DNA from: a virus
Lineage: Duplodnaviria; Caudoviricetes
Length of the DNA: 64,000 nt
Reading direction: 5' to 3' (one strand)
Virus record (IMG/VR): IMGVR_UViG_3300017716_001697
Coordinates: 1-64,000 of that record
Position numbers and translations under genes: made by a program
The notes under the pieces: generated by a model
Told to the model about the DNA's origin: nothing
Databases searched by the model: none
The model's input: the letters and a program-made list of their open reading frames with translations, nothing else
Part shown: piece by piece, positions 1-64,000 of the stretch
How positions within the stretch are numbered: the stretch's first letter is position 1
How the letters are laid out: each line of letters begins with the position of its first letter

Positions 1-1353
1 AACGGGGTTTCTCCGTGGATTTTAACTCGCGCTTCAGATTTTGATGGCACTCCTACTACAGAAATTCAAGCAGGCGACTCGACATATATACAAGAAGGTA
101 CACTTGTAGGTACGCAATGGGTGAAGATTGCAATAGGTACGGGCGCCCCCGATGATCATATTGTTATAGGTACCGACCCGATTGTATTCAGTCAATTTGC
201 AGGCGCCGGAACATACACTGCTGGTACAGGCATTGATATTTCGAGTAATGTTATTTCTAATACAGGTGTTCTAAGCTTGATCGCCGGTGCAAATATTTCT
301 ATATCCGGAACAACAGGTAATGTGACAATTAGTACAACAGGCACAGTACCGTCATCAACTACTTCGTCTAATCTTGCCGGTGGTGCACCTGGATCAGTTC
401 CATATCAGTCTGCGGCCAGCACCACATCGATGCTAGCAGCAGGTACAACATCAGAAGTGTTGATTAGCGGAACGACACCTAGTTGGACAAATACACCTAC
501 ATTAACTGGTACAAATTTTACTGGCATACCAAACGGTGCATTATTGAATAGTTCTGTCACTATAGGTTCGACATCCGTATCATTAGGTGCCACAACAACA
601 ACGTTGACAGGACTCACTTCTGTATCGGCTACTACGTTTATTGGCGCAATATCCGGCAATTCTACGACAGCCACCACAGCGGTTAATTTAGATGGTGGCG
701 CAGCAGGTTCAGTTCCGTATCAAAGTGCACCTGGCACCACTAGCATGTTAGCAGCTGGTACATCAACACAAGTTCTTGTCGGTGGACTTACACCACTTTG
801 GACAAATAGTCCTACGTTGACTGGTACAAATTTCACAGGCATTACAAATTTTGGATTAGTGAATAGTTCATTAAGTGTCAACGGTGTTACAATTAGCCTA
901 GGTGGTAGCGGTACAGTCGCAGCGGCAGCTGGCACATTAACTGGCACAACACTTGCGGCTAATGTTGTTTCGTCTAGTTTAACAAGCGTTGGTACGTTGG
1001 CAAGTTTAACAGTTTCGGGCACCGCAACAGCTTCGTCGTTTAATGCTACCTCTACAAAGAGAGTTAAGAAATCAGTTAAGAATTTAGGTAAAGAATATCT
1101 AAATAAGTTTAAATATTTAAAGCCACGCGAATACGATAGAAAAGACTATAATGCACACGAATTTGGATTCATTGCTGAAGAAATGGCATTAGTGTATCCT
1201 GAGATAGTGGGTAAGGATGCTACCGGCAAACCTAGCGGCATAGATTACGGAAAACTATCTACCATTCTTACTGCTAAGTTGCAAGATCAACAGATGCTTA
1301 TTGAAACATTGCAAGCACAGATGGCTGTAATTATGACAAAATTGAAAGTTTAA
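1..1353 (+). CDS. Tail fibre protein with C-terminal intramolecular chaperone (peptidase S74-like); 5' end lies outside the window
   Basis: Frame open from base 1 (NGVSPWILTRASDFDG...); Gly/Thr/Ser-rich repeats; C-terminal S-KRVKK...GFIAEEM...GIDYGKL plus coiled coil. Confidence 0.85.
   Translation, partial: NGVSPWILTRASDFDGTPTTEIQAGDSTYIQEGTLVGTQWVKIAIGTGAPDDHIVIGTDPIVFSQFAGAGTYTAGTGIDISSNVISNTGVLSLIAGANISISGTTGNVTISTTGTVPSSTTSSNLAGGAPGSVPYQSAASTTSMLAAGTTSEVLISGTTPSWTNTPTLTGTNFTGIPNGALLNSSVTIGSTSVSLGATTTTLTGLTSVSATTFIGAISGNSTTATTAVNLDGGAAGSVPYQSAPGTTSMLAAGTSTQVLVGGLTPLWTNSPTLTGTNFTGITNFGLVNSSLSVNGVTISLGGSGTVAAAAGTLTGTTLAANVVSSSLTSVGTLASLTVSGTATASSFNATSTKRVKKSVKNLGKEYLNKFKYLKPREYDRKDYNAHEFGFIAEEMALVYPEIVGKDATGKPSGIDYGKLSTILTAKLQDQQMLIETLQAQMAVIMTKLKV
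370..900 (+). repeat. Internal ~105-aa tandem repeat in tail fibre
   Basis: NLAGGAPGSVPYQSA...WTNTPTLTGTNFTGI at 370 recurs as NLDGGAAGSVPYQSA...WTNSPTLTGTNFTGI at 685. Confidence 0.85.
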
Positions 1354-1359
1354 ATATAC

Positions 1360-2151
1360 ATGACTGCTAATATATCGTCATTGGGTGTTGATCTAGATAC
1401 ATTATTTGCGCCGCACGTAACTAATAATGCCGCCAACCTAACGGGGTATAGAGTTGCGGGTGTAGACACACAAACTCGATACGATGTGTTGGCTAATCCA
1501 GCTCAGTTTAATGTAAGTTCGAGAATTCCTGCAACATTAATAACTACCAGTGCAACTGGTTGGTCGCCTAACACTGATCTTGCATCTATTTTCTGCGGTA
1601 ATGCAGGACAGTACTCGTTAACTACACCTGTTAACGGTACTAAATCTACCACAGGCTGGACATCTCCGAAAGTTTGGACACATACTATAACCATTTCGTT
1701 TGCCAGCGCCGCAGCATTAACTAGCTATTTCTTCTACGGTGGCCGTATACAAATTTCACCAACACAGGGTGCAGGTACATTAGCAGATAACACACTATCA
1801 ACAATGTTTTCTAATATGGGTGCATTGGTTATATACGACGTCGGTCATTATCGCACCGGCACAGGTGGTACAATATTGTCACCAAGTACCGGTGGATCAA
1901 CTATAGGCACGAGCCCTGTTACTATATATAGTACAACAGACGGCAGTCCTTACACTGCTACAACATACAATGTCTCTATTGTGGCTAATGCTGCAATAGG
2001 ATCTGCCACTACGCTAACAATTACTACTTTATTACAATCTGTAACATCCGGGACTATTGCTGATACATATTCGGGTACATACACATCTAATATACAACAA
2101 CGAAATTATCCGGCACAGGCTGTACCGACATTTTCTAGTACACTATCATAA
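1360..2151 (+). CDS. Putative virion structural/tail-associated protein
   Basis: 263-aa Thr/Ser/Gly-rich ORF between tail-fibre genes. Confidence 0.6.
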   Translation: MTANISSLGVDLDTLFAPHVTNNAANLTGYRVAGVDTQTRYDVLANPAQFNVSSRIPATLITTSATGWSPNTDLASIFCGNAGQYSLTTPVNGTKSTTGWTSPKVWTHTITISFASAAALTSYFFYGGRIQISPTQGAGTLADNTLSTMFSNMGALVIYDVGHYRTGTGGTILSPSTGGSTIGTSPVTIYSTTDGSPYTATTYNVSIVANAAIGSATTLTITTLLQSVTSGTIADTYSGTYTSNIQQRNYPAQAVPTFSSTLS

Positions 2152-2159
2152 GGATATAT

Positions 2160-2621
2160 ATGACACTACCAGTATCCGGCACAATCACCCTTGCCCAAGT
2201 AAATACCGAACTAGGAAATGCATCTACAGCAAATATCAATCTCAATCAGGCTTCTGTGCGAAGCTTGTTTGGCAAAGCAAGTGGCGTAATATCACTTAAC
2301 GATGGTCATGGTAAATCAAGTTATGCAATCGGGTATGTATCAAGCTATGGATTTACTAACTATGGATCATATGGGACATTTTATCTTTATGTATCCGCAG
2401 CTCAACCATATTCGGCAATAGGCATGCAATTCTATGCAAATACATCCGGTCAGCCATTGGGCGGCATGCAATTTCTGGGCTATTGTGATGGCACTGGGAA
2501 TTTTTCCTATACACCTGTTATTTCGAATACTGATCCTTACTGGTATCCGCCACCACAAACAAATTGGTTCCAAATTTACCAAGACAGTACTAATCTTGGG
2601 GCTTTTGCTGCATCGTCGTAG
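2160..2621 (+). CDS. Short tail-fibre-like virion protein
   Basis: N-terminal MTLPVSGTITLAQVNTELG motif typical of small jumbo-phage fibre proteins. Confidence 0.6.
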   Translation: MTLPVSGTITLAQVNTELGNASTANINLNQASVRSLFGKASGVISLNDGHGKSSYAIGYVSSYGFTNYGSYGTFYLYVSAAQPYSAIGMQFYANTSGQPLGGMQFLGYCDGTGNFSYTPVISNTDPYWYPPPQTNWFQIYQDSTNLGAFAASS

Positions 2622-2626
2622 AAAGA

Positions 2627-3135
2627 TTGACACTACATATAGTTGATGTTACATTAGCTGCTTGATACATTGTTTTATGGTGATGCAGATAGACTTTAAA
2701 GGCAACCCCCTGAATACATTGAAGGTTGACACCTATCTAAAACGATGTTACATTAGTAGCTTGATACAAATTATGTAGGACACTATAACAAAACATTAGC
2801 TACCGCTAATTTGCAACAGTATATTATGGTGATGCACTAAATAGACACGGTGCGTGAGACGATAAAGAAGACGGTTGACACCTATCTAACGCACTGTTAT
2901 AATGAGATTATAGATACAGAGTTTTTATGCGGAATGTATGCTACCGTGTAGAAGTAAATGAAAAGAGAGCATATCGATCATGTCTACTCTGTATCTTACT
3001 AGTTTTGGTGTGTTTGACAACGTTTTTTAATGTTGTTACAATACAAGATGATAAATAAAAGTGTAGACAAGAATATATCTGTTTCTTAGAAGATTACTTG
3101 AATAACTTGACAGATTACTATACTACTGTTAAACT
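2627..3135 (+). promoter_or_regulatory. Array of five sigma70-type promoters
   Basis: TTGACA-N17-(TACATT/TACATT/TATAAT/TACAAT/TAAACT) at 2627, 2726, 2875, 3014, 3107. Confidence 0.8.
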
Positions 3136-3301
3136 TGCTACATAGGTTAAAAGATATTGCGTTATGCAAGTTAGTTGCTACCGGTTTTTAATTAAACAGG
3201 AAGGGCTAGCCGCTTAACTACCGCATTATTTTATGCAGATGATAAATAAACTTACACAAATAGGTTTTTGTGTATTAATTTGGAATTAATTGGAAAATAA
3301 A

Positions 3302-3472
3302 ATGGTTGACTTTACATTATCGAAACAGAATGCAATTACAGGACTCTCGTCCCGCATGCATTGTGCTGGATATTGGGTCGAGACAACTACATTGGGTAAT
3401 GCGTCAGGCTTTAATAGTATTGAACAAGATCCGATGAACACGGCTTCCTTCTATAAGGGGTCTGGAAACTAA
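3302..3472 (+). CDS. Putative attenuator leader peptide (start ambiguous: 3290, 3302 or 3356)
   Basis: Short ORF whose 3' end overlaps the antiterminator strand; contains all 20 amino acids. Confidence 0.6.
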   Translation: MVDFTLSKQNAITGLSSRMHCAGYWVETTTLGNASGFNSIEQDPMNTASFYKGSGN

Positions 3473-3529
3473 CAAAAGTAACCAGATATTTTATAAAAGG
3501 AAGCCGCTAGGAAACTAAGCGGCTTTTTT
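3441..3529 (+). terminator. Terminator/antiterminator pair upstream of the tRNA array
   Basis: Hairpin AAGCCGCT(AG-GAAA-CT-A)AGCGGCTT plus T-run; 3441-3456 complementary to 3491-3506 at 15 of 16 positions. Confidence 0.8.
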
Positions 3530-3685
3530 GTTGATCGCTGTGAAGCGTGATGGTTAGTGATAGTTAGTGTGGAATAAGAGCAGTAACCCTGCCCAGGAAA
3601 CGAGGTCCTGTCCCTGCACTTTAAACATGGGGAAAACGGGCGGTGACGAGGATGGCTTATCTTCTTGTAGATAAAAAAATTCGTC

Positions 3686-3755
3686 ATATTTAAATGCACT
3701 TAGGTTCGAATCCTACAGCGCGACGGCTGAAGTGGACAGCAGTGCATTTAAATAT
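3686..3755 (+). ncRNA. Permuted tRNA-elbow mimic
   Basis: 15-bp outer stem encloses T arm (TAGGTTCGAATCCTA) followed by D-like arm (GCTGAAGTGGACAGC). Confidence 0.55.
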
Positions 3756-3809
3756 ACACACTAGGAACCAAATGGGAGTGAAACGTCCGTGGCATAGTGT
3801 GTTGAATAT

Positions 3810-3896
3810 GGTGTAGCGATGCAGTTGGAGAGGCATGAGAGGCTGTAACCCTCTTTCCGTAAGGATGAATAGGTTCGAATCCTATATGCACCACCA
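3810..3896 (+). tRNA. tRNA-Tyr(GTA)
   Basis: Cloverleaf, loop CTGTAAC, long variable arm, CCA. Confidence 0.85.
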
Positions 3897-3902
3897 TATT
3901 TA

Positions 3903-3977
3903 GGGCTGTTAGTATAGATGGGAACACGATTGCCTTGCACGCAGTAATCCCCGGTTCGATCCCGGGACGGTCCACCA
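3903..3977 (+). tRNA. tRNA-Ala(TGC)
   Basis: Loop CTTGCAC, G3-U70, CCA. Confidence 0.9.
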
Positions 3978-4027
3978 CAACATGGCGCATTCATCTAAGC
4001 GTTTATATAAATTAGATGGCAAATTTT

Positions 4028-4102
4028 GGGCTGCTAGTATAGGGGGAATTATCACTGCCTTGCACGTAGTAGATCGGGGTTCGAGTCCCCGGCGGTCCAC
4101 CA
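4028..4102 (+). tRNA. tRNA-Ala(TGC)
   Basis: Loop CTTGCAC, G3-U70, CCA. Confidence 0.9.
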
Positions 4103-4111
4103 AGTTTCTAA

Positions 4112-4167
4112 AGAATGCGTTCTGCAAATAACAAAATTCAACTTTTAATTGAAAAATAAGCATTCTG
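4112..4167 (+). ncRNA. CAGCA-motif RNA with Lys(TTT)-like anticodon loop
   Basis: AGAATGC-G-TTCTGCA...GCATTCTG; inner TTCAA-CTTTTAA-TTGAA. Confidence 0.55.
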
Positions 4168-4176
4168 ATTTATTAC

Positions 4177-4251
4177 GCCTCGTTCATATAGTGGTTATTA
4201 TGATCGGCTGTCTACCGGTACATAGGGGTTCGATTCCCCTACGAGGCGCCA
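4177..4251 (+). tRNA. tRNA-Asp(GTC)
   Basis: Loop CTGTCTA, CCA. Confidence 0.9.
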
Positions 4252-4353
4252 GGTTCTTGCAAGAAGTAAAGAGGTACGGTGGTCCAGCGATGCGGGGACT
4301 ATAAAAGCCGATTGACACCTGGGGTAAAACTCCATACGCATCCCCAATTTTAA

Positions 4354-4408
4354 AGATTACCTACAGCAATTAAAAATTCACTGTAAATGAAACCAAATGT
4401 GTAATCTG
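4354..4408 (+). ncRNA. CAGCA-motif RNA with Tyr(GTA)-like anticodon loop
   Basis: AGATTAC-C-TACAGCA...GTAATCTG; inner TTCA-CTGTAAA-TGAA. Confidence 0.55.
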
Positions 4409-4418
4409 ATTTATTTTC

Positions 4419-4494
4419 GCTCTTTTAGTATAGTGGCTGATTATGACGGTTTTGTAGTCCGTAGACGGGAGTTCGATTCTCTCAAAGAGCACCA
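4419..4494 (+). tRNA. tRNA-Thr(TGT)
   Basis: Loop TTTGTAG, acceptor GCTCTTT/AAAGAGC, CCA. Confidence 0.85.
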
Positions 4495-4499
4495 GTTTT

Positions 4500-4690
4500 G
4501 TTAAGTATAAGGATGTTTCCACCGCCCATTGAAGGCGAAGAACTACTTAACGATGTTTTTTTAACTTAGTATACGGCACATCAGGTTAAGATGAATGCTA
4601 ACTCCAGGTATCGGGGTGTAAACTACTAAGTTAGGATTTTAATAAGAAATATATCAGTCGACTCTGAATCGAAAATCACTATTTCTTTAT
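4500..4690 (+). ncRNA. Three 'stem-TA...C-stem' tRNA-core mimics (4500-4551, 4563-4632, 4642-4690)
   Basis: Long inverted repeats enclosing TA...C; two contain Gln-like loops (CATTGAA, CTCTGAA). Confidence 0.5.
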
Positions 4691-4766
4691 CTCTCTAAAG
4701 TGTTATCTGGTTGCACTCGCCATTTGGGGTGGTGGGGTTTCGGTTCGAATCCGGATAGGGAGACCA
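4691..4766 (+). tRNA. tRNA-Pro(TGG)
   Basis: Loop TTTGGGG, CCA. Confidence 0.8.
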
Positions 4767-4773
4767 AATTTAT

Positions 4774-4847
4774 TGCCTTGTAGCTCAATGGTAGAGCATT
4801 CGACTGATAATCGAACGACGACGGTCCGATTCCGTACGAGGCAACCA
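4774..4847 (+). tRNA. tRNA-Ile(GAT)
   Basis: Loop CTGATAA, CCA; T-loop variant TCCGATT. Confidence 0.85.
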
Positions 4848-4863
4848 ATATAGAAAGTAAACT

Positions 4864-5100
4864 ATGGAATTAATAGGATGGATAGGCAGCGGCCTTTTAG
4901 CTCTATGCGCAATTCCACTAGCATGGGAGTGTTTTAAACAGAAACACGCTAATGGAATTTCAAATATGTTTATTGCAATGTGGATGCTAGGTGAATTATT
5001 AACCTTTGCTTACATACTGCCTAAACAAGATTACCCACTATTGCTTAATTACAGTTTAAACATTATATGTTTATTGGTTGTGATTAGGTACAAATTTTAA
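4864..5100 (+). CDS. PQ-loop/SemiSWEET-like small membrane protein
   Basis: Three hydrophobic helices; IGWIG...IPLAW...GIS...LLLNY pattern. Confidence 0.65.
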   Translation: MELIGWIGSGLLALCAIPLAWECFKQKHANGISNMFIAMWMLGELLTFAYILPKQDYPLLLNYSLNIICLLVVIRYKF

Positions 5101-5101
5101 T

Positions 5102-5176
5102 GCCCTGTTCCACTTCGGGTGAGGTGACCAGCCCTTCAAGCTGAGGAGACGAGTTCGACTCTCGTACAGGGTACCA
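5102..5176 (+). tRNA. tRNA-Glu(TTC)
   Basis: Loop CCTTCAA, CCA. Confidence 0.8.
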
Positions 5177-5182
5177 GTTAAT

Positions 5183-5258
5183 GTCGCATTGGACTTTTGG
5201 TAAGGTCAGTAGCCTTTCACGCTACGCAAGCTCGGTTCGAATCCGGCATGCGACTCCA
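5183..5258 (+). tRNA. tRNA-Glu(TTC)
   Basis: Loop CTTTCAC, CCA. Confidence 0.85.
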
Positions 5259-5265
5259 ATTTTAT

Positions 5266-5358
5266 GGGTGCCTAAGGCAGTATACTAAGTTGTGGAGACT
5301 TGGTGAGATGCGGTCCAAACGCATTAAAATCCGGTTCGACTCCGTGATGCGCCCGCCA
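5266..5358 (+). tRNA. tRNA-Trp(CCA) with enlarged D region
   Basis: Loop GTCCAAA in ATGCG/CGCAT stem; 93 nt; CCA. Confidence 0.6.
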
Positions 5359-5363
5359 TTTAT

Positions 5364-5454
5364 GGGTCCCTAAGGTATTATATACATGCATACAGGTGCC
5401 TTTCGCGCCAATGCTAGCATGTTTGGGGTCGTTCGAATCGACTTAGGCCCACCA
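5364..5454 (+). pseudogene. tRNA-like element, atypical core
   Basis: Acceptor stem, T arm and CCA present; D and anticodon arms non-canonical. Confidence 0.5.
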
Positions 5455-5523
5455 ATTTTTAGCAGTGTCGTAGATTTTGCATTAGTAGTTTAAGCAGAGG
5501 AATACATTGCTCTTTTATTTCAT

Positions 5524-5599
5524 GGATCCATAACTCAAATGGCTAGAGTCCGGTCTCTTAAACCGTGCGATCCCGGTTCGAAGCCGGGTGGGTCCACCA
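5524..5599 (+). tRNA. tRNA-Lys(CTT)
   Basis: Loop CTCTTAA, CCA. Confidence 0.85.
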
Positions 5600-5711
5600 A
5601 TTCTCCTGTGATCGGTCACTATAATATACTGACACGGGGACCATTTATCCCCGGTCCATATGATTCCTGCATCTGTGGTGCATATTGTGTGATATGACTG
5701 GTGACCAATTT

Positions 5712-5826
5712 ATCGCTGTAGTTTAAAGGTAAAACCACTAAAAAGTTATCCTGCAAAGGATACGTACAGCATTCAATTTCCATTCTAAGGAGTTGATCCG
5801 GTGTTCGATTCCCGGCAGCGGTACCA
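5712..5826 (+). tRNA. tRNA-Arg(TCT)-like with inserted CAGCA module
   Basis: Acceptor ATCGCTG/CAGCGGT plus ACCA; D arm; ~40-nt insert; loop ATTCTAA; T arm. Confidence 0.6.
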
Positions 5827-5890
5827 TTTGACAATACATAGTTTAGCAATTAAACTAGAGGCTTAGTAACACATTTTTTGAAAGACACAC

Positions 5891-6913
5891 ATGAAAAATT
5901 ACGTAGGTATTAGCCGAGATCACAGTGGTTCCATGGGTAATATTGCATTGGCAGCTGGCCGCGATTACAATGACAACATTGCATCGCTCAAAGAAGGCGC
6001 CACCGAACACGGTATTGACACTATTGTTAGTGTTGTTAAATGTGGCGCAGGTCGCCCAGCCAAGGTTGTACGTGAGGTAGTAAATTCCAATGTACAAGTT
6101 TTGCAACCCATCAAGGATCGCGAATATATTGCAGATGGGAATTCGACTCCGTTGTTTGACAGCGTAGGCGATTTGATTGAACAGCTTCAAGCTGTGCCGG
6201 ATGCCGATGACATTAACGTGTCGTTTGTTGTTATGGTTATCACTGACGGTGAAGAAAATTCTTCGCAAAAATGGTCAGGTGCATCCATTAGTCGCAAGAT
6301 TAAGGAACTGCAAGCAACCGATCGTTGGACATTTGTTTTCCGTGTACCACGTGGTTATGCACGTAACTTGACAAACTATGGTATCCCTGCTGGCAACATT
6401 CTTGAATGGGACCAGACAGACCGTGGCGTTCAGGCTGCTACAGCAGCAACCCGTTCAGCAGTGAAGAGCTTCTATGCTGCTCGTGCAACTGGTGTCAAGA
6501 GCACAGATAAGTTCTATGCAGATTTGTCAACCGTGTCACTTAAAGAAGTTAAGAAAGAACTTGTTGATATTTCCGGTCAGGTCGACGTGTATGTCGTTGG
6601 CACTGCTAATAGCGGTGTTCAAATCCGCGATTTCGTTGAAGCACAAGGCGTTACGTTCACTAAGGGCTGTGCATTCTATCAGTTGAGCAAAACTGAAGAA
6701 GTGCAGGACTATAAACAAATTGCAATTCGCGATAAGAAGCAAGGTGCAGTTTATAGTGGATATTCTGCCAGAGATATGCTAGGATTGCCTACAAGCGGTA
6801 CATGCAAATTGGCTCCGGGGCAACACGGCCAATATGAAATCTTTATCCAGTCAACATCGGTTAACCGTAAGTTGGTTAAGGATACAAACGTTCTGGTATG
6901 GACCGGGGCGTAA
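5891..6913 (+). CDS. von Willebrand factor A domain protein
   Basis: DHSGSM MIDAS motif, TPLFD, VITDGEEN. Confidence 0.85.
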   Translation: MKNYVGISRDHSGSMGNIALAAGRDYNDNIASLKEGATEHGIDTIVSVVKCGAGRPAKVVREVVNSNVQVLQPIKDREYIADGNSTPLFDSVGDLIEQLQAVPDADDINVSFVVMVITDGEENSSQKWSGASISRKIKELQATDRWTFVFRVPRGYARNLTNYGIPAGNILEWDQTDRGVQAATAATRSAVKSFYAARATGVKSTDKFYADLSTVSLKEVKKELVDISGQVDVYVVGTANSGVQIRDFVEAQGVTFTKGCAFYQLSKTEEVQDYKQIAIRDKKQGAVYSGYSARDMLGLPTSGTCKLAPGQHGQYEIFIQSTSVNRKLVKDTNVLVWTGA

Positions 6914-7022
6914 TAAACTGCTAGGCGATTATACCTTGATCATGTAAACCCGTGCTAGCACGGGCATCGCCCCTAGGTACCGGAGGTCGGACGCCGGTAT
7001 ATAAATGCGTGGCACTGATAAT

Positions 7023-7098
7023 GCAGGTGTGGTGTCTAGTGGTAGCATCATAGTCTTCCAAACTAAAGGTGCGGGTTCGATTCCCGCCATCTGCTCCA
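7023..7098 (+). tRNA. tRNA-Gly(TCC)
   Basis: Loop CTTCCAA, U73, CCA. Confidence 0.9.
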
Positions 7099-7104
7099 GA
7101 AAGA

Positions 7105-7434
7105 ATGTTTATGTTTAATTTTAAGAGCTGGTTCTCATTTAGACGTGAAGAACGTCTAGTTAAAACGTTCAAAGAGGTACGTAAGATATATAGCGGCGAC
7201 AACACATATTTTATACATTTGTTTGAATCAAAATCTGGAAAGCGCCGAGCAGAATATATCTGCAATGGCGAGAAATATGACATAAACATGAAAAATGGTT
7301 GGCTAATACAAACCGATCTTTATCAGCTAACTGTTTATCGTTGGTTGACAGGTCGAGTAGACCCGGATATTCCCCGATATGATCAGTGTCCGGAAGAAGA
7401 CACAGCAAACATGTTACGAGGAAAAATTCCGTGA
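7105..7434 (+). CDS. Hypothetical phage protein
   Basis: ORF after tRNA; start moved out of the tRNA; stop overlaps next start. Confidence 0.65.
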   Translation: MFMFNFKSWFSFRREERLVKTFKEVRKIYSGDNTYFIHLFESKSGKRRAEYICNGEKYDINMKNGWLIQTDLYQLTVYRWLTGRVDPDIPRYDQCPEEDTANMLRGKIP

Positions 7435-7730
7435 TTGGCTATAAACTTTTTAGACAACGTAAAGACGGTACATTAGGTCCACTGTTTATTAATCGCAAAC
7501 AACGCCTGACTATCGGTGAAACATATATTGCAGAAGAACATCCTACAAAGGGTTTTGCATTTAGGCCAGGGTGGCATATATGTTCAGAAATGAATGCTCC
7601 ACATCTTAGTAAGAAAAATCGTGTGTGGGCAAAGGTTAGTTTTTCAAAGTATACAAGTCATAAACGTCCTGATTCACAAGGCGGACTTTGGTATACTGCT
7701 GATAAGATGAAAGTCTTAGAAGTGTATTAA
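7431..7730 (+). CDS. Hypothetical phage protein
   Basis: GTG start coupled to upstream stop (GTGA). Confidence 0.65.
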   Translation: MIGYKLFRQRKDGTLGPLFINRKQRLTIGETYIAEEHPTKGFAFRPGWHICSEMNAPHLSKKNRVWAKVSFSKYTSHKRPDSQGGLWYTADKMKVLEVY

Positions 7731-7734
7731 TAAT

Positions 7735-7809
7735 GGGTCCTTAATTTAATGGTAGAATGACTGCCCGATTAGCGGTTTGTGATGAGTTCGACTCTCTCAG
7801 GACCTACCA
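7735..7809 (+). tRNA. Degenerate tRNA-Ile(GAT)
   Basis: Cloverleaf and CCA, but loop CCGATTA lacks U33/R37. Confidence 0.55.
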
Positions 7810-7832
7810 AATGTAATGATAAATAAATATAT

Positions 7833-7907
7833 TCCCTAATAGCTCAGTGGTAGAGTAGCGGACTGTTAATCCGTTGGTCCGTGGTTCGAGCCCACGTTGG
7901 GGAGCCA
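7833..7907 (+). tRNA. tRNA-Asn(GTT)
   Basis: Loop CTGTTAA, G73, CCA. Confidence 0.92.
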
Positions 7908-8001
7908 ATTTTAGAATAAACGAAAAGTCCCTGGTGAGACTAGATGCTTTCTGTGAGAGCTAGGTTTATTCCGCTGATCTTGGCCAATTAGCAAATTTTA
8001 T

Positions 8002-8077
8002 TCCACAATCGTATTCTCGGTGAGTACCCCGGACTGTTAATCCGAAGAGGTAGGTTCGAATCCTACTTGTGGAGCCA
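8002..8077 (+). tRNA. tRNA-Asn(GTT)
   Basis: Loop CTGTTAA, G73, CCA. Confidence 0.85.
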
Positions 8078-8084
8078 ACAATAT

Positions 8085-8158
8085 GTATCTCTAGTGTAAT
8101 GGCAGCATCGCGGTCTCCAAAACCGTCAGTCAAGGTTCGAGTCCTTGGAGGTACGCCA
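8085..8158 (+). tRNA. tRNA-Trp(CCA)
   Basis: Loop CTCCAAA, CCA. Confidence 0.9.
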
Positions 8159-8239
8159 GTTAAATGTGTATAACTACACATTATATCAAACAATAAACAC
8201 CGAATAAAGGTGGATTTTTAAGCAATTTAAACAGGTTAC

Positions 8240-8431
8240 GTGCATACTACATTTATACAACTTTACAAATACGGTGCTCAGGTAATTTATAATGGTCGGC
8301 AGTACACAGTGGATCACGTTACCTTAAGTGGATACGATCTTTATCTACATCTAGACGGTTTACCACAGTCAGTTAAGGCGACTGCTGTGCAATGTGAATA
8401 TACAGAAATCTCTTTAGAGAGAAAAGAATAA
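8240..8431 (+). CDS. Small hypothetical protein
   Basis: GTG start after CAGG; 63 aa between tRNAs. Confidence 0.5.
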   Translation: MHTTFIQLYKYGAQVIYNGRQYTVDHVTLSGYDLYLHLDGLPQSVKATAVQCEYTEISLERKE

Positions 8432-8450
8432 AAATAATAATAAGAAATTT

Positions 8451-8526
8451 GCAACTTTAGCTAATGTGGTCATAGCGCCGGCGTGAAGTCCCGGACAAAC
8501 AGGTTCGATCCCTGTAGGTTGCACCA
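8451..8526 (+). tRNA. tRNA-Phe(GAA)
   Basis: Loop GTGAAGT, acceptor GCAACTT/AGGTTGC, CCA. Confidence 0.75.
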
Positions 8527-8532
8527 AAATAT

Positions 8533-8603
8533 TGCGGGGATTCAGGGTATCGCTCAGTCTCATAAGCTCGGGCCAGACGTTTCGAATACGTCCTCCGCAT
8601 CCA
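8533..8603 (+). tRNA. tRNA-Met(CAT), short D arm
   Basis: Loop CTCATAA, acceptor and CCA; reduced D arm. Confidence 0.55.
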
Positions 8604-8607
8604 ATAT

Positions 8608-8749
8608 TTGGGTATACTTCGGAGGTTATACAACGGAAGTAATTTCGTATAACTGTGGATGTTGTTCCTACCCAAACTATTTTATAAAGTAAGTATATGG
8701 GGCTTTCGACAGGGCTGGTTTACCTCCCTTAGATTCATACCTACTTACT
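8608..8749 (+). ncRNA. Two 'stem-TA...C-stem' elements (8608-8675, 8688-8749)
   Basis: TTGGGTA-TA...C-TACCCAA and AGTAAGTA-TA...C-TACTTACT. Confidence 0.45.
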
Positions 8750-8753
8750 ATAT

Positions 8754-8830
8754 GCCTCCGTACGCTAATTGGTAGTGCGGCCTGTTTTAGAAACATGTGG
8801 TTGGGGGTTCGAATCCGCCCGGAGGTACCA
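8754..8830 (+). tRNA. tRNA-Leu(TAG), short variable loop
   Basis: Loop TTTAGAA; 5-nt variable region; CCA. Confidence 0.75.
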
Positions 8831-8998
8831 GTTTTGATTAGCTCGAAAGAGTTGAAGGTTAGTTGTCTGAGTACAGATACATCATACCAGGGCATGACAT
8901 ATGATTCTGGGTGGTAGTATTTGGCAAGCGGGACCTATCTACAGCACTGTCATGCTTTAGGTGAAGGACAACCTAATCAAAAATTTATGGAGAACGTA

Positions 8999-9169
8999 AT
9001 GAGCAAGAACGCTAAGAAAATTTTAGTGCTAACTGAACGCATTGCTCAGTTAGAAACAGAGATGAAAGAAGCTCTGCAGAAGAAAAAGTCCGGAACTGTT
9101 GCATTTAACGTTCCGGCAACTGTGCGCAAGATTGCTGACCTTAGGGCAGATATTCAACGCTTACAGTGA
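8999..9169 (+). CDS. Small coiled-coil protein
   Basis: GGAG RBS before ATG; heptad-like sequence. Confidence 0.6.
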   Translation: MSKNAKKILVLTERIAQLETEMKEALQKKKSGTVAFNVPATVRKIADLRADIQRLQ

Positions 9170-9189
9170 TTCGTTTTATTTTATGACTT

Positions 9190-9304
9190 AGGTTTGGTTC
9201 AGCAATAATTAAATTTTTTTCAACAAAAAAGGATCTGGGTTCGAATCCCAGCGGTAGATTTAGTCACTACTGTCGTCTAATGGTAGGATTTAAAAACAAA
9301 CCTG
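9190..9304 (+). ncRNA. CAGCA-motif RNA with YrlA-like permuted tRNA domain
   Basis: AGGTTTG-G-TTCAGCA...CAAACCTG enclosing T arm, looped acceptor hairpin and D arm. Confidence 0.65.
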
Positions 9305-9425
9305 TTTTATTTTTATTAGTTGATATAGTCGCGCAGGAGTAAATAGATTATTATACTGCCTCTTTCCTTAATTGTTATTAACAATTAAACAGCATTGACG
9401 ATATATCAACTAAACTTTTCTTTAT

Positions 9426-9499
9426 GGTGTCTCTGATGTAGTGGTAGCACTTCTGTCTGTGAAACAGAAAGCCAGGGTTCGATTCCCGGATTCACCCCA
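9426..9499 (+). tRNA. tRNA-His(GTG)
   Basis: Loop CTGTGAA, G-1/C73, CCA. Confidence 0.8.
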
Positions 9500-9712
9500 T
9501 TTTTGGTTGTTTAGCTCAGATGAGAGCACGGAAGAGACCTCTCTTATGATGTTGGTCTACGGGGTCGCAGAAGTAATGCCCTGCAACAACTAACGATTTT
9601 ATGCCGTCGTCATTATCCGGAGCAAATCCTTCCGGGTTATAAATGATACAAGGTCCCTAGATGCTGGGATATATTGCGGGTTAGATTCCCGCCGGTGGGA
9701 GCCAATTTTTAT

Positions 9713-9786
9713 GTACCGTTGTCCGAGAGGTTAGGTAGCAGATTGCAAACCTGTTCAGAGTGGTTCGATTCCACTACGGTACTCCA
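9713..9786 (+). tRNA. tRNA-Cys(GCA)
   Basis: Loop TTGCAAA, U73, CCA. Confidence 0.85.
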
Positions 9787-9805
9787 TCTTTTTAGAATAA
9801 TATTT

Positions 9806-9991
9806 ATGAATCAAATTGACATAGAAAATAAAATCAATGATGCAGTTGCTATCTTAATTGCGTATAGCGGCGATGGTAGAGATACATGGGTATCTAATTA
9901 CGACACAATTTTAGATTTATACAGAAGATTAAATACATGCCCGGAGAGTGCAGCTGGTGAAGCCATCCTCCTTACAAGTGGAAACATGTAG
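9806..9991 (+). CDS. Small hypothetical protein overlapping tRNA-Val
   Basis: ATG at 9806; last codons run through the tRNA. Confidence 0.4.
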   Translation: MNQIDIENKINDAVAILIAYSGDGRDTWVSNYDTILDLYRRLNTCPESAAGEAILLTSGNM

Positions 9992-10016
9992 AGTTCGATT
10001 CTCTATCCGGGTACCA
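9939..10016 (+). tRNA. tRNA-Val(TAC)
   Basis: Loop CTTACAA, CCA. Confidence 0.8.
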
Positions 10017-10021
10017 AATTA

Positions 10022-10176
10022 CGCGAGATAAAGACCGTTTGGGACGGGGACCGGATTGTTGACCGGCGTCGGATAAAGCAACGAGCTGCGGTGACTTATA
10101 GAAGGGCCCTTTTATTTGTTGCTTAAAATTTCAGTACGCTCCGACTTCAGTGGTTCGATTCCACATCTTGCGGCCA
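10022..10176 (+). tRNA. Giant tRNA-Asn(GTT)-like with ~90-nt variable-arm insert
   Basis: Acceptor CGCGAGA/TCTTGCG plus GCCA; loop TTGTTGA; T arm; folded insert. Confidence 0.55.
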
Positions 10177-10180
10177 AATT

Positions 10181-10277
10181 TTGTTTAGTGTAATGGTAGC
10201 ACGGGGAAGTCCGAGACACGGAAGTGGAGTAGGCAATCAAATGCCCTGAGGTGGTTCGATCCCACCAGCAAATTCAA
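10181..10277 (+). pseudogene. tRNA-like element with replaced anticodon arm
   Basis: D arm AGTGTAATGGTAGCAC and T arm GGTGGTTCGATCCCACC; no CCA. Confidence 0.45.
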
Positions 10278-10278
10278 T

Positions 10279-10621
10279 TTCAACATTCGAGCTAACGCTG
10301 GCAACAGAGGAAGTTCGGGACAAGCGCCAAGGGCGTGTGGGAGAGTGGTTATTTGATGGGGCATAGTGTCGGCCGGCTCAAATCTAATACGGAGTTGTTA
10401 GAAGCCAAGCAGAGATTTATCATCAAGCTAGATCCGCAAGGATGACAAAAGGTTCCTGAGACGGGTTCAACTCCCGGATGCTCCACCAAATAACTACTTG
10501 TTACACCACCGTGATACAGCTTGCAACACAAACAGAACCTGGGAACTCTTGGCTTATAGGTTCGGGTTGTGGCAAAGATTAATGTTAGCATAGAACAGAA
10601 TCCCGGCTACGGAATGTTGAA
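10279..10621 (+). ncRNA. rnpB: RNase P RNA (type-A catalytic domain)
   Basis: P1, P2 (GCTAAC/GTTAGC), P3, CR-I GAGGAAGTTCGGG, P5 CAAGC/GCTTG, P6 GCCAAG/CTTGGC, P15-16 with GGT, CR-IV AGATTAAT, CR-V ACAGAATCCCGGCTA. Confidence 0.85.
10358..10488 (+). ncRNA. Ala-acceptor tRNA/tmRNA-like domain nested in the RNase P RNA
   Basis: GGGGCAT/ATGCTCC with G3-U70, ACCA, GAC-GGGTTCAACTCCC T arm. Confidence 0.7.
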
Positions 10622-10629
10622 AACTTATA

Positions 10630-10707
10630 TGCTCGTCTACGCTAATTGGTAGTGCGACCTGTTTCAAACACAGATGGTTCTCGGTTCGAATCCGAGGTCG
10701 AGCACCA
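10630..10707 (+). tRNA. tRNA-Leu(CAA), short variable loop
   Basis: Loop TTCAAAC; 5-nt variable region; CCA. Confidence 0.75.
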
Positions 10708-10711
10708 CATT

Positions 10712-10804
10712 TGATTTATAGACAAACGGAATTCATGTACAGATACTTGATCAGCGGGCCCTGCAACGCTGTAAGTGACAACGCTGTATCTTCTCCCTAA
10801 ATCA
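10712..10804 (+). ncRNA. 'stem-TA...C-stem' element
   Basis: TGATTTA-TA...C-TAAATCA with inner helices. Confidence 0.4.
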
Positions 10805-10813
10805 TTTTATTAC

Positions 10814-10902
10814 GGGTTGTTAATGGGACGACTTAAGTCGTGTACTATGTATGCGCCGTCAGACCGGTCTTACAGTTGGTTCAAGTCCGACGCAACTCTC
10901 CA
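10814..10902 (+). pseudogene. tRNA-like element, atypical core
   Basis: Acceptor GGGTTGT/GCAACTC, T arm, CCA; no canonical anticodon arm. Confidence 0.45.
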
Positions 10903-10981
10903 TTTAAACTGTTAATACCAATATTGAAGACATTGGTTTACTTACAACCGTGATCGACCGGTGCAGTTTCTTTTAGTTTAC

Positions 10982-11029
10982 GGGCCGCCTTAAGTTTCTA
11001 TTTGACTATATACCCAGTCCGGTCCACCA
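10982..11029 (+). ncRNA. 48-nt Ala-type minihelix RNA
   Basis: GGGCCG/CGGTCC with G3-U70 and ACCA. Confidence 0.45.
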
Positions 11030-11059
11030 ACACGATAAATACATGTTTAAGGAATTAAC

Positions 11060-11296
11060 ATGCGAGCAGAAGAATTTATAACCGAAGCACTTGATGCTAC
11101 ACCGTTTATTGAATTAGTTCATACCGCGCAGGGTTATCTTACACAGTTATTTAAGAAAGGCATTGGCGATAGATCTGCGGTATCATCTGTTATTGATATA
11201 TTGCATACACGTGGCGTAGATCATGCCAAAGCCGCTCAAGCAGCTAAAAAAGCTTTTACTAATATTAAAGGTAGTGACGTGACTACTGAAGAATAA
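11060..11296 (+). CDS. Late hypothetical protein (MRAEEFITE N-terminus)
   Basis: ATAAATA and AAGGA upstream. Confidence 0.75.
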   Translation: MRAEEFITEALDATPFIELVHTAQGYLTQLFKKGIGDRSAVSSVIDILHTRGVDHAKAAQAAKKAFTNIKGSDVTTEE

Positions 11297-11299
11297 GAC

Positions 11300-11328
11300 T
11301 TGACATTACTGTAAATTACGTATATAAT
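11300..11328 (+). promoter_or_regulatory. sigma70-type promoter
   Basis: TTGACA-N17-TATAAT. Confidence 0.8.
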
Positions 11329-11339
11329 AAATACTACAC

Positions 11340-11413
11340 GGGCTGCTTCATGCTTTCAAGTAGAGAATACTTGGGCCGTCTAACAGTCGGGTCGCGCCCG
11401 TCGCGGTCCACCA
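11340..11413 (+). ncRNA. tRNA-sized Ala-acceptor RNA with non-canonical arms
   Basis: GGGCTGC/GCGGTCC with G3-U70 and ACCA, just after a promoter. Confidence 0.55.
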
Positions 11414-11582
11414 TATAATAGTCTGTATACGAGAGAATAATTGCGCGGAACAGACTCCCTTTTTTAGTTGCAAATAGACTGTCATGCATGATACACTTCC
11501 GTAGTGCATGATCAACGTATACGACTACTTCGGGTATAGATCCAGGGAAGTGCAGCTAATTTTAATTTAACTTAAGGATAAC

Positions 11583-11801
11583 ATGGCAAGAATTACTTCG
11601 CAGAAAGCGGCAGAAGCCGTTGGTAACAGATTTGATCTAGTGTTGATTGCATCTATTCGTGCAAGGGAATTGAAACGTAACTATGCGCCTAAAATTGTTT
11701 CTACAAACGGACCAATGGTTACGGCTATTAGAGAGATTGAGCAAGGCCTCATTGGGAGAGATTATCTAAAGAAGGTCGGCATTAGATACGAAAAAGAATA
11801 A
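11583..11801 (+). CDS. rpoZ: RNA polymerase omega subunit homologue
   Basis: MARIT...GNRFDLVLIASIRAREL...VTAIREIEQG. Confidence 0.9.
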   Translation: MARITSQKAAEAVGNRFDLVLIASIRARELKRNYAPKIVSTNGPMVTAIREIEQGLIGRDYLKKVGIRYEKE

Positions 11802-11808
11802 ATATATT

Positions 11809-12099
11809 ATGACTGAAAAACTTGATACTGAAATTTTAAAAGATAGCCTATTAATGGTTCACGCCTTTTCACCGCGTGTTGGCAAGGCGTTAGATTTGTT
11901 TTGGGGACATAAAGATTTTCAGCCATACATGAACAAACTGTTGGCAGATGATATGCCAGGTGGAGTACGTAGACAGGGGTTTCCTTTGCACGTACTTAGC
12001 GCATTGATTGAGCTGCAAAGCCTCCATGATAAGATGTTTCCACAGTATATCATAGAAGATCCAGATGAATGGATGTCGTCACAGTTTGGCATAATGTAA
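11809..12099 (+). CDS. Hypothetical protein
   Basis: LFWG...KLLADD...RQGFP pattern resembling a proteobacterial hypothetical family. Confidence 0.7.
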   Translation: MTEKLDTEILKDSLLMVHAFSPRVGKALDLFWGHKDFQPYMNKLLADDMPGGVRRQGFPLHVLSALIELQSLHDKMFPQYIIEDPDEWMSSQFGIM

Positions 12100-12103
12100 T
12101 AAT

Positions 12104-12179
12104 GCATCCTTAGCTCAGTTGGTAGAGCGTCGCATTTACATTGCGAATGTCGGCGGTTCGAACCCGTCAGGATGTACCA
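12104..12179 (+). tRNA. tRNA-Val(TAC)
   Basis: Canonical; loop TTTACAT. Confidence 0.92.
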
Positions 12180-12327
12180 TAATTTGAAGACGCCACAGCT
12201 ACCGTCGCTACAATGGCAAGACGGACTTCAAATCGAATTAGCGGGAAAGAAGCGCCGTGATTGGCAGGCATTGACTCGTTAATCGTCAGAGAGGGTAACT
12301 GACGTTAAATAACTCCCTCACTAATTT

Positions 12328-12417
12328 GGGGTGTGGAGACTATGGTAGTTAAGCGGCTTTGAATACCGTTCCACTTGTGATGAGCAGGTGATGGTTCGAT
12401 TCCATCACGCCCCGCCA
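12328..12417 (+). tRNA. tRNA-Ser(TGA)
   Basis: Loop TTTGAAT, long variable arm, G73. Confidence 0.75.
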
Positions 12418-12422
12418 ATTAT

Positions 12423-12512
12423 GTCGATTAGTAAAAAGCTGGTCTTAAATGATCTTGTTGCAAGCGTGAGATATGACACCTCACTACTACTGTTCTTGGA
12501 ACATCGACGCCA
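12423..12512 (+). pseudogene. tRNA-like element
   Basis: GTCGAT/ATCGAC plus GCCA; internal arms degenerate. Confidence 0.35.
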
Positions 12513-12611
12513 AGTTTAAGCAGCGCCTGACTGAAACGGGCATCGAGTACGTGGAGCGTGGAAGAAGGTTCAATTCCTTTATACTTAATTTCAGACTGCT
12601 TAATTAAATAC

Positions 12612-12703
12612 GGATGATTTTCTAGTCAGGGATACTAGCCTACTTTGGAAAAGTAGTGGAGCGTCATAGTGCGCCGAGAGTTCGAATCTCTAGTCATCCG
12701 CCA
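12612..12703 (+). tRNA. tRNA-Ser(GGA)
   Basis: Loop TTGGAAA, long variable arm, G73. Confidence 0.85.
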
Positions 12704-12721
12704 GAGATAAATAAAATATAT

Positions 12722-12795
12722 GCGTGGTTAGTTAAATGGTAGAACCAGACGTTGCCAACGTTTAGACAGGAGTTCGATTCTCCTACTACGCTCCA
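12722..12795 (+). tRNA. tRNA-Gly(GCC)
   Basis: Loop TTGCCAA, U73. Confidence 0.9.
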
Positions 12796-12830
12796 TAAGA
12801 TAAATATTGAATACTACAGAGACTAACTAT

Positions 12831-13469
12831 ATGTTTTCATTATTTAAGAAATTTATTGCACCTGTTAAGCCACCGTTAGACGCTGGCCCTACCTATATAG
12901 ACCAGTCTAGAATGACGTTCGAAGAACGCAAGACATGGCGTCAGGGGATGATGCACAAGTCAATTAAAGAAGTATTTTCGGATTTAGAAATCATTAGTGG
13001 AATGTATCGATATCGTGCTTTGCCGATTGACGAACGTGGTCATTATTATGTTATAGTAATAGAAACAACACGGCATTTTGCCCTTAGCAAACATATATCT
13101 ACACAGAAATTATCGCAAATTGAGGTGACATTAAAGTCACAAACATTTGAAAATTATGGTCTTATAGTAGACGGCGTCTACTGGAAAGCTAACGAGACAA
13201 TTGATGTATTTGATAAGGCGCTTACACCTAAACAGTCAATTAGATCGCAAAAAACAATAGAAGATTTACATGCAAGTTTTTGTGATACTCAACCGATGAG
13301 TTATGACACATTACTGGAAACTGATCCAGAAACAGGTAAACGTGTGTTCGATCCGTTAACTGAAGATGAAGCTCGTGCATTTAAAGCTGCATTAGCTACA
13401 GGATTAGGTACATATAATTTGAAAGTTGGTGGCAAAGTGTATGACACAGATATTGCCCCGCTAAGTTAA
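12831..13469 (+). CDS. Hypothetical protein
   Basis: ~212-aa ORF after ATAAATA. Confidence 0.7.
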   Translation: MFSLFKKFIAPVKPPLDAGPTYIDQSRMTFEERKTWRQGMMHKSIKEVFSDLEIISGMYRYRALPIDERGHYYVIVIETTRHFALSKHISTQKLSQIEVTLKSQTFENYGLIVDGVYWKANETIDVFDKALTPKQSIRSQKTIEDLHASFCDTQPMSYDTLLETDPETGKRVFDPLTEDEARAFKAALATGLGTYNLKVGGKVYDTDIAPLS

Positions 13470-13472
13470 TTT

Positions 13473-13648
13473 GGGGTGTAATGGTGAGTATAGCGGGTTC
13501 GATTCCCGTGTGGTCCACCATAAATTGTGTTGTCCTAGCGGTAATAGCTAGTTAAATGATGAAAGTCGGAAGCAATGCAATTTATAATGGGCCAGGGTTG
13601 GACCGTTCCTAGGACGCTCGACGGGTTCGATTCCCGCCCACTCCACCA
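13473..13648 (+). ncRNA. Pair of cross-pairing Ala-acceptor half-tRNAs
   Basis: Two T arm plus ACCA units whose acceptor strands pair crosswise; hairpin spacer. Confidence 0.6.
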
Positions 13649-13762
13649 ATGCGTACTCTAAATCTTCTGTAATTTTACAGACGATCAGGGCTGGTACACC
13701 GTTGTATTAAATCTACATTTATTGTATAATACACAATAGACCATGGGTACTTTAGTTTCTAA

Positions 13763-13820
13763 AGACTACTTACAGCAAATTAAAATTTTAAATTGGTTTT
13801 AAAAAACAAAAAGTAGTCTG
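13763..13820 (+). ncRNA. CAGCA-motif RNA
   Basis: AGACTAC-T-TACAGCA...GTAGTCTG. Confidence 0.6.
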
Positions 13821-13950
13821 ATTTTTTTATATTGTTTCGGCAGGTTAGTCTGCGCCTCTTACGTGAGTAATGCAGGAAGGCACTGTCAGCATTATATACC
13901 TCATGGTTAGTATATAAAGTAGCTGCGATAACAAAGATGAAACAATTTTT

Positions 13951-14026
13951 CCTGCCGTGGCAGAGCGGCTAGAGCGCGATCCTCATAAGATTGAATAGGT
14001 TGGTTCGACTCCAACCGGCAGGACCA
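13951..14026 (+). tRNA. tRNA with CAT anticodon (Met or Ile2)
   Basis: Loop CTCATAA, CCA. Confidence 0.8.
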
Positions 14027-14029
14027 AGG

Positions 14030-14058
14030 TTGACACTCAGTAGAAACACTAGTATAAT
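14030..14058 (+). promoter_or_regulatory. sigma70-type promoter
   Basis: TTGACA-N17-TATAAT. Confidence 0.8.
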
Positions 14059-14094
14059 ATGATAAATACAGTTTTAAAAATATTGAGGAATAAC

Positions 14095-14295
14095 ATGATA
14101 AAGACAATTATGGATAAGTTAAGGAAGATAGCGATGCCGTCTTACCAGGGACATAGTGGATTGGAGCAATTCATTATAGAGGGTAACCCACAAAATTCAA
14201 ATGATATTGAGCGACTAGAAAAACAATATTATGATCGTCAGTCACTATTTGTTGGGGTTTATAATTACTTCCCAAATGGTGGAACACATAGGTGA
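14095..14295 (+). CDS. Small hypothetical protein
   Basis: GAGGA RBS. Confidence 0.6.
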   Translation: MIKTIMDKLRKIAMPSYQGHSGLEQFIIEGNPQNSNDIERLEKQYYDRQSLFVGVYNYFPNGGTHR

Positions 14296-14453
14296 AAAAC
14301 TTTAACAGTCCTAATGCATGGTATCCTACAGCAAAGGATCGCGAAATAGCAGCTAATTACGATGTCAAGGCAGCGTTAGAGGAAGCTTATAAGCAACGTG
14401 AAATTAGGGATACTGTTGAAGTTATGAAAGAGATAATGAAGAATAAAAGATAA
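14292..14453 (+). CDS. Small hypothetical protein (53 aa)
   Basis: GTG start overlapping upstream stop; below the ORF-track cutoff. Confidence 0.5.
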   Translation: MKNFNSPNAWYPTAKDREIAANYDVKAALEEAYKQREIRDTVEVMKEIMKNKR

Positions 14454-14459
14454 ATTTGT

Positions 14460-14533
14460 TGCCTGTTAGTTTAATGGAAGAATGTCTGACTCTGACTCAG
14501 AATACGTAGGTTCGATTCCTACACGGGCTGCCA
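14460..14533 (+). tRNA. tRNA-Gln(CTG)
   Basis: Loop CTCTGAC, 1-72 mismatch, G73. Confidence 0.85.
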
Positions 14534-14543
14534 ACAAGAATAT

Positions 14544-14634
14544 GGGTGATTGGTAGAGTGGCTTATTTCTACTGTTTGCTAAACAGTCGGGTCTGAAAAT
14601 GGCCCCACAGGTTCGAATCCTGTATCACCCGCCA
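14544..14634 (+). tRNA. tRNA-Ser(GCT)
   Basis: Loop TTGCTAA, long variable arm. Confidence 0.88.
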
Positions 14635-14743
14635 AGTTAAATAAAAAGGTAGTATATGAAACATGCAAAACGCATGTGTCAATTGTAGATCCCATGTATG
14701 ATCTGTGATTGGCACTTAAAAGACAATTAATACAGATCATAAT

Positions 14744-14817
14744 GGGATTGTAATTCAATGGCAGAATATCCGGCTTTTACCCGGTCTACGAGAGTTCGAT
14801 TCTCTCCAGTCCTACCA
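14744..14817 (+). tRNA. tRNA-Lys(TTT)
   Basis: Loop CTTTTAC, CCA. Confidence 0.88.
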
Positions 14818-14928
14818 AACAACGAGAATAATATGGAATTAATTATAACAGTGCAATTTATTGCAACCAGCTTAATATTGTTAGCCCACTTCGGCGAAGA
14901 AATAAAATCGTCATTTTCTTAAGAATTC

Positions 14929-15213
14929 ATGAGATTGAGAAATCTATTATTGGCACTCCGGGACCAAGGACCGCTTAAACGGTTTGTTCGTAACTTTATA
15001 GTTACTGGCCATGCGTGGGGTTTGTTCCATAAAAATTCTCATATTTCACAAGGCTCTGGCAAACCTAAAGTTGCATACGGTAGTAAGGCAACAGCAGAAA
15101 AAGCTGCAAAAAAGATGTCTGAAAAGAACGGTACATATTTTTCAAATTATAAATGTGTTCACTGTGACGGATATCATATAGGTAGAAACAGAGATAACAA
15201 AGTTTTGCAGTAA
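14929..15213 (+). CDS. Hypothetical protein with CxxC/H motif
   Basis: YKCVHCDGYHIG. Confidence 0.7.
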   Translation: MRLRNLLLALRDQGPLKRFVRNFIVTGHAWGLFHKNSHISQGSGKPKVAYGSKATAEKAAKKMSEKNGTYFSNYKCVHCDGYHIGRNRDNKVLQ

Positions 15214-15365
15214 TACAAGACGGCATATACCGAGGTGTATATGAACATGCAAACCGTTGCCGCGAGTTAATTTGAGATTATGTACTTGGCATAGGGACAT
15301 AATCAAACGTTTATAGAACTACCCTCCTGCCAGGGCTATAAAAATTAACCTTGTATTACAATTTT

Positions 15366-15442
15366 GCCCCTGTACGCTAATTGGTAGTGCGGACAGATTT
15401 AAAATCTTTTGGATGTCGGTTCGAATCCGACTAGGGGTACCA
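15366..15442 (+). tRNA. tRNA-Leu(TAA), short variable loop
   Basis: Loop TTTAAAA; 5-nt variable region. Confidence 0.75.
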
Positions 15443-15451
15443 AGTTTCTAA

Positions 15452-15514
15452 AGAATGCTTCCAGCAAATTCAAAAATTTCAAAACCATTATCTTTGAAAA
15501 GAAAAAGCATTCTG
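15452..15514 (+). ncRNA. CAGCA-motif RNA
   Basis: AGAATGC-T-TCCAGCA...GCATTCTG. Confidence 0.6.
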
Positions 15515-15524
15515 TTTATTTTGT

Positions 15525-15598
15525 TGGGGTGTGGTGAAGTGGTATCACATGTGACTTTGACTCACACGTTCTAGGTTCGATTCCTAGCACCCCTGCCA
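15525..15598 (+). tRNA. tRNA-Gln(TTG)
   Basis: Loop CTTTGAC, 1-72 mismatch. Confidence 0.9.
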
Positions 15599-15603
15599 GT
15601 TAT

Positions 15604-15678
15604 ATCGCCTTCGTATAGTGGAAAATGCACTGGTCTACGAAACCGGGGACACAGGTTCGATTCCTGTAGGCGGTACCA
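15604..15678 (+). tRNA. tRNA-Arg(ACG)
   Basis: Loop CTACGAA. Confidence 0.88.
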
Positions 15679-15683
15679 ATATT

Positions 15684-15717
15684 AAGCTCACTATCGCAAG
15701 GTAGTGGGCTTTTTTTA
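15684..15717 (+). terminator. Rho-independent terminator ending the tRNA array
   Basis: AAGCTCACTATC-GCAA-GGTAGTGGGCTT plus T-run. Confidence 0.8.
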
Positions 15718-15781
15718 TGGCCAATCAAAAATGCATACCTATAGAATTTCTGTGATAAATACGTATATTATAAGAGTACAA

Positions 15782-16558
15782 ATGAAATTACATAAACATA
15801 TTCTACTAGGATTAATTCCTGCACATATATTATTTGCTATACTAGCATATTCTTTACCTATAAATTTTGCTACAATTATTGTAGCAATTTTACTATGGAT
15901 TGTAATAGGCGGAATTGGACTCGATATTGGGCTTCATCGAATCTTATCACATAAACAATTTATAGTTAGTAAGCCACTTGAGCGATTAATTTCATTCTTG
16001 GGTGTACTATCTTTAAATGGCTCACCTATATCGTGGCGAGCATTACATGTAGGATATCACCATCCTTACTCGGACACGCCTAAAGATTTTCACAGTCCTG
16101 TAAACGGCGGATTCTTTAATGCATATGTATTATACATAAACCAGTTAGACAAAATGGTGTTAAGGGGGTGCAAAGAATTACTAAATGACAAGTATCAGGT
16201 ATTCTTCCATGAATATTATTTTACTATTATTTGGTTAATTGTAGCACTCGCCGGATTAATTTCTTTGCCATTGTGCCTGGCATTATTGACTGCAATGATT
16301 ATATCGTTTCATCAGACTGCGATTGTTAATGCTATGTGTCATTATGAACAGTTTGGTTATGCGACATTTGAAACAAAGGATAGATCACGTAATATAAAAT
16401 GGTTGGGATATATTACATTTGGACTGGCATTACATAATAATCATCACATGTATCCGGCCGCTGCGAATTATGCGATGTCGCCCGGTGAATACGATGTGGG
16501 ATACAGACTAGCTAAATTTATAGGGCTTACTGAGAATAAAGATGGTAAATATACTTAA
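15782..16558 (+). CDS. Membrane fatty-acid (acyl-CoA delta-9-like) desaturase
   Basis: His boxes HRILSH, HVGYHH, HNNHH; TM helices. Confidence 0.88.
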   Translation: MKLHKHILLGLIPAHILFAILAYSLPINFATIIVAILLWIVIGGIGLDIGLHRILSHKQFIVSKPLERLISFLGVLSLNGSPISWRALHVGYHHPYSDTPKDFHSPVNGGFFNAYVLYINQLDKMVLRGCKELLNDKYQVFFHEYYFTIIWLIVALAGLISLPLCLALLTAMIISFHQTAIVNAMCHYEQFGYATFETKDRSRNIKWLGYITFGLALHNNHHMYPAAANYAMSPGEYDVGYRLAKFIGLTENKDGKYT

Positions 16559-16573
16559 ACACAAAGGAGTACT

Positions 16574-16789
16574 ATGAAAGATTATACTGAATTAATGAAC
16601 GCTGATAGATATGACCTGGTATCTAATGATGACAATTCCGAGATGGAATTCGTTGTCGGTACAGCATATCAGTGGGGCGAACTAATGGATGCGCTGATTG
16701 ATTGGAATAAACTTGTTGGTAATGAAGAGCGCGCCGCTTATCTAATGATCTGCAAAGACGACAAGGCATATTATTTTTCAGATATTTAA
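16574..16789 (+). CDS. Small acidic hypothetical protein
   Basis: AAGGAG RBS. Confidence 0.7.
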   Translation: MKDYTELMNADRYDLVSNDDNSEMEFVVGTAYQWGELMDALIDWNKLVGNEERAAYLMICKDDKAYYFSDI

Positions 16790-16799
16790 GCTGTAATTA

Positions 16800-17381
16800 G
16801 TGCGAACATTAGATAATTGCAGCCCGTATTATGTGTCATTTAGTCACGAATCTCTAGACGACATAGTTCGATTAGCAACATCTCTAGAGACACGAGAATG
16901 GCACCGAAATCGAATATTTTCTAAAGAAGTATTGCCACCACATATAACTGAGCAGATATTAAACTACGTGCCGTATGCTAGGGAATTGGGCCTAACGACT
17001 ACTCGTGCAGCGATATTCATATCACAACCTGGGTTTTATTATCGCGCACATAAGGACGGCCTGCGCTGCGGTTTTGGTATAAATTATCCGTTAGTTGTGA
17101 AAGACGCACTATGTAAAACTAATTGGTACAGCGATGATGTTGCTGATAGTTACCCTCTTGATTTATGCGATGGTCGCAGTAGAGAACTATCGGGCTTTGA
17201 TAAATCTTTGCATACGCCGGTGTACACAGCGACATTGCAACCCAACACAGGGGTATTGTTTAATACAGATATATATCATGACTGGGATAATAGTGCGTCG
17301 GGCAATGTTAGGGTAATAATGTCGTTGCGCTCATCTCTTGACATATCATATGACTCTGCAAAGTCTATACTAGGCATATAG
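16800..17381 (+). CDS. 2OG-Fe(II) oxygenase/cupin-like protein
   Basis: HKD...NTDIYHDW...R pattern. Confidence 0.6.
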   Translation: MRTLDNCSPYYVSFSHESLDDIVRLATSLETREWHRNRIFSKEVLPPHITEQILNYVPYARELGLTTTRAAIFISQPGFYYRAHKDGLRCGFGINYPLVVKDALCKTNWYSDDVADSYPLDLCDGRSRELSGFDKSLHTPVYTATLQPNTGVLFNTDIYHDWDNSASGNVRVIMSLRSSLDISYDSAKSILGI

Positions 17382-17383
17382 AT

Positions 17384-19231
17384 ATGCGTAAAAAGAATGT
17401 ATATTTGCTGTCGATTCCGTCAGCCACACCGCTCTACTTGCCACTATTTTGGGCCAGTGCAAAGACATACTACGAGACTCACGGCAAATACCCAGACGAG
17501 TATAATTGGGTATTACCATATGCTGAGTTCATGGTTGGCTTGGATGCAATTAAGAAAGCAATAACGAACAATCCACCTGATATATTTGGGATCAGTCTGT
17601 ACGTCTGGAATTATACTATGAGCATGGAATTATGCAGTTGGGTTAAAGAGACTTGGCCTCATTGCATAGTTATAGTAGGTGGCCCTCATCAATACGTTAC
17701 ATTTCAGTCAGATTTCTTTCTTAGGTGCACTTTTGTAGATGCATGTTCCCCAGATACGGCGTACGGTGAATTAGTAATGACAGATTTATTAGACAATATA
17801 CAGGACGACGGTACAGTAAATTGGGGAAATGTTGAACAAATTCTTTATCCGTCAAAGCAACGTGGTATGATATTAACGGGGACCAAGAAAACTCGTGCAA
17901 GTGAATTTGACTGGTCCTTTAGCGCATATTCAGCACAATTGGCTAGTATGCATAGATACGTTGATATTAAAAAAATATGCAGGCCTAATGCCTCGTTGGG
18001 CATCAGGATAGAAACCACCCGTGGTTGCCCATATCAGTGCACATATTGCGATTGGGGCGGTACGCTAGGTTCTAAAATGGCTAAAAAAACAGATGATGCA
18101 ATTAATGGTGATCTTAGTGTGTTATCTCTTGCTGAATTTGATATCTCCATCATTCATTTCTGTGATAGTAATACAGGCATCTTTGGTAAGAGAGATGTCG
18201 ACACATTTAGACTAATGGTGGAAAAGACTAACTGCCTTGGTGATAATCGCCCCGTAGTAAATATCTCAGGATGGGCAAAATCAACTGTGCATCTTAAATA
18301 CATCAAAGAAATATTAGAGGTGACAGCATCAACGGGATTAATTGATGCACTAAAAATCTCGATACAGACATTCGATTCGTCATCGTTGGTTAATGTAAAG
18401 AGGACTGACATAGCAGCAGATGAATATTTTATGTTAGGTGATTATGCCAGATCTCTAGGATGCACCATAATAGCTGAAATGATAATGGGGTTTCCTGGAC
18501 TAACACTAGACAAGTTCTATAAAGAATTTGATCAACCGTATGAGCGCGATATTGAAGTTAGGTTCTACGAATGGCAATTGCTTCCACAATCCGAAGCATA
18601 TTCGCCGGACTATCGAAAACAATTTAAACTTGGTACAGCAGTGAATAATAACAGGACACCGGAATCTATATTCAATATAGCCAACGAAACAGTGGTAGAA
18701 TCTTATTCATATTCGAGAAATGATTATGCAGAGATGATGACTGTATATTCATTATATATTCTTATCACCATAGGGGAAATATATTCTAAATCCATACAAC
18801 AATTGCTTGACAGAAACGGCTGGCGCATAAGCGATTTCTTAAAAGAATTTCACCATACATGCTATCCGCTTCTAGAGGCAGTTAACGGTAAGAATAATGC
18901 AGCATTCAGGGAGCGTAAGATAGCCCATACCACAGTAAAGGACTCGACAAGCTCTTCACTGAGCACAATTTACTCGCTTCTGTTATTAGAAGATTTTTGG
19001 GAAGAAACAGAAACGCAGGCACCTATAATCCGAGCATGGTTGTTAGCTGAAGGCGCAGAGTCGAGTACCGTTGATTCCGAGTATCTAGAATTAACCACTC
19101 TTACAGAAGATGTTATCGTTGCACGCCGCGCGCGATTTATTGATGCTAATAAAATTCGAACCAAGAAGAAGATTGACAAATCTTTATTCACTAACAGCCT
19201 GGCCTCGACGCACGGGCTAAATGCTAGATGA
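17384..19231 (+). CDS. B12-binding-type radical SAM protein
   Basis: PDIFGISLYVWN N-terminal domain; ETTRGCPYQCTYCDW. Confidence 0.85.
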   Translation: MRKKNVYLLSIPSATPLYLPLFWASAKTYYETHGKYPDEYNWVLPYAEFMVGLDAIKKAITNNPPDIFGISLYVWNYTMSMELCSWVKETWPHCIVIVGGPHQYVTFQSDFFLRCTFVDACSPDTAYGELVMTDLLDNIQDDGTVNWGNVEQILYPSKQRGMILTGTKKTRASEFDWSFSAYSAQLASMHRYVDIKKICRPNASLGIRIETTRGCPYQCTYCDWGGTLGSKMAKKTDDAINGDLSVLSLAEFDISIIHFCDSNTGIFGKRDVDTFRLMVEKTNCLGDNRPVVNISGWAKSTVHLKYIKEILEVTASTGLIDALKISIQTFDSSSLVNVKRTDIAADEYFMLGDYARSLGCTIIAEMIMGFPGLTLDKFYKEFDQPYERDIEVRFYEWQLLPQSEAYSPDYRKQFKLGTAVNNNRTPESIFNIANETVVESYSYSRNDYAEMMTVYSLYILITIGEIYSKSIQQLLDRNGWRISDFLKEFHHTCYPLLEAVNGKNNAAFRERKIAHTTVKDSTSSSLSTIYSLLLLEDFWEETETQAPIIRAWLLAEGAESSTVDSEYLELTTLTEDVIVARRARFIDANKIRTKKKIDKSLFTNSLASTHGLNAR

Positions 19232-19771
19232 TGTATCGAATACAAGGAATGTTAAATCTTTGGTTGAGTTGTTTTTGTATGCGTGTGGCGCCCTGGCATT
19301 GAAATCTACAATACTATACCTGAACTCGTCTACTGTTTTAAATTCATCATCCATGTATATACTTGCATCACTGGGTATATCTAAGTAAAGTTGATAACGG
19401 TGTGCCACTATGTCGAAATATGGACCGGTGGAATCGGTATGTTTATCAATTGATTCGTCCGGCTGTAGCTTGTGCCAGAACACTCTTAGTACTGTTTCAT
19501 TGCCGGCAATTCTGTTGATTATGCCATTAATGACAGGAAACATATTTAATCGGTCGACTAGTATAATATGTGCACGATCAACAATCTGCAACCAACATGT
19601 CTTGCCGTGTCTTAGTGCTCCGGTTCGGTTGTAAGTATCTGCATACTCACCCCAGTGCTCTCTAAAGACATGTTGTCCCCACCAGTCGGCATCTATTGCA
19701 GACAATTCGTTGTTAATGTTATGCACATCGGATGTGCTTAGTTTTTCTATAATAGTGGATTTTACAATCAT
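19217..19771 (-). CDS. Aspartyl/asparaginyl beta-hydroxylase-like oxygenase
   Basis: IDKHTD...PHAYKN. Confidence 0.65.
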   Translation of the reverse strand: MIVKSTIIEKLSTSDVHNINNELSAIDADWWGQHVFREHWGEYADTYNRTGALRHGKTCWLQIVDRAHIILVDRLNMFPVINGIINRIAGNETVLRVFWHKLQPDESIDKHTDSTGPYFDIVAHRYQLYLDIPSDASIYMDDEFKTVDEFRYSIVDFNARAPHAYKNNSTKDLTFLVFDTSSSI

Positions 19772-19777
19772 ACTAGC

Positions 19778-19800
19778 TATTTATCATGTGGTGATAAATA
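19778..19800. promoter_or_regulatory. Back-to-back ATAAATA late-type promoters
   Basis: TATTTAT and ATAAATA between divergent genes; same arrangement at 29323-29355. Confidence 0.65.
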
Positions 19801-19811
19801 CATGATAACTG

Positions 19812-20102
19812 ATGAGGACTAACATGTATACAGTAACTAGAGTTGACACACGCCCTGATGTCAATGTGCCATTTTTCACAATAACTGCAACTCCCGATAC
19901 AACGGCGCTAATTGCCGAAGTAACTATCGAGACAACGGTATCACCTGATGGGTTAGTACAGACAAATAACTTCACCTGGCCTACGCAGGAACTATTTGTT
20001 CTGTTTATTAACAATTCATTTATTATACAAGACGTTGTGGCACCGCGCATTAACTACAATGCAGCTAACATGATAACATCGGCGTTTACTTACCCTGTCT
20101 AG
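19812..20102 (+). CDS. Hypothetical late protein
   Basis: GAGG RBS, ATAAATA upstream. Confidence 0.7.
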   Translation: MRTNMYTVTRVDTRPDVNVPFFTITATPDTTALIAEVTIETTVSPDGLVQTNNFTWPTQELFVLFINNSFIIQDVVAPRINYNAANMITSAFTYPV

Positions 20103-20108
20103 TAACTA

Positions 20109-20801
20109 ATGAAAATAGGATTCTATGGGCATAGTATAGCTAGCTGGGCGAATAGTCCGAACAATGAAAGTTTTATCGACAAGATAAGATTGAAATATTC
20201 AGCTGACATTGTTAACCTTGGCGTACCACAGGGCAGTGAGGAACGAATTCTGTTTGACCTAAAGAAGACCAAAGAGATAGATGTGGCAATTATATTCCAC
20301 AGTCTAATAAGATATATTTTTATTCCCGGTGCAGACAGAGACCTAAGCATACGTACTGTTCCAGCCAAGAAGGCTGGCGTATTGTGGACAGAAAGTAATA
20401 TGCAGGTACCCACACAAGAGCAATTTGATAAAGAATTTTTTTCGTATTCAAATCTTAAAGATGTGTTTGGAACGCCAGAAGAATTTTGTAATGCAATGAT
20501 TACATATAAGGAATATTTTCATCACCCGGATCTTTTAACTAACAGATTTCATTCTGCTGTCTTGTTGATCGACAATTACCTGTTAAATAAGAATATAACA
20601 GTATTGCACGCTATAACACCAAATCCGGCAATATTCCCGGCGTGGCTAGAAATTAAATCAGGTACAGTAGATTCCGAATTATTACCGATGTCGGGTAAAA
20701 TGTCGATAGTGGGTGAGAAATTTCCTAATAATCTTGATGCTGCCGGCAATGATTTTGTGTTTGATAGAATAGACTCCTGGTTACAACGCAGTTCGTGGTA
20801 G
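20109..20801 (+). CDS. SGNH/GDSL-like hydrolase or acyltransferase
   Basis: IGFYGHS...NLGVPQGS... Confidence 0.5.
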   Translation: MKIGFYGHSIASWANSPNNESFIDKIRLKYSADIVNLGVPQGSEERILFDLKKTKEIDVAIIFHSLIRYIFIPGADRDLSIRTVPAKKAGVLWTESNMQVPTQEQFDKEFFSYSNLKDVFGTPEEFCNAMITYKEYFHHPDLLTNRFHSAVLLIDNYLLNKNITVLHAITPNPAIFPAWLEIKSGTVDSELLPMSGKMSIVGEKFPNNLDAAGNDFVFDRIDSWLQRSSW

Positions 20802-20861
20802 AGAGGTCATACGCCGGTGTGAAATCCCGGAGACGGAGGTTCGAATCCCCCGGCTGCTCCA
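20788..20861 (+). tRNA. tRNA, probably Phe(GAA), overlapping a CDS stop
   Basis: Anticodon arm like tRNA-Phe at 8451; T arm; CCA. Confidence 0.55.
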
Positions 20862-20870
20862 TTTATACAA

Positions 20871-21323
20871 ATGATTGAACTTATTCAAATAAATTTTGAT
20901 GATATACTATCTGTGTGGTCTACTAAATTGTGGCCTACACGGACATCGACTATAGAATCACACAGTGCGATGATTTATAATTCTGATAAATTCGATACAG
21001 GTAATTTTTTATTGCCGGCCTGGTATTATGGGTTATATGAGGATAATACGCTAATAGGAGTCAACAGCGGCCACCTGTGCACCGATGGTAGTACAAGGTC
21101 GCGTGGACTTTGGGTCGATCCCGAATACCGCGGAAAAGGTTATGGAAAATTATTGTTGTGTGCTATAATACATGTTGCAATAACGGCTGACTCTAAATTC
21201 TTGTGGAGTTTTCCACGAAAGACATCATGGCATACGTACGAATCTGCGGGATTTATCTTAACCTCAGAGTGGTCCAGCAGTGAGACAAGCGATGCCAATG
21301 CTTATTGCTATCTAACATTTTAA
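20871..21323 (+). CDS. GNAT acetyltransferase
   Basis: GLWVDPEYRGKGYGKLL acetyl-CoA motif. Confidence 0.85.
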   Translation: MIELIQINFDDILSVWSTKLWPTRTSTIESHSAMIYNSDKFDTGNFLLPAWYYGLYEDNTLIGVNSGHLCTDGSTRSRGLWVDPEYRGKGYGKLLLCAIIHVAITADSKFLWSFPRKTSWHTYESAGFILTSEWSSSETSDANAYCYLTF

Positions 21324-21333
21324 CCTGAATTTT

Positions 21334-22860
21334 ATGCCTGTAAATGCACTTATTTTTACGCAAGTTATGCAGACGCAATATGCGTATAGTCGAGCCCTGG
21401 GCGCATACCGGGTTGCTACAGAAATACGCAAGGCAGGATATACATGCCAGGTTATTGATTTATTTACGAAATTTTCTGATGAAGAAATGGACAAGATTCT
21501 TCATTCGTTTATTGGTACCGAGACACTGATGGTGGGATTTTCTGCAACATTCTACGAATATGTAGACGAGAGATTAGACACAATGCAGCAAGAGATATCG
21601 GGCAAGACAACACAGGTGCCCAATGCACATACCTTTACATTGAACTATCCGTATCATCAAGAACGCATGAAAATATGGTTTTCGAAGATGCGAGCCATAA
21701 ACCCTAATATAAAGATTGTGTTGGGCGGGTCAAAAGCAGGGAATCTTACAGGCGATTGTGATGCATACGCCGTAGGATATTGCGATCAGGCTACTGTTGA
21801 ATACATGAAATACCTTGATAAGAAGAATCCGTTTTTTCAATTTGAAACTATAAATGATAAGCAAATCGCATTCTATGGCGATAAATATACATCAAAATTT
21901 GAATTCACTACTAGCACAGTAGATTGGCACGAGAGTGATTATATTATGCATAATGAGACACTGCCTATAGAATTGGCTAGGGGGTGTATATTCAGCTGTA
22001 AGTTTTGTAGTTATCCGTTAAACGGCAAGAAAAAATTAGATTTTATAAAGACAGATAATGTGCTCAGGGATGAATTCTTGAGAAATTACAACGAATTCGG
22101 CATAACGAGGTATGTATATTGCGATGATACACATAATGATTCTGTTGAAAAATTGGAACGATTACATAAGGTTGCGACCAGTTTACCATTTGAAATTGAA
22201 TATGCAGCATACCTGAGGCACGATTTGATATATGCACATAAAGAGACTGCGGTACTATTGCGGGAATCCGGTCTACGATCTGCCATATTTGGTATCGAAA
22301 CATTAAACCACGAATCGGGTAAGGCAATTGGTAAAGGTATGCATCCTGAAAAATTAAAAGAGATGTTATATTGGCTAAGAGAGGACGTATGGAAGAACGA
22401 TGTGGCAATGGGTTCGGGATTTATTGTTGGGCTCCCGCATGATACACCGGAAACAATTAATGAATGGTCAAAATGGCTGCTTGATAAATCGTGCCCAATT
22501 GACTCATTTCACTTTGAACCATTGTACATAACAAACACGAAGATACATAACAAATTATGGAAATCTGAATTTGAAAAATCGTCAGACAAGTATGGCTATA
22601 AATTAGGAAAGAATGGATTCTGGGAAAACGAACACTATACATTTCACACAGCCGCCACGCACGCAAAACAATTGTTGAAGATTGCGTTTGATAACGACAG
22701 GTTTAGGTGCGCCGGATTTCCTATAATTATGTTCGCTAATCTAGGATTGGTTCCGAAAGATCTAATCGGTGTCAGTAGAACATCTATATTTAGGCAGGTA
22801 GAACAATTAAATAAAGCGTATATCGATCAGTATAAGGTTAGGTTACTTAACAACTTATGA
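21334..22860 (+). CDS. B12-binding-type radical SAM protein
   Basis: ELARGCIFSCKFC; DDTHND; FGIETL. Confidence 0.85.
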   Translation: MPVNALIFTQVMQTQYAYSRALGAYRVATEIRKAGYTCQVIDLFTKFSDEEMDKILHSFIGTETLMVGFSATFYEYVDERLDTMQQEISGKTTQVPNAHTFTLNYPYHQERMKIWFSKMRAINPNIKIVLGGSKAGNLTGDCDAYAVGYCDQATVEYMKYLDKKNPFFQFETINDKQIAFYGDKYTSKFEFTTSTVDWHESDYIMHNETLPIELARGCIFSCKFCSYPLNGKKKLDFIKTDNVLRDEFLRNYNEFGITRYVYCDDTHNDSVEKLERLHKVATSLPFEIEYAAYLRHDLIYAHKETAVLLRESGLRSAIFGIETLNHESGKAIGKGMHPEKLKEMLYWLREDVWKNDVAMGSGFIVGLPHDTPETINEWSKWLLDKSCPIDSFHFEPLYITNTKIHNKLWKSEFEKSSDKYGYKLGKNGFWENEHYTFHTAATHAKQLLKIAFDNDRFRCAGFPIIMFANLGLVPKDLIGVSRTSIFRQVEQLNKAYIDQYKVRLLNNL

Positions 22861-23402
22861 TAGAAGCATCCAAGACAATTTATCTATCTAACATATACAT
22901 AGACCGCATGGTACGTAATATATCTAGTATATTACATGATTGCAGGTTAATGGAGATAGAACGATATTATATGTTTTCTCGTGATGTGAATGGGTGTTCT
23001 CTAGCTCAGGCAAGAAATAACTCTATCGAGTTAGATATTCAAGTGTCAAAACTCATTGCTGCATTATCTGCTGACCCACTATTATCTGGCATGACAATTG
23101 TTGAGCAGGGTATTGCGTTTAACAATCAGAACCCTGGCAGGATAATAAATGATCGCGTAGAGGCGTATCATCTTTTAGATACTACTGCCAGACAAGTAAG
23201 GGTACAGATATCCGGAACATCAATGATAGGCAGAGATATGTTGATCACTGGTAATGCATACATTGTGGATAATGTGACACATAATCAGTTCTTCGCATCG
23301 GATCAATGCATGCAATTGGTATTTAATTATCTTAGCATCACCGAGACAAGAAAACCGTGGGAATTATGGAAATCTAGTACAGGAGAGATACATGGGAGTT
23401 AA
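22857..23402 (+). CDS. Hypothetical protein (possible degenerate oxygenase fold)
   Basis: Translationally coupled ORF in island. Confidence 0.6.
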   Translation: MIEASKTIYLSNIYIDRMVRNISSILHDCRLMEIERYYMFSRDVNGCSLAQARNNSIELDIQVSKLIAALSADPLLSGMTIVEQGIAFNNQNPGRIINDRVEAYHLLDTTARQVRVQISGTSMIGRDMLITGNAYIVDNVTHNQFFASDQCMQLVFNYLSITETRKPWELWKSSTGEIHGS

Positions 23403-24939
23403 TGCGGTAATATTTACTGATTATTCGGCTCGGGGATTTATTAGATACAGCGGTGCATACACAATTGCATCTGTATTAAGAGAACACGGGTATACAGTTC
23501 AGGTCATTGATTATTTCTTGCTAGCAGGCCCTGATCGTGTAAACGCGGCTATCGACAAATATGTCGGCAGTGAAACATTATTTGTGGGATTTTCTACAAC
23601 ATTTATGAATTTGTTTTCAGACTATATAGAGGAATCGAAAGTAAATGACTCTATGTACAATTTCCACAATATTGTTAAAGTAGGATACGGGGCATCATCG
23701 GTGCCCGGATTCGCATTCGGCGTGCCATTGTCGGACATAGACATGGATGCGCTAAAACGCCGAATACAGAATTTAAATCCTAAGACTAAATTAGTAATGG
23801 GTGGCGGCAAAGCCGAATTCCATAAACAAAAGCAGATGGATGCATTTATATTAGGGTATGCAGACAATTCTATAATACAATATGTTAGATTCCTTGAAGG
23901 CAAGAATCCATTCTTCCAATATACTGACCTAGGAAACAACCAGATATCGGTTGATAAGGATATAGATGCTACAGGGTACGATTTCGTTCATGCAGCAACA
24001 AGATATCATGAGAGTGATATGATACGCCCTGGCGAATTATTGCCAATTGAAATTAGTAGGGGATGCATATTTAAGTGCAAATTTTGTGCCTTCAGGATGA
24101 TCGGTAGAAAGAAGAATGATTACACAAAAACAACTGACACCTTGTATGCAGAGATGATGTACAATTATGAAAAATTTGGGACAACTAAATATTCATTCGC
24201 TGATGACACGTACAATGAATCTGTACAAAAGATAACAGATCTTGCTGAGATGTTTCGGCGACTGCCGTTTAAGATAGAATTTGTTGCATACTTGAGACAT
24301 GATCTTATTCATCGGTATCCTGAGATGGCGGATATACTTAAAGAGAGCGGATTGAAGACCGCGGTCTTCGGTATAGAAACACTCAATCATGAATCCGGTA
24401 AAATAATTGGAAAAGGATTGCACCCCGAGAAGACACGGGAAATGCTACAATGGTTAAGAGATGATAAAAAATGGAAAAATGATATAATAACCCATTCTGG
24501 GTTTATTATAGGTCTGCCCAAAGATTCCAGGGATTCGGCAAATAAATGGATAGAAGAATTGATGGATTTTAAATATCCATTAGACACGTTTACTATAAAT
24601 TCCCTTAATTTAAGGCCTACAGCAACACGACTATCTAAATCTGAATTCGAATTAAATTATAAGGATTATGGATATTATTTCGATCCAAGTAAGTCTGCTA
24701 GCTGGATAAATGAATACTGGCAATTCGAAGATGCTCATATGCTTGCTGAATCTATGCAATCGTACGCTGATCACATGGGCAGAACAAAATTGCGGGCATG
24801 GCAACCAATGACTATGCGTAATTATGGGTACGATTGGGAGTACATAAATCATGTATCATCATCAGCATTTAACAAAGATATCTTTTACAAAACCGTCGAG
24901 TGGGCAGACGATTATTATAAGAAAATATTATCAGCATGA
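23392..24939 (+). CDS. B12-binding-type radical SAM protein (paralogue of 21334)
   Basis: EISRGCIFKCKFC; DDTYNE; FGIETL. Confidence 0.85.
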   Translation: MGVNAVIFTDYSARGFIRYSGAYTIASVLREHGYTVQVIDYFLLAGPDRVNAAIDKYVGSETLFVGFSTTFMNLFSDYIEESKVNDSMYNFHNIVKVGYGASSVPGFAFGVPLSDIDMDALKRRIQNLNPKTKLVMGGGKAEFHKQKQMDAFILGYADNSIIQYVRFLEGKNPFFQYTDLGNNQISVDKDIDATGYDFVHAATRYHESDMIRPGELLPIEISRGCIFKCKFCAFRMIGRKKNDYTKTTDTLYAEMMYNYEKFGTTKYSFADDTYNESVQKITDLAEMFRRLPFKIEFVAYLRHDLIHRYPEMADILKESGLKTAVFGIETLNHESGKIIGKGLHPEKTREMLQWLRDDKKWKNDIITHSGFIIGLPKDSRDSANKWIEELMDFKYPLDTFTINSLNLRPTATRLSKSEFELNYKDYGYYFDPSKSASWINEYWQFEDAHMLAESMQSYADHMGRTKLRAWQPMTMRNYGYDWEYINHVSSSAFNKDIFYKTVEWADDYYKKILSA

Positions 24940-25778
24940 AAATAAATTTTGATAAATTTTCTGTAGAATACCCTGTTATAGACAGCCCTATCCTGTCATT
25001 TAAAGAAGAATGTAGATTAGCTGCACATAACGCATATAGCAAGAATATAAATAATCTTCCTGTTGTTGTTCTAATGAGTGGTGGCATCGATAGCCAATTG
25101 GTTGCAGAGTCATTATTATTAGCTGGTATACAGTTTAAATGTGTAATCGGGAGATTATGCACCGTAATTGCGAATAGCAAGAAAATAATATTTAATGAAC
25201 ACGATTATTCATATGCAATGCGATGGTGCAATGATCACAACATAGATATATTATACTGTGATATAGATATTTATAAATCAGCTGAATTACTAAGCGAATA
25301 TGTCCTTTCTGCCAACGGATTTTCACCACAGTATGCATGTCATATGTTTATTATGAAGTGGTGTAACGATAACAGTTATTTTTTCATTGCCGGCAACGGC
25401 GAAATGGATATTGTACTGAAGGATGAGGAATACTATATGTTAGATGAGCAACGAGAATTTACTCTTCTTAATTTTTGCGAATCATACAATTTACAGGGCG
25501 AATTCCAGTTCTGGAAGCAAGACTCGCGAATCATATCTGCATTTATTGAATTGCCGACTGTCGAAAGGTTGATGTCGAATAGAGTATCGCGTATACTAGA
25601 CTATAAGCATGAATGTTTTTCTGATATATTTACTTTTGAATTTCGAAATAAACATACCGGGTTCGAATTCGTACAAGAGTGGGATTCGGTTATTCGCAAT
25701 CACTTAAAACAGCTTACCGGGCAATATGATTGTAAATATTATACTCACATAAATCAATTTAAATATGCATGTCCATGA
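24936..25778 (+). CDS. PP-loop adenine-nucleotide alpha-hydrolase (Asn-synthase-like)
   Basis: LMSGGIDS. Confidence 0.65.
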   Translation: MKINFDKFSVEYPVIDSPILSFKEECRLAAHNAYSKNINNLPVVVLMSGGIDSQLVAESLLLAGIQFKCVIGRLCTVIANSKKIIFNEHDYSYAMRWCNDHNIDILYCDIDIYKSAELLSEYVLSANGFSPQYACHMFIMKWCNDNSYFFIAGNGEMDIVLKDEEYYMLDEQREFTLLNFCESYNLQGEFQFWKQDSRIISAFIELPTVERLMSNRVSRILDYKHECFSDIFTFEFRNKHTGFEFVQEWDSVIRNHLKQLTGQYDCKYYTHINQFKYACP

Positions 25779-26715
25779 CAACTATTATCAATGTTGCTAT
25801 AACAACAACCTATCACATATAATTAAGACAGATTTCTACGATAAATGGGATATATCGTTTAATCAATCTGTTATTGTACCGACTAAGGTGAGATCGTTCA
25901 GGGAAGAATTGTTGTATGCCTGTGAACTAATGTATGATAATTTTAGGAAACACACGCCCACATTGAATCTATTATTTAGTGGCGGGACAGATTCGGAATG
26001 CCTGTTAAGATGTTTTGTTAACCTGGGCATTCCCGTAAATCCTATTGTTATTATTCATCATCATGTTAAAAATTCGCCGGAAACTCTGCAGGCATTGAGT
26101 GTATGTAATGAATTAAGATTAACACCTACTGTTGTGGATATAAATCTTATAGAACTGGCAACTAATGGTGTTTTTCACGAAATTGGACTAAAATATCAGA
26201 CACCCAGAATAGGTATGCATGAATTGCTGCACACATTAGAAATAATTCGCGAACCTGCAATCTTAGGCGACGAGATAAAACTTAAATTTAGGTCAGCACC
26301 CGATAAGATTCCCACAGATGTTGAGGACGATCAACAATGGTATTTTTACATAGAGGAAGACCAAGACGGTGTATTTAATCGATATCAGCATGTTTCGGGT
26401 ATACCGATGATATCGGATTCTTTTAGATATACACCTGCCTGTTGGGCAGCAATGATTCTTACGCCCGAGATGAAGGATATAGTATTCAACGATAGAAAAA
26501 AAGCATCCGGTCTGACAACAAAGAATGCTATGATGAGTAGAGAATTTGGTGTTAGATATAGGGAAAAGACGAATGTCTTTATTGAGGGCAGTTTACATCA
26601 AAATTCGAGAAATAAATTATTTACTGAGTTGTCATCGGTTTTATTCCCATTCAGTGATGTATACATTGAGTATAATAAATTGTTATCTAAATTAGGCGTA
26701 GAATATGAAGTATAG
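25765..26715 (+). CDS. PP-loop adenine-nucleotide alpha-hydrolase (Asn-synthase-like)
   Basis: LFSGGTDSE. Confidence 0.65.
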   Translation: MHVHDNYYQCCYNNNLSHIIKTDFYDKWDISFNQSVIVPTKVRSFREELLYACELMYDNFRKHTPTLNLLFSGGTDSECLLRCFVNLGIPVNPIVIIHHHVKNSPETLQALSVCNELRLTPTVVDINLIELATNGVFHEIGLKYQTPRIGMHELLHTLEIIREPAILGDEIKLKFRSAPDKIPTDVEDDQQWYFYIEEDQDGVFNRYQHVSGIPMISDSFRYTPACWAAMILTPEMKDIVFNDRKKASGLTTKNAMMSREFGVRYREKTNVFIEGSLHQNSRNKLFTELSSVLFPFSDVYIEYNKLLSKLGVEYEV

Positions 26716-27256
26716 AGTATTAACATCTGCTGATAAAAATCCATGTGTTAAAATGTTGTCAGCGAATGAATCGTTTCGCATTACACCACCACCGCGTGTA
26801 TTGTCATTATCTAATTATTACCTAAATGATGTTACTGAATTAATGTCTGTATTTGGTGAATTTTCGGACGATGGAGAATTACAGGCATGCCTTTTTGCTA
26901 GCTTTTCAACATATAATAGGTCATGGACAATTGATTATATTGTTAAATCTGACAACAAGAAATTGACATCATTGTCCGGACTTATACAATATGTAGTTGC
27001 ATACGCAGAACACAGAGAATATCATACAATGTATGCTGTATATTTTGACAAGAATGATACAAAGTGTGAACGATTTTTAGCAAGATATTGTAATTTTATG
27101 CCGAGATATACGGCGGCAACAGAAACAGTTATTTCTAATAACAAAAAATCTTCGTTTGATGGTTATTGGGAGAGATTTCAAAAATTTACCATGCACGATA
27201 GACGCATGATAATTAAGCAGTATTCGTTAAAACAGATCCACAGAACAATTATTTAG
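26705..27256 (+). CDS. Hypothetical protein, possible GNAT fold
   Basis: Coupled ORF; weak fold impression only. Confidence 0.5.
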   Translation: MKYRVLTSADKNPCVKMLSANESFRITPPPRVLSLSNYYLNDVTELMSVFGEFSDDGELQACLFASFSTYNRSWTIDYIVKSDNKKLTSLSGLIQYVVAYAEHREYHTMYAVYFDKNDTKCERFLARYCNFMPRYTAATETVISNNKKSSFDGYWERFQKFTMHDRRMIIKQYSLKQIHRTII

Positions 27257-27263
27257 GAGCATT

Positions 27264-27845
27264 ATGCTAGCAAACTTATTTTCAATCGGTGATCGAAATT
27301 ATCTCAACAACGCTGTAGTAATTTCAGATGCACTTGAGACCATCACTTCTATATTCGGTGACGTCACTGATTTTAAAATTCAATTCAAGAAACCGTTCTT
27401 GTCACAGGGTGAATTTAAGATCAGCACTGATAAATTAATTGGCAATATCGTTGGCACATTTCAGACAATGGGTGTTAATTTTTACTTTTCATACACACCC
27501 ACTGACATAGAATTAGAAAATAAGACTGCAACCGGCACCGATGTGTCGGTTACGGTGAACCCATTCAACGTGTGTTATTATATCACTGATAAGTGTCGAG
27601 GGGTTATTGAGGCGGGCTTTGAGCGTGTATATGGCCCTATGAAGCCGGCCGACAAAGTTATTTTTGTTATCTTTGAAATTCCGGATACCGGGGTTTTTAA
27701 TGAAATAATTAGGCAACAGCATATGCCGGAAATGCGAACCACTGATGCGCAGCAAACTGGCGATCGCAGATTTATGACTTCAGTTTATGTAGGGGATAAA
27801 TTGCTAGGCCACCGCCATAGTACAGTAAAGGAATTTACTGTATGA
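27264..27845 (+). CDS. Hypothetical protein
   Basis: AGGAG RBS. Confidence 0.7.
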   Translation: MLANLFSIGDRNYLNNAVVISDALETITSIFGDVTDFKIQFKKPFLSQGEFKISTDKLIGNIVGTFQTMGVNFYFSYTPTDIELENKTATGTDVSVTVNPFNVCYYITDKCRGVIEAGFERVYGPMKPADKVIFVIFEIPDTGVFNEIIRQQHMPEMRTTDAQQTGDRRFMTSVYVGDKLLGHRHSTVKEFTV

Positions 27846-28708
27846 CATATTGGAATGAAGTTAACGACTCTCATATCCCATTATGGGATGCAGAACAATA
27901 TCAGAGCTATAGTCGCATTAAACACGAAATAAATCAGCAAGGATACCGTGGGGACACCCTTGCCCCGAGTGAAGTTGTATATTTAGGTACGTGCGATGTA
28001 ATGTCCAGTATTACAGATAGCAAACAAAGATGGTGCGAATTAATACACTCGACATTGCACAATGATCAGCCATTAATTGCGCTAGGCACAGTGGGCTCGG
28101 GTGTTGCCTCGATGGTACGACGTTTATATTCATACATACAAAATTACGGTGCACCGAAATATCTGTATATGACGTTACCGAGGTTTGACAGCTATGAGTA
28201 TGTTAATAAATCCGGGGAGTGCTACAGTGTTAGCAGTAGGGTAGGCACCGCAACGTTCTGTCATAAATCCAATTTAGTAGATCAAGAAGAACTCGACGTC
28301 TGGTTAGCGCAGCTAGCAGCAAATAAGGCACTTATGAATATTCACAATATGACGTATATCCTTGAAGAAAGATTTGCATTCATTGAGACGTTGTGCAGAG
28401 CCCACAACATAGAACTAAAATGGTCATTCAATCCGTCTGATGCATCTATCTTTATTTTGAATAATAACGTCTCTGCATTTGAAAATATAAGTGATTTTAT
28501 GAAAGCTGCCTTTGTCGGGTTGCCACTAGTGAAAGACCATTTGTTTGACCGCACGATAGGCATAGAAACTCATAAAGAACTTTATTCTAAATTTCAAAAT
28601 TCTGATAAATGGGATTATACCGAATTATGTAATACCAGTGCTTCTAATTTAGCATGGTCGTTGTCAAAATACGGCGACGAACCTATTAAGATGGAGAATA
28701 GGTACTAA
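27842..28708 (+). CDS. Hypothetical protein (SGNH-like N-terminus)
   Basis: INQQGYRGD...YLGTCD pattern. Confidence 0.55.
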   Translation: MTYWNEVNDSHIPLWDAEQYQSYSRIKHEINQQGYRGDTLAPSEVVYLGTCDVMSSITDSKQRWCELIHSTLHNDQPLIALGTVGSGVASMVRRLYSYIQNYGAPKYLYMTLPRFDSYEYVNKSGECYSVSSRVGTATFCHKSNLVDQEELDVWLAQLAANKALMNIHNMTYILEERFAFIETLCRAHNIELKWSFNPSDASIFILNNNVSAFENISDFMKAAFVGLPLVKDHLFDRTIGIETHKELYSKFQNSDKWDYTELCNTSASNLAWSLSKYGDEPIKMENRY

Positions 28709-29316
28709 TTGAACACGAAGTCGTTATTATCTGTTGCAATATCTATTAACAAATGTATGCGATCCTTAGAGGAAAGATTTTTTAATCCGTGAGTCTTAAG
28801 ATTGTCTAATTGTATTAATTGCCCAGCAGGCATGAAGTATGATTCACCGACTTTCCCACATGTCCATCTTACCATGTCGTTAGTAATTAGCGGAACATGG
28901 AATCTTTTATAATATTTAAAATAATCACCTTCATCTGTATGTTCGGGTATTACGCCACCGGCTAGCAAATTTACAAGCATTATTCTTCCCATCTTCTTGC
29001 CGTCGACACGATTATATATCCAACTGACAATCTTGTCTGTTGCCATGTAGTTATATCTAATGGGTGAGTCTACACAGTTGATAATTTTAGCAGCATTAGC
29101 CATAACTCCCGGGCGATATCCGCCATCATTGTTGGCCCCAATTGAGACACCTGATGTATTGTGTGGTATTCTTAAATGTACAGCATAACTGGTTGTGAAT
29201 ATGGGGTGCAATCGCCGGGCATCGATAAAATCAGGCTTCTCCCAGTTTATTGATTGTATTTCTTTAAGTGTATCGGACATATAATCTGTCGGGACACGAT
29301 CAATAATTTTTATCAT
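28705..29316 (-). CDS. Aspartyl/asparaginyl beta-hydroxylase-like oxygenase
   Basis: IPEHTDEG...RFHVPLITN...HGLKN...RIHL. Confidence 0.8.
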   Translation of the reverse strand: MIKIIDRVPTDYMSDTLKEIQSINWEKPDFIDARRLHPIFTTSYAVHLRIPHNTSGVSIGANNDGGYRPGVMANAAKIINCVDSPIRYNYMATDKIVSWIYNRVDGKKMGRIMLVNLLAGGVIPEHTDEGDYFKYYKRFHVPLITNDMVRWTCGKVGESYFMPAGQLIQLDNLKTHGLKNLSSKDRIHLLIDIATDNNDFVFN

Positions 29317-29378
29317 ATACTATATTTATCATAGTCCATTACAGTATGATAAATACACTTATAATAACGGAGACACAC

Positions 29379-29783
29379 ATGGGTATACTTTCTTTCGTAA
29401 TGGGTAATAAGAATTTAATTATGCTGGCAATACTTGCTGCTACTTTTCTGGGCGGATTAGTTTATATTAAAGTTCTTAAGAGCGAATTGGCCACAGCAAT
29501 TGCAGAAAAAAATGTAGTAATTGCTGAGTTGCAGGTATCGCAAGCGTCTGTCAAGAGTTTAATGAATTCGTTAGATGAGCAGAACAAAGCAATAGAGAAA
29601 TTAAAGACTGCGGCCGACGCCAGGGTAGCTGCACATGCAGTCGCATTAGCTAAGGCTAAAGAAACATCAATGTTATATTCTAAACAGGCACAGTATCTAA
29701 TGAGTTTACAGCCGCCTGTCGACCGCCCACGCTGTGACGCTGCAAATGATTTATTTAATTTGGAGATTCAAAATGCAAAGTAA
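29379..29783 (+). CDS. Inner-membrane spanin (Rz-like)
   Basis: N-terminal TM helix plus long coiled coil, overlapping a lipoprotein gene. Confidence 0.7.
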   Translation: MGILSFVMGNKNLIMLAILAATFLGGLVYIKVLKSELATAIAEKNVVIAELQVSQASVKSLMNSLDEQNKAIEKLKTAADARVAAHAVALAKAKETSMLYSKQAQYLMSLQPPVDRPRCDAANDLFNLEIQNAK

Positions 29784-30045
29784 ATTAATACTCACATTGG
29801 CTACATTAAGCTTGATTGGTTGTGCAACAACAGAGCCGGTGATCAATACTGTGATTCAGCGTGTTGAAGTACCTATTGCGGTGCCGTGCAAGGCTGTAGT
29901 GCCTACCAGACCAGAATATAACTTTGATAAGATTACTGTAGATCAGGATATCTATAAGAAGACGCAAGCAATTTTAGCTGATAGAAAATTGCGTCAAGGA
30001 TATGAGGTGGAATTAGAAGCAGCATTAAACTCGTGCATTAAGTAG
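29773..30045 (+). CDS. Outer-membrane spanin lipoprotein (Rz1-like)
   Basis: Lipobox LIGC; Pro-containing linker. Confidence 0.7.
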   Translation: MQSKLILTLATLSLIGCATTEPVINTVIQRVEVPIAVPCKAVVPTRPEYNFDKITVDQDIYKKTQAILADRKLRQGYEVELEAALNSCIK

Positions 30046-30052
30046 ATGTGGC

Positions 30053-30526
30053 ATGAACAAGATATTCGCACTATCGATTGTTATAAGTTTATTGTGCCAT
30101 ATCGGTGTTGTTATATCTGCGATTACACCGCAAGAACCGATTAGTACTAGTGTTACAGCGCCAGAGAACCGAATGGCAATTAAGCTATTACCACCAGAGC
30201 AGTTAGCAACGATACGACCAGCATTTTTAAAATCTGATGAATATTATAAGCCGACGCACCATCCGTATAGCAAAGAAGGGATTTGTGAAGGCAAGGATAA
30301 GAATTACATCGGTATTGGCATGATGATTCAGCCCGGAACACGGTTGGTAATTAATGTGCCAGAGATGTATCCTGCGTATCGAGCAGGCATTCGGGTAAAT
30401 GATGTCATTGTGGACCCGTACGGTCCTGTAATTGACCGTGCCGGTTATATTGAATTCGGGGTAGAACGGGACAATGTTATATCTCGTGTACGAATCAAGG
30501 CAGAAAAGATATGTTATACTGGATAG
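30053..30526 (+). CDS. Membrane-anchored PDZ-like protein
   Basis: N-terminal hydrophobic segment; PAYRAGIRVNDVI. Confidence 0.55.
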   Translation: MNKIFALSIVISLLCHIGVVISAITPQEPISTSVTAPENRMAIKLLPPEQLATIRPAFLKSDEYYKPTHHPYSKEGICEGKDKNYIGIGMMIQPGTRLVINVPEMYPAYRAGIRVNDVIVDPYGPVIDRAGYIEFGVERDNVISRVRIKAEKICYTG

Positions 30527-30554
30527 TTGACACCTTAACGCTAAGTAGTATAAT
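30527..30554 (+). promoter_or_regulatory. sigma70 promoter of tmRNA
   Basis: TTGACA-N16-TATAAT. Confidence 0.75.
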
Positions 30555-30560
30555 AAAGGT

Positions 30561-30848
30561 ACTGTTGTAATCCCTTCGAAGCGAAGGCAGGCAAGACGCG
30601 GGTTCGAATCCCGCCAGGTCCACCAAAATCATATTCGAAAAATAAAATCCATAACACGTTATGGTGTGAGTATGATTCTGATGGGCCTGCTCCGGAAATC
30701 GATTGCGTGAGATAGTAGAGACGGCAACACGAGAGGCGATGGACGTAATCCAAGCAAAACTAGTAAATGCAAACGCAGATACATTCGCTCTTGTAGCCTA
30801 AGAAACTCAAAGCTGAGGTAGGACTTACCTTATAACCAAAACAACCAA
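30561..30848 (+). ncRNA. ssrA: Circularly permuted two-piece tmRNA
   Basis: Acceptor piece ends GACGCGGGTTCGAATCCCGCCAGGTCCACCA (30625); hairpin spacer; coding piece starts GGGCCTG (30683); tag ANADTFALVA* at 30769-30801. Confidence 0.92.
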
Positions 30849-30849
30849 T

Positions 30850-30872
30850 GGGGGCTTCGGCCCCTATTTTTA
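30850..30872 (+). terminator. Terminator after tmRNA
   Basis: GGGGC-TTCG-GCCCC plus T-run. Confidence 0.85.
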
Positions 30873-30918
30873 TGAATATAATGGTGTTTATTATATTAAA
30901 AATATAGATAAATATAGG

Positions 30919-31311
30919 ATGATACTAAAATGGTCATCGGCAATGTTAATAGGTAATGAAATACTTGACAATCAGCACAAGCTAATATTTGAGTTGGTTA
31001 ATATCGTTGCAGCCGAAGAAAATGAAGCGCATTTCAAGACAAATTTCTTAGAGTTGTTTGAGGGTATAAGCATTCATTTTCATTATGAAGAAGAGTTGAT
31101 GAAAGAAATTGACTACCCCGATTACAGAAAACATATAGAAGATCATTTTATATTGACAAATACCTTGAATGTTATACGTACAGAAATTGACAATAACATC
31201 GTCGATATTGAGCACTTTCGTGAATTTGTTAAGACCTGGGCATATGGGCATATACCGGGTGATGATGCGGACTTAGTTAACTATCTACAAAAACACAGAT
31301 CTTTAACTTAA
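30919..31311 (+). CDS. Bacteriohemerythrin
   Basis: DNQH...HFHYEE...H...H...HI..DD iron ligands. Confidence 0.88.
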   Translation: MILKWSSAMLIGNEILDNQHKLIFELVNIVAAEENEAHFKTNFLELFEGISIHFHYEEELMKEIDYPDYRKHIEDHFILTNTLNVIRTEIDNNIVDIEHFREFVKTWAYGHIPGDDADLVNYLQKHRSLT

Positions 31312-31410
31312 CTTGTGACACATATGATGTGATAAATACTTTTGTCGCATAGTGTGACTAACAGAATTAAACAACCAAGCACTTATTCTGTGTGCTGTAA
31401 AAAGGAAAAT

Positions 31411-32307
31411 ATGATGTACCAAGACAAGCTGGCCGTAGCTATCAAACACAACGGCAAAATCCTCCGCGAAACAAAAGACCTAGTTCATTTACCATTTGGT
31501 AGTGAATTCAGTGTTCTAGTTAAAAACCTCAATTCTAGGCGTGTAAAGTTTACACTTAGCATTGACGGTGCAAATGCGTTAGATGATACAGAAATCATTG
31601 TTAATGCAAATTCTGAAACAGAAATCAAACGCTTTATTCGCAATGGTAATATGGATGAAGGTAACGCATTCAAGTTCATTGAGCGTACACAGGCAATCGA
31701 GGATGGTCCACGCGGCATTAAAGTCGATGATGGTGTAGTACGTGTTGAATTTTGGTTTGAAAAGGAAAAGCCACAGATTACAGTAAAAGACATTTATTGG
31801 GAAAAGCACCATTATCGTGACTTTTATCCGCAACAAAATATTTGGACCACAACATACGGCAGTGGTCCCACTGTGTACGGGATGTCTAACATAAGCGGAG
31901 CAAGTGGTTCTATTGCTTCTGCGACATCTGCCACATTAGATAGTGGAAAAATTACAGCACAATCATTGAATAGTGTCACACGTGGGATGACAGATGAAGT
32001 ACGTAAACAGAATACTTCGGCGCCGCATACAGGTGTGAAAGAAGTTGACACTTCTGAACTGATTAATGATGTAGGCATTACCGTACCGGGTTCTAAAGTA
32101 GATCAAAAGTTTACTACTGTATACGGATTTGATTCTGAAACTCAGTCACATGTAATTGTGTTACGCTTGGTTGGTGTAAGTGGTGATAAGGTTGTAACTC
32201 AACCAATCACTGTAGCAGCAAAACCGACATGTGTGACATGTGGTAGAGTAAATAAGGCAACATCCAAATTTTGCACCGCTTGCGGAACAAGTTTGACTCT
32301 GCTATAA
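31411..32307 (+). CDS. Hypothetical protein with C-terminal zinc ribbon
   Basis: CVTCG...FCTACG. Confidence 0.75.
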   Translation: MMYQDKLAVAIKHNGKILRETKDLVHLPFGSEFSVLVKNLNSRRVKFTLSIDGANALDDTEIIVNANSETEIKRFIRNGNMDEGNAFKFIERTQAIEDGPRGIKVDDGVVRVEFWFEKEKPQITVKDIYWEKHHYRDFYPQQNIWTTTYGSGPTVYGMSNISGASGSIASATSATLDSGKITAQSLNSVTRGMTDEVRKQNTSAPHTGVKEVDTSELINDVGITVPGSKVDQKFTTVYGFDSETQSHVIVLRLVGVSGDKVVTQPITVAAKPTCVTCGRVNKATSKFCTACGTSLTLL

Positions 32308-32323
32308 TTTAAACACTAGACAC

Positions 32324-32673
32324 TACAAATAACATATACCAAAGTAGCATAAAGAATGCGCTGCGAAAGCAGAGAGCCTGGCAAGAGCATTACCGGTAAG
32401 GCAATCTATGTTATTTGTATTGGATAGTGTGTTTAAATATTGAGTTTTATCTTGACTGCATATACATACCGAATTTACTGTTATGTCGCAAACTCAATAT
32501 TTAAACACAACCAATACACATGTCTGTAGAATAAAGGTAGTTCGGTAGCTTTCAACTTCGGGTGCTGGTTCGAGTCCAGACAGGCTGCTGTGTATTAGTA
32601 TGTTTATAAATTAAGTATAAAGGTGTTATTGCATACCCGTCTTTGAAATGGGTGGATCTACTTAATTTATAAA
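32324..32673 (+). ncRNA. Cluster of three 'stem-TA...C-stem' elements plus a degenerate tRNA-Glu-like RNA
   Basis: Inverted repeats 32324-32419, 32417-32517, 32603-32673; last holds D arm plus Gln(TTG) anticodon arm. Confidence 0.55.
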
Positions 32674-32680
32674 TAGATAG

Positions 32681-32753
32681 TACCGTGCCAAGGGTGCAAC
32701 TTTACCGCTCTTAGATGTAAGGGAGGTGGGTTCAATTCCTGCAACGGTAACCA
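32681..32753 (+). tRNA. Degenerate tRNA-Lys(CTT)-like
   Basis: TACCGT/ACGGTA, T arm, CCA, loop CTCTTAG. Confidence 0.45.
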
Positions 32754-32888
32754 ACACATTGTATCTGGGAAGAATTTACTGATCTCTTATTAGGGTATCT
32801 TTAATAATATTGTTGTAATTGTAGGTTCGATTCCTATAACAGTGTAATAGACAGGCAGATAAATATAGCTTTAACAAAGGAGAATAAA

Positions 32889-32921
32889 ATGCAATAGGTT
32901 TTAAATAACGGTCCACCATAA
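32889..32921 (+). promoter_or_regulatory. Minigene MQ*(amber)VLNNGPP*
   Basis: AAGGAG RBS then ATG CAA TAG GTT TTA AAT AAC GGT CCA CCA TAA. Confidence 0.55.
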
Positions 32922-32980
32922 AATTATTGAATGAGTCAGTAAGAAACACATTTGATTAAATTTTATAAAGGACAATAATC

Positions 32981-33352
32981 ATGGAATATATTATCAGTAA
33001 AGAAGAGTATCTAAGCGCAACAACAGCTTGGACAAAGATTGCAAACCGTACAGCTACGGATCACATTTTCTACAACGCTCTTCGCGGACACGACCTTAAA
33101 CGCGGTTTTAGTCCAATCAAAGAAAACAGCCCTAAATTAGCAAACGGTGCACAGCCATGGCAAGCATTTGATCAAGCCAAGCAGGACGCACGCTGGTCTC
33201 TACGTGCAAACGAAGGTTTACGCGGTGATACACCGGAACGTACTGCAAGGCGCGAATTAGAATACAAAGATCGTATAGAATCCCTAAGTAAAAAGTTCGG
33301 GGTAACTTTTACTCCAGAGCTAATTAATACATTAAGGGAATTATTAAAATGA
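32981..33352 (+). CDS. Hypothetical phage protein
   Basis: AAGGA RBS. Confidence 0.75.
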   Translation: MEYIISKEEYLSATTAWTKIANRTATDHIFYNALRGHDLKRGFSPIKENSPKLANGAQPWQAFDQAKQDARWSLRANEGLRGDTPERTARRELEYKDRIESLSKKFGVTFTPELINTLRELLK

Positions 33353-33669
33353 ATCCATATATCTACACATTCATCCGAGACGACATTTCGCCCGAGCAAA
33401 AGATCGTTCAACTCGGCCACGCAGCGTGGGAGGCAGGTTTGCGATTTAAGAAGCCGAATAAGATTGCAAGTCTTATCCTTTTACATGCAGATGATGAGGA
33501 TGACCTAGAGTCTATAGCACGCGAGTTAGACGAGAAAGGCATTGAATTTTACATGTTTTATGAGCCTGACAACATGATGGGCCACAGTGCTATATGTACA
33601 AGACCCATCACGACAGAATCTGAACGGCAAATATTCAGTAAGTGGGAACTATACAGCCACACCTATTGA
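33349..33669 (+). CDS. Peptidyl-tRNA hydrolase 2 (Pth2)-like protein
   Basis: IRDDIS...VQLGHAA...FYEPD...SAICTRP. Confidence 0.65.
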   Translation: MNPYIYTFIRDDISPEQKIVQLGHAAWEAGLRFKKPNKIASLILLHADDEDDLESIARELDEKGIEFYMFYEPDNMMGHSAICTRPITTESERQIFSKWELYSHTY

Positions 33670-33694
33670 CAGTAAACAAATGTGCATATACAAT
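33666..33694 (+). promoter_or_regulatory. sigma70 promoter of suppressor tRNA
   Basis: TTGACA-N17-TACAAT. Confidence 0.75.
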
Positions 33695-33704
33695 ATGCAC
33701 ACAT

Positions 33705-33780
33705 GCGCCTTTAGCTCAGTTGGTAGAGCAGCGGATTCTAAATCTGTAGGTCAGGGGTTCGAGTCCCCTATCGCGCACCA
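33705..33780 (+). tRNA. Amber-suppressor tRNA (CTA)
   Basis: GCGGA-TTCTAAA-TCTGT anticodon arm; canonical D and T arms; CCA; two acceptor mismatches. Confidence 0.8.
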
Positions 33781-33789
33781 AATTTTACT

Positions 33790-34479
33790 ATGAAGAGTAT
33801 TTTTATACAGCATTTAAGGCAGGACAGATATTACGATGTAGTTTCGTGGTGTGTCATTAATATCGGTCCTTTTAATTTTTGCGCAATGCCGTATATGCTA
33901 GACGAACCGCACGAATTTATGTTTAATAATGACGAGCATGCAACAATGTTTAAATTGAAGTTTGGTTAACATGTCAACCTTTACGTTATTAGAATCAGAC
34001 CAAGATCAGGTACTGGACTGGTGCAATGATAATCTATCGCCGCTGGATGGTGTTCATAGATTTCAATGGTTTCCATTTTATAGATTGCATAATCAGCCAG
34101 CATTTAGGGTAAGCATAAAATATCCGGAAGATGCATTGGTGTTTGCATTGAGATGGACCGGAGCAGTAAAGGTATAATGTCGCACATGTATTATACACCT
34201 GAATTGAAGCAGAGCCCTGAGCACTTCCGCAATTATCCGGCAAATGTTGATGCACTTAGGGAATATTATTCAGTAAGGATAGAAGTGAGGTGCCCCTATT
34301 GGGAACCGGATGTACAAGCAGAATTTCACAACAGATTGACACAATATCTCTCTGCCCATCTCGTTGAAGGTACATGGAAAGTTCAAATTGTACAATTTAA
34401 AGCATTTAATTATTTCTGGTTTATACACAACGAAGACGCAGTAGCATTTATGTTAAAATATGATGGAAAAAGAGTATGA
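33790..34479 (+). CDS. Three small paralogous hypothetical proteins (33790-33969, 33971-34177, 34177-34479)
   Basis: Shared C-terminal F-x-F...A-x-x-F-x-L-[KR]-[FWY] pattern. Confidence 0.6.
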
Positions 34480-34658
34480 ATATAGAACAAGATTTTGCAA
34501 CAGAAGTAAATAAGTTAAATAAGATTGCATATAATCTAATTGCACCTATGCCTGACAGAATTATCTCTCTATGCAGACTGTACGAATTGTACAAGGGTGA
34601 CGTGAAACAGCAAAATACAATTGTGAAACGTATCGAATCAGTAGTAAGAGAAGTATGA
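34476..34658 (+). CDS. Small hypothetical protein
   Basis: Coupled ATGA overlaps. Confidence 0.6.
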   Translation: MNIEQDFATEVNKLNKIAYNLIAPMPDRIISLCRLYELYKGDVKQQNTIVKRIESVVREV

Positions 34659-35104
34659 CACGCATTAATTTAGTACCAGTTGATACGCTGGCAGATCAGC
34701 ATTTATTTGCAGAATGGCGCGAAATTAAAATGGTACCTGCAGCCTTGCGAAGATCGTTAAGAACTCGTGCAGTGAAAAGTATTCTAAACGGTATTCCGGA
34801 AAGATATACTCTAAATAAGGGTCACGTTACGTTCTTCTTTAACAAGATGAAGTTTTTAACTGAGAGATATGAATTACTCACAGCGGAATTACTGAAACGA
34901 GACTACAATATTGTAAGTAATCATTTTAGTTTCTTTACGTTCGATATTCCTGGCGAATTTAAGGTTGTAGAATGGTTACCGAGCAATAGTGAAATTAATG
35001 TCAATATTGCTCGTATTGTTTTGCGATTAAATGAACGGCCTACATGGTACAGACATTACGGTAAAGTAACTAATCCATCATTCTTTGAAGAGATATATTC
35101 ATGA
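34655..35104 (+). CDS. denV: Pyrimidine-dimer DNA glycosylase/endonuclease V
   Basis: MTRINL...DQHLFAEWREI...YTLNKGHVTFFFNK. Confidence 0.92.
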   Translation: MTRINLVPVDTLADQHLFAEWREIKMVPAALRRSLRTRAVKSILNGIPERYTLNKGHVTFFFNKMKFLTERYELLTAELLKRDYNIVSNHFSFFTFDIPGEFKVVEWLPSNSEINVNIARIVLRLNERPTWYRHYGKVTNPSFFEEIYS

Positions 35105-35493
35105 AAGTAGGGGTCACTGGTACACGCGAGGGCATGAGCCAACATCAAAAAGAGCAGTTTGTTGTAAAATTCTTTGAACTTAATGTTACTGAATTTCATC
35201 ACGGTGATTGTTTAGGTGCAGATGCCGAAGCACATGATATTGTTAGAGAATTTTTTCCTGCTGTGAGAATCATTGTTCACCCGCCACGTTCCTCATATAT
35301 GCGAGCATATAGGCAAGGCGATGAAACACGGCCCCCGGCTGATTATATTCCGCGTGACAAAAATATTGTTAATGAAACAGAATACTTAATTGCTGCACCA
35401 TTAACTGATGCAGAAGTCATAAGAAGCGGAACATGGACAACAATTCGTCATGCTCGCAAAACAAAGAAACCAAACACAATATTGGAGCGATGA
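35101..35493 (+). CDS. SLOG-superfamily nucleotide-binding protein
   Basis: GVTGTR...HHGDCLGAD...SGTWTT. Confidence 0.7.
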   Translation: MKVGVTGTREGMSQHQKEQFVVKFFELNVTEFHHGDCLGADAEAHDIVREFFPAVRIIVHPPRSSYMRAYRQGDETRPPADYIPRDKNIVNETEYLIAAPLTDAEVIRSGTWTTIRHARKTKKPNTILER

Positions 35494-36538
35494 TGAGAGA
35501 ACACGAAATAGAACAAATATTGAAGTGGGTAGGATTTTATCCAGGTGCATTGATAACAGAACAAATGCTCCGCGATGCGATTGACTATGCACACAGAATG
35601 GGATATACAGATGGCTCGCAGTAAGAAACCTACACGAATTGATAAACTTATTGAAAAATGCACGACAACGCATGTCGAATATTTTGATGGTCGCGGCAAT
35701 GTATCTACAACATCATTTGATAAAGAGAAATTTGCTAAGTTAATAATCAAAGAAACTTTAGAGCAAGTATCTGAGCGAACATACGGGCGCGGCGAAAATC
35801 AATGGTATTATAAAGACGACGAAAGATGGATTAAATTACATTTTGGATATGGAGAGTTGGCAAAATGAAACTTGATAAAGAATTTGTACACGAATGCGAA
35901 CGTGGCCAACTTTGGTACAAAGATGATGCGGGCAACCACAGTCTACAATATTTGTTTAGAAAACACGGAATGATGGATCTCTATATGGCAGTTATCGAGC
36001 CGTACAACATGTATAGGTGGTATCCGTCTGAAATTTTTAGAGCCATTGAACTCCACACCGGCCGCGCAACAGAATTGTTAGATGCATTCAAAGATTCGCC
36101 TGTTGATTGTTCCGGTTGCGTTACTGTAGCCAAAGTCGATGATACAGACATTGTCTACCGTTTAGAAAAACGTGCAGAAATACGCAGACAGATAGCAACA
36201 CGTAAAAGTGTTCAAGAAGGGAAACCAGATCGTATTGCAGATTTATTAGAGGATGCGGCAAAAGAAATTAAAGAATTGCGTGAAAAGATAACCGGGTTAT
36301 ACGAAGATGCGGCAGGAGCAGATTTATGAAATATCATTCGTGGGATATAGATGAGCCGATGTATGTTAGTATTAAACACACGGGTGTTGAAGTTATGAGA
36401 ATATCTATATGTGAAATCATCGAAAATTGTAAACGACAAGATGTAATGCGCCACGTAAAAGAATGTGATAGAACACCTTGGTTGACACACTGGGGTGCTG
36501 ATGATGAAATAGTGGATATATTGAAGGGCATAAAATGA
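35490..36538 (+). CDS. Four coupled hypothetical ORFs (35490-35624, 35611-35868, 35865-36329, 36326-36538)
   Basis: Overlapping start/stop codons. Confidence 0.6.
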
Positions 36539-36729
36539 ACAACACATGGACAACGACAACAGAAGAAGACGCTGATGGCAATGTAATATTGACATTACCA
36601 GAAGAAATGCTAAAACAAGCTGACTGGCGCGAAGGCGATGACTTAGATTTTCAAGTCAATGCAGATGACACATGTACCATTACCAATCTGACATGGCAAA
36701 AGAGACAAGATGAAGGTAAGGTTGCATAA
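36535..36729 (+). CDS. AbrB/MazE/SpoVT-like DNA-binding protein
   Basis: DGNVILTLPEEML...WREGDDL. Confidence 0.7.
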   Translation: MNNTWTTTTEEDADGNVILTLPEEMLKQADWREGDDLDFQVNADDTCTITNLTWQKRQDEGKVA

Positions 36730-36770
36730 ATAGTAGTCTTGCATTATAATTAATGCTTAGTAAGTAATTA

Positions 36771-36855
36771 GCCCCTTTGGCGGAATTGGTAGACGCGACG
36801 GATTTAGGTTCCGTTATCGAAAGGTGTGAGGGTTCGAGTCCCTTGGGGGGCACCA
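36771..36855 (+). tRNA. tRNA-Leu(TAG), canonical long arm
   Basis: Loop TTTAGGT, variable arm. Confidence 0.92.
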
Positions 36856-36860
36856 AGTTT

Positions 36861-37112
36861 AAGAATGGCCGGTAGGGCCCGATCGATACAGTGAATTATG
36901 TAATGTGTAAGTATCCATAAGGCATATCGGATATCCTCCGAGGGCTTGCATATTATATCAGCCATGGGGCCAAGTGGACTCTGCAAACGGTTTGCTTGGT
37001 GAGGTGGACAGTGGGAATAATTGGCCCACACTAGCATTATGCGTTCGGCCACGCATGCGCGGACATCGATGCTATAGTGTCACAACGTGAAAAAGCGATT
37101 TTAGCCATTCTT
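36861..37112 (+). ncRNA. Unassigned structured RNA
   Basis: AAGAATGGC/GCCATTCTT closing stem around several hairpins; no ORF. Confidence 0.35.
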
Positions 37113-37272
37113 ATTTTAGTTTGTTATCTGGGATCAGTATACCGCTATATTTAATTTAATGATATATGTGGAAGCGGTGAGAGTTCGCTTTGTTGTAGGG
37201 TTTTCCCTTACAGAGTTTTGCCGAAGAACACACAAGGGATCCGGAGTTCGGCCGTTTTATTAGAAAGTTTAT

Positions 37273-37714
37273 ATGGAATTTTATAGTAGCAACCTATTAA
37301 CTGCGTTATCCATTGCGATGCGTAAGGCTCGCGAAGAGGAAGCTAAGAGCGGTTATACACGCGATTCTGGATTCGTTGGTGGATTACAGGAATTGTATGA
37401 CGCCATTGAAGCAGGTGACGATATTATTATGTTGAAGAAATAGCATGGCCTGGCCTGATAATTTAAATCATGTATATTGCTCGGGGTTTGATAAGAAGCA
37501 TTTGCCTATTATTAAACAAGCAATAGAGGATAAGAATATAACATGGGGCGAAGTCAGTTTATTTGCATCAGCATGCTCGGCTAAATTTGTGTGGTCTGGC
37601 CGTACATGGCAGTTAGAAGAAAGTTTCGAAACAGTAACGAGTATAATACTTATTAGCACAAAACCAAAAATGACAGATGAAGATTTTACAGCAGCAGTGC
37701 TGAAGGGTAGATAA
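37273..37714 (+). CDS. Two small hypothetical ORFs (37273-37443, 37445-37714)
   Basis: Adjacent ORFs with protein-like composition. Confidence 0.55.
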
Positions 37715-37734
37715 ATAAGTTTTTAAGAATAATT

Positions 37735-37813
37735 CGGAGCGTAGCTTAGTTTGGCTTAAAGCGCCTGCTTTGGGAGCAGGAGATCGTGAGTTCGAATCCC
37801 ACTGTTCCGACCA
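37735..37813 (+). tRNA. tRNA-Pro(TGG)
   Basis: Loop TTTGGGA, C1-G72. Confidence 0.92.
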
Positions 37814-37974
37814 ATCTTCGTCTAGCATGTAACGTTAACATATGCCGGTGGCTATAGCACTGTTAATAATGGATAGCGCAGCTAATATCTGTGAGGAAAA
37901 CTGTTCGGCAGATGGAGCCGTCAGGCTGTATCTTAAGAAATTACAGTTATATACTAACATGAAAGAAAATAATA

Positions 37975-38247
37975 ATGAAAATTAATGTAGCACATATTTT
38001 GGTACCGACACTTAAAGAAGCATCGGATTTGTTAGTAAAATTGCAGGCAGGTGAGGATTTTGGTAACTTAGCTAGGCAATATAGTAAGTGCCCAAGCGGC
38101 GCCACCGATGCAGGTAATTTGGGATTCTTTGGCCCTGGTCAAATGGTGAAGCAGTTTGAAGATGCTGCATATGCAACATCGGTGGGTAACATTAGTTTGC
38201 CAGTGCAAACACAGTTCGGTTATCATTTGATTAAACGACTGTATTGA
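37975..38247 (+). CDS. ppiC: Parvulin-type peptidyl-prolyl isomerase
   Basis: HILV...FGNLARQYSKCPS...GNLG...MVKQFE...QTQFGYHLI. Confidence 0.92.
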   Translation: MKINVAHILVPTLKEASDLLVKLQAGEDFGNLARQYSKCPSGATDAGNLGFFGPGQMVKQFEDAAYATSVGNISLPVQTQFGYHLIKRLY

Positions 38248-38476
38248 ACTTAGGGACGGTTAGTCGAAAGACGCCCTAATCTTTATCTCTGGGGGTCAGA
38301 GACGTAGTTTGCTAACGAGAATGGCATACGAATGATAGGTCGTGAGACTATCTTGATCTCGCTTAAGATCCGAATCTTAGAGACCTGTTATAATTGGTCA
38401 TATGAACAGCTGACACGCAAGTGACGTAAGCAGTCTAAGCAATAAGGTTAACCACCTATAGCCTAATTTAAATAAT

Positions 38477-39085
38477 ATGTTTGATAAAATAATTACTGAA
38501 ATAGATAACTTATTGCTGAATTATAAGACAATAGGTATATTTGTGTCTGGTGGATTTGACAGTGCAATGCTATTATATCTCATGCACGAAGAAAGAGTAC
38601 GACTAAAGACACAAAACGTCTTTGAATTTTTTACTGTTCCACGATATGATGATTCTCGGATACATGCAGAAAGAATTATAAATTTCATTGATAAGAAATT
38701 TAATAAAGGCCATACAGCATGGTATGTATTAGGAAACCCCGATGCGCATCACACACAGCAGGTTAGCAGCGGTGTTAGAGCTGTATTAGCACGATATCCG
38801 TATATAGAGATTATAGTAACTGCTGGAAACAACACACCGGATGAAGTGCCTAATGGGCCAATTCGCCCACACCCGTCTATACATCCGAAGATGCGTAAAC
38901 CATTCTTTGACTATACTAAGGATGTTATAGTACAATTATGTATAGACAAGGGGTTGACCGAAATAATGGAATTATCTCATACTTGTACTGAGTCAACAAC
39001 ATTACGATGCAATGTGTGTTGGCAATGTAGAGAGCGAGCATGGGCATTTGAGAAATGTAAATATGTTGACCCCGGAACAATGTAA
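38477..39085 (+). CDS. QueC-like PP-loop ATPase
   Basis: VSGGFDS; SHTC...RCNVCWQCRER. Confidence 0.7.
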   Translation: MFDKIITEIDNLLLNYKTIGIFVSGGFDSAMLLYLMHEERVRLKTQNVFEFFTVPRYDDSRIHAERIINFIDKKFNKGHTAWYVLGNPDAHHTQQVSSGVRAVLARYPYIEIIVTAGNNTPDEVPNGPIRPHPSIHPKMRKPFFDYTKDVIVQLCIDKGLTEIMELSHTCTESTTLRCNVCWQCRERAWAFEKCKYVDPGTM

Positions 39086-39354
39086 AGGATTTTAGGTAAC
39101 AGGCAGCGAAGAAAGAGATACGCCGGTGAACATGTGGGCAGAAAGATAAATCTAAACCCACCCTATGTTGTCTTTCTTAGAGTATCTCCTCCTGAATGTC
39201 GGGAAAATGCGCAAAAAAGTCACACCGTGAGGATGTGGCGGGAGCGTGGCAAGGTTTGGCTAAGTAACGTAGGGATGAACTCCTACCGAAAACCGTTTGA
39301 GCCACGCCGGTAACTAGATGACCGGTTAGCAAGACATTCACCTAAATTTTTATT

Positions 39355-41175
39355 ATGCACTTCTACATAGACGAACAATATCTTACCAGTATATATGTAC
39401 GTACAGATCATCCTATACAGAAACGTAAGAACGAATCTAAAGCAAGCTTTCTTGTGCGAAAGCTAAAGGAATCTGGCCCACCTGCGTATTCTATCGGGAC
39501 AGCAGATCATCCTGAATTTGCTAAATTGAGAGAAGAGCTCGGGGCACAAGGGTATATACACATACAACGTGGTTGGTGGAATGGTGACAGCGTATTAAAA
39601 CCATTCTGGTTAAATGGCCGTTACTTTAAATTGCATGAACAATTTAGTTGTGGTGCCGCAATGCACTTCACAATAACACATCCATATGATGAAGCTACAT
39701 AGTCATTCATACCCCGGTACACCATTTAGTATCGAAGCAGAGTCGGTGGAAAATGCGCCAGGTACCTGGGCTTCCACAAAAATTTCTATATTCCGCAATG
39801 ATGTATTAATTGGTGAATATCTTAGAAATTACAGTAGTCACGGAGTCCTGACATTTCATCCGTTCGTCATTGACAATCAATGGTATGCATTATATAGTGC
39901 GAACTATACGACAACTCGTGTAATGAAATTGCACGATGATTGCATCGAGGACTGGTGTGGCCAGGATGCATTACCTAACGGGTTCTGTCCTATTGAGCTA
40001 TATGTGCCACGCTATAAACGTATTCACGACAGCATTTCTAGAGATGATGGCACTACCTATGAATACAATTATTCTTATGTAGACTGCGATTTTAAGACTG
40101 AGGCAGAATTTGAACAATCTGTTAAAGACGATGGCGAAGCAGCTGAAACACAGTATTGTAATTTTGGATTCATGTGCGGATGTATCTGGGGCGATGATTC
40201 TAGTTGGAAAATTAGATATATCGATCTATCAAGAATACCAAACAAAGAATTAATTATAACTGAAAAATTCGGTCATTGGGAAATGCCCAACAATTTAACA
40301 TTGAAAGAATGCATAGACATGTCGAACTGGGATTTAGATGAGCCCATAATCAGATTGGCAAAAGCTGAATACTTCGACCTCTCCAGATAAGTATGTTAAC
40401 AGTAATATGTGGTAATGGCGGCGATTACGAATGGGAGCGTGATAAATTTCTGTGGAGAACTTGGATCGAACAGAATGTAACATTAACGGGATTCGACATA
40501 GGAACAGATATGCTATGCGCAGCCGACCAAGCCAGTATTATATTTGACGATCCAGCGTTTGAGATAATATTTAAATTAAAAGCACCTATGTGGATAAGTT
40601 TTAGAGATGTAGATTTAACTGAGGTATCAGAGACAAAATGAATATAATTTATGAAGATGACTACGGTACAGAAATATACAGTAGAGAATTAACAGTAGCA
40701 ATAGCGCCGCAGCCCGGCGATACCGTAGTAATTGATGACGAAGATTATAGGGTAAAATCTAGAGCCTTCTATCCTTCAAACGATACACTTGTTGTCACTG
40801 TTACTCAAAATATGGTTAGGTCTGGTGTAACTGAAAATGCTGATAGCGGTAGACACAATGAGATGAAGCATGCTATACTTGCGTTAAGTAAAAGGCAAGA
40901 TGCATCTGAAAAGAAGAATCGTGCATTAAACGAACAAATTGTTACAGTCAGAAAACATGTAAACCAACAAATACGTAAGGATACCAAAGATGGCAACACC
41001 TGATAAGAATTATAGAATGTCTCGTTCCGCAAAAACAAAGATTGCATTGATGTGCAAGAATTCGCAAGAACGAAATCATTTGAAACGTATGTTGATTGAT
41101 GCAGAACTTTCTGCAGAAGCAGCACGTAGAGCTTCGTTGAAGTCTAAGGGAAATAAAACCAAAGACGGTGAGTGA
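39355..41175 (+). CDS. Five coupled hypothetical ORFs (39355-39702, 39686-40390, 40393-40641, 40638-41003, 40990-41175)
   Basis: Tightly packed same-strand ORFs. Confidence 0.65.
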
Positions 41176-41463
41176 AGATTAATGGAATAAGTATGCTAAA
41201 TGGTCTAGAACATTTAACCGCCGAATCTAAACAAATAAACACAGATTCTTACTTAATTCTATTACTTAATAACAAATGAGAACGTATACTAGATGCTGTA
41301 TATGCATGTAGTCTTATAATAATACTAAGCTGGTATATTATTCTACTAAAATTTGTTATGTGATAAATAAACTTACAGTATGCGCTACAATAACCGCCAA
41401 AGTATAATATGCAGACGGACGTAAGCCAGAGTATAAATGATATATCCTACTGTAAAAATTAAT

Positions 41464-41539
41464 GCTGATATGGCGCAGTTGGTAGCGCACATCTTTGGTA
41501 AAGATGAGGTCATCGGTTCGACTCCGATTATCAGCACCA
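41464..41539 (+). tRNA. tRNA-Thr(GGT)
   Basis: Canonical; loop TTGGTAA. Confidence 0.93.
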
Positions 41540-41697
41540 TAAATGCAATCAACAAATCAGCATTCAAAGATTTGTTTCTATGACGGTTTGTAAGTGTGTT
41601 AACGATCAGAGTTCACCGTCCTTGCTCTGATGTTGGATGAAGAGGGTGTGCTGGTACCACACGTATAAGACCTTAACACGTAACCAACAGGATTTAT

Positions 41698-41775
<78 letters not shown>

Positions 41776-41796
41776 ATAACAAAGTTAAGTAATAAT

Positions 41797-41880
41797 GCGA
41801 GCGTGGTGGAATGGGATACACGATGGTCTAAGAAGCCATTGCCGCAAGGATTGAGAGTTCGAGTCTCTCCGCTCGCACCA
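41797..41880 (+). tRNA. tRNA-Leu(AAG)
   Basis: ATGGT-CTAAGAA-GCCAT; long variable arm. Confidence 0.85.
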
Positions 41881-41885
41881 TCGAT

Positions 41886-43125
41886 ATGTCACATACAATT
41901 CAGTCAAGTCTAGATTGGTCACGAGTAGAAGCTGATCTAATGCATCAAACATACGGATTAAGATATAGAGACGATGTATGTTCCATGATACACAATATTC
42001 AGTATTCGATCACCGAATTATCTAAGGCAGAAGTGGAAGCACGCCACGGTCGCCCTCACAAAGCACGAGAATTATTAGTTAAGGTCAACCAAGACATAGA
42101 GATGGTTGAGAGTTATATTCTCGTCGCAGCCCTAATTGGCAAGGCTTGACAAAAGTATAGCGTCCGCTTATACTGAGTCACAGGCACTAACGCCTATATA
42201 TATTATGCAAAATTACAAAAGGAACGTTATGAACGCAATCAAAATGAACAGGCTTGAGCTGCTAGAAATTGTGCAAGCAAACATGCTCAAACACACAACG
42301 GAATTCACTGAATCCGTTGTTGATTACAAGGCGCTGGTGTTGCAGGTTTGCACAACTAATCTCACATTGGCCACCACAGCATCCTTGACTGAATTTGCTA
42401 AAATCAAAGCAATGCCTACTACACCAGTTTCGTATGAATCGAGCTATAAACGCGCCATTCGTATGCTGGAGTTGTCGGTAGACGAAATCATTGAAGTAGA
42501 AGAAGATGTCTTCAATCAATTGGTGTTAGACGAGTGGGATTGGAAACGTAGTTTTACCGCTAGTACAATGTCGTACAAAGTCGGTAACGCATTTTAACAT
42601 TTAAGAAAGATCATCATGGAATTTATTATTGGATTTTTGGCAGGATACATGTTGACATGGCCGGCATTTATTGTGCTATGCATTCTCGGTATCATCTTCG
42701 AAGCAAATGAGGCCCACGGCTGGGCAGTGTTTGTCGGTATGGTCACTGCCACAGTTGCATATTTCTTCTTCTCGTTATCACTTGCGGCAATTGCACTATA
42801 TGTAGCGGCATATTTTGCTGTAGGATTTATGTGGAGTTTCTGGCGATACAAACGTCATTGCGATAAGATTGTTGAAACTTACAAAGATTCTTCGAGCCAG
42901 CGCGATAAAGACGTTGCAATTGAATATATGCGCCCCACACGTATGCTGAATAAGATTACGACATGGGTTATTGTGTGGCCCTTTAGCATGATTGAAAATC
43001 TGGTTGGCGACATTATCAATGTTATTCAATCGGCAATCACTAAGTTCTTCAAGGGTGTCTATACACGTATCTTTGATAGCGCAGCAAGCAAATTGTCTGC
43101 ACCAGTTGTAACTACTGCGGAGTAA
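41886..43125 (+). CDS. Three hypothetical ORFs (41886-42149, 42229-42597, membrane protein 42616-43125)
   Basis: RBS-preceded ORFs; last has several TM helices. Confidence 0.65.
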
Positions 43126-43126
43126 T

Positions 43127-43528
43127 ATGGTAAACAGCAAACAGGTTCTTGTGATGAAGAAATTCCCTAAGGCACTAAACATGCCTGTTGGGAAGTATGT
43201 ATCCCAGGGTGCCCACGCGAGCTTGGGTGCTGTCCTTAAAATGGGTAAATTGGACGAGTACGGGGATAATCTAATTATTCCATTGTACAACGTCTTTGTA
43301 CGCGATTGGTTGTTAGGTAGTTTTACAAAGGCTACTTTGTATGTGGAAACTGATGAAGAATTAACTGCATTATACCATGCTGCAAACAGCGCAGGATTAC
43401 CTACTGCACTTATTACTGATTCGGGCCGTACCATTTTTGCCGGTGTGCCGACTATGACTGCGGTAGGCATTGGCCCAGGCAGCGTAGAAGAGATTGATAA
43501 GATTACTGGTCATCTTAAATTGTTTTAA
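43127..43528 (+). CDS. Peptidyl-tRNA hydrolase Pth2
   Basis: KQVLV...GKYVSQGAHAS...ITDSGRT...TAVGIGP. Confidence 0.88.
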   Translation: MVNSKQVLVMKKFPKALNMPVGKYVSQGAHASLGAVLKMGKLDEYGDNLIIPLYNVFVRDWLLGSFTKATLYVETDEELTALYHAANSAGLPTALITDSGRTIFAGVPTMTAVGIGPGSVEEIDKITGHLKLF

Positions 43529-43586
43529 CCATTTGCTATTTTTAGTAACACACAGTACATTTACATTGTCTCAGAAAGGACATATT

Positions 43587-44393
43587 ATGAACATTGAAGA
43601 ACTTGACGCTAAGAAGGCGAAATTGAAGAAGTGGCTAACTGTAGGCGGTATTGCGGTAGTAGGCCTAATTGTTAGTCCTATTATTTTCCTGTCAATCCAG
43701 GGACTAATCGGTCTTGCAATTGCAGGCGCAGTAGGTTTTACGGTAGTAAGTTTTGCACCTGTATTCGCAACAATGGTCACTAATGCAAAATACCGCGCAC
43801 TGGATGCAGAGAAGGTCCGTCATATCGAAAAGATTGCAGCAGCAGCTGACAAGAATCCTATCGAGACATTGCATGCATTGTTGATTGCTAAGAAGGCAGC
43901 ATTCCAAGATTTCAAGGCATCAGTTGAACAGGCAGTAACAGCTCGTGCAAACTTTAAGACCAAAGTTGCTAAGTTTAAGGAGAAGTATCCTGCTCGGGCA
44001 AACGAGTTCGAAACTCAGCTGGCACGAATGACTGATTTGGTAGAACGCAAGAAGGTGGCATTAGTAGATGCACAGAAGTCGTTAGCAGACGGCGATATGA
44101 AGCTTGAAGAAATGCAGGCATATTACGAAATGTCTAAGGACGCAATTGAGGCAAATCGTGCGGCAGGTATGGATACGGGCGACGCGTTCGAGAAGCTTAA
44201 AGCTGATACAGCATGTGATGCAGTGTTTGAATCAATGAATCTGGCATTTGCTCAACTTGAAGTAGCAGCAGCATTAGATGTAAATCCAGATGACACAGCA
44301 GTTAAACCTGCAGTACAATTAGCACATAGCGATGCAAATGTATTAGACATTAATTCGCTTACTGTTCGCAACACACAGAAAGTGAATGTATGA
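43587..44393 (+). CDS. Membrane-anchored coiled-coil protein (PspA-like architecture)
   Basis: Two N-terminal TM helices, long coiled coil. Confidence 0.65.
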   Translation: MNIEELDAKKAKLKKWLTVGGIAVVGLIVSPIIFLSIQGLIGLAIAGAVGFTVVSFAPVFATMVTNAKYRALDAEKVRHIEKIAAAADKNPIETLHALLIAKKAAFQDFKASVEQAVTARANFKTKVAKFKEKYPARANEFETQLARMTDLVERKKVALVDAQKSLADGDMKLEEMQAYYEMSKDAIEANRAAGMDTGDAFEKLKADTACDAVFESMNLAFAQLEVAAALDVNPDDTAVKPAVQLAHSDANVLDINSLTVRNTQKVNV

Positions 44394-44533
44394 AAGAACG
44401 CTTAATTGGATTTATTTTTGTAATTGCTGTATTGTCAGCATTGTTTATGTTAACCGGCGGTGACACAGACAACAAACAGACAAAACCGCTACAAACTCAA
44501 CCACAAACAAAATTTAACTTTTAAAGGACACAC

Positions 44534-45475
44534 ATGAAAAAACTTATCCTGACTTCGCTTCTTGCATTGTCGAGTCTCGCAATGGCAGCACCAGCATCAG
44601 ATGGCCCAGCCGCTGAATGTGATGGTGTTAGCGTAGCAACTGGCCCTAAAGGCAAAGGCTATTCCTTACTATTTGCAGACGTTGCTAAAGTCTGTGGCGC
44701 CAAGGTTAATCTCTGCGAAGTTAACACAGCAGGTGGCCTTGACAATTTGAACGCATTGTCTACCAAAGACGCTGATATCGGATTTGTTCAAGTTGACGCT
44801 TGGGCTGATATGAAGAACGGCGATGAAAATATCGCAGCATTGCAAGCTGTGATGCCTGTGAACAGTAATTATCTGCATGTCATTACAGCAGCTAACGGAT
44901 TCTCAGTAGTTGGCGAAAAGAAGTTTGGATTTATGAAAGGTGACTCTAAGCAGGTTGTTATTTCTAGATTTTCCGAACTGCGTGGACAGACCGTTGCATT
45001 GGTTGGATCTGCGCAATTGCTAGGCCGTAAGCTCGATAAGCAACTCGGGTATGGTATGCAATTCGTTGATGCGAAAGATGATGGCTCTGCATTTGAAATG
45101 GTGAAGCAAGGTACAGTTGCAGCGGCATTCACAGTGTCTGGATGGCCCAGCGGTACGGTGAAGGTACTTACTCAGGCAAGTGGCCTAACTATGATTCCGT
45201 TTGATGCACCAATCGGCGAACCATACAAAGTCAAACCACTGAACTACAAGAACCTGGCTGTATACAACAGCAATGCATTGGGTGCACCTAACGTATTAGT
45301 TACCCGTCCGTTTACCGGGCAACGTGCTTCTAATATTGCAACCATTCAATCATGCATTACGCAGAACCTAAGCGAGTTGAAGGAAGGTAAATTTCAGCCA
45401 GCATGGAATGAAGTATCTGCTAATAGCTCGACAGGCGGTATTACACCATTCAAAGCCCCGTCAGGTAAGAAGTAA
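44534..45475 (+). CDS. TAXI-type periplasmic solute-binding-like protein
   Basis: Signal peptide; ATGPKGKGY...GGLDNL...DIGFVQ.D. Confidence 0.7.
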   Translation: MKKLILTSLLALSSLAMAAPASDGPAAECDGVSVATGPKGKGYSLLFADVAKVCGAKVNLCEVNTAGGLDNLNALSTKDADIGFVQVDAWADMKNGDENIAALQAVMPVNSNYLHVITAANGFSVVGEKKFGFMKGDSKQVVISRFSELRGQTVALVGSAQLLGRKLDKQLGYGMQFVDAKDDGSAFEMVKQGTVAAAFTVSGWPSGTVKVLTQASGLTMIPFDAPIGEPYKVKPLNYKNLAVYNSNALGAPNVLVTRPFTGQRASNIATIQSCITQNLSELKEGKFQPAWNEVSANSSTGGITPFKAPSGKK

Positions 45476-45535
45476 TTCTTACTAACCCACAGACGCCACT
45501 TGCATGCAAGTGGCGTCGTCACGTATAATGCATGT

Positions 45536-45982
45536 ATGGGCAAATTAATTACATTTAGTGAACTTAAAGAAAACGAGGGGCATCTAGTGCCGTGGTATTT
45601 CACTGATGCATATTATTCGGGTTATTCATCTCAGGATAGAGGGTATAAATTTAAATGGCCCAGCGAAGAGTTTCCATATTGTGTAGGAATACACGAAGAT
45701 GAAATAAAAACTAATAAACCGACTATTCGTAAATGGATTGAGCAGTACATACATGGGACTGTTATATATTCGTATGTAAGTAAAAGCTATAGAGTATGGT
45801 GGAGTAGTGACAAGGATAAAAGAAGTTGGGATTACACCTCTGAGATTATCAATAATTGGGAGTTATTTAATTTCGAGGATAGTGAATCTGCATTAGCATT
45901 TTCTTTGAGATTTAGTGATCTAGTTAGGGAAGTAACTGACGATCATCCTACCAAACACTACGGAGAAAGGTATGTGCGATAA
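45536..45982 (+). CDS. Hypothetical protein (same C-terminal pattern as 33790 family)
   Basis: FNFEDSESALAFSLRF. Confidence 0.65.
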   Translation: MGKLITFSELKENEGHLVPWYFTDAYYSGYSSQDRGYKFKWPSEEFPYCVGIHEDEIKTNKPTIRKWIEQYIHGTVIYSYVSKSYRVWWSSDKDKRSWDYTSEIINNWELFNFEDSESALAFSLRFSDLVREVTDDHPTKHYGERYVR

Positions 45983-46410
45983 TGTTTATTTTTTATAAAG
46001 AATTAACTCTGGACGAAGGCTTTGCTGTATTGGCAAAAGGTCGCGATGATAGAGAAGTAGATGGTGTGAAGATTTCTGCACCTAGCGGGGTTGCATTGTG
46101 GAAGACCTGCAATGAGGCAAATGTTAAAATGAAGTGCTGGTGTTGCGGTGTTGAGGCAGATCGGTTCATAGTTAAGCATCACAAAAACGATCGCAATAAA
46201 CCACCTGTTTTAGAACTATTTGCACACACAAAACACGCATTAGTAATGATGACACGGGATCATATTGTGCCTGTTAGCTTAGGTGGACACAACGATGTTG
46301 AAAACTTGCGCCCTGCATGCGAACCATGTAATAACAAGCGCAAGAACAAAATGGACACTGTAGATCAAGAGTTTATGGATAAGAATACACATCTTTGGAG
46401 TAAGAAATAA
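45982..46410 (+). CDS. HNH endonuclease
   Basis: DHIVPVSLGG...NLRPACEPCNNKR. Confidence 0.85.
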   Translation: MFIFYKELTLDEGFAVLAKGRDDREVDGVKISAPSGVALWKTCNEANVKMKCWCCGVEADRFIVKHHKNDRNKPPVLELFAHTKHALVMMTRDHIVPVSLGGHNDVENLRPACEPCNNKRKNKMDTVDQEFMDKNTHLWSKK

Positions 46411-46664
46411 TGGGACACTACGATAGCAGCTACGAAGCTGATGACGAAAGAATCGCTAAGAATAATTTACGGGCCGAAATGACAGCCAAGCGAAAATTGA
46501 TTAACGATATACGAATATTGCAAAATCAAATTATGAAGGCGAGCCACAGTGCACCTGTCCCTGACAGATTTGTTTGGTCGTTAGAGGATTTTGAACGCTG
46601 GGCAAATGAGGGCCTTGAGGAATTTGAAGAAGAACAAGTTGTAAAGAAATTAAAAGGTAAATGA
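46410..46664 (+). CDS. Hypothetical protein
   Basis: Coupled ORF. Confidence 0.6.
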   Translation: MGHYDSSYEADDERIAKNNLRAEMTAKRKLINDIRILQNQIMKASHSAPVPDRFVWSLEDFERWANEGLEEFEEEQVVKKLKGK

Positions 46665-46665
46665 T

Positions 46666-56557: not shown

Positions 56558-56582
56558 AAAAGGGCCCGAAGGCCCTTTTATT
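56558..56582. terminator. Bidirectional terminator
   Basis: AAAAGGGCC-CGAA-GGCCCTTTT between convergent genes. Confidence 0.8.
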
Positions 56583-56596
56583 TTGACTAAAATTTA

Positions 56597-56983
56597 TTAG
56601 GCAAGGTTTAGGTCAGCCTGACCAGCAGCATCTGCAGGTTGTGTCGACCAGCTATAACTGTTTACAGTACCATTTTCGTAGATATCTACGCGATATTGTG
56701 CAATCTTCTTGCATGGTAGTGCTGCACCACCAAACGGTGTTGCAGTAATGAAACACTGTCCTGGCAATAATCCACCCAATGCTGTTGCATTAACCATGAA
56801 CACGATTTCTGGATCATGTGTCATTGCTGTATCTTGCACAACATATGCGTCTGAACCTGTTTGCTTAACAATGTATGCATTGGTGGCTGTGAATCCATCT
56901 GCAAATACAACACCATCAACCACAATTTGATTTCCTGCTGTGGAAGCAAGACCGAACCACTTTTTCTGAATTGGTTTACCCAT
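56597..56983 (-). CDS. Putative virion structural protein
   Basis: MGKPIQKKWFG...YIVKQTGS...; GGAG RBS. Confidence 0.6.
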   Translation of the reverse strand: MGKPIQKKWFGLASTAGNQIVVDGVVFADGFTATNAYIVKQTGSDAYVVQDTAMTHDPEIVFMVNATALGGLLPGQCFITATPFGGAALPCKKIAQYRVDIYENGTVNSYSWSTQPADAAGQADLNLA

Positions 56984-57135
56984 TTTAATTCTCCTTAATG
57001 AATAGTTACTCCACTTTCGTGGGATCTACGTTATCCAATAAGGAACTTTTCCTTATTGTGTTTTATTTAGCCATTTGACTCTTTATAAGGACTATAGCAT
57101 AATAGACATATTACTTACACAGAGAAAGAGAACAC

Positions 57136-59295
57136 ATGAAATTAGATGTAGCAGTAAACGAGATTGTATTGTCAAATGTTAAATCGACGGGCGAATTTAA
57201 GATCCGCAATTCGGCTAAAGCCTTTTCGATTCTTAGTTCGGGCCTGTACAGTAACAAAATTAAAGCTATCATCCGTGAATTGTCGTGCAACGCGGTAGAT
57301 TCGCATGTAGCAGCAGGTAACACATCCAAACCGTTTGATGTGCATCTCCCGTCAATGCTTGAGCCTTGGTTTAGTGTACGCGACTACGGCACTGGCCTCA
57401 ACGATGATCAGGTAACAAACATCTACACAACATATTTTGAATCTACTAAGACAGATTCGAATGACTTTATCGGTGCACTAGGATTGGGATCTAAGTCTCC
57501 GTTTAGTTATACTGAGAATTTTACAGTTACGGCCATTAAGGATGGCATGCAACGCATCTATAGTGCATTCATTAATGAAATGGGTGTACCTAGTATTGCA
57601 GAGATGAGCACCGAACTAACCGACGAACCTAATGGTGTTGAAGTCAAGTTTAGTGTAACTGAGCGATATGATTACAACAGTTTTAGACACGAAGCAGCCG
57701 AAGTATTCAAATGGTTTAAGAGTAAGCCTAATGTTACCGGCGTAAGCTTTACACACGAAAAGCCAACATACAAAGAAGAAAATATCGTACAGGGCGTGCA
57801 TTTACAATCGGACAATGTACGTAATTCTACTGCGTTGATGGGTAATATCGCATATCCACTTAGTAATATCTCTGAACCACAAAAACATTTTGGTGACCTT
57901 GCTAGTCTTCTTGATTGCGGCCTAGTTATTGAATTTAGCATCGGGGATCTGGATTTTGCCGCATCACGTGAAGTGCTTAGTTTTGTACCAATCACAATTA
58001 ATAGCATTAAACGTAAATTGGAAGAACTTAATGCTAATCTAGTAACTCATTTTGCAGCAAAGGCTAATGTGATTACCTGTGAATGGGCTCGTGCAGATTT
58101 TCTGTACACCGAAGCACAGTCTGCATTGTATAAGTCCGCAGTGAGAAAATATGTGATTGATACAAAGTTTCCACTATTTGATGCGACAGCATATTATGGA
58201 AAGAAGACATTCGAACTGCTTGGTCCAGATCTAGACGCAGTAGGATTATCAATCCAGGGTTTTCAGACGAATAATAATTCGTTCCGTGGTAAGATTGGGC
58301 AAGGGTGGGCTAAACAAGTTAACGCCACCGGCCAACATATTCCTACAGTAAATATTCCTGTCGATACATCTGTTGTATTTGTGTTGAACGATTTGAAGAC
58401 TGGCTGTACTGCTCGAGCAAGATATCATTATGTGAATTGCAATAGACAACAGGTGAGCGTCTATTGTGTATCTCATTCTAGTGACGACCTTTCTGTACGT
58501 CAAGCCGCATATGATGTGTTAATGAAGGACCTGCACAATCCACCTACTATTGTAAAAGCAAGTACATTAGAAAAGCGTGAGGTTGTAAAGCGTACACCAT
58601 TGTCTAATGTAGGTATTGCGGTGCTTGTGCCGAAGGTGGCCAGAACATCGGGCTATAGCTATAGATATCACAACGCCTCGACTGATTATAAATGGGAACC
58701 ACATCAAGACACGCTAGATGATAAGACGCTTTATTATTATGTCTGTCTAAATGGTCATCAACCAGAGCATCTTGATGGTACACATTTTAATGTCCTGGCG
58801 TTAAGATCGTTAATGGATAATTGTGGTCTTGCAAATATCAAGGATATTCAAATCTTCGGTGTACGTAAGACTCGTATCAAAGAACTTAAGGACCGTAAGA
58901 ATTGGATCTGGATTGAGGACAAGCTCAAGGAAGAAACTGCAAAGGTGTCCGACACCGACATTATTTCGTTGGTTGCATACGATGAGCTTGACCATTATAC
59001 TTATAAAGCGTATACTAGCGAATCAGTTGCAAAACTTGCAGGTAAGACATCGGATTATGCAAAGTTTGTTAAAGAATATGGCGCTGTTGCACGCTCTACA
59101 GGTAATGTTGCAGAATTAACTACATTATGTGGAAACTATGGCAAATCTGTGCAGGTTACAGACGTTAAGAAGAAAATTACTACAGCGAGAAATTTGGTAG
59201 TTGCCAAATATCCGCTAATACAGCATTGCTCGGGCGCGGGCGAGAAACTGGTGGCAGACTACGTGAAATTAATTGACATACAGGAGACAATTTAA
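57136..59295 (+). CDS. rIIA: rIIA-like protein (GHKL ATPase N-terminus)
   Basis: LYSNKIKAIIRELSCNAVDSH; RDYGTGL; GALGLGSKSPF. Confidence 0.88.
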   Translation: MKLDVAVNEIVLSNVKSTGEFKIRNSAKAFSILSSGLYSNKIKAIIRELSCNAVDSHVAAGNTSKPFDVHLPSMLEPWFSVRDYGTGLNDDQVTNIYTTYFESTKTDSNDFIGALGLGSKSPFSYTENFTVTAIKDGMQRIYSAFINEMGVPSIAEMSTELTDEPNGVEVKFSVTERYDYNSFRHEAAEVFKWFKSKPNVTGVSFTHEKPTYKEENIVQGVHLQSDNVRNSTALMGNIAYPLSNISEPQKHFGDLASLLDCGLVIEFSIGDLDFAASREVLSFVPITINSIKRKLEELNANLVTHFAAKANVITCEWARADFLYTEAQSALYKSAVRKYVIDTKFPLFDATAYYGKKTFELLGPDLDAVGLSIQGFQTNNNSFRGKIGQGWAKQVNATGQHIPTVNIPVDTSVVFVLNDLKTGCTARARYHYVNCNRQQVSVYCVSHSSDDLSVRQAAYDVLMKDLHNPPTIVKASTLEKREVVKRTPLSNVGIAVLVPKVARTSGYSYRYHNASTDYKWEPHQDTLDDKTLYYYVCLNGHQPEHLDGTHFNVLALRSLMDNCGLANIKDIQIFGVRKTRIKELKDRKNWIWIEDKLKEETAKVSDTDIISLVAYDELDHYTYKAYTSESVAKLAGKTSDYAKFVKEYGAVARSTGNVAELTTLCGNYGKSVQVTDVKKKITTARNLVVAKYPLIQHCSGAGEKLVADYVKLIDIQETI

Positions 59296-60383
59296 TGAGT
59301 AAGAGTAAAGCAGTCCCTTTCCTACTTCAGGGAAAGAACATTATTTTGGTAATTGACAGTAAGTCGCATACCATCTCGAAAGACACCCATATGAACTATG
59401 GTAAGATTGTCGACGCGCTAAAGGCAAAAGACTGGGATGCATTGCGCGACTTAGTCGAGCCAAAGAAGGCAATTATCAATTTCGGCAAGGGATATGTTAC
59501 TATCGTTGATGGTAAGGTATATTGGAAAGGCCAGCCATTTAGTAACGGCCTGTCTGATCGTATGATTTCTATGTATCAGGATGGTTTCCCGATTGACCCA
59601 ATGATCCGTTTGATGGAAAATTTAATGCAGAATCCATCTAAGCGGTCTGTGGCACAATTCTATGGTTTTGTGGAAAAGAATAGTTTGCCAATTACCGAAG
59701 ATGGTCACATTCTTGCATTCAAGAAAGTGCGTAAAGATTATATGGATATCCATAGTGGCACTATCAGCAATCGCATCGGCGAAGTGATTGAAATGGATCG
59801 CAATCTTGTGGATGACAATCCGGATTCGCATTGCTCGTCCGGCCTGCATTTCTGTAGCGAATCGTATCTGGATAACTTCGGTAATTCCACCGATCCTGTT
59901 ATGATTATGAAAATTAATCCAGCAGACGTCGTTAGTATTCCTACTGATTACAATGGTGCAAAAGGCCGTTGCTGCAAATATGAAGTGGTAGCAGAAGTTA
60001 ATGGTGATCCAAAGGCAGCATTTGCATCCATTGTTGATGACACTTATGCCGTGCCTAAGGCAAAGATGGCACCTGCTAAGTCATGGGGTGATGCACTTGT
60101 TAAGCCAAAGGCAGTTGCAGCTAAGAAAGTTGCAACACCTGCAGCACCTAAGTTGGCACCACAGTCTGTCTGGCCTTTCCCACACGCTAAGGCATCGGCT
60201 GCAACCGCTGTCTGGCCAAGTAATAATGCTGGTGCAGATTACGATGTGTTGCGTAAGTCAACTGGTGAACTGATGTTCAGTGATCTGACATTGACCGAAG
60301 CTAATGCAAAGGTTGCAGCAGCAGTTCGTCAGAAGAAGGCAGTACTGATTGTAGTGCATACAGGAACAGACGAAGAAGTCTAA
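59295..60383 (+). CDS. rIIB: rIIB-like protein
   Basis: LPITEDG.ILAFK; CSSGLH; KINPADVVSIP.DY...GRCCKYEV. Confidence 0.88.
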   Translation: MSKSKAVPFLLQGKNIILVIDSKSHTISKDTHMNYGKIVDALKAKDWDALRDLVEPKKAIINFGKGYVTIVDGKVYWKGQPFSNGLSDRMISMYQDGFPIDPMIRLMENLMQNPSKRSVAQFYGFVEKNSLPITEDGHILAFKKVRKDYMDIHSGTISNRIGEVIEMDRNLVDDNPDSHCSSGLHFCSESYLDNFGNSTDPVMIMKINPADVVSIPTDYNGAKGRCCKYEVVAEVNGDPKAAFASIVDDTYAVPKAKMAPAKSWGDALVKPKAVAAKKVATPAAPKLAPQSVWPFPHAKASAATAVWPSNNAGADYDVLRKSTGELMFSDLTLTEANAKVAAAVRQKKAVLIVVHTGTDEEV

Positions 60384-60418
60384 TAAATAAGTGGGCATAG
60401 CGCCCACTTATTTTACAC

Positions 60419-60811
60419 ATGCGTAGAATAGTACTCTTATTATTGTTAATATCTTCTTGCAACATATCTGCTAGAACCGCAGACCACGAAATTGAATACG
60501 TAATGACATCATTACAGATTCATCGGTTATTTGTTGTGGATCAGAATATCATTACAACAGGTCTGTTTGATATAGTAGATAAAGAAGCAAAGACGGAAGT
60601 ATGTATTAACGATTATGTGAAGAAGCAATCGAAATCATATCTAAGAACGGCACAGGGCAATTTATTTGATTTAATGAATAATTTCGATACTGTTGTGTCT
60701 AAATTGTATGGTAAGAAAATATTAGCCAACGATATTCCGTATGAAGAGAAGGTAGAGGCATTGGCAAGAGTACAATGTGATGCGTATTACAAGATGGGTG
60801 TTTTGAGATAG
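60419..60811 (+). CDS. Hypothetical exported protein
   Basis: Hydrophobic N-terminus. Confidence 0.55.
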   Translation: MRRIVLLLLLISSCNISARTADHEIEYVMTSLQIHRLFVVDQNIITTGLFDIVDKEAKTEVCINDYVKKQSKSYLRTAQGNLFDLMNNFDTVVSKLYGKKILANDIPYEEKVEALARVQCDAYYKMGVLR

Positions 60812-61052
60812 TTTTAATGTGTGGCGTGGTGGCGCCGGTTGTGTACCTACAGTGAGTAAGTAGAGCCTATGTATAAACTGCCGTTAACGGCAAACATGCT
60901 TCTATGATGTGCGGAGCAGCACTTTTTCCTACCAAGAAAAATGTAACTGCGGTGGATCCTAATGTAGGACGGGGAATTTAGGTGGGGAACCTGAATACAC
61001 ATATAGCAGCGGTGCAGAAATTCACCGCTGCTTTTTTACGAACAAGGAAAAC

Positions 61053-61853
61053 ATGAGTATTGATATTGGTATAATCGGGAATGGATTTGTAGGTAAGGCA
61101 ATGCACGCAGCATTCCTGCATAATTCTATTGTTATCATTGATCCAAAATACACAGATAATACAGTGCATAATTTGGCAGAAAATACTGATGTAGTCTTTA
61201 TCTGCTTACCTGCACCTACATTAGATGACGGAAGTGTGGATTCAACCCTAATTAGTAATGTATTTAATGAATTAAAGGGTATAGAATTCTCGGGATTGGT
61301 TGTACTCAAGAGTACATTACCGCCAGATGTTGTTGATGGGCTAACTGCTTACAATTTGCGATATATCTATTCACCTGAATTTTTACGTGAACAACACTGG
61401 GAATACGATGCGTTGCACCCTGAGATGATTATGATGGCAGGTTCGGTAGACGATTGTTCGGAACTTATAGGCTATTACAAAGTTGAATCGCAGATATTGG
61501 GTAAATTGAATTTTAGATTTCTAGATTATAAAGATGCTGCTCTAATGAAATATGCTATTAACACATATCTTGCATCTAAGGTCGTGTTTATGAACCAGTT
61601 AAATCAATTATATAGAGATATGCATGATGTTCCGATGTCGCCAGCGGCATGGGAGACTTTTGCTAATTGTATGTCTTCTGATCCTCGTATAGGTGAAAGT
61701 CACATGCTTGTACCTGGATTAGATAATAAGTTTGGGTACGGCGGCACATGTTTTCCTAAAGATGTGAAGGCATTGTTAGGGTTTGATAAAAACAAACGAT
61801 TATCTGTTTTAACTGAGGTTGAATTAGCTAATACTAAATTGAGGTTATTATGA
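61053..61853 (+). CDS. UDP-glucose/GDP-mannose dehydrogenase family protein
   Basis: IGNGFVG; SPEFLRE; KYAIN; GYGGTCFPKD. Confidence 0.85.
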   Translation: MSIDIGIIGNGFVGKAMHAAFLHNSIVIIDPKYTDNTVHNLAENTDVVFICLPAPTLDDGSVDSTLISNVFNELKGIEFSGLVVLKSTLPPDVVDGLTAYNLRYIYSPEFLREQHWEYDALHPEMIMMAGSVDDCSELIGYYKVESQILGKLNFRFLDYKDAALMKYAINTYLASKVVFMNQLNQLYRDMHDVPMSPAAWETFANCMSSDPRIGESHMLVPGLDNKFGYGGTCFPKDVKALLGFDKNKRLSVLTEVELANTKLRLL

Positions 61854-62254
61854 AATATTTATTTTTAGATGATGTTAGGATGCCCGGTGATGTAACATGG
61901 ATTGCTATTGGAACCGGTAAGCCATTCCACGAATCGCGTGGTGCACCGTGGGCGATTGTTAGATCATTTGACGAAGCGGTCGCATGGGTGAAAGAACATG
62001 GCTTCCCTGAAGTGATTAGTTTTGATCACGATCTTGGCTACGAAGAATATGGTTTAGTCAACGGTATCGTCAAGATAGTGTACGAGAAGGAAGAAAAAAG
62101 TGGCTACGATTTTGCCAAATGGTTGATTGAGCACGACATGGATACAAACACAATGCCGGACAATTTCTCATTTACTGTGCATAGCATGAACCCGATTGGT
62201 ACAGTAAATATTAAAACGATACTAAATAATTATATACAACACAAGAGAGGATAA
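61850..62254 (+). CDS. Cyclic-phosphate-processing receiver-like domain protein
   Basis: LFLDDVR...ISFDHDLG...SGYDFAKWL...HSMNPIG. Confidence 0.75.
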   Translation: MKYLFLDDVRMPGDVTWIAIGTGKPFHESRGAPWAIVRSFDEAVAWVKEHGFPEVISFDHDLGYEEYGLVNGIVKIVYEKEEKSGYDFAKWLIEHDMDTNTMPDNFSFTVHSMNPIGTVNIKTILNNYIQHKRG

Positions 62255-62508
62255 TATGAGCGCAGGAATTTTAAGGAATATGTACAAACAGAAGGTTCGT
62301 AAATCAAAGACTATAGTTGAATATCTACTCAACCTACATGAATTTGCATTATACGAATTTAACCTGTTTAATTATAATAGGAAAAATCTTTCCTAACTGA
62401 TAAATAACATTAACAACTACCATAGGACCGTTGTGACTACTGTCGAAACGCAGGCGTCTGGGGCAAACAATTCGCTACTGTTTGCCCCTTTATTTATTTG
62501 GAGTATAT

Positions 62509-62691
62509 ATGCGTCTTTTTGAATTATTTGAAGCTAAGGCTAAAACAAAAGTACCATCTGCGACTCCACGAAATTTTGTTGCTAAAAACGCCAAATCAAG
62601 CGGATCTGGTCAACACAAAGATAAAAAGCGCGAAGCTAAATTAGGCAAAGCAAAGCACAAGAATACAGATTTAGACGAAGAAATCGTCTAA
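62509..62691 (+). CDS. Small basic late protein
   Basis: GGAG RBS; MRLFELFE start; RNFVAK...GQHKDKK. Confidence 0.65.
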   Translation: MRLFELFEAKAKTKVPSATPRNFVAKNAKSSGSGQHKDKKREAKLGKAKHKNTDLDEEIV

Positions 62692-62794
62692 CTTCCTAAT
62701 CATTATATAAATATCCTCTGAGCAACTATCCAAAATAGTTGCTCTTCTGTTTTAGTCTCAGCTAAAATAGTGTTTACATAACAAGGATAACAAA

Positions 62795-63952
62795 ATGGCA
62801 GAAAAGAAATTGTCAGGTGTATACGTAAGCTGGCCACGCCCTGACTTTACACTAACCGTAAAAACAAATAAGCAGTTCAGAAGAAACTTCCACGCTGCCA
62901 TGCTTTATGCACATTATGAACTATCTGCGGTTGAATTAAAGCGTGAAGTGATTAAATATCTAAAGGCAAAAGATCCTAAGCATCCACTTCTTGATCGTAT
63001 AAAAGATATGCACGAAAATAGATTTACCACAGTGGGTAAATATATGTACATATTAAACCATGCTGCTGATATCCCGGATGATATCATGGCAGGTTTAATG
63101 CCAGCACTAGAGAAGGTGATTAATGAAGAAGAGAGCAGGATTGCGTCAAACGAGAAAGAACTCGCTCACAGTAAAGCTGACGCTAATACAACATCTCAGC
63201 CAGTTGTTAAAGCGGTTATCTCAATCCAGGATCGTCTCAAAGATAAGGCACGCGAGATTGCCAACGAAGTGGAAGGGTGGGTAGATGACTTAACAGTTAA
63301 TAAATCGTTGCCAGTTAAGACAGTCGATGACTTCGTTAACCTATTTAAATCTAATGATCTTAAGGCGCAACACATGCGTTACATTCAAGAAATTTTTGCT
63401 CGTCGTGCAGCAGAGGCAGCAGAGGCACTAGAAGGTAAGGATAAAGATCTTGTTGAAGCATATTCTAACTTTACAAAACCGGAATTAAAGAAGTACGATG
63501 CGTTACACAGAAACCTATTCAAAGCATGCGGAATGATGCAAGAAGTTGCCAAGGTAGAACGCGCACCACGCAAGAAGAAACCTATAGCACTCGATAAGGT
63601 AGTGTCTAAATTAAAATTCAAGAAAGAAGACTCGGCATTGGGCATTGTTAGTTTAAACCCTGTGCACATTATTGGATCTAAGGAAGTGTGGGTGTACAAC
63701 ACAAAAACACGCAAGTTGTCGCAATACAAAGCAGCAGACGGCAATAGCTTGTCTGTTAAAGGTGCTAGCTTGTTGAATTATTCACCTGATTCCGCTGAAA
63801 AAACCTTGCGCAAGCCCGCAGAGGCGTTAGCAGACTTTAAGAAGGCAAGCAAAGTTAAACTCCGCACTTTTTTAAAGGAATTAACTACAGTAGATATTCC
63901 GTGCAGTGGTAAGTTAAACGAGCATCATGTTATCTTAAGGATCGATAAGTGA
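62795..63952 (+). CDS. Conserved hypothetical jumbo-phage protein
   Basis: 385-aa ORF, AAGGA RBS. Confidence 0.75.
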   Translation: MAEKKLSGVYVSWPRPDFTLTVKTNKQFRRNFHAAMLYAHYELSAVELKREVIKYLKAKDPKHPLLDRIKDMHENRFTTVGKYMYILNHAADIPDDIMAGLMPALEKVINEEESRIASNEKELAHSKADANTTSQPVVKAVISIQDRLKDKAREIANEVEGWVDDLTVNKSLPVKTVDDFVNLFKSNDLKAQHMRYIQEIFARRAAEAAEALEGKDKDLVEAYSNFTKPELKKYDALHRNLFKACGMMQEVAKVERAPRKKKPIALDKVVSKLKFKKEDSALGIVSLNPVHIIGSKEVWVYNTKTRKLSQYKAADGNSLSVKGASLLNYSPDSAEKTLRKPAEALADFKKASKVKLRTFLKELTTVDIPCSGKLNEHHVILRIDK

Positions 63953-64000
63953 GATTATTCTTAGATACAGAATTCACTGATCTAGTTCCGCATAATAAAT
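63949..64000 (+). CDS. 3'-5' exonuclease (DEDD) N-terminus, truncated by window
   Basis: GTG start; RLFLDTEFTDL. Confidence 0.6.
   Translation, partial: MRLFLDTEFTDLVPHNK

What the first reader, a model, noticed from the sequence alone, without database searches (positions are those of the whole stretch)
4112..4408. CAGCA-motif RNAs presenting Lys(UUU) and Tyr(GUA) anticodon loops
Two ~55-nt members of the CAGCA family hold a single inner hairpin with canonical 7-nt anticodon-type loops, CTTTTAA and CTGTAAA. The copy at 13763 has ATTGGTT (Pro-like, weaker). Established: tRNA-Lys(UUU) is the PrrC and PARIS target, and tRNA-Tyr is cut by colicin E5 and a retron PtuAB system. Inference: anticodon decoys that titrate defence tRNases or modification enzymes.
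Basis: partly seen in the sequence, partly recalled or inferred. Interest (0 to 1): 0.65.

Follow-up and report, generated by a model that had tools for sequence, protein, structure and literature searches.

The report
Anticodon-arm mimics on phage handle RNAs
Two ~55-base RNA genes wedged between a giant phage's tRNA genes carry faithful copies of the anticodon hairpins of lysine and tyrosine tRNAs on a conserved "handle" that travels with a Ro60-like RNA-binding protein. This looks like a widespread, undescribed way of displaying tRNA parts, possibly as bait for tRNA-cutting defence enzymes.

Summary
4112-4166 and 4354-4407 are two small-RNA genes in the tRNA array of a 364.6-kb jumbo phage. 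Each has a covarying 7-bp terminal stem, N3 plus C(U/A)GCAA, A-rich linkers and one hairpin whose 7-nt loop is CUUUUAA (Lys UUU) or CUGUAAA (Tyr GUA).

They belong to a large "CAGCAA-handle" family linked to a DUF2828/DUF7788 protein, here at 51302-52735, whose model folds like Ro60. This scan had already noted the family on this genome and on at least 55 others; I re-tested the main claims.

New here is a survey of 222 distinct ~55-nt members:
- A third carry a canonical anticodon arm (5-bp stem, A31-U39, C32, U33, A37, A38): 74 observed against 0.7 in shuffles.
- The "anticodon" switches even between orthologues (GUA/UUU; UUU/UGU/GUU).
- It is strongly skewed to Lys-UUU and Thr-UGU, then Tyr-GUA.

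So anticodon-arm mimicry is supported, but fixed Lys/Tyr identity is not. The copy at 13763 belongs to another class (AUUGG loops), not a Pro-like one.

The decoy function is untested. Circumstantial support: Lys/Thr/Asn are the PARIS targets and Tyr the retron-Eco7 target, the phage encodes RtcB, and RtcB adjoins the Ro-like gene elsewhere. Against a phage-only decoy: a Chloroflexi locus flanked by cellular genes has the same design.

The parts
4112..4166 (+). M1: handle RNA with a Lys(UUU)-type anticodon-arm cargo
   Evidence: Sequence; leave-out covariance model 65.2 bits, E 4e-12; Rfam RF01414 30.4 bits, full length, below the cut-off
4122..4127 (+). CUGCAA handle motif of M1 (variant of CAGCAA), 3 nt after the 5' arm 4112-4118; the 3' arm is 4160-4166, followed by an unpaired G
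   Evidence: Handle logo over 222 minis: C100 A84 G100 C100 A100 A100; G after the 3' arm in 90%, which was not imposed by the search
4137..4153 (+). 17-nt anticodon-arm mimic: UUCAA-CUUUUAA-UUGAA (5 bp, A31-U39, C32 U33 UUU A37 A38)
   Evidence: Identical hairpin in orthologue L249 and in phages whose Ro-like protein is only about 50% identical
4354..4407 (+). M2: handle RNA with a Tyr(GUA)-type anticodon-arm cargo
   Evidence: model R1 49.6 bits, E 1.2e-8; RF01414 33.7 bits
4364..4369 (+). CAGCAA handle motif of M2; arms 4354-4360 and 4401-4407
4377..4391 (+). Anticodon-arm mimic UUCA-CUGUAAA-UGAA (4 bp)
   Evidence: Orthologues: L247 same stem with CUUUUAA, L239 with CCGUAAA. No differences here in a roughly 91%-identical metagenome contig, whereas the 5' linker differs
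13763..13819 (+). M3: handle RNA of another cargo class (AUUGG-type loop), not anticodon-like
   Evidence: z -3.5. The same loop type occurs in L016, L082, L182 and others
15452..15513 (+). M4: handle RNA of a third class (9-nt loop ACCAUUAUC)
   Evidence: The same loop is in L250; related ACNNNNAUC loops occur in many phages
9190..9303 (+). Handle RNA with a larger cargo holding a T-arm-like hairpin (CUGGG-UUCGAAU-CCCAG)
50058..50273 (+). 216-nt handle RNA just upstream of the Ro-like gene; homologue in the 385-kb phage G001 (L135)
50324..50446 (+). Handle RNA with a CAGCAG variant of the motif
   Evidence: Model R1 25.9 bits, E 0.002; sequence
50710..50804 (+). 95-nt handle RNA
51255..51287 (+). 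Bare handle with no cargo, in the leader of the Ro-like gene, followed by a ribosome-binding site and ATG
   Evidence: The same arrangement occurs in L166, L173, L176 and L177
51302..52735 (+). Gene of the Ro60-like protein (477 aa; DUF2828 + DUF7788/vWA-like), the presumed partner of the handle
   Evidence: Pfam E 8.6e-27 and 2.9e-51. AF2 model pLDDT 79.7; the 13 best PDB matches are all Ro60/TROVE, E 2e-9 to 1.5e-5, TM 0.46-0.61

Best explanation
M1 and M2 are small non-coding RNAs cut out of the phage's long tRNA transcript. Each is modular.

The constant part is the 'handle': a 7-bp stem joining the two ends, three bases, a single-stranded C(A/U)GCAA, and an unpaired G after the 3' arm. 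It is the docking site for the phage's Ro60-like ring protein (51302-52735), much as the stem of a Y RNA docks on Ro60.

The variable part, held out on A-rich linkers, is a 17-nt imitation of a tRNA anticodon arm. It is one of several recurrent cargo types in this family; others imitate the T/acceptor/D half of tRNA.

The mimic is there to be bound by a protein that reads anticodon loops of the C-U-(U/G)-(U/G)-U/A-A-A kind (Lys, Thr, Asn, Tyr). In a phage the most plausible such protein is a host tRNA-cleaving defence nuclease, with the RNA acting as bait, competitor or sentinel. This may work together with the phage's RtcB ligase.

Shown: the anatomy, family membership, selection on the anticodon-arm frame, the skew of anticodons, and the genomic linkage to the Ro-like gene and sometimes to RtcB.

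Inferred: expression and processing, binding to the Ro-like protein, and the identity of whatever binds the mimic.

My odds by layer: about 0.85 for a family member with a selected anticodon-arm mimic, about 0.65 for docking on the Ro-like protein, and about 0.3 for the bait or sentinel role.
For: Family and handle:
- 544 distinct closed handles in 4.9 Mb of phage loci against 44 in reversed-sequence controls.
- The outer stem is 100% paired, with changes on both sides at 4 of 5 counted pairs.
- The leave-out model hits M1 and M2 at E 4e-12 and 1e-8.

Link to the protein:
- Among loci found by the handle pattern alone, 39 of 88 with two or more handles hold the Ro-like gene within about 10 kb. 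Only 1 of 192 pattern hits without a closed handle does.
- Bare handles sit in the gene's own leader.
- The protein's fold is Ro60.

Anticodon-arm mimicry:
- Cargo loop length peaks at 7 nt, 78 of 183 single-hairpin cargos.
- 74 CU-NNN-AA arms against 0.67 in shuffles, and against 1.2 expected from pooled loop composition.
- 5-bp stems in 56 of 74; A31-U39 in 63-64 of 74.
- The loops equal the commonest real loops of tRNA-Lys, Thr, Asn, Tyr, Arg-UCU and Ser-UGA genes in the same phages.
- The minis are not copies of this phage's own tRNAs, whose arms are GC-rich with loops CUUUUAC and CUGUAAC.

Skew of anticodons:
- Lys UUU 23 against 3.4 expected, Thr UGU 13 against 2.9, Tyr GUA 7 against 2.8; Met CAU 2 against 7.6, Trp 0 against 4.2.
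- The ranking survives clustering at 80% identity.

Fit to defence targets:
- PARIS AriB cleaves tRNA-Lys(UUU), Thr(UGU) and Asn(GUU) and reads U36-A-A-U39 (10.1101/2025.02.04.636281). 64 of 74 mimics have U39.
- Retron-Eco7 PtuAB depletes tRNA-Tyr (PMC11555353). PrrC cuts tRNA-Lys (PMC10264068).

Repair theme:
- The phage encodes RtcB at genome 212603-213940.
- RtcB lies directly beside the Ro-like gene and its handle RNAs in L509, L541, L482 and L524. This echoes the Salmonella rsr-yrlBA-rtcBA operon named in PMC7790460.
Against: - No RNA data: no run on record as RNA holds the region, so expression, ends and processing are inferred.
- No binding was tested for either the Ro-like protein or any nuclease.
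- The hairpins are weak on their own (z -0.8 and -1.1; the M2 hairpin is absent from its minimum-energy fold).
- AriB also needs D-loop contacts and the C40|A41 site, which most mimics lack, so they may not be PARIS substrates.
- UUU, UGU, GUU and GUA are single-step neighbours in AU-rich sequence, so part of the skew could be mutational.
- Asn GUU is not enriched (5 against 4.9).
- Counts are not corrected for relatedness beyond clustering.
- An Asn-type anticodon arm sits on a handle RNA next to the Ro-like gene in a Chloroflexi contig flanked by cellular genes (peptidase, peptide ABC transporter). So the design is not phage-only, and a general RNA-surveillance role is possible.
- The phage tRNAs in the surveyed loci mostly keep the same canonical loops as the mimics. 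There is therefore no general 'hardened tRNA plus soft decoy' pattern.
Confidence: 0.45

Rival explanations
1. Adaptor, not decoy. As in Ro60-Y RNA-PNPase complexes, the anticodon-arm module tethers the Ro-like ring to a tRNA-handling enzyme, such as an aminoacyl-tRNA synthetase, a t6A/i6A/queuosine-type modification enzyme, RNase or RtcB. The ring is thereby directed to tRNA surveillance or repair, in phages and bacteria alike.
For: - Y RNAs are known tethers and YrlA mimics tRNA (PMC4201824). A phage Ro60 with its Y-like RNAs binds host PNPase (PMC12135203).
- The same design sits among cellular genes in a Chloroflexi contig.
- RtcB is adjacent in four loci.
- 53 of 74 mimics have U36-A37-A38, which from my own knowledge is the t6A determinant.
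Against: - No partner has been identified.
- The anticodon triplet changes between close orthologues, which is odd for a tether to one fixed enzyme unless that enzyme reads only the frame.
- I did not search this phage for tRNA-modification genes.
Confidence: 0.25
2. Structural resemblance only. The U-turn loop and 5-bp stem are a compact module that contacts the Ro-like protein itself or another part of the particle. No tRNA-binding factor is involved, and the likeness to particular anticodons comes from copying tRNA genes plus AU-rich drift.
For: - The triplet is not conserved between orthologues.
- The favoured triplets are mutational neighbours.
- Other cargo classes (AUUGG loops, 9-nt loops) are not anticodon-like.
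Against: - The frame C32-U33...A37-A38, A31-U39 and the 5-bp stem are all kept, far beyond what a generic hairpin needs.
- The loops match real tRNA loops exactly.
- Sister cargos imitate other tRNA parts.
- The skew departs strongly from tRNA gene frequencies.
Confidence: 0.12
3. Punctuation of the tRNA transcript. The elements are spacer hairpins that guide RNase E, RNase III or RNase P cleavage, or act as weak terminators or stabilisers, with no function as free RNAs.
For: - They lie 9-11 nt from the flanking tRNAs.
- The 3' flank GAUUUAUU is AU-rich, like an RNase E site (my own knowledge).
Against: - The same handle closes 95-216-nt RNAs with their own promoter-like upstream sequences, and sits in an mRNA leader far from any tRNA.
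- No terminator-like or promoter-like site is called at M1 or M2.
- Processing signals do not explain the conserved CAGCAA, the linkage to the Ro-like gene or the anticodon frame.
Confidence: 0.05
4. Chance AT-rich hairpins or decayed tRNA fragments with no function.
For: Low single-sequence fold z-scores.
Against: Shuffle controls give 0.67 against 74; covariation; leave-out model E-values; conservation across phages whose Ro-like proteins are about 50% identical.
Confidence: 0.02

Closest known systems
Bacterial and phage Y RNAs (YrlA/YrlB, Rfam RF02553) with Ro60/Rsr; Thermus phage phiLo Ro60 with Yrl1/Yrl2
   Same: - Small RNAs whose paired ends form a protein-docking stem and whose distal module imitates tRNA.
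- They are encoded next to a Ro60-fold ring protein and sometimes next to RtcB.
- A sister member in phage contig L053 gives a partial YrlA hit of 28.6 bits.
   Different: - The protein is DUF2828/DUF7788, not Pfam TROVE.
- The docking motif is CAGCAA, not GNCGAA(N)G or CGAA.
- M1 and M2 imitate the anticodon arm, the one part of tRNA that YrlA lacks.
- No Rfam hit to YrlA for M1 or M2.
Class I RNAs of dictyostelid social amoebae (Rfam RF01414; Kjellin et al. 2021, PMC7919456)
   Same: - 42-65 nt, with a short terminal stem starting with G.
- A conserved 11-nt motif ending ...ACAGCAA next to the 5' arm, a variable rest, and a 3' ...CUG.
- M2 and M1 align to the whole model at 33.7 and 30.4 bits.
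   Different: - Scores are below the family cut-off of 41.5.
- A phage, not an amoeba; no DUSE promoter context.
- The paper reports the class as unique to Dictyostelia and names no Ro60-like partner.
Anticodon-arm mimicry in the E. coli thrS mRNA operator bound by ThrRS (own knowledge, not checked here)
   Same: A hairpin outside any tRNA copies the anticodon stem-loop so that a tRNA-reading protein binds it.
   Different: That one is a cis-acting translational operator for one synthetase. These are free-standing RNAs on a protein handle, with interchangeable triplets.
Phage tRNAs that defeat tRNA-targeting defence: T5 tRNA-Lys/Thr/Asn against PARIS, T5-like tRNA-Tyr against retron-Eco7, and loop variants (PMC11464382, 10.1101/2025.02.04.636281, PMC11555353, PMC10264068)
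   Same: The same tRNA identities (Lys UUU, Thr UGU, Asn GUU, Tyr GUA), the same genomic setting (phage tRNA arrays), and a counter-defence logic.
   Different: Those are complete, decoding tRNAs that replace the cleaved ones. M1 and M2 have no acceptor, D or T arm and cannot decode (no tRNA call). They could act only as bait.
T4 Pnkp/Rnl1 repair of PrrC-cut tRNA-Lys; the bacterial rsr-yrlBA-rtcBA operon (PMC7790460)
   Same: A link between tRNA anticodon damage, an RNA ligase and, in bacteria, a Ro60 particle. This phage has RtcB.
   Different: Here RtcB lies about 160 kb from the Ro-like gene. Adjacency is seen only in other genomes.

Membership tests
CAGCAA-handle RNAs linked to Ro60-like DUF2828 proteins (undescribed; defined by this scan) | 7-bp stem joining the 5' and 3' ends, kept by covariation | tested here: met
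   M1 AGAAUGC/GCAUUCU and M2 AGAUUAC/GUAAUCU are perfect. Across 74 RNAs the outer stem is 100% paired, with changes on both sides at 4 of 5 counted pairs.
CAGCAA-handle RNAs linked to Ro60-like DUF2828 proteins (undescribed; defined by this scan) | Three bases then CNGCAA directly after the 5' arm; an unpaired G after the 3' arm | tested here: met
   M1 GUU-CUGCAA and M2 CUA-CAGCAA, both followed by G. The G is present in 90% of 222 minis without being imposed.
CAGCAA-handle RNAs linked to Ro60-like DUF2828 proteins (undescribed; defined by this scan) | Significant score to a model built from other genomes' members | tested here: met
   R1, built from 71 sequences with the window excluded: 65.2 and 49.6 bits, E 4e-12 and 1.2e-8.
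CAGCAA-handle RNAs linked to Ro60-like DUF2828 proteins (undescribed; defined by this scan) | Genome also encodes the DUF2828/DUF7788 Ro60-fold protein | tested here: met
   Linkage statistics. Physical binding was not tested.
Rfam RF01414 Dicty_Class_I_RNA | Score at or above the curated gathering cut-off (41.5 bits) | tested here: not met
   33.7 bits (M2) and 30.4 bits (M1), full-length alignments, E 8e-5 and 6e-4 in a 341-nt search.
Rfam RF01414 Dicty_Class_I_RNA | Dictyostelid gene with a DUSE promoter about 60 nt upstream | tested here: not met
   The window is a phage genome, and M1 starts 9 nt after a tRNA.
Y RNA / YrlA (RF02553) with Ro60 | Partner protein is a TROVE-domain Ro60 | tested here: inconclusive
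   Pfam TROVE finds nothing in the genome. However, the DUF2828 protein's model matches Ro60 structures best.
Y RNA / YrlA (RF02553) with Ro60 | GNCGAA(N)G Ro-binding motif and a T-arm/D-arm tRNA-like domain | tested here: not met
   M1 and M2 have CNGCAA and only an anticodon-type hairpin, with no YrlA hit.
tRNA (RF00005) | Cloverleaf with acceptor, D and T arms | tested here: not met
   Neither ARAGORN nor Rfam calls a tRNA at M1 or M2.
tRNA anticodon stem-loop (as a mimic) | 5-bp stem and 7-nt loop with pyrimidine 32, U33, purine 37, and an A31-U39 type closing pair | tested here: met
   M1 meets all of these. M2 meets all except its stem, which is 4 bp.
Decoy of an anticodon nuclease (PrrC, PARIS AriB, retron-Eco7 PtuAB, colicin E5) | Binds or is cleaved by the nuclease and relieves its effect | not testable with these tools
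   Only the overlap of identities is shown. The AriB site U36AAUC|A41 is complete in only a few mimics, for example L192.

The most novel reading that the evidence does not exclude
The anticodon-arm handle RNAs are evolvable RNA baits. Loaded on a Ro60-like ring, they present the loops that host (or rival) anticodon nucleases hunt for: Lys, Thr, Asn and Tyr. They soak up the nuclease or report its activity, with RtcB resealing the damage. The quick switching of the triplet between related phages would track the specificity of the defences they meet. This would be an RNA counterpart of protein mimics such as Ocr, and would give the first function for a Ro60-type particle in a virus-host arms race.
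Probability: 0.25. Interest if true: 0.9.

Novelty: new variant of a known kind. Interest (0 to 1): 0.72.

Why it matters
Ro60/Y-RNA particles are known from animals to bacteria, but what their tRNA-like modules bind is still open. Here the module is stripped down to a bare anticodon arm whose triplet can be read off the sequence, and it recurs in a wide range of phage contigs. That makes the question directly testable: swap the triplet, then ask what binds and which defence is affected.

The work also ties three things together:
- the unexplained Class I RNAs of social amoebae;
- a large domain-of-unknown-function protein family (at least 8000 relatives);
- the recent discovery that phage-defence systems kill by cutting tRNA-Lys, Thr, Asn and Tyr.

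If the bait reading is right, it is a new kind of anti-defence. If the adaptor reading is right, it shows how a Ro60-type ring is aimed at tRNA.

Tried and rejected
- Pfam TROVE search of the whole phage: no hit.
- phmmer of the Ro-like protein against PDB sequences: only irrelevant weak hits. The fold search was needed.
- Rfam at gathering thresholds: nothing at M1 or M2. Nothing at all for 49800-51500 even at E 5.
- RNA evidence: no RNA holder listed. The 'RNA-Seq' wastewater runs are contigs, probably DNA, of a roughly 91%-identical relative, and they show no ends.
- Sigma-70 promoter and intrinsic-terminator scan of 3600-4900: no site at either element.
- My first ideas dropped once the Ro60-like link and the many cargo types were seen: a phage promoter, a self-cleaving ribozyme (the CUGAU resemblance to hammerhead is partial), a nut/put-like antiterminator, a MITE, and permuted-tRNA or BHB intron remnants.
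- Pairing between the Tyr-type loop (CUGUA) and the handle (UACAG) appears in the minimum-energy fold of M2. It is not general, because other Tyr-type members have GUU-CAGCAA or CCGCAA handles.
- 'Hardened own tRNA plus soft decoy': this phage's tRNA-Lys(UUU) and tRNA-Tyr have C38. Across the loci, however, only 3 of 46 Lys and 10 of 48 Tyr genes do, and most keep the canonical loop.
- A relaxed regex scan of the genome for more members was too noisy (654 hits against about 250 in controls). Only 9190-9303 was kept from it.
- A look-up of M1 by sequence in the scan's earlier notes found nothing.
Full report
**Setting**

The window is the first 64 kb of a 364,576-bp IMG/VR phage genome with direct terminal repeats and 41.6% G+C. 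ARAGORN finds 43 tRNA genes and a permuted tmRNA, all on the + strand. No close relative is in the GenBank phage collection.

**The observation**

Between tRNA-Ala (ends 4102) and tRNA-Asp (starts 4177) lies M1, 4112-4166. Its parts are AGAAUGC, GUU, CUGCAA, a 9-nt A-rich linker, UUCAA-CUUUUAA-UUGAA, AAAUAA and GCAUUCU.

Eleven bases before tRNA-Thr (4419) ends M2, 4354-4407. Its parts are AGAUUAC, CUA, CAGCAA, UUAAAAA, UUCA-CUGUAAA-UGAA, ACCAAAUGU and GUAAUCU.

Alone, the hairpins are feeble: fold z-scores are -0.8 and -1.1, and the minimum-energy fold of M2 lacks its hairpin. No promoter-like or terminator-like site is called at either element.

**The family in this phage**

A pattern for the 5' module finds seven copies in the whole genome. 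All are on the + strand, all lie in the first 52 kb, and the control finds none. Each closes with a perfect 7-bp stem whose variable four bases differ from copy to copy.

The cargo between the arms ranges from nothing (51255-51287, in an mRNA leader) to 216 nt. Two more copies turned up later: 9190-9303 and 50324-50446, which has CAGCAG. That makes at least nine.

**What the family is**

I first thought of Y RNAs. The reason was that members in a 192-kb phage contig (L053) enclose a T arm, a loop-closed acceptor stem and a D arm, and give a partial YrlA hit. A Pfam TROVE search of the genome was nevertheless empty.

The scan's earlier notes pointed to the ORF after the bare handle and to the Dictyostelium Class I RNAs. 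I tested both leads.
- The ORF 51302-52735 has DUF7788 (E 2.9e-51) and DUF2828 (E 8.6e-27).
- Its AlphaFold model, built from a 32-sequence alignment (pLDDT 79.7, pTM 0.78), has Ro60/TROVE structures as its 13 best PDB matches. These include the Thermus phage phiLo Ro60, Xenopus Ro with RNA, and Deinococcus Rsr, at E 2e-9 to 1.5e-5.
- Rfam RF01414 aligns M2 and M1 end to end at 33.7 and 30.4 bits, under its 41.5-bit cut-off. The published description of Class I RNAs (terminal stem, 11-nt motif beside the 5' arm, variable rest) matches.

Linkage, tested without using the protein: of 344 phage loci fetched by handle patterns alone, 39 of the 88 with two or more closed handles hold the Ro-like gene inside the roughly 10-kb locus. 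Only 1 of the 192 without a closed handle does.

**The anticodon question**

I collected loci around 80 relatives of the protein, loci from three handle-pattern scans and syntenic regions of close relatives. The total is 4.9 Mb.

A handle search finds 544 distinct closed elements against 44 in reversed sequence. For the 40-80-nt range the figures are 222 against 5.

Of the 222 minis:
- 183 fold to a single cargo hairpin, and loop length peaks sharply at 7 nt, with 78 cases.
- In the 74 seven-base loops chosen only by RNAfold, the columns read C 69%, U 86%, then three variable positions, then A 85%, A 81%.
- Requiring CU-NNN-AA on a stem of at least 4 bp gives 74 RNAs in 54 loci. Shuffled cargo gives 0.67, and pooled loop composition predicts 1.2.
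- The stem is 5 bp in 56 of 74, and the closing pair is A31-U39 in 63-64 of 74.
- On a MAFFT alignment all five inner pairs change on both sides. The fifth pair, which I did not select for, is paired in 56 of 73.
- A covariance model built without the window's copies scores M1 at 65.2 and M2 at 49.6 bits. The two non-anticodon minis of the window score lower, at 44.3 and 38.4.

**Is the anticodon itself conserved?**

No.
- The positional orthologue of M2 in a related phage (L247; same linkers, same UUCA/UGAA stem, also before tRNA-Thr) has CUUUUAA. Another (L239) has CCGUAAA.
- M1's orthologue L249 keeps CUUUUAA. Other M1-type RNAs with the same AAAUAA linker carry CUUGUAA (L248, L231, L384, L448) or CUGUUAA (L237).

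The triplets are far from random. The counts are UUU 23, UGU 13, GUA 7, GUU 5, UCU 5, UGA 5, and a tail of others.

Against the 909 distinct tRNA genes of the same loci that share the CU-NNN-AA frame:
- Lys UUU is expected 3.4 times (p 2e-13).
- Thr UGU is expected 2.9 times (p 6e-6).
- Tyr GUA is expected 2.8 times (p 0.02).
- Asn GUU is not enriched.
- Met CAU and Trp CCA are depleted.

These p-values ignore relatedness. After single-linkage clustering at 80% identity the order is still UUU 8, GUA 5, UGU 5, GUU 4.

The common mimic loops are identical to the commonest loops of the matching phage tRNA genes. The mimic stems, however, are AU-rich while tRNA stems are 51-66% G+C. In this phage the real tRNA-Lys(UUU) and tRNA-Tyr have different arms, with loops CUUUUAC and CUGUAAC.

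The 13763 copy falls in a second conserved class with AUUGG/AUGGA loops, and 15452 in a third with 9-nt ACNNNNAUC loops. Neither is anticodon-like.

**Bearing on function**

- PARIS AriB cleaves tRNA-Lys(UUU) and Thr(UGU), and more weakly Asn(GUU). It reads U36-A-A-U39 but also needs C40|A41 and the D loop.
- Retron-Eco7 PtuAB depletes tRNA-Tyr.
- PrrC cuts tRNA-Lys.

The overlap with the mimic repertoire is striking, and 64 of 74 mimics have U39. Most lack the full AriB site, however, and UUU, UGU, GUU and GUA are mutational neighbours.

The phage encodes RtcB. In four of 63 loci from prokaryotic assemblies, RtcB sits directly beside the Ro-like gene and its handle RNAs. This is the arrangement known for Rsr-YrlA-RtcB.

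Against a purely anti-defence role: a 522-kb Chloroflexi contig has the Ro-like gene, three handle RNAs (one with a UCAC-CUGUUAA-GUGA arm) and an HNH endonuclease gene. These lie among a peptidase and peptide-transporter genes, with no phage genes within 8 kb.

**Verdict**

Anticodon-arm mimicry is well supported and is a recurrent cargo type of a Ro60-like partner RNA family. I found this family neither above threshold in Rfam nor in the papers searched. Fixed Lys or Tyr identity and the Pro reading of the third copy are not supported.

What binds the mimic is unknown. My odds for the main readings are:
- about 0.3 for bait or sentinel for anticodon nucleases;
- about 0.25 for an adaptor to a tRNA-handling enzyme;
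- about 0.12 for a purely structural module.

The same family has been reported by this scan on this genome and on at least 55 others. The quantitative survey of the anticodon-type cargo is what this report adds.

Noticed in passing
window 9190-9303 (+): A further handle RNA (AGGUUUG...CAAACCU, GUU-CAGCAA) whose 114-nt body holds a U/A hairpin, a perfect T-arm look-alike (CUGGG-UUCGAAU-CCCAG) and a further stem-loop. It is a YrlA-like 'upper half of tRNA' cargo in the same phage.
   Followed up: partly
window 50324-50446 (+): A handle RNA with the variant motif CAGCAG, found only by the covariance model (25.9 bits). TTGACA lies about 40 nt upstream.
   Followed up: partly
window 3686-3757 (+): A 14-bp perfect stem (AUAUUUAAAUGCAC / GUGCAUUUAAAUAU) encloses a T-loop-like GGUUCGAAUCC and ends with CAGCA next to the 3' arm instead of the 5' arm. 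The fold z-score is -5.2. It may be a rotated relative of the handle or another tRNA-part RNA.
   Followed up: partly
window 13838-13950 (+): The roughly 110 nt between M3 and tRNA-Met begin with CGGCAGG, a copy of the 3' acceptor strand of that tRNA-Met. The stretch could pair with the tRNA's 5' end. Its meaning is unknown.
   Followed up: no
window 14744-14817 and 3810-3896: This phage's own tRNA-Lys(UUU) and tRNA-Tyr(GUA) have C at position 38 (CUUUUAC, CUGUAAC). This is rare among related phages' genes: 3 of 46 and 10 of 48.
   Followed up: yes
genome 212603-213940 (outside the window; locus L480): A full-length RtcB RNA ligase gene (Pfam E 7.5e-129).
   Followed up: partly
L509, L541, L482, L524: In contigs labelled Gammaproteobacteria, Endomicrobium, Lentisphaeria and Clostridia, RtcB lies directly next to the Ro-like gene and its handle RNAs.
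   Followed up: partly
L505:7386-10308: Chloroflexi bacterium 54-19, a 522-kb contig. Three handle RNAs, the Ro-like gene and an HNH endonuclease gene sit among housekeeping genes. This looks like a cellular, or small-island, version of the system.
   Followed up: partly
window 33615-33780: A handle-like AGAAUCU-GAA-CGGCAA with a closing GGAUUCU overlaps the start of the predicted suppressor tRNA (anticodon CUA, called Pyl by ARAGORN).
   Followed up: no
L053:7493-7714 (-): A weak match to the manA RNA motif (23.2 bits, below the cut-off) in the tRNA region of the 192-kb phage contig.
   Followed up: no
minis of many loci (e.g. L393, L394, L399, L360): Many anticodon-type minis have a second short helix outside the 5-bp stem (for example UAC A UUUGA...UCAAA ACC GUA), giving a longer arm with an internal loop.
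   Followed up: no

What the first reader, a model, noticed from the sequence alone, without database searches (positions are those of the whole stretch)
4500..4690. Family of 'anticodon-domain-only' tRNA mimics (stem-UA...C-stem)
Nine elements (4500, 4563, 4642, 8608, 8688, 10712, 32324, 32417, 32603) have a long closing duplex followed by TA on the 5' side and preceded by C on the 3' side, although the stem sequences are unrelated. In the clearest copy (32603-32673) the interior is D arm, Gln(TTG) anticodon arm and variable loop, so TA and C read as tRNA U8-A9 and C48, with acceptor and T arms replaced by a plain helix. The 4500 and 4642 copies also show Gln-like loops. Inference: unchargeable tRNA-core mimics, complementary to the elbow mimics.
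Basis: partly seen in the sequence, partly recalled or inferred. Interest (0 to 1): 0.7.

Follow-up and report, generated by a model that had tools for sequence, protein, structure and literature searches.

The report
Shared-handle hairpin RNAs among phage tRNAs
A 364-kb freshwater phage and its close relatives place among their tRNA genes small hairpin RNAs that share one conserved closing "handle" and carry different inserts, some of which copy the anticodon loop of glutamine or histidine tRNAs. They are real RNAs kept by selection, but the idea that they act as tRNA decoys is untested.

Summary
All nine elements have a closing helix followed by UA and preceded by C. Eight also share the innermost pairs U-A and A-U, usually as GUA|UA...C|UAC. 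In the first 35 kb, 7 helices of at least 8 bp carry the full junction on the tRNA strand, against 0.07 in shuffles, 0 on the other strand and 2 of 493 elsewhere. I found 34 members in nine related phages. Orthologues keep the helices through compensatory changes while the loops stay fixed: E9 has 6 compensatory pairs and none broken, and its loop CUUUGAA is unchanged in three lineages. So this is a real, selected RNA family with a common handle and varied cargo.

The tRNA-mimic reading is only partly supported. E3, E9 and their orthologues have 7-nt loops C-U-N-U-G-A-A/C, like the phage's own tRNA-Gln and tRNA-His loops. Against it:
- The "D arm" has no D-loop signature.
- E1 has A at position 33, and its orthologues have 9-nt loops.
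- Some inner stems shrink to 2 bp.
- The anticodon drifts among CUG, UUG, GUG and AUG.
- E2 and E4 to E8 carry no arm of this NUG anticodon-loop type.
- Rfam's tRNA model finds nothing.

Function is unknown. I saw no RNA data.

The parts
4498..4553 (+). E1: handle (10 bp, ...AAGUA|UA...C|UACUU...), a 3-bp mini-hairpin, and a 4-bp stem with loop CAUUGAA (4527-4533)
   Evidence: z -3.4. Orthologues L088:3980-4039 and L122:501-556 have compensatory P2 and P3 pairs.
4559..4636 (+). E2: handle (13 bp, GUA|UA...C|UAC) enclosing two hairpins with 7-nt loops AGGUUAA and AGGUAUC. These loops are not anticodon-like.
   Evidence: z -2.8. No orthologue found.
4644..4687 (+). E3: handle (8 bp, AUA|UA...C|UAU) and a single 4-bp stem with loop CUCUGAA (4662-4668), 3 nt upstream of tRNA-Pro
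   Evidence: z -1.1. Positional orthologues upstream of tRNA-Pro in L005, L010, L088, L095 and L122 have loops CUCUGAC, CUGUGAA, CCAUGAC, UCUUGAC and CUUUGAC.
8607..8676 (+). E4: handle (GGGUA|UA...C|UACCC) enclosing a long hairpin capped by a GUAA tetraloop. No anticodon-like arm.
   Evidence: z -1.5
8688..8749 (+). E5: AAGUA/UACUU helix. Here the UA pairs inward opposite a CC bulge, so this is a variant or a chance member.
   Evidence: z -1.6
10712..10804 (+). E6: 7-bp handle (UUA|UA...C|UAA) enclosing a 79-nt branched cargo with loop GGCCCUGCAA, directly after tRNA-Leu(CAA)
   Evidence: Orthologue L005:17362-17456: 29 pairs, 6 compensatory, 0 broken.
32324..32419 (+). E7: 13-bp handle (AUA|UA...C|UAU) enclosing three hairpins, one with a GAAA tetraloop
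   Evidence: z -3.5. Orthologues in G002 (L031, - strand) and L126:3505-3583.
32416..32518 (+). E8: long hairpin with an outer 8-bp and an inner 20-bp helix (32428-32509). Its junction is UU|UA...C|AA, so it lacks the UA/AU closing pairs.
   Evidence: z -6.4. The G002 orthologue has GUA|UC...A|UAC.
32601..32675 (+). E9: 17-bp handle (AAGUA|UA...C|UACUU), a 4-bp mini-hairpin, and a 6-bp stem with loop CUUUGAA (32641-32647)
   Evidence: z -4.5. Against G002: 27 pairs, 6 compensatory, 6 one-sided, 0 broken. The loop is unchanged in W, G002 and L126.
41373..41455 (+).

Best explanation
These are small non-coding RNAs of about 45-100 nt, made from the same transcripts as the phage tRNAs and built on a handle-and-cargo plan.

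The handle is a helix formed by the two ends of the unit. Its innermost pairs are kept in sequence (R-U-A paired with U-A-Y). It is followed by an unpaired U and by an A that faces a C.

The cargo differs from unit to unit. In one subfamily (E1, E3, E9 and relatives) it is a hairpin that imitates the anticodon arm of NUG tRNAs (Gln and His).

Most likely mechanism (inferred):
1. The units are released when the neighbouring tRNAs are cut out.
2. The closed handle protects them from exonucleases and docks a common partner protein or processing enzyme.
3. The anticodon-arm cargo competes with real tRNA-Gln and tRNA-His for a factor that reads U35-G36-A37 in the anticodon loop. That factor could be a host anticodon nuclease, a modification enzyme or a synthetase.

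Shown here: the family, its strand and place, the helices, and selection on loops and junction.
Inferred: transcription, release, a partner, and competition with tRNA.
For: - Junction enrichment: 7 observed against 0.07 expected, and specific to the tRNA strand.
- 34 members in nine phages. 26 have GUA/UAC closing pairs and 28 have UA...C.
- Helices are kept by compensatory change while loops and junction stay fixed. E9 against G002 has 6 compensatory pairs of 27 and none broken, at 66% identity. E6 against L005 has 6 of 29.
- Seven-sequence alignment: 97% of cells paired, 12 of 17 pairs changed on both sides, 0 of 500 shuffles as high, and slid registers collapse.
- A model built from three E1-type copies recovers E9, G002-E9, two L088 copies and L010_b, all on the tRNA strand.
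- The E9 loop CUUUGAA is identical in W, G002 and L126, whose neighbouring protein is only 56% identical.
- Loops of the E3 group are C-U-N-U-G-A-A/C in four of six orthologues. Among 252 tRNAs of these phages, only tRNA-Gln and tRNA-His have that pattern with the closing GA/UC.
- L010_b differs from the anticodon arm of that phage's tRNA-Gln at 3 of 17 positions.
- The units sit 3-10 nt from tRNA ends, like tRNA units in an array.
- E7 to E9 lie outside the canonical tRNA array, so this cluster is not spacer structure between tRNA genes; in the window a tRNA-like unit sits between E8 and E9, and G002 lacks it.
Against: - No RNA data, so transcription and stability are not shown.
- No partner was identified. 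The phage has no GlnRS/GluRS-type gene and no RNase III gene.
- The anticodon-like triplet is not kept among orthologues (CUG, UUG, GUG, AUG). E1-type orthologues have 9-nt loops, and two E3-type orthologues have 2-3 bp inner stems. A decoy of one particular tRNA should be more constant.
- The E9 arm sequence was not found in any tRNA gene among 120 bacterial matches.
- Within this genome the count of Gln/His-like hairpin loops outside tRNAs is small: 5 in 35 kb, against about 0.07 per kb elsewhere.
- E2 and E4 to E8 have no arm of this NUG anticodon-loop type.
- Many of the 34 members were found by searching for the motif itself, so the junction frequencies are biased upward.
Confidence: 0.35

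Rival explanations
1. The elements are punctuation of the polycistronic tRNA precursor. They act in cis as insulating or protective hairpins, and their handle is a recognition or entry site for a processing RNase. On this view the cargo has no function of its own.
For: - They are packed between tRNAs on the tRNA strand with 3-10 nt spacers.
- The E3 type is positionally tied to tRNA-Pro in six phages.
- The shared junction with varied interiors would suit one enzyme acting on all units.
- Real tRNAs in these phages can also be closed by leader-trailer helices, for example tRNA-Tyr at 3805-3900 and L029:9590-9692.
Against: - Cargo loops are under selection while the stems drift. Examples are CUUUGAA in three lineages and the E6 loop and E7 hairpins in their orthologues.
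- E7 to E9 lie after a protein gene, outside the canonical tRNA array, and G002 keeps the cluster with no tRNA-like unit in it.
- No phage RNase III gene.
- Most handles are too short (8-13 bp) for RNase III.
Confidence: 0.25
2. The elements are functional small RNAs with some other mode of action. Examples would be loop-loop or antisense pairing through the NUGAA loop, or a scaffold for a phage protein unrelated to tRNA. On this view the likeness to anticodon loops is coincidental or only historical.
For: - What is invariant is U-G-A plus A or C. The nominal position 34 takes all four bases and position 33 is not always U.
- Loop size varies between 7 and 9 nt.
- UUGAA is complementary to UUCAA, which occurs in the loop of the neighbouring tRNA-like unit at 32520-32588.
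Against: - No conserved complementary partner was found.
- G002 lacks the neighbouring tRNA-like unit yet keeps E9.
- The E3-type arm shares the closing pairs GA/UC with tRNA-Gln as well as the loop.
Confidence: 0.2
3. The elements are decayed remnants of tRNA genes. Internal deletions kept the acceptor stem, U8-A9 and one arm, and the remnants have no present function.
For: - The layout resembles a tRNA with arms removed.
- Related units carry a T arm (L095:3024-3095) or a D-arm-like hairpin (L005:13904-13937) in the same kind of handle.
- Gene order in these arrays turns over quickly.
Against: - Compensatory changes with no broken pairs, and invariant loops at 56-82% identity of the neighbouring proteins, are not what neutral decay gives.
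- The handles are AT-rich and 8-20 bp long, unlike acceptor stems.
- The conserved GUA/UAC is not a feature of the tRNAs of this phage.
Confidence: 0.1
4. The conserved TATA of the junction acts at the DNA level as a promoter -10 box, a recombination site or a cruciform, and not in RNA.
For: The junction reads GTATAA(T/A/G), which resembles TATAAT.
Against: - No sigma-70-type promoter is called at any junction.
- AGTATAA is not over-represented in the genome: 49 observed against 56 expected.
- A start site downstream of the TATA would leave the 5' arm untranscribed, yet that arm covaries with the 3' arm.
- The motif is strand-specific.
Confidence: 0.05
5. The E3 and E9 types are working minimal tRNAs without T and D arms, like the armless mitochondrial tRNAs of nematodes, and they decode CAN codons.
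For: E3 is 44 nt with an 8-bp stem, two connectors and an anticodon arm. This is the armless tRNA layout (my own knowledge of nematode mitochondrial tRNAs).
Against: - No single-stranded 3' end, discriminator or CCA follows the helix, whereas the tRNA genes of this phage whose 3' ends I read encode CCA.
- The handles reach 17-20 bp.
- Bacterial EF-Tu and ribosomes need the T arm and elbow (established knowledge).
- The phage already has normal tRNA-Gln and tRNA-His.
Confidence: 0.03

Closest known systems
Y RNAs and bacterial or phage YrlA bound by Ro60/Rsr (Rfam RF02553), and the second 'handle RNA' family reported by earlier notes in this same phage
   Same: The two ends pair into a conserved handle, and a variable inner module can imitate part of a tRNA. 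There are several copies per genome, located in or near tRNA arrays.
   Different: - The handle sequence is different (GUA|UA...C|UAC, not the Ro-binding helix and not AGAAUGC/GCAUUCU).
- The imitated part is the anticodon arm, not the elbow.
- No Rfam YrlA match falls on these units.
- No partner protein is known.
Phage T4 stable RNAs C and D (species 1 and 2) in the T4 tRNA gene cluster (own knowledge)
   Same: Small stable non-tRNA RNAs encoded among phage tRNA genes and made from the same precursors. Their function is still unknown.
   Different: The T4 RNAs are 120-140 nt and are not reported to share this handle or an anticodon-like loop.
Anticodon-arm mimic in the E. coli thrS leader, bound by ThrRS (own knowledge)
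   Same: A hairpin outside any tRNA whose 7-nt loop copies a tRNA anticodon loop and is read by a protein that normally reads tRNA.
   Different: The thrS operator sits in the 5' UTR of the synthetase gene and controls its translation. These units are free-standing in tRNA arrays, and the phage has no GlnRS/GluRS-type gene.
Phage tRNAs that counter tRNA-cleaving defences: T5 tRNA-Lys against PARIS, and tRNA-Tyr against Septu and Retron-Eco7 (reviewed in PMC13728456)
   Same: Phage-encoded RNAs in tRNA arrays whose anticodon stem-loop is the point of contact with a host nuclease.
   Different: Those are complete, chargeable tRNAs that replace the cleaved host tRNA. These units lack the acceptor end and the T arm, so they could only act as competitors.
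T-arm-less and armless mitochondrial tRNAs of nematodes (own knowledge)
   Same: The layout is stem, short connector, anticodon arm, short connector, stem, with about 44 nt in E3.
   Different: There is no free 3' end or CCA, the closing helix is long, and the setting is bacterial translation.

Membership tests
tRNA (Rfam RF00005) | Scores with the tRNA covariance model | tested here: not met
   No tRNA match on E1 to E9 at E up to 10, although every real tRNA nearby is found. ARAGORN calls none of them.
tRNA (Rfam RF00005) | T arm with a T-loop, and a D loop with G18-G19 forming the elbow | tested here: not met
   No T arm in E1, E3 or E9. The first hairpin has a 3-7 nt loop without GG.
tRNA (Rfam RF00005) | Anticodon arm: 5-bp stem and 7-nt loop with Y32, U33 and R37 | tested here: inconclusive
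   Met by E3, E9, G002-E9, L005_b, L010_b and L122_b. Not met by E1 (A33), by L088_b, L122_c and L126-E9 (9-nt loops), or by L088_c and L095_b (2-3 bp stems, C33).
tRNA (Rfam RF00005) | Single-stranded 3' end with discriminator and CCA | tested here: not met
   The helix is closed on both strands and is followed by AU-rich spacer. The tRNA genes of this phage whose 3' ends I read encode CCA.
Armless or T-arm-less tRNA | 7-bp acceptor stem with a chargeable 3' end | tested here: not met
   Handles are 7-20 bp with no CCA or discriminator.
YrlA / Y RNA (RF02553) | Match to the family model; a Ro60-binding helix | tested here: not met
   The only weak YrlA match (20.9 bits, 4735-4797) lies on tRNA-Pro and tRNA-Ile, not on these units. 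Binding to Ro60 cannot be tested here.
Synthetase-operator type anticodon-arm mimic (thrS type) | Lies in the leader of the cognate synthetase gene | tested here: not met
   The units lie between tRNA genes or after a zinc-ribbon protein gene. No GlnRS/GluRS-type gene in the phage.
Self-cleaving ribozymes and riboswitches with three-way junctions (hammerhead, purine and others) | Match to the Rfam models | tested here: not met
   No such match at E up to 10.
T4 RNA C / RNA D | Sequence or structure likeness to the T4 RNAs | not tested
   No T4 RNA C or D sequence or model was at hand. Only the location among tRNA genes is shared.

The most novel reading that the evidence does not exclude
The anticodon-arm units (E1, E3, E9 and relatives) are free-standing RNA decoys. 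A conserved handle presents a copy of the tRNA-Gln/His anticodon loop (U35-G36-A37) to soak up a host anticodon nuclease or another enzyme that reads the anticodon loop. This would be an RNA-only counter-defence that works without supplying a functional tRNA. The same handle would present other cargoes (E2, E4, E6, E7) to other targets.
Probability: 0.15. Interest if true: 0.8.

Novelty: new variant of a known kind. Interest (0 to 1): 0.5.

Why it matters
Large phages carry many tRNA-like RNAs whose roles are unknown. This family adds a defined and testable design: one conserved handle with interchangeable cargo, in some units an isolated anticodon arm.

If the anticodon-arm units bind enzymes that read tRNA-Gln or tRNA-His, they would be the first phage RNA decoys aimed at the anticodon end of tRNA. 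The known elbow mimics (Y RNAs) and the replacement tRNAs that defeat PARIS or Septu work differently.

Even without a known function, the handle (GUA, unpaired U, then A facing C, then UAC) is a compact motif that can be searched for in other phage genomes. It can also be used as bait for the partner protein.

Tried and rejected
- Rfam at gathering scores and at E up to 10: nothing on the units.
- BLASTN against GenBank phages found only tRNA matches and no close relative.
- Short BLASTN of E1 to E6 against related loci found only the E6 orthologue. The others had to be found by position.
- An exact-pattern scan of IMG/VR for the E9 core gave 45 matches, of which only the G002 copy has a closing helix.
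- A loose motif and descriptor scan gave mostly noise. A strict one recovered only close-clade members.
- Model R1 finds no member in the distant complete genomes G004 and G005.
- MAFFT misaligned the inner stems by one column, so the model was built from three E1-type copies only.
- Sequencing runs: no RNA holder listed. Contigs from four runs show a relative about 91% identical across 4101-4640, and in one form E3 plus tRNA-Pro is replaced by 681 other letters. The per-base differences inside E1 to E3 were cut from the output.
- Sigma-70 promoter and terminator scans found nothing at the junctions.
- The word AGTATAA is not enriched in the genome.
- No phage GlnRS/GluRS domains and no RNase III.
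- Neighbouring proteins gave no lead:
  - The 340-aa and 321-aa ORFs have no informative Pfam or PHROG family.
  - The 321-aa zinc-ribbon protein upstream of E7 to E9 folds as beta-sandwich domains (pLDDT 62) with no significant PDB match.
- Two literature searches found no description of such units.
- Considered from the sequence alone and dropped: hammerhead, box C/D, K-turn, sarcin-ricin, retron, REP, IS200 ends and the purine riboswitch junction.

Full report
**Setting.** The window is the first 64 kb of a 364,576-bp IMG/VR phage record with direct terminal repeats. It holds 43 tRNA genes called by ARAGORN and a two-piece tmRNA, all on the + strand. The nine elements lie in gene-free stretches:
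- E1 to E3 lie between tRNA-Thr and tRNA-Pro.
- E4 and E5 lie between a tRNA-like unit and tRNA-Leu(UAG).
- E6 lies directly after tRNA-Leu(CAA).
- E7 to E9 lie after a 321-aa zinc-ribbon protein gene and before a weakly PTH2-like gene and a CUA-anticodon tRNA.

**The observation.** Eight of nine also share the two innermost pairs T-A and A-T, mostly as GTA|TA...C|TAC. E8 has TT|TA...C|AA.

In the first 35 kb the + strand has 66 closing helices of at least 8 Watson-Crick pairs. Eleven have TA...C and seven have the full junction. One hundred dinucleotide shuffles gave means of 1.0 and 0.07. The same helices read on the other strand gave 1 and 0. The remaining 330 kb gave 2 full junctions in 493 helices. 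The junction is therefore non-random, strand-specific and confined to the tRNA islands.

Folding energies are clearly better than shuffles for E1, E2, E7, E8 and E9, but not for E3 to E6. In E5 the TA pairs inward, so that copy is doubtful.

**Relatives.** I fetched related loci in three ways:
- A 340-aa ORF inside the array gave 27 viral and 42 metagenome loci.
- The zinc-ribbon gene gave 32 more loci.
- A DNA search of five related records with window:31900-33900 gave L031 to L038, including L031, the source of the G002 copies.

Gene order in these arrays changes fast, and only phages whose marker protein is about 56-89% identical keep comparable spacers. In them I found the same kind of unit at the same places:
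- After tRNA-Thr or another tRNA (E1 type): L088_a, L088_b, L122_c, L010_a, L005_a, L006_a.
- Just upstream of tRNA-Pro (E3 type): L005_b, L010_b, L088_c, L095_b, L122_b.
- After tRNA-Leu(CAA): the L005 orthologue of E6.
- After the zinc-ribbon gene: E7 to E9 in G002, and E7 and E9 in L126.

In all there are 34 members in nine phages. Twenty-six have GUA/UAC closing pairs and 28 have UA...C. The exceptions are UG...C (2), UG...U (2), UC...A (1) and UC...C (1). Most members were found by searching for the motif, so these proportions are biased. The exceptions came from orthology.

**Selection on structure.**
- E9 and its G002 copy are 66% identical. They keep 27 pairs with 6 compensatory and 6 one-sided changes and none broken. 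The junction UAAAG and the loop CUUUGAA are unchanged.
- In L126, whose neighbouring protein is 56% identical, the 20-bp handle is rewritten but still pairs, and the strand CCCGU-CUUUGAA is identical.
- E6 against its L005 copy has 29 pairs, 6 compensatory and none broken.
- A covariance model from three E1-type copies recovers E9 (30.9 bits), G002-E9, two further L088 units and L010_b, all on the tRNA strand. It finds nothing else in the whole genome and nothing in two distant complete genomes.
- On the resulting seven-sequence alignment, 97% of cells pair and 12 of 17 pairs change on both sides. No shuffle of 500 reaches this, and slid registers collapse. The alignment is fitted to the model, which inflates these figures somewhat.

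These are selected RNA structures, not chance hairpins or decaying tRNA genes.

**Is it a tRNA core?** Partly, and only for a subfamily.

In favour:
- E3, E9, G002-E9, L005_b, L010_b and L122_b have a 4-7 bp stem with a 7-nt loop C-U-N-U-G-A-A/C.
- The phage's own tRNA-Gln genes have CUCUGAC and CUUUGAC, and its tRNA-His has CUGUGAA.
- Among 252 tRNAs of these phages, that loop pattern with closing GA/UC occurs only in tRNA-Gln and tRNA-His.
- L010_b differs from the anticodon arm of that phage's tRNA-Gln at 3 of 17 positions.
- The E9 interior is 41 nt, the length of tRNA positions 8-48.

Against:
- The first hairpin has none of the D-loop signature.
- E1 has A at position 33.
- Its orthologues, and L126-E9, have 9-nt loops.
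- Two E3-type orthologues have 2-3 bp stems and C at position 33.
- The triplet drifts among CUG, UUG, GUG and AUG.
- Rfam's tRNA model finds none of the units.
- The 17-nt E9 arm occurs in no tRNA gene among 120 bacterial matches.
- E2, E4, E5, E6, E7 and E8 carry other cargo.
- Related handles enclose a T arm (L095:3024-3095), a D-arm-like hairpin (L005:13904-13937) or a whole tRNA-Pro (L029:9590-9692).

So UA and C are not U8-A9 and C48 throughout the family. The variants UG...U and UG...C suggest instead an unpaired U followed by an A.C, G.U or G-C pair. This is an inference from few cases.

**Other readings.**
- A DNA-level role for the TATA is unlikely. No sigma-70 promoter is called there, the word is not enriched in the genome, and the 5' arm covaries with the 3' arm.
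- Pure processing punctuation does not explain invariant cargo loops, nor the E7 to E9 cluster, which lies outside the canonical tRNA array. It remains a serious partial explanation for the handle.
- Working armless tRNAs are excluded in practice by the closed ends without CCA.

**Function.** I could not test it. No RNA run is listed for this DNA. The phage has no GlnRS/GluRS-type gene or RNase III. The neighbouring proteins gave no lead.

My best reading, at about one in three, has three parts. The units are released with the tRNAs. The handle stabilises them and docks a common partner. The anticodon-arm cargo competes with tRNA-Gln and tRNA-His for a factor that reads U35-G36-A37. The specific decoy-against-nuclease version I put at about 0.15.

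**Comparison with what is known.**
- The design is closest to Y RNAs and YrlA, and to the other handle RNA family that earlier notes report in this genome. The handle is different, and the imitated part is the anticodon end, not the elbow.
- It shares its location with T4 RNAs C and D.
- It shares the idea of an isolated anticodon-arm mimic with the thrS operator.
- It shares its biological setting with the phage tRNAs that defeat PARIS and Septu (PMC13728456).

I found no description of such units in two literature searches. An earlier first-reader note of this scan (e1-5367102) described the E7 to E9 stretch as tRNA-derived fragments mounted on inverted repeats. My results agree on the architecture, and they add the shared junction, the orthologues and the covariation.

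Noticed in passing
window 10712-10804 and L005:17362-17456: E6 is a distinct conserved RNA directly after tRNA-Leu(CAA). It has an unchanged loop GGCCCUGCAA and 6 compensatory pairs between the two phages. Its cargo is unrelated to tRNA.
   Followed up: partly
window 32324-32419; L031 (- strand); L126:3505-3583: E7 is a conserved unit with three inner hairpins (with its handle, a four-way junction), one of them capped by a GAAA tetraloop, and a kept stretch GCAAG..AUACCGG. It always lies after the same zinc-ribbon protein gene and before E9.
   Followed up: partly
window 3805-3900; L029:9590-9692: Real tRNAs can be enclosed by leader-trailer helices that extend the acceptor stem. tRNA-Tyr has AATAT...ATATT. 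In L029 a tRNA-Pro(UGG) lies inside a 20-bp helix with the same GGGTA|TA...C|TACCC junction.
   Followed up: no
L005:13904-13937 and L095:3024-3095: Similar handles enclose other tRNA pieces. In L005 the cargo is a D-arm-like hairpin (GUGU AUUGGUA ACAC), though its closing pairs differ (UAG|UA...C|CUA). In L095 it is a T-arm-bearing insert.
   Followed up: no
window 4640-4760: In contigs of two public metagenome runs from a phage about 91% identical, E3 and most of tRNA-Pro (4641-4759) are replaced by 681 other letters. Other contigs keep them. This points to rapid turnover of array units.
   Followed up: no
window 10279-10621: Weak match to archaeal-type RNase P RNA (27.8 bits), with a weak tmRNA-like match inside it at 10358-10488. 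Earlier notes of this scan describe a reduced RNase P RNA with a nested tRNA-like gene here.
   Followed up: no
window 4113-4167, 4355-4408, 15452-15513: Repeated hairpins with the stem AGAATGC/GCATTCT. The first two give weak matches to Dictyostelium Class I RNA. This is the other handle family, which earlier notes assign to the Ro60-like gene.
   Followed up: no
window 31342-32307: A 321-aa protein with a C-terminal zinc ribbon and predicted beta-sandwich domains lies directly upstream of E7 to E9 in three lineages. It has no Pfam, PHROG or PDB relative.
   Followed up: partly
window 32520-32588: A 69-nt tRNA-like unit sits inside its own 8-bp helix between E8 and E9. ARAGORN calls it Glu(UUC), but Rfam scores it 22.5 bits, below threshold. 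It is absent from G002. Its loop CUUUCAA is complementary to the E9 loop over 5 nt.
   Followed up: no

Follow-up and report, generated by a model that had tools for sequence, protein, structure and literature searches.

A phage tRNA gene with a capped handle inside its anticodon stem, a possible Y-RNA-like adaptor of a Ro60-like protein

Described systems and the phage locus

Ro60 proteins and Y RNAs are conserved from bacteria to humans, and the role of the tRNA-like part of bacterial Y RNAs is still debated. Class I RNAs of Dictyostelium have a motif that contains an ACAGCAA core. Pre-tRNA introns at non-canonical positions are known from archaea, where they involve a bulge-helix-bulge, EndA and RtcB, the latter being the tRNA-splicing ligase of archaea and animals. 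In engineered tRNA scaffolds, a foreign RNA takes the place of the anticodon stem-loop. Among bacterial Y RNAs, YrlA (RF02553; PMC4201824) arranges its tRNA parts as T arm, capped acceptor and D arm and carries them on a helix by which it docks to a Ro60-type ring; YrlA of M. smegmatis is opened by RNase P and a CCA end is added (PMC4201824).

Here we describe a 115-nt tRNA gene at positions 5712-5826 of a 64-kb window, that is, of the whole stretch of DNA analysed. The window represents the first 64 kb of the complete genome (364,576 bp, with terminal repeats) of an uncultivated giant phage from freshwater, and contains 43 tRNA genes, a permuted tmRNA and numerous small structured RNAs; the gene is the last in one run of tRNA genes. 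It encodes a 7-bp acceptor stem, a D arm, a T arm, a 7-nt anticodon loop with the anticodon TCT, and the terminal CCA, and its anticodon stem accommodates a 40-nt insert that forms a loop-closed helix, the handle. We refer to the whole as the handle-tRNA.

Similar to YrlA, the handle-tRNA has tRNA parts mounted on a helix that would dock to a Ro60-type ring. It differs from YrlA by an open acceptor, an encoded CCA and a real 7-nt anticodon loop, and by a docking helix that is capped and located inside the anticodon stem. The motif of the handle is ACAGCAA, whereas that of YrlA is GNCGAAN0-1G (PMC4201824) and does not occur in the handle-tRNA sequence. YrlA is bound by bacterial and phage Ro60/Rsr, while the presumed partner here is a DUF2828/DUF7788 protein that is Ro60-like in fold alone. 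RF02553 had no match in the window at the gathering threshold and none in 5600-5900 at E values up to 10. YrlA genes lie at most 4 kb from a TROVE-domain Ro60 gene on the same strand; the Ro60-like gene of this phage is on the same strand as the handle-tRNA, but 45 kb away.

Open-ended (free) handle RNAs of the phage resemble the Dictyostelium Class I RNAs (PMC7919456) by a short clamp helix with AAG and CUG(U) flanks and by a conserved motif placed beside the 5' strand. [quoted passage not shown] Free handle RNAs of DUF2828-encoding phages are not in Rfam.

As in archaeal pre-tRNA introns, the insert is short, lies in the anticodon stem and leaves a canonical tRNA upon removal, and RtcB is encoded here. 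In contrast to these introns there is no bulge-helix-bulge and no EndA homologue in the phage genome, the setting is that of a bacterial virus, and the insert is a conserved, putatively protein-binding module. With engineered scaffolds the handle-tRNA shares a tRNA body serving as stable, processable carrier of a structured insert, but it is natural and conserved, and its main class keeps the anticodon loop. The genes L005:5057-5146 and L002:115-207 of two related phage contigs are natural equivalents of such scaffolds. Our search of the full-text literature turned up neither work linking DUF2828 to RNA nor reports of phage tRNAs with inserts of this type. New here are the fixed wiring at nt 29/30, a family comprising 37 distinct sequences, and an anticodon that is hypervariable.

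Architecture of the gene and its insert

All parts of the gene are on the plus strand. The 5' strand of the acceptor stem (AUCGCUG, 5712-5718) pairs with 5816-5822, and across the family all seven acceptor pairs are 100% paired and six have changed on both sides. The D arm (GUUU / AAAGGUA / AAAC, 5721-5735) has U at position 20, in contrast to the A20 of ordinary tRNA-Arg. Nt 27-29 of the anticodon stem (ACU, 5737-5739), the upper half of its split 5' strand, pair with nt 41-43 (AGU, 5791-5793), which are followed by a 4-nt variable region ending at 5797. The insert occupies 5740-5779. The lower anticodon stem CC/GG (5780-5781/5789-5790) closes the 7-nt loop AUUCUAA, with the anticodon UCU at 5784-5786. 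The T arm (CCGG-U-G / UUCGAUU / CCCGG, 5798-5815) is followed by the acceptor 3' strand, the discriminator A (5823) and the encoded CCA (5824-5826), so delimited as 5816-5826. U33 is present in this loop; in two family members, L006:4055-4169 and L147:8597-8710, loop positions 32-33 have independently become CA in place of AU, giving A33.

The Rfam tRNA model RF00005 matched 5712-5823 (model positions 1-71) with 29.4 bits, compared to a gathering score of 29, and its alignment carried a 51-nt gap in the anticodon arm. ARAGORN run on the window did not call the gene at 5712-5826. Upon in silico deletion of 5740-5779, ARAGORN called a tRNA-Arg(tct) of 75 nt whose 5-bp anticodon stem is perfect, indicating that the insert sits between nt 29 and 30: in the intact gene the 5' strand of this stem is broken at 29/30 by 40 nt instead of running on to the 7-nt loop. 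A preliminary description of the locus had recognised a CCA-ended tRNA with an Arg(TCT)-like anticodon, in agreement with the Rfam match, the ARAGORN call after removal of the insert and the letters themselves, but had located the insert between the D arm and the anticodon arm, which has to be corrected to a site within the anticodon stem. Ribozyme and group I intron families of Rfam had no match in 5600-5900 at E values up to 10. Pairing of the insert linker with nt 41-47, favoured by RNAfold by 4-10 kcal/mol in most family members, was dropped as a conserved feature because 3-60% of shuffled linkers did equally well and because divergent members lack it.

The insert reads AAAAAG-U-UAUCCU-GCAA-AGGAUA-C-GU-ACAGCA-UUCAAUUU. 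It comprises an A-rich strand (AAAAAG, 5740-5745), the 3' strand of a helix (UAUCCU, 5747-5752), the cap GCAA (5753-5756), the 5' strand of the helix (AGGAUA, 5757-5762), a spacer C-GU (5763-5765), ACAGCA (5766-5771) and an AU-rich linker (5772-5779). Eight open-ended handle RNAs are encoded by the same genome (at 4110, 4352, 9190, 13761, 50056, 50708, 50817 and 51253), and their consensus starts with AAAG-R-N4, followed by two letters of which the second is U, by ACAGCAA, by a module that varies, and finally by an A-rich run and N4-Y-CUG. The insert agrees with these position by position. The pair AGGAUA/UAUCCU, with flanks A-AG and CU-G, matches the clamp helix AG-R-N4 / N4-Y-CU and its flanking AAG and CUG; GU-ACAGCA (5764-5771) matches NU-ACAGCA(A); AAAAAG (5740-5745) matches the A-run; and the terminal CUG and AAG are linked by two free letters. 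Neither CAGCA nor the A-run varies within the family. The CAGCA module is present in permuted form, its 3' part preceding its 5' part, just as the preliminary description had claimed. The GNRA closing loop of that description holds for the GCAA of the window and not for the family, since relatives have G-NN-A, which is not always a GNRA.

The handle is found in other surroundings as well. In the copies at 9190 and 50817 the order is handle 5' strand, T arm, capped acceptor, D arm and handle 3' strand, as in YrlA; this confirms the part order of the mirror-image copies that had been pointed out at 9190 and 50819. Open-ended handles also sit on hairpins shaped like anticodon stem-loops, and bare loops of the Lys(UUU) and Tyr(GUA) type are exposed by other handle RNAs of the window. 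The tRNA bodies L005:5057-5146 and L002:115-207 keep acceptor, D arm, T arm and CCA end, but have a capped handle where the whole anticodon arm would be; there the handle cannot act as an intron of a decoding tRNA. Both are the exact mirror of the YrlA-like copies, and one of them has the variant motif ACCACAA. The earlier proposal that the handle is a portable tag is well supported, for it occurs in every wiring with tRNA parts: open-ended on hairpins and on YrlA-like bodies, capped within a tRNA, and capped in place of an anticodon arm. It is plausible that the capped forms stem from tandem duplication of a YrlA-like gene, as the stretch from the acceptor 5' strand of the first copy to the acceptor 3' strand of the second shows exactly the same order.

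Contig L214 carries on its minus strand (around 7,520-7,760) two tandem open-ended handle RNAs just 2 nt apart (…CUG-AU-AAG…). The first has a GUU anticodon-type loop; the second has a GUU-type hairpin of its own, with the loop AUGUUAA, and then a T arm, a capped acceptor and a D arm arranged as in YrlA. A loose capped-handle pattern, CTGCAAAG-N7-ACAGCA, returned 117 stretches from viral contigs, only three of them with a complementary helix and none in a tRNA. The partner strand was found downstream in 6/117 and upstream in 0/117, and partner strands being so rare, this set is essentially due to chance. Eleven high-GC soil matches of a metagenome scan were ordinary terminator hairpins read on the opposite strand, and had no Rfam match.

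Two nt past the CCA begins a sigma-70-like promoter (TTGACA-17-TAAACT, 5828-5856, plus strand) of the downstream gene, a layout similar to that in L003, L007 and L008. This gene (5891-6913, plus strand; phrog_26613) encodes a protein of 340 aa with an N-terminal vWA domain, which has the MIDAS motif DxSxS, and a C-terminal beta domain. The handle-tRNA adjoins the vWA gene in seven phages, just upstream of it in five and just downstream in two; among the closest relatives of the 340-aa gene it is upstream in L002, L003, L007 and L008 and downstream in L005 and L006. The protein is a generic combination of vWA and beta domains, and no tie to RNA was found for it. The phage further encodes both RtcB and an Rnl2-type RNA ligase. 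Beyond the window the genome has just two ordinary tRNA genes, Arg(tct) and Met(cat) (genome positions 211746-215395); they flank the RtcB gene (212810-213937), and both anticodons are found on handle-tRNAs too. Two further elements are of unusual shape: a tRNA-like stretch outside the window (genome positions 219076-219126) with D and T arm and without anticodon arm, which is a weak model match (20.7 bits), and a 92-nt tRNA-Ile(UAU)-type gene in the window (53935-54026) with a long extra arm, unusual for a tRNA with UAU anticodon, and the arm loop CAGAUNA. The latter is kept in related phages (L011:2454-2547, L013:2818-2908 and L024:160-253).

A covarying family with changing anticodons

The family was collected by two pattern scans and by a covariance model built on 26 sequences. 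This yielded 53 matches, corresponding to 37 distinct homologues elsewhere, all with an insert of 40-49 nt at 29/30; about 40 related phage contigs carry a handle-tRNA. Conservation of insertion point and motif in orthologues, which the preliminary description had set as a check on its interpretation, was thereby established, as the 37 distinct homologues share the 29/30 site and the motif. Run on the 364.6-kb genome, the covariance model found a single such gene with 115.7 bits, compared to 47.8 bits for the best ordinary tRNA. Insert-free tRNAs with the same anticodon arm were not found in viral contigs, the seven distinct matches listed not being tRNAs, and the element had no blastn match among GenBank phages.

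In the 26-sequence alignment 96.6% of the cells expected to pair did so, compared to 81.9% after shuffling and 37-48% when the partners were slid. Seventeen pairs had changed on both sides, and all helices covary. The split stem 27-29/41-43 was 100% paired in the 26 sequences, with covariation at all three pairs (AU15/CG11, CG15/UA10, UA25/GC1). The handle helix likewise has three covarying pairs, including UA15/CG9/AU2 and CG16/UA10. The cap is always G-NN-A, and both of its middle letters are among the fastest-changing sites, while the CC/GG pairs are invariant in the 26 sequences and loop positions 32, 33, 37 and 38 almost so. After in silico removal of the insert, ARAGORN accepted 28 of the 37 family members. 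These features mark a gene family under selection rather than a damaged tRNA.

Some members deviate from the common form. Tandem handle-tRNAs 6-7 nt apart are present in four contigs: in L167:2206-2446, L187:7156-7399 and L207:981-1222 they consist of one with a CAU-type loop and an A-A closing pair and one with GUC, and in L168:1812-2052 of one with UAC and one with GUC. L220:274-392 and L226:2592-2711 are odd members, one having a UCA anticodon, which would read the UGA stop codon, and the other an 8-nt anticodon loop. In a GUC clade (L147, L167, L198, L207 and L168) the D loop is AAAGCA, with loss of G18G19, and the T loop is UUUAGCGAU or UUAACGAC in place of UUCGAWU; these coordinated changes suggest a rebuilt elbow.

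Eleven anticodons occur in the family (GUC, UAC, CAC, GAC, UCU, GUU, CAU, UCC, GCC, UUC and UCA), which correspond to Arg, Val, Asp, Asn, Met, Gly, Glu and opal kinds on near-identical bodies. Whatever the anticodon, the loop frame A32-U33-NNN-A37-A38 is almost fixed. The three anticodon columns require 7, 8 and 6 changes by parsimony, the highest values in the molecule and level with the free cap letters. In five close pairs of sequences, anticodon letters differed at 7/15 positions, compared to 33/578 for other letters. L150 (GUU) and L176 (GUC) differ at a single one of 116 other positions, and L149 (UCU) and L150 (GUU) at 5/118. None of the 11 anticodon kinds has A34 or G36, and the triplets therefore look like usable anticodons. 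An ordinary tRNA with the same anticodon was present in the fetched flanks of at least 12 contigs, and in the genome described here at 211746-211820.

As a yardstick for charging we used 597 distinct ordinary tRNAs predicted in the same loci. In these, G73 is found in 16/20 tRNA-Asp and 28/29 tRNA-Asn, tRNA-Val mostly has A73, tRNA-Gly(UCC) has U73 in 13/14, and A20 (the A after G18G19) is present in 26 of the 29 phage tRNA-Arg. Among handle-tRNAs, G73 goes with GUC or GUU in 4/6 lineages and with other anticodons in 1/16 (Fisher p about 0.009, with lineages roughly counted), and L170 (anticodon GCC) has U73. The recently switched L150 (GUU), L176 (GUC) and L146 (UCC) keep A73, and all UCU members, that of the window included, have U or C in place of A20. 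Recognition by synthetases thus seems to matter for handle-tRNAs in the long run, arginine charging of the one in the window appears doubtful, and aminoacylation in general is only suggested by these identity letters.

A Ro60-like partner and the fate of the insert

The presumed partner of the handle is encoded at 51302-52735 (plus strand) and has the Pfam domains DUF2828 and DUF7788. Its sequence does not match TROVE (Pfam) or any solved Ro60. An AlphaFold model of the DUF2828 protein based on 30 homologues (pLDDT 80, pTM 0.74) had as its best 13 PDB matches exclusively full-length Ro60/TROVE proteins (E 2e-10 to 2e-6, TM 0.47-0.62), from Thermus phage phiLo, Xenopus, Deinococcus and human. 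An open-ended handle copy (51253-51289, plus strand) abuts the ribosome-binding site of the gene in an operator-like manner. We took 80 homologous DUF2828 loci with 1.5-kb flanks and applied a strict handle search: open handles were present within 1.5 kb of 49/80 homologues, and in 18/80 loci the handle ended at most 30 nt from the start codon, next to the Shine-Dalgarno sequence, which is also the situation at 51253-51289. By sequence, a handle on the ribosome-binding site has the layout of an autoregulatory operator. No handle-tRNA was found beside the gene in these 80 fetched loci.

The Ro60-like gene is present in three of five partial contigs that carry a handle-tRNA, and four more distant relatives, 94-100% complete, have neither the gene nor a handle-bearing tRNA; as the phages without both are the more distant ones, this co-occurrence is partly confounded by relatedness. 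The Ro60 fold, the handles on the ribosome-binding site of the gene, and the joint presence or absence of gene and handle-tRNA make a strong circumstantial case that the DUF2828 protein binds the handle. The insert keeps every feature of the free handle, including the CUG/AAG ends, as required if one protein recognises both forms. One of the four relatives without a Ro60-like gene, the 360-kb phage G006, has a 129-nt tRNA-like gene (G006:147170-147298 = L240:1501-1629, minus strand) with a different insert at the same place of the anticodon stem. This insert of 54 nt forms two small hairpins and lacks ACAGCA, and the gene folds far better than shuffled sequences (z = -4.3). That an insert-bearing tRNA-like gene is kept where the Ro60-like gene is missing speaks against the reading favoured below.

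We tentatively favour the view that the handle-tRNA is a Y-RNA-like adaptor that shows a real tRNA on a Ro60-like ring, with the insert retained. The gene would yield a chimeric RNA composed of a full cloverleaf with open, CCA-ended acceptor and a capped handle between nt 29 and 30. The insert would stay in the mature RNA and dock the tRNA on the ring-shaped Ro60-like protein, and the resulting particle would expose a genuine tRNA, two base pairs separating its anticodon loop from the handle, in a manner resembling the tRNA mimic that YrlA Y RNAs show on Ro60. The anticodon would be an exchangeable specificity element, and the particle may be a bait, a decoy or a recognition adaptor towards host effectors that act on tRNA, or may serve in the repair of damaged tRNA. 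Retention and docking are favoured because all features of the stable free handle are kept and because capped handles also occur where decoding is impossible. Retention is further favoured because the loop frame is not adapted to the anticodon, because an ordinary tRNA for the same codon is already present, and because no known splicing machinery or motif (EndA, bulge-helix-bulge or Rfam ribozyme) was found. As an ordinary tRNA of matching anticodon is normally available in the phage, the particle would most likely act in a fight over tRNAs, and routine decoding by the handle-tRNA is unlikely. Such a conflict role, proposed by analogy, is also suggested by the switching of the anticodon on a frozen scaffold, in conjunction with RtcB, the Rnl2-type ligase and the Lys- and Tyr-type loops of other handles. 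Protein binding, insert retention and a conflict role are inferred, as is charging to the extent discussed above. Two findings sit less easily with a retained decoy: removal of the insert leaves a perfect 5-bp stem (ARAGORN, 28/37), which fits excision as well, and usable anticodons together with the discriminator trend suggest a selection by synthetases or decoding that a pure decoy would not need.

These same findings lead to the alternative of a protein-dependent intron: cuts at 29/30 would be directed by the Ro60-like protein or by some other handle-recognising factor, and RtcB would join the halves to a regulated 75-nt decoding tRNA. Besides the canonical tRNA obtained by precise in silico removal in 28/37 members, the fully kept 27-29/41-43 pairing with its three covarying pairs, the legitimate anticodons, the discriminator that tends to track them and an RtcB gene beside the ordinary tRNA-Arg(tct) of the phage are in line with it. 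We nevertheless consider it unlikely, if worth serious attention. The phage genome has no archaeal-type splicing endonuclease (PF01974, EndA). By inspection of the window and its relatives, the junctions ACU|AAAAAG and AUUU|CC lack a bulge-helix-bulge, that is, a conserved pair of 3-nt bulges separated by 4 bp, and Rfam gave no ribozyme or group I intron at E values up to 10. The insert preserves all features of a stable free handle, beyond splice signals alone; neither the loop frame nor the CC/GG pairs change with the anticodon; the same capped handle replaces the anticodon arm outright in L005 and L002; UCU members are without A20; and the phage is already supplied with an ordinary tRNA of this anticodon. 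The specific version in which the Ro60-like particle itself recognises the embedded handle and directs its excision, with phage RtcB sealing the halves, we rate slightly lower again. If true, it would amount to a new kind of tRNA-splicing pathway in a bacterial virus, with a Y-RNA-type module as intron, and handle excision would let the phage release spare tRNAs of chosen anticodon on demand.

Should the insert be retained, the RNA might instead be charged and stay tethered to the protein as aminoacyl-tRNA, acting as amino-acid donor or as ribosome-directed adaptor. The open acceptor stem, the encoded CCA and the conserved T and D arms would suit such a role, as would the G73 found with GUC/GUU in 4/6 lineages against 1/16, the U73 found with GCC (L170), and the precedent of M. 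smegmatis YrlA, which is cut by RNase P and gains CCA (PMC4201824). We regard this as improbable, since the recent switches to GUU (L150), GUC (L176) and UCC (L146) retain A73, A20 is absent from all UCU members, the G18G19/T-loop signature is lost in some lineages, and the tethered amino acid would have changed frequently without evident reason. In addition, an arm of 40 nt inserted at 29/30 would probably collide with the ribosome where the 30S subunit touches the anticodon stem. It is also conceivable that cleavage occurs in the G-NN-A cap, as at the CUG/AAG ends of free handles, leaving a tRNA in two pieces that the handle helix, the acceptor and 27-29/41-43 keep together. The two unconstrained letters of the CUG-NN-AAG cap, the AAG start and CUGU end of Dictyostelium Class I RNAs (PMC7919456), and the L214 handle genes a mere 2 nt apart agree with this; yet a closed G-NN-A loop accounts for the same data, and with a partner strand at 6/117 CUG-CA-AAG...ACAGCA sites tandem junctions are not common, so that we give this possibility little weight. 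Least credible is a decaying, functionless tRNA gene with a selfish or accidental insertion. The missing ARAGORN call, the borderline Rfam score and the ordinary tRNA-Arg(tct) elsewhere in the genome might be read in this sense, but the covarying helices contradict it: compensatory changes are seen in every helix across 37 distinct homologues, the loop flanks are invariant, and the position beside the vWA gene is kept across seven phages.

The DUF2828 protein family is present in 710 GenBank phage records, including Felix O1-like coliphages, and tractable hosts thus exist. One of the latter is Bas63, in which the ppl defence system is countered by a Ro60-like protein (10.1101/2024.10.10.617714), and the authors suspected Y RNAs among neighbouring tRNA genes (10.1101/2024.10.10.617714); this protein, gp130, is compared here by its Ro60-like character alone. 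Compared to known Y RNAs, the handle-tRNA would be an extreme case, in which a whole tRNA with free CCA end and working-looking anticodon loop is wired to a Ro60-like docking module. The swapping of the anticodon while its surroundings are frozen suggests that the particle works through its anticodon loop. Such fast anticodon turnover would link phage Ro60-like proteins to the conflict over tRNAs, in which anticodon nucleases, tRNA repair and phage tRNA sets take part.

What the first reader, a model, noticed from the sequence alone, without database searches (positions are those of the whole stretch)
10279..10621. Phage-encoded RNase P RNA lacking a recognisable specificity domain
The main catalytic-domain elements of type-A RNase P RNA can be paired by eye: P1, P2, P3, P4 with bulged U, P5, P6 pseudoknot, P15/P16 with the L15 GGU that binds substrate CCA, CR-IV and CR-V. 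P18 and a CR-II-type sequence are not evident, and no RnpA protein gene is in the window. A ribozyme for 5' maturation inside a large tRNA array suggests the phage processes its own non-canonical tRNAs, possibly with host RnpA.
Basis: partly seen in the sequence, partly recalled or inferred. Interest (0 to 1): 0.8.

Follow-up and report, generated by a model that had tools for sequence, protein, structure and literature searches.

The report
Phage mini RNase P ribozyme with passenger
A 365-kb freshwater phage carries, inside its tRNA gene array, a stripped-down copy of the RNase P ribozyme that trims new tRNAs. The half that normally reads the tRNA shape is replaced by a nested alanine-type tRNA-like RNA, and I found no paper describing any virus-encoded RNase P RNA.

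Summary
Window 10279-10621 (+) is a homologue of the catalytic domain of bacterial type-A RNase P RNA. P1-P5, the P6 pseudoknot, P15/P16, the L15 GGGU and CR-I, CR-IV and CR-V are all present. The specificity domain and P18 are absent.

Rfam alone gives only 27.8 bits (gathering score 84). The case rests on a family of at least 39 relatives in phage tRNA arrays:
- Every core helix covaries.
- The catalytic strands do not vary.
- Scores run from full-length phage copies (168 bits, above Rfam's threshold) down to ~195-nt minimal forms.

No RnpA gene is in this complete genome or in five other carrier phage records.

New here: the place where the specificity domain would sit is a cargo slot. In this phage it holds a 10-bp stem, a UGAU leader and a 131-nt tRNA-like RNA (G3·U70, A73, encoded CCA). 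This RNA is a free-standing gene in one relative. It sits at the lost P18 site in two others.

Catalytic activity, use of host RnpA and excision of the passenger are inferred, not shown.

This scan had already noted phage RNase P RNAs on other genomes. I found no paper reporting one.

The parts
10279..10621 (+). Whole gene: minimal type-A-like RNase P RNA (212-nt core) plus a 131-nt nested passenger
   Evidence: cmscan match to RF00373 on exactly these ends. 176.7 bits with family model R1. Single copy in the genome.
10279..10288 (+). P1 5' strand; pairs with 10612-10621
   Evidence: All 9 modelled P1 pairs change on both sides across 39 members; 93% of cells paired. Within the lineage, T/C at 10287 is matched by A/G at 10613.
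10291..10296 (+). P2 5' strand; pairs with 10584-10589
   Evidence: At least 15 different complementary P2 helices in the family. 6 of 6 pairs change on both sides; 86% paired against 65% shuffled, 0/500. G10291-C10589 is C-G in L012.
10298..10307 (+). P3 hairpin: 3 bp with a GCAA tetraloop
   Evidence: 3 of 4 modelled pairs change on both sides; 98% paired. Relatives have GNRA or UNCG loops.
10307..10321 (+). CR-I (GAGGAAGUUCGGGAC) containing the P4 5' strand 10312-10320, with U10315 bulged
   Evidence: No substitutions among the window, L029 and L012 and nearly none across the family. Position 10314 is U·G in 24 members and C-G in 11. The layout of 3 bp, bulged U, 5 bp, read against my recollection of E. 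coli P4, looks the same.
10321..10325 (+). P5 5' strand CAAGC; pairs with GCUUG 10519-10523
   Evidence: Relatives have CUUGU/ACAAG, CUCC/GGAG, CUGGC/GCCAG and others. 95.5% paired against 70% shuffled; 4 of 5 pairs change on both sides.
10326..10333 (+). P6 pseudoknot 5' strand GCCAAGGG; pairs with CUCUUGGC 10546-10553 in the P16 loop
   Evidence: At least 10 different complementary versions. 94.8% paired against 67% shuffled; 7 of 7 pairs change on both sides. The changes 10327/10552 and 10332/10547 are compensatory within the lineage.
10337..10343 (+). Stub helix 5' strand GUGG (pairs with CCAC 10506-10509) followed by the junction GAG
   Evidence: 4 of 4 pairs change on both sides; 99.3% paired. 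The specificity domain of full-length RNase P RNAs would branch off here.
10344..10353 (+). Cargo-slot stem 5' strand AGUGGUUAUU; pairs with AAUAACUACU 10489-10498
   Evidence: G10345-C10497 is U-A in L012. Near-identical cores carry unrelated cargo on the same stem base.
10354..10357 (+). UGAU leader in front of the nested tRNA-like RNA
   Evidence: Identical in the five nested copies aligned here, at both insertion sites. It can pair 3 of 4 positions with the ACCA end (read from the sequence).
10358..10488 (+). Nested 131-nt alanine-type tRNA-like RNA: 7-bp acceptor stem with G3·U70, T arm, A73, encoded CCA
   Evidence: cmscan tmRNA ends, 16.5 bits. Fold of 5 homologues with compensatory changes in the T stem and two hairpins. 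Free-standing homologue at L017 773-905.
10499..10509 (+). 3' junction UGUUACA and stub 3' strand CCAC
   Evidence: Family consensus is CGUUAAA-CYAC.
10523..10571 (+). J5/15 GCAA, P15 (10527-10531 / 10567-10571), P16 (10535-10540 / 10558-10563) and L15 GGGU (10564-10567)
   Evidence: P15: 4 of 7 pairs change on both sides. P16: 8 of 9. 96-97% paired. GGGU and GCAA are invariant in 14 diverse members.
10576..10589 (+). CR-IV AGAUUAAUG (10576-10584) running into the P2 3' strand; no P18 between P15 and CR-IV
   Evidence: Aligned to the model's J18/2. No substitutions within the lineage. L015 and L009 still have a hairpin at the P18 site.
10595..10609 (+). CR-V ACAGAAUCCCGGCUA with the P4 3' strand 10601-10608
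   Evidence: Invariant. The U at 10601, extra relative to the RF00010 consensus printed, pairs with A10320.
10612..10621 (+). P1 3' strand; 9 nt further on begins tRNA-Leu (10631)

Best explanation
This is a working, phage-encoded minimal RNase P RNA.

Production (inferred). It is transcribed with the tRNA array. Its ends are set by processing of the flanking tRNA-type genes: an upstream tRNA-like element ends 6 nt before P1, and tRNA-Leu starts 9 nt after it.

Fold (shown by covariation). It adopts the catalytic-domain fold of bacterial type-A RNase P RNA: P1-P5, the P6 pseudoknot and P15/P16.

Activity (inferred). It removes 5' leaders from the phage's pre-tRNAs, probably together with the host's RnpA protein, since the phage has none. 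With no specificity domain to read the tRNA elbow, it would rely on contacts made by the catalytic domain: L15 GGU with the encoded 3' CCA, and J5/15 with U(-1). Nearly all tRNAs of this phage offer both.

Passenger. The site of the lost specificity domain has become a slot for passenger RNAs. Here it holds an alanine-type tRNA-like RNA on a 10-bp stem. This RNA is most likely cut out: RNase P at G10358 and 3' trimming to the CCA, possibly after RNase III attacks the ~21-bp helix formed by the stem, the leader/CCA pairing and the acceptor stem. That would leave a ribozyme in two pieces (79 + 133 nt) held together by P1, P2, P4, P5, P6, the stub and the slot stem. Excision is inference only.
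For: Homology:
- An end-to-end RNase P match on exactly 10279-10621.
- Relatives form a continuum of RF00010 scores: 168.3 bits (L019 and L067, above the gathering score of 100), 65.5 (L073), 52 (L015), 44 (L025). Shorter relatives match RF00373 instead: L033 at 31.7 bits and the window at 27.8.
- The family model R1 finds all of these.

Structure:
- 39 members: 91.4% of cells paired against 74.9% shuffled, 0/500. 37 of 52 pairs change on both sides. Slid controls give 30-40%.
- P2, P5 and P6 are 86-95% paired against 65-70% shuffled, 0/500.
- The three helices that RNAalifold proposed in place of P2, P4, P5 and P6 are the worst supported.
- Among the window, L029 and L012, substitutions are compensatory in P1, P2, P3, P5, P6, the stub, the slot stem and P16. 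There are none in CR-I, CR-IV, CR-V, J5/15, L15 or P15.

Context:
- Every member sits in a phage tRNA array.
- 42 of 43 tRNA calls in the window have an encoded CCA, and most have U at -1.
- No RnpA in this genome or in 5 other carrier records.
- The strict minimal-form pattern gives 16 viral contigs. It gives 1 contig among 185,579 species genomes, an 11-kb contig of a metagenome-assembled genome that carries a tRNA array.

Precedent:
- The E. coli catalytic domain alone is catalytic. It needs a P6-like pairing and does not need P18 once the specificity domain is gone (PMC5839562). The phage RNA has just this set of parts.
- Natural RNase P RNAs of diminutive size exist in Thermoproteaceae (type T; PMC3579882).

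Passenger:
- Near-identical cores carry unrelated cargos, or only CGAAAG, in the same slot.
- The tRNA-like RNA is a separate gene in L017. With the same stem and leader it sits at the P18 site in L009 and L005.

RNA libraries:
- Contigs from metatranscriptome libraries of two studies hold a short-form relative. One contig is only 196 nt long. This is a weak hint, because DNA can be present in such libraries.
Against: - No cleavage assay or end-mapping exists.
- No RNA data cover this phage's own copy.
- The Rfam score is well below the gathering threshold.
- In vitro, catalytic-domain-only constructs are less efficient than full-length RNA (PMC5839562). Whether they suffice in a bacterial cell is not established here.
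- The host, and therefore the RnpA partner, is unknown.
- Pairing of the UGAU leader with ACCA could hinder RNase P cleavage of the passenger.
- Nothing shows that the passenger is released.
Confidence: 0.68

Rival explanations
1. A decoy or regulator rather than an enzyme. The RNA keeps the RnpA-binding face of the catalytic domain and titrates host RnpA, shutting down or redirecting host tRNA maturation during infection.
For: - No phage RnpA.
- The conserved CR-IV and CR-V regions lie in the catalytic domain, which by my own knowledge of the T. maritima holoenzyme structure is where bacterial RnpA binds.
- The specificity domain has been lost.
Against: - A sponge would not need the L15 GGGU, the J5/15 adenosines, the bulged U and the P6 pseudoknot kept invariant or covarying.
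- Some phages keep a complete, canonical RNase P RNA in the same context.
- The phage's own roughly 40 tRNAs need RNase P.
Confidence: 0.1
2. Mainly a carrier. The RNase P-like fold serves as a stable, processable scaffold for expressing passenger RNAs such as the tRNA-like RNA, and catalysis on tRNAs is secondary or lost.
For: - The slot holds many unrelated cargos.
- The same passenger occupies two different peripheral sites.
Against: - About half the family carries no cargo beyond a 2-bp capped stub or a small hairpin, yet keeps the whole core.
- Catalytic-core nucleotides are invariant.
Confidence: 0.1
3. A decaying remnant of a captured host rnpB gene, or a chance resemblance.
For: - Below Rfam's threshold.
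- Large parts of the canonical RNA are missing.
Against: - At least 39 members with compensatory changes in every helix and 0/500 shuffles reaching the observed values.
- The strict minimal-form pattern matched one contig among 185,579 species genomes, an 11-kb metagenome-assembled contig carrying a tRNA array.
Confidence: 0.02

Closest known systems
Bacterial type-A RNase P RNA (E. coli M1 RNA / rnpB; Rfam RF00010)
   Same: CR-I, CR-IV and CR-V. P1-P5, P15/P16 and the P6 pseudoknot. P4 with a bulged U in a layout of 3 bp, U, 5 bp. L15 GGU. J5/15 GCAA. Related phage copies reach 168 bits on RF00010.
   Different: - No specificity domain (P7-P14, CR-II, CR-III) and no P18.
- A 212-nt core against a 367-position model.
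- An extra U in CR-V that lengthens P4.
- Virus-encoded, with no RnpA gene alongside.
- A foreign RNA nested in it.
Archaeal type-T RNase P RNA of Thermoproteaceae (Pyrobaculum; Rfam RNaseP-T; PMC3579882)
   Same: A natural, diminutive RNase P RNA missed by the standard models. By my own knowledge it lacks most of the specificity domain.
   Different: Archaeal lineage with archaeal protein partners. The phage RNA derives from the bacterial type A: it has an L15 GGU internal loop, a P6 pseudoknot and bacterial-type CR-IV. The reduction is independent.
Engineered E. coli catalytic-domain construct (Eco CP RPR; Mao et al. 2018, PMC5839562)
   Same: The same set of parts. The catalytic domain alone is active, a P6-type pairing is important, and P18 is dispensable once the specificity domain is removed.
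   Different: That is a laboratory truncation with reduced efficiency. The phage RNA is a natural, conserved gene with a covarying stub helix and a cargo slot.
tRNA-like domain of tmRNA (for the nested passenger 10358-10488)
   Same: A GGGGC...GCUCCACCA acceptor stem with G3·U70, a T arm and an encoded CCA. cmscan aligns both ends to the tmRNA model.
   Different: - Only 131 nt.
- No tag reading frame that is consistent between homologues (my reading).
- ARAGORN finds no tmRNA.
- No SmpB gene in the phage, which has a separate permuted tmRNA at 30513-30870.

Membership tests
Bacterial type-A RNase P RNA (RF00010) | Conserved regions CR-I, CR-IV and CR-V of the catalytic core | tested here: met
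   GAGGAAGUUCGGGAC (10307-10321), AGAUUAAUG (10576-10584) and ACAGAAUCCCGGCUA (10595-10609). They align to the model and are invariant in the family.
Bacterial type-A RNase P RNA (RF00010) | Long-range helix P4 with a bulged U | tested here: met
   8 bp plus bulged U10315. 98.6% of cells paired. One position alternates U·G / C-G. The helix is otherwise invariant, so covariation support is thin.
Bacterial type-A RNase P RNA (RF00010) | Helices P1, P2, P3, P5, P15 and P16 in the canonical order | tested here: met
   Changes on both sides in 9/9 (P1), 6/6 (P2), 3/4 (P3), 4/5 (P5), 4/7 (P15) and 8/9 (P16) pairs.
Bacterial type-A RNase P RNA (RF00010) | P6 pseudoknot between the strand after P5 and the loop of the P16/17 arm | tested here: met
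   7 of 7 pairs change on both sides. 94.8% paired against 67% shuffled. At least 10 distinct complementary versions.
Bacterial type-A RNase P RNA (RF00010) | L15 internal loop with the GGU that binds the substrate's 3' CCA | tested here: met
   GGGU at 10564-10567 is invariant in 14 diverse members. The binding itself cannot be tested here.
Bacterial type-A RNase P RNA (RF00010) | Specificity domain (P7-P14 with CR-II and CR-III) | tested here: not met
   The model's 137 positions are replaced by a 197-nt insert that it cannot align. The insert is a stub, a slot stem and a tRNA-like RNA.
Bacterial type-A RNase P RNA (RF00010) | P18 | tested here: not met
   Only GCAA lies between the P15 3' strand and CR-IV. 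The model's 23 positions are deleted in the relative L025.
Bacterial type-A RNase P RNA (RF00010) | Rfam gathering score | tested here: not met
   No match at the gathering threshold. The best match is 27.8 bits to RF00373.
Bacterial type-A RNase P RNA (RF00010) | Endonucleolytic removal of pre-tRNA 5' leaders; partnership with RnpA | not testable with these tools
   No RnpA in this genome or in 5 other carrier phage records. The host is unknown.
tmRNA (for the nested element) | tRNA-like domain plus a tag reading frame and an SmpB partner | tested here: inconclusive
   The tRNA-like ends match. No consistent tag frame, no ARAGORN call and no SmpB.

The most novel reading that the evidence does not exclude
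A natural fusion of ribozyme and substrate with a swappable cargo slot. Phages have converted the site of the lost specificity domain, and in some the site of P18, into a dock for passenger RNAs. In this phage RNase P itself cuts out the alanine-type tRNA-like passenger. That would yield an alanine-accepting small RNA of unknown role and a non-covalent two-piece minimal RNase P that stays active.
Probability: 0.3. Interest if true: 0.9.

Novelty: new variant of a known kind. Interest (0 to 1): 0.78.

Why it matters
By my own knowledge, RNase P RNA is regarded as a cellular and organellar ribozyme. I found no report of a virus encoding one.

- **A natural minimal ribozyme.** This family is a bacterial-type, catalytic-domain-only RNase P. 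It has the same parts that truncation experiments identified as sufficient: P6 kept, P18 dispensable. That makes it a ready system for asking how much of RNase P is needed in a cell and how substrates are chosen without reading the tRNA elbow.
- **Phage control of tRNA supply.** It suggests that large phages take over the maturation step of tRNA supply, not only the tRNA genes themselves.
- **The cargo slot.** It shows where the ribozyme tolerates large insertions, which is useful for engineering. It also raises the possibility of naturally split RNase P RNAs.

Tried and rejected
**Searches that found nothing**
- The Rfam gathering scan of the window and an RF00010 search of the whole genome gave no RNase P match.
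- blastn of the window region, of a full-length phage copy and of a short form against 50,697 GenBank phage records gave no match.
- My first pattern scan of genome contigs used the wrong gap length and found nothing. I repeated it correctly.
- ARAGORN found no tRNA or tmRNA in any slot cargo.
- Seven full-text literature searches and look-ups in two huge-phage papers turned up no phage RNase P RNA.

**Structure proposals rejected**
- RNAalifold's local helices in place of P2, P4, P5 and P6. They show no or weak covariation and the lowest pairing (helices 2, 5 and 10).

**RNA evidence**
- No RNA holder is listed for the 2-kb stretch.
- RNA-library runs hold only a fifth of the gene's words. 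When laid, they are contigs of a short-form relative, not of this phage. They show no RNA ends.

**The nested element**
- Read as a small tmRNA: the candidate tag frames differ between homologues or run through a covarying hairpin, and there is no SmpB.
- Looser searches for more copies found only unrelated tmRNA-like 3' ends and one further nested copy among 120 metagenome hits.

**Other ideas not confirmed**
- That the stub (GURG-GAG ... CGUUAAA-CYAC) is a vestige of P11 with CR-II/CR-III, and that the L017 cargo keeps CR-II/CR-III. This rests on resemblance by eye only; cmscan does not align these parts.
- Promoter and terminator scans around the gene gave no more than chance.
- Single-sequence folds of the passenger and of the neighbouring tRNA-like elements were no more stable than shuffles.
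- My crude swap test was not significant for P16, but the model-based alignment supports P16.

- I did not type a dot-bracket structure with pseudoknots into the tools. P2, P4, P5 and P6 were counted by script instead.

Full report
**Setting.** The window is the first 64 kb of a complete 364,576-bp virus record with direct terminal repeats. The run holding all of the stretch's sampled words is a freshwater metagenome. The candidate lies in an array of about 30 tRNA genes at 3.8-15.7 kb. A tRNA-like element ends 6 nt upstream of it, and tRNA-Leu (10631) starts 9 nt downstream.

**Checking the observation.**
- At Rfam's gathering thresholds nothing but tRNAs and a permuted tmRNA is found. An RF00010 search of the whole genome is empty.
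- A permissive scan of 10000-10900 gives an end-to-end RNase P match on exactly 10279-10621: RF00373, 27.8 bits, E 5.6e-6.
- That alignment covers P1-P3, GAGGAAGUUC, GCAA, the P15/P16 arm, AGAUUAAUG and ACAGAAUCCCGGCUA. A 197-nt insert stands in place of the model's 137 specificity-domain positions.
- Inside the insert, both ends of the tmRNA model match 10358-10488.

**Relatives.**
- The 15-mer of CR-V fetched 80 viral loci. About half hold homologues.
- The closest, L029 and L012, are 87-89% identical over the full length. Most others match only window positions 1-66 and 222-343, which lie next to each other in them. These are 194-233-nt forms without the central insert.
- All sit in phage tRNA arrays.
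- Rfam scores form a continuum:
  - L019 and L067: full RNaseP_bact_a, 168.3 bits, above the gathering score of 100. The contigs are 204 and 360 kb.
  - L073: 65.5 bits. L015: 52 bits. L025: 44 bits.
  - L033, L047, L065 and the window: 26-32 bits, to the archaeal model RF00373.
- A covariance model built from 15 short forms finds 39 members, from 244 down to 26 bits. The window scores 176.7 bits.
- The strict minimal-form pattern occurs in 16 viral contigs. It occurs in one 11-kb contig of a metagenome-assembled genome, with a tRNA array, among 185,579 species genomes.
- GenBank phages have no blastn match.

**Structure.**
- On the 39-member alignment, 91.4% of cells are standard pairs, against 74.9% in shuffles (0/500) and 30-40% when partners are slid. 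37 of 52 pairs change on both sides.
- By helix, pairs that change on both sides: P1 9/9, P3 3/4, stub 4/4, base of the slot 2/2, P15 4/7, P16 8/9.
- The three local helices that RNAalifold proposed in place of P2, P4, P5 and P6 do worst: 0/4, 5/5 but only 73% paired, and 1/7.
- Counting the RNase P pairings on the same alignment:
  - P2: 86.4% paired against 64.7% shuffled; 6/6 pairs change on both sides.
  - P5: 95.5% against 70.0%; 4/5.
  - P6 pseudoknot: 94.8% against 67.0%; 7/7.
  - P4: 98.6% paired and nearly invariant, with one position alternating U·G (24 members) and C-G (11).
- Tables of the strands show at least 15 different P2 helices and at least 10 different P6 helices.
- P4 reads A10312-U10608, G-C, U·G, bulged U10315, then five pairs ending A10320-U10601. 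As I recall E. coli P4, this layout of 3 bp, U, 5 bp is the same. The U that CR-V carries beyond the RF00010 consensus (printed) supplies the last pair.
- Within the window's own lineage (window, L029, L012), substitutions are compensatory in P1, P2, P3, P5, P6, the stub, the slot stem and P16. There are none in CR-I, CR-IV, CR-V, J5/15, L15 or P15.

**What is missing.**
- There is no P18; GCAA alone joins P15 to CR-IV. There is no specificity domain.
- In its place is a covarying 4-bp stub (GUGG/CCAC) with conserved junctions (GAG on the 5' side; CGUUAAA in the family and UGUUACA here on the 3' side) and a distal hairpin.
- This set of parts matches what truncation experiments found. The E. 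coli catalytic domain alone cleaves, depends on a P6-like pairing, and does not need P18 once the specificity domain is gone (PMC5839562).
- A natural precedent for a diminutive RNase P RNA is the archaeal type T (PMC3579882).

**The slot and its passenger.**
- Cores almost identical to L012 carry quite different distal sequences on the same stem base:
  - 143 nt in L020
  - 118 nt in L039
  - 129 nt in L044
  - 124 nt in L009
  - a 41-nt AT-rich hairpin in L004, L050 and L023
  - only CGAAAG in L079
- None of these cargos recurs elsewhere in the fetched DNA. The cargo is therefore not needed by the core and is better seen as a passenger than as a substitute specificity domain.
- In the window the slot is a 10-bp stem (10344-10353 / 10489-10498), a UGAU leader, and a 131-nt RNA. 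That RNA has a 7-bp acceptor stem with G3·U70, a T arm, two small covarying hairpins, A73 and an encoded CCA.
- The same RNA is a free-standing gene of the tRNA array in L017, 3 kb from that phage's RNase P RNA. In L009 and L005 it sits, with a homologous stem and the same leader, at the P18 position instead.
- Only seven copies were found in all.
- UGAU can pair with ACCA at three of four positions. Slot stem, leader/CCA pairing and acceptor stem would then form a helix of about 21 bp. Whether RNase III, RNase P or neither cuts there is open.

**Function.**
- Shown: homology with RNase P RNA, a conserved catalytic-domain fold, and purifying selection on catalytic-core nucleotides.
- Inferred: catalysis on phage pre-tRNAs.
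- In favour of that inference: 42 of 43 tRNA calls in the window have an encoded CCA and most have U at -1. These are the determinants read by L15 and J5/15, both invariant here.
- No RnpA is encoded by this genome or by five other carrier records. A host RnpA, RNA-alone activity or an unknown protein partner are all possible.
- Contigs in metatranscriptome libraries of two studies hold a short-form relative, and one contig is just 196 nt. This hints at expression of the family but proves nothing for this copy.

**Prior knowledge.**
- Seven full-text searches and look-ups in two huge-phage papers found no description of a virus-encoded RNase P RNA.
- Earlier notes of this scan had independently flagged such RNAs, both full-length and minimal, on other phage genomes. 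They had also flagged the nested tRNA-like element on this one. My results agree with them.
- This report adds the cargo-slot picture, the passenger's second insertion site and the within-lineage substitution pattern.

**Verdict.** A real, conserved, phage-encoded minimal type-A-derived RNase P RNA carrying a nested tRNA-like passenger. It is a new variant of a known kind. Its identity is nearly certain, its activity is likely, and the fate of the passenger is unknown.

Noticed in passing
L022 and L048: Two phage RNase P RNA genes are interrupted by long insertions. The distance from CR-I to CR-V is 799 and 573 nt, against 139-293 nt elsewhere. The inserted sequence looks protein-coding, perhaps a homing endonuclease or an intron.
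   Followed up: no
L017:3978-4279 (-), slot cargo: The 113-nt slot cargo contains AGGUGAAAG ... GGCAAACUCCACC. By eye this resembles CR-II and CR-III of the bacterial specificity domain, so it may be a vestigial specificity domain. cmscan did not align it.
   Followed up: partly
L009:2232-2747 and L005:7768-8203: One RNase P RNA carries two passengers. A 124-nt cargo on a 20-bp stem sits in the specificity-domain slot, and the alanine-type tRNA-like RNA sits at the P18 site after a small hairpin.
   Followed up: partly
window 10022-10177 and 10182-10272: Two elements just upstream of the ribozyme have a T arm and acceptor-like ends but oversized middles. ARAGORN and the Rfam tRNA model miss them. 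The first has G3·U70 and ends in GCCA; the second has no CCA.
   Followed up: partly
window 33705-33780: A tRNA with a CUA anticodon, which ARAGORN calls Pyl. It is an amber suppressor, so parts of this phage may read TAG as a sense codon.
   Followed up: no
window 30513-30870: A permuted (two-piece) tmRNA: RF01850 at 145 bits, tag ANADTFALVA. No SmpB gene is in the genome. The betaproteobacterial type may hint at the host.
   Followed up: no
window 3800-56400 (tRNA genes): 42 of 43 tRNA calls carry an encoded CCA, and most leaders end in AU or UU directly before +1.
   Followed up: partly
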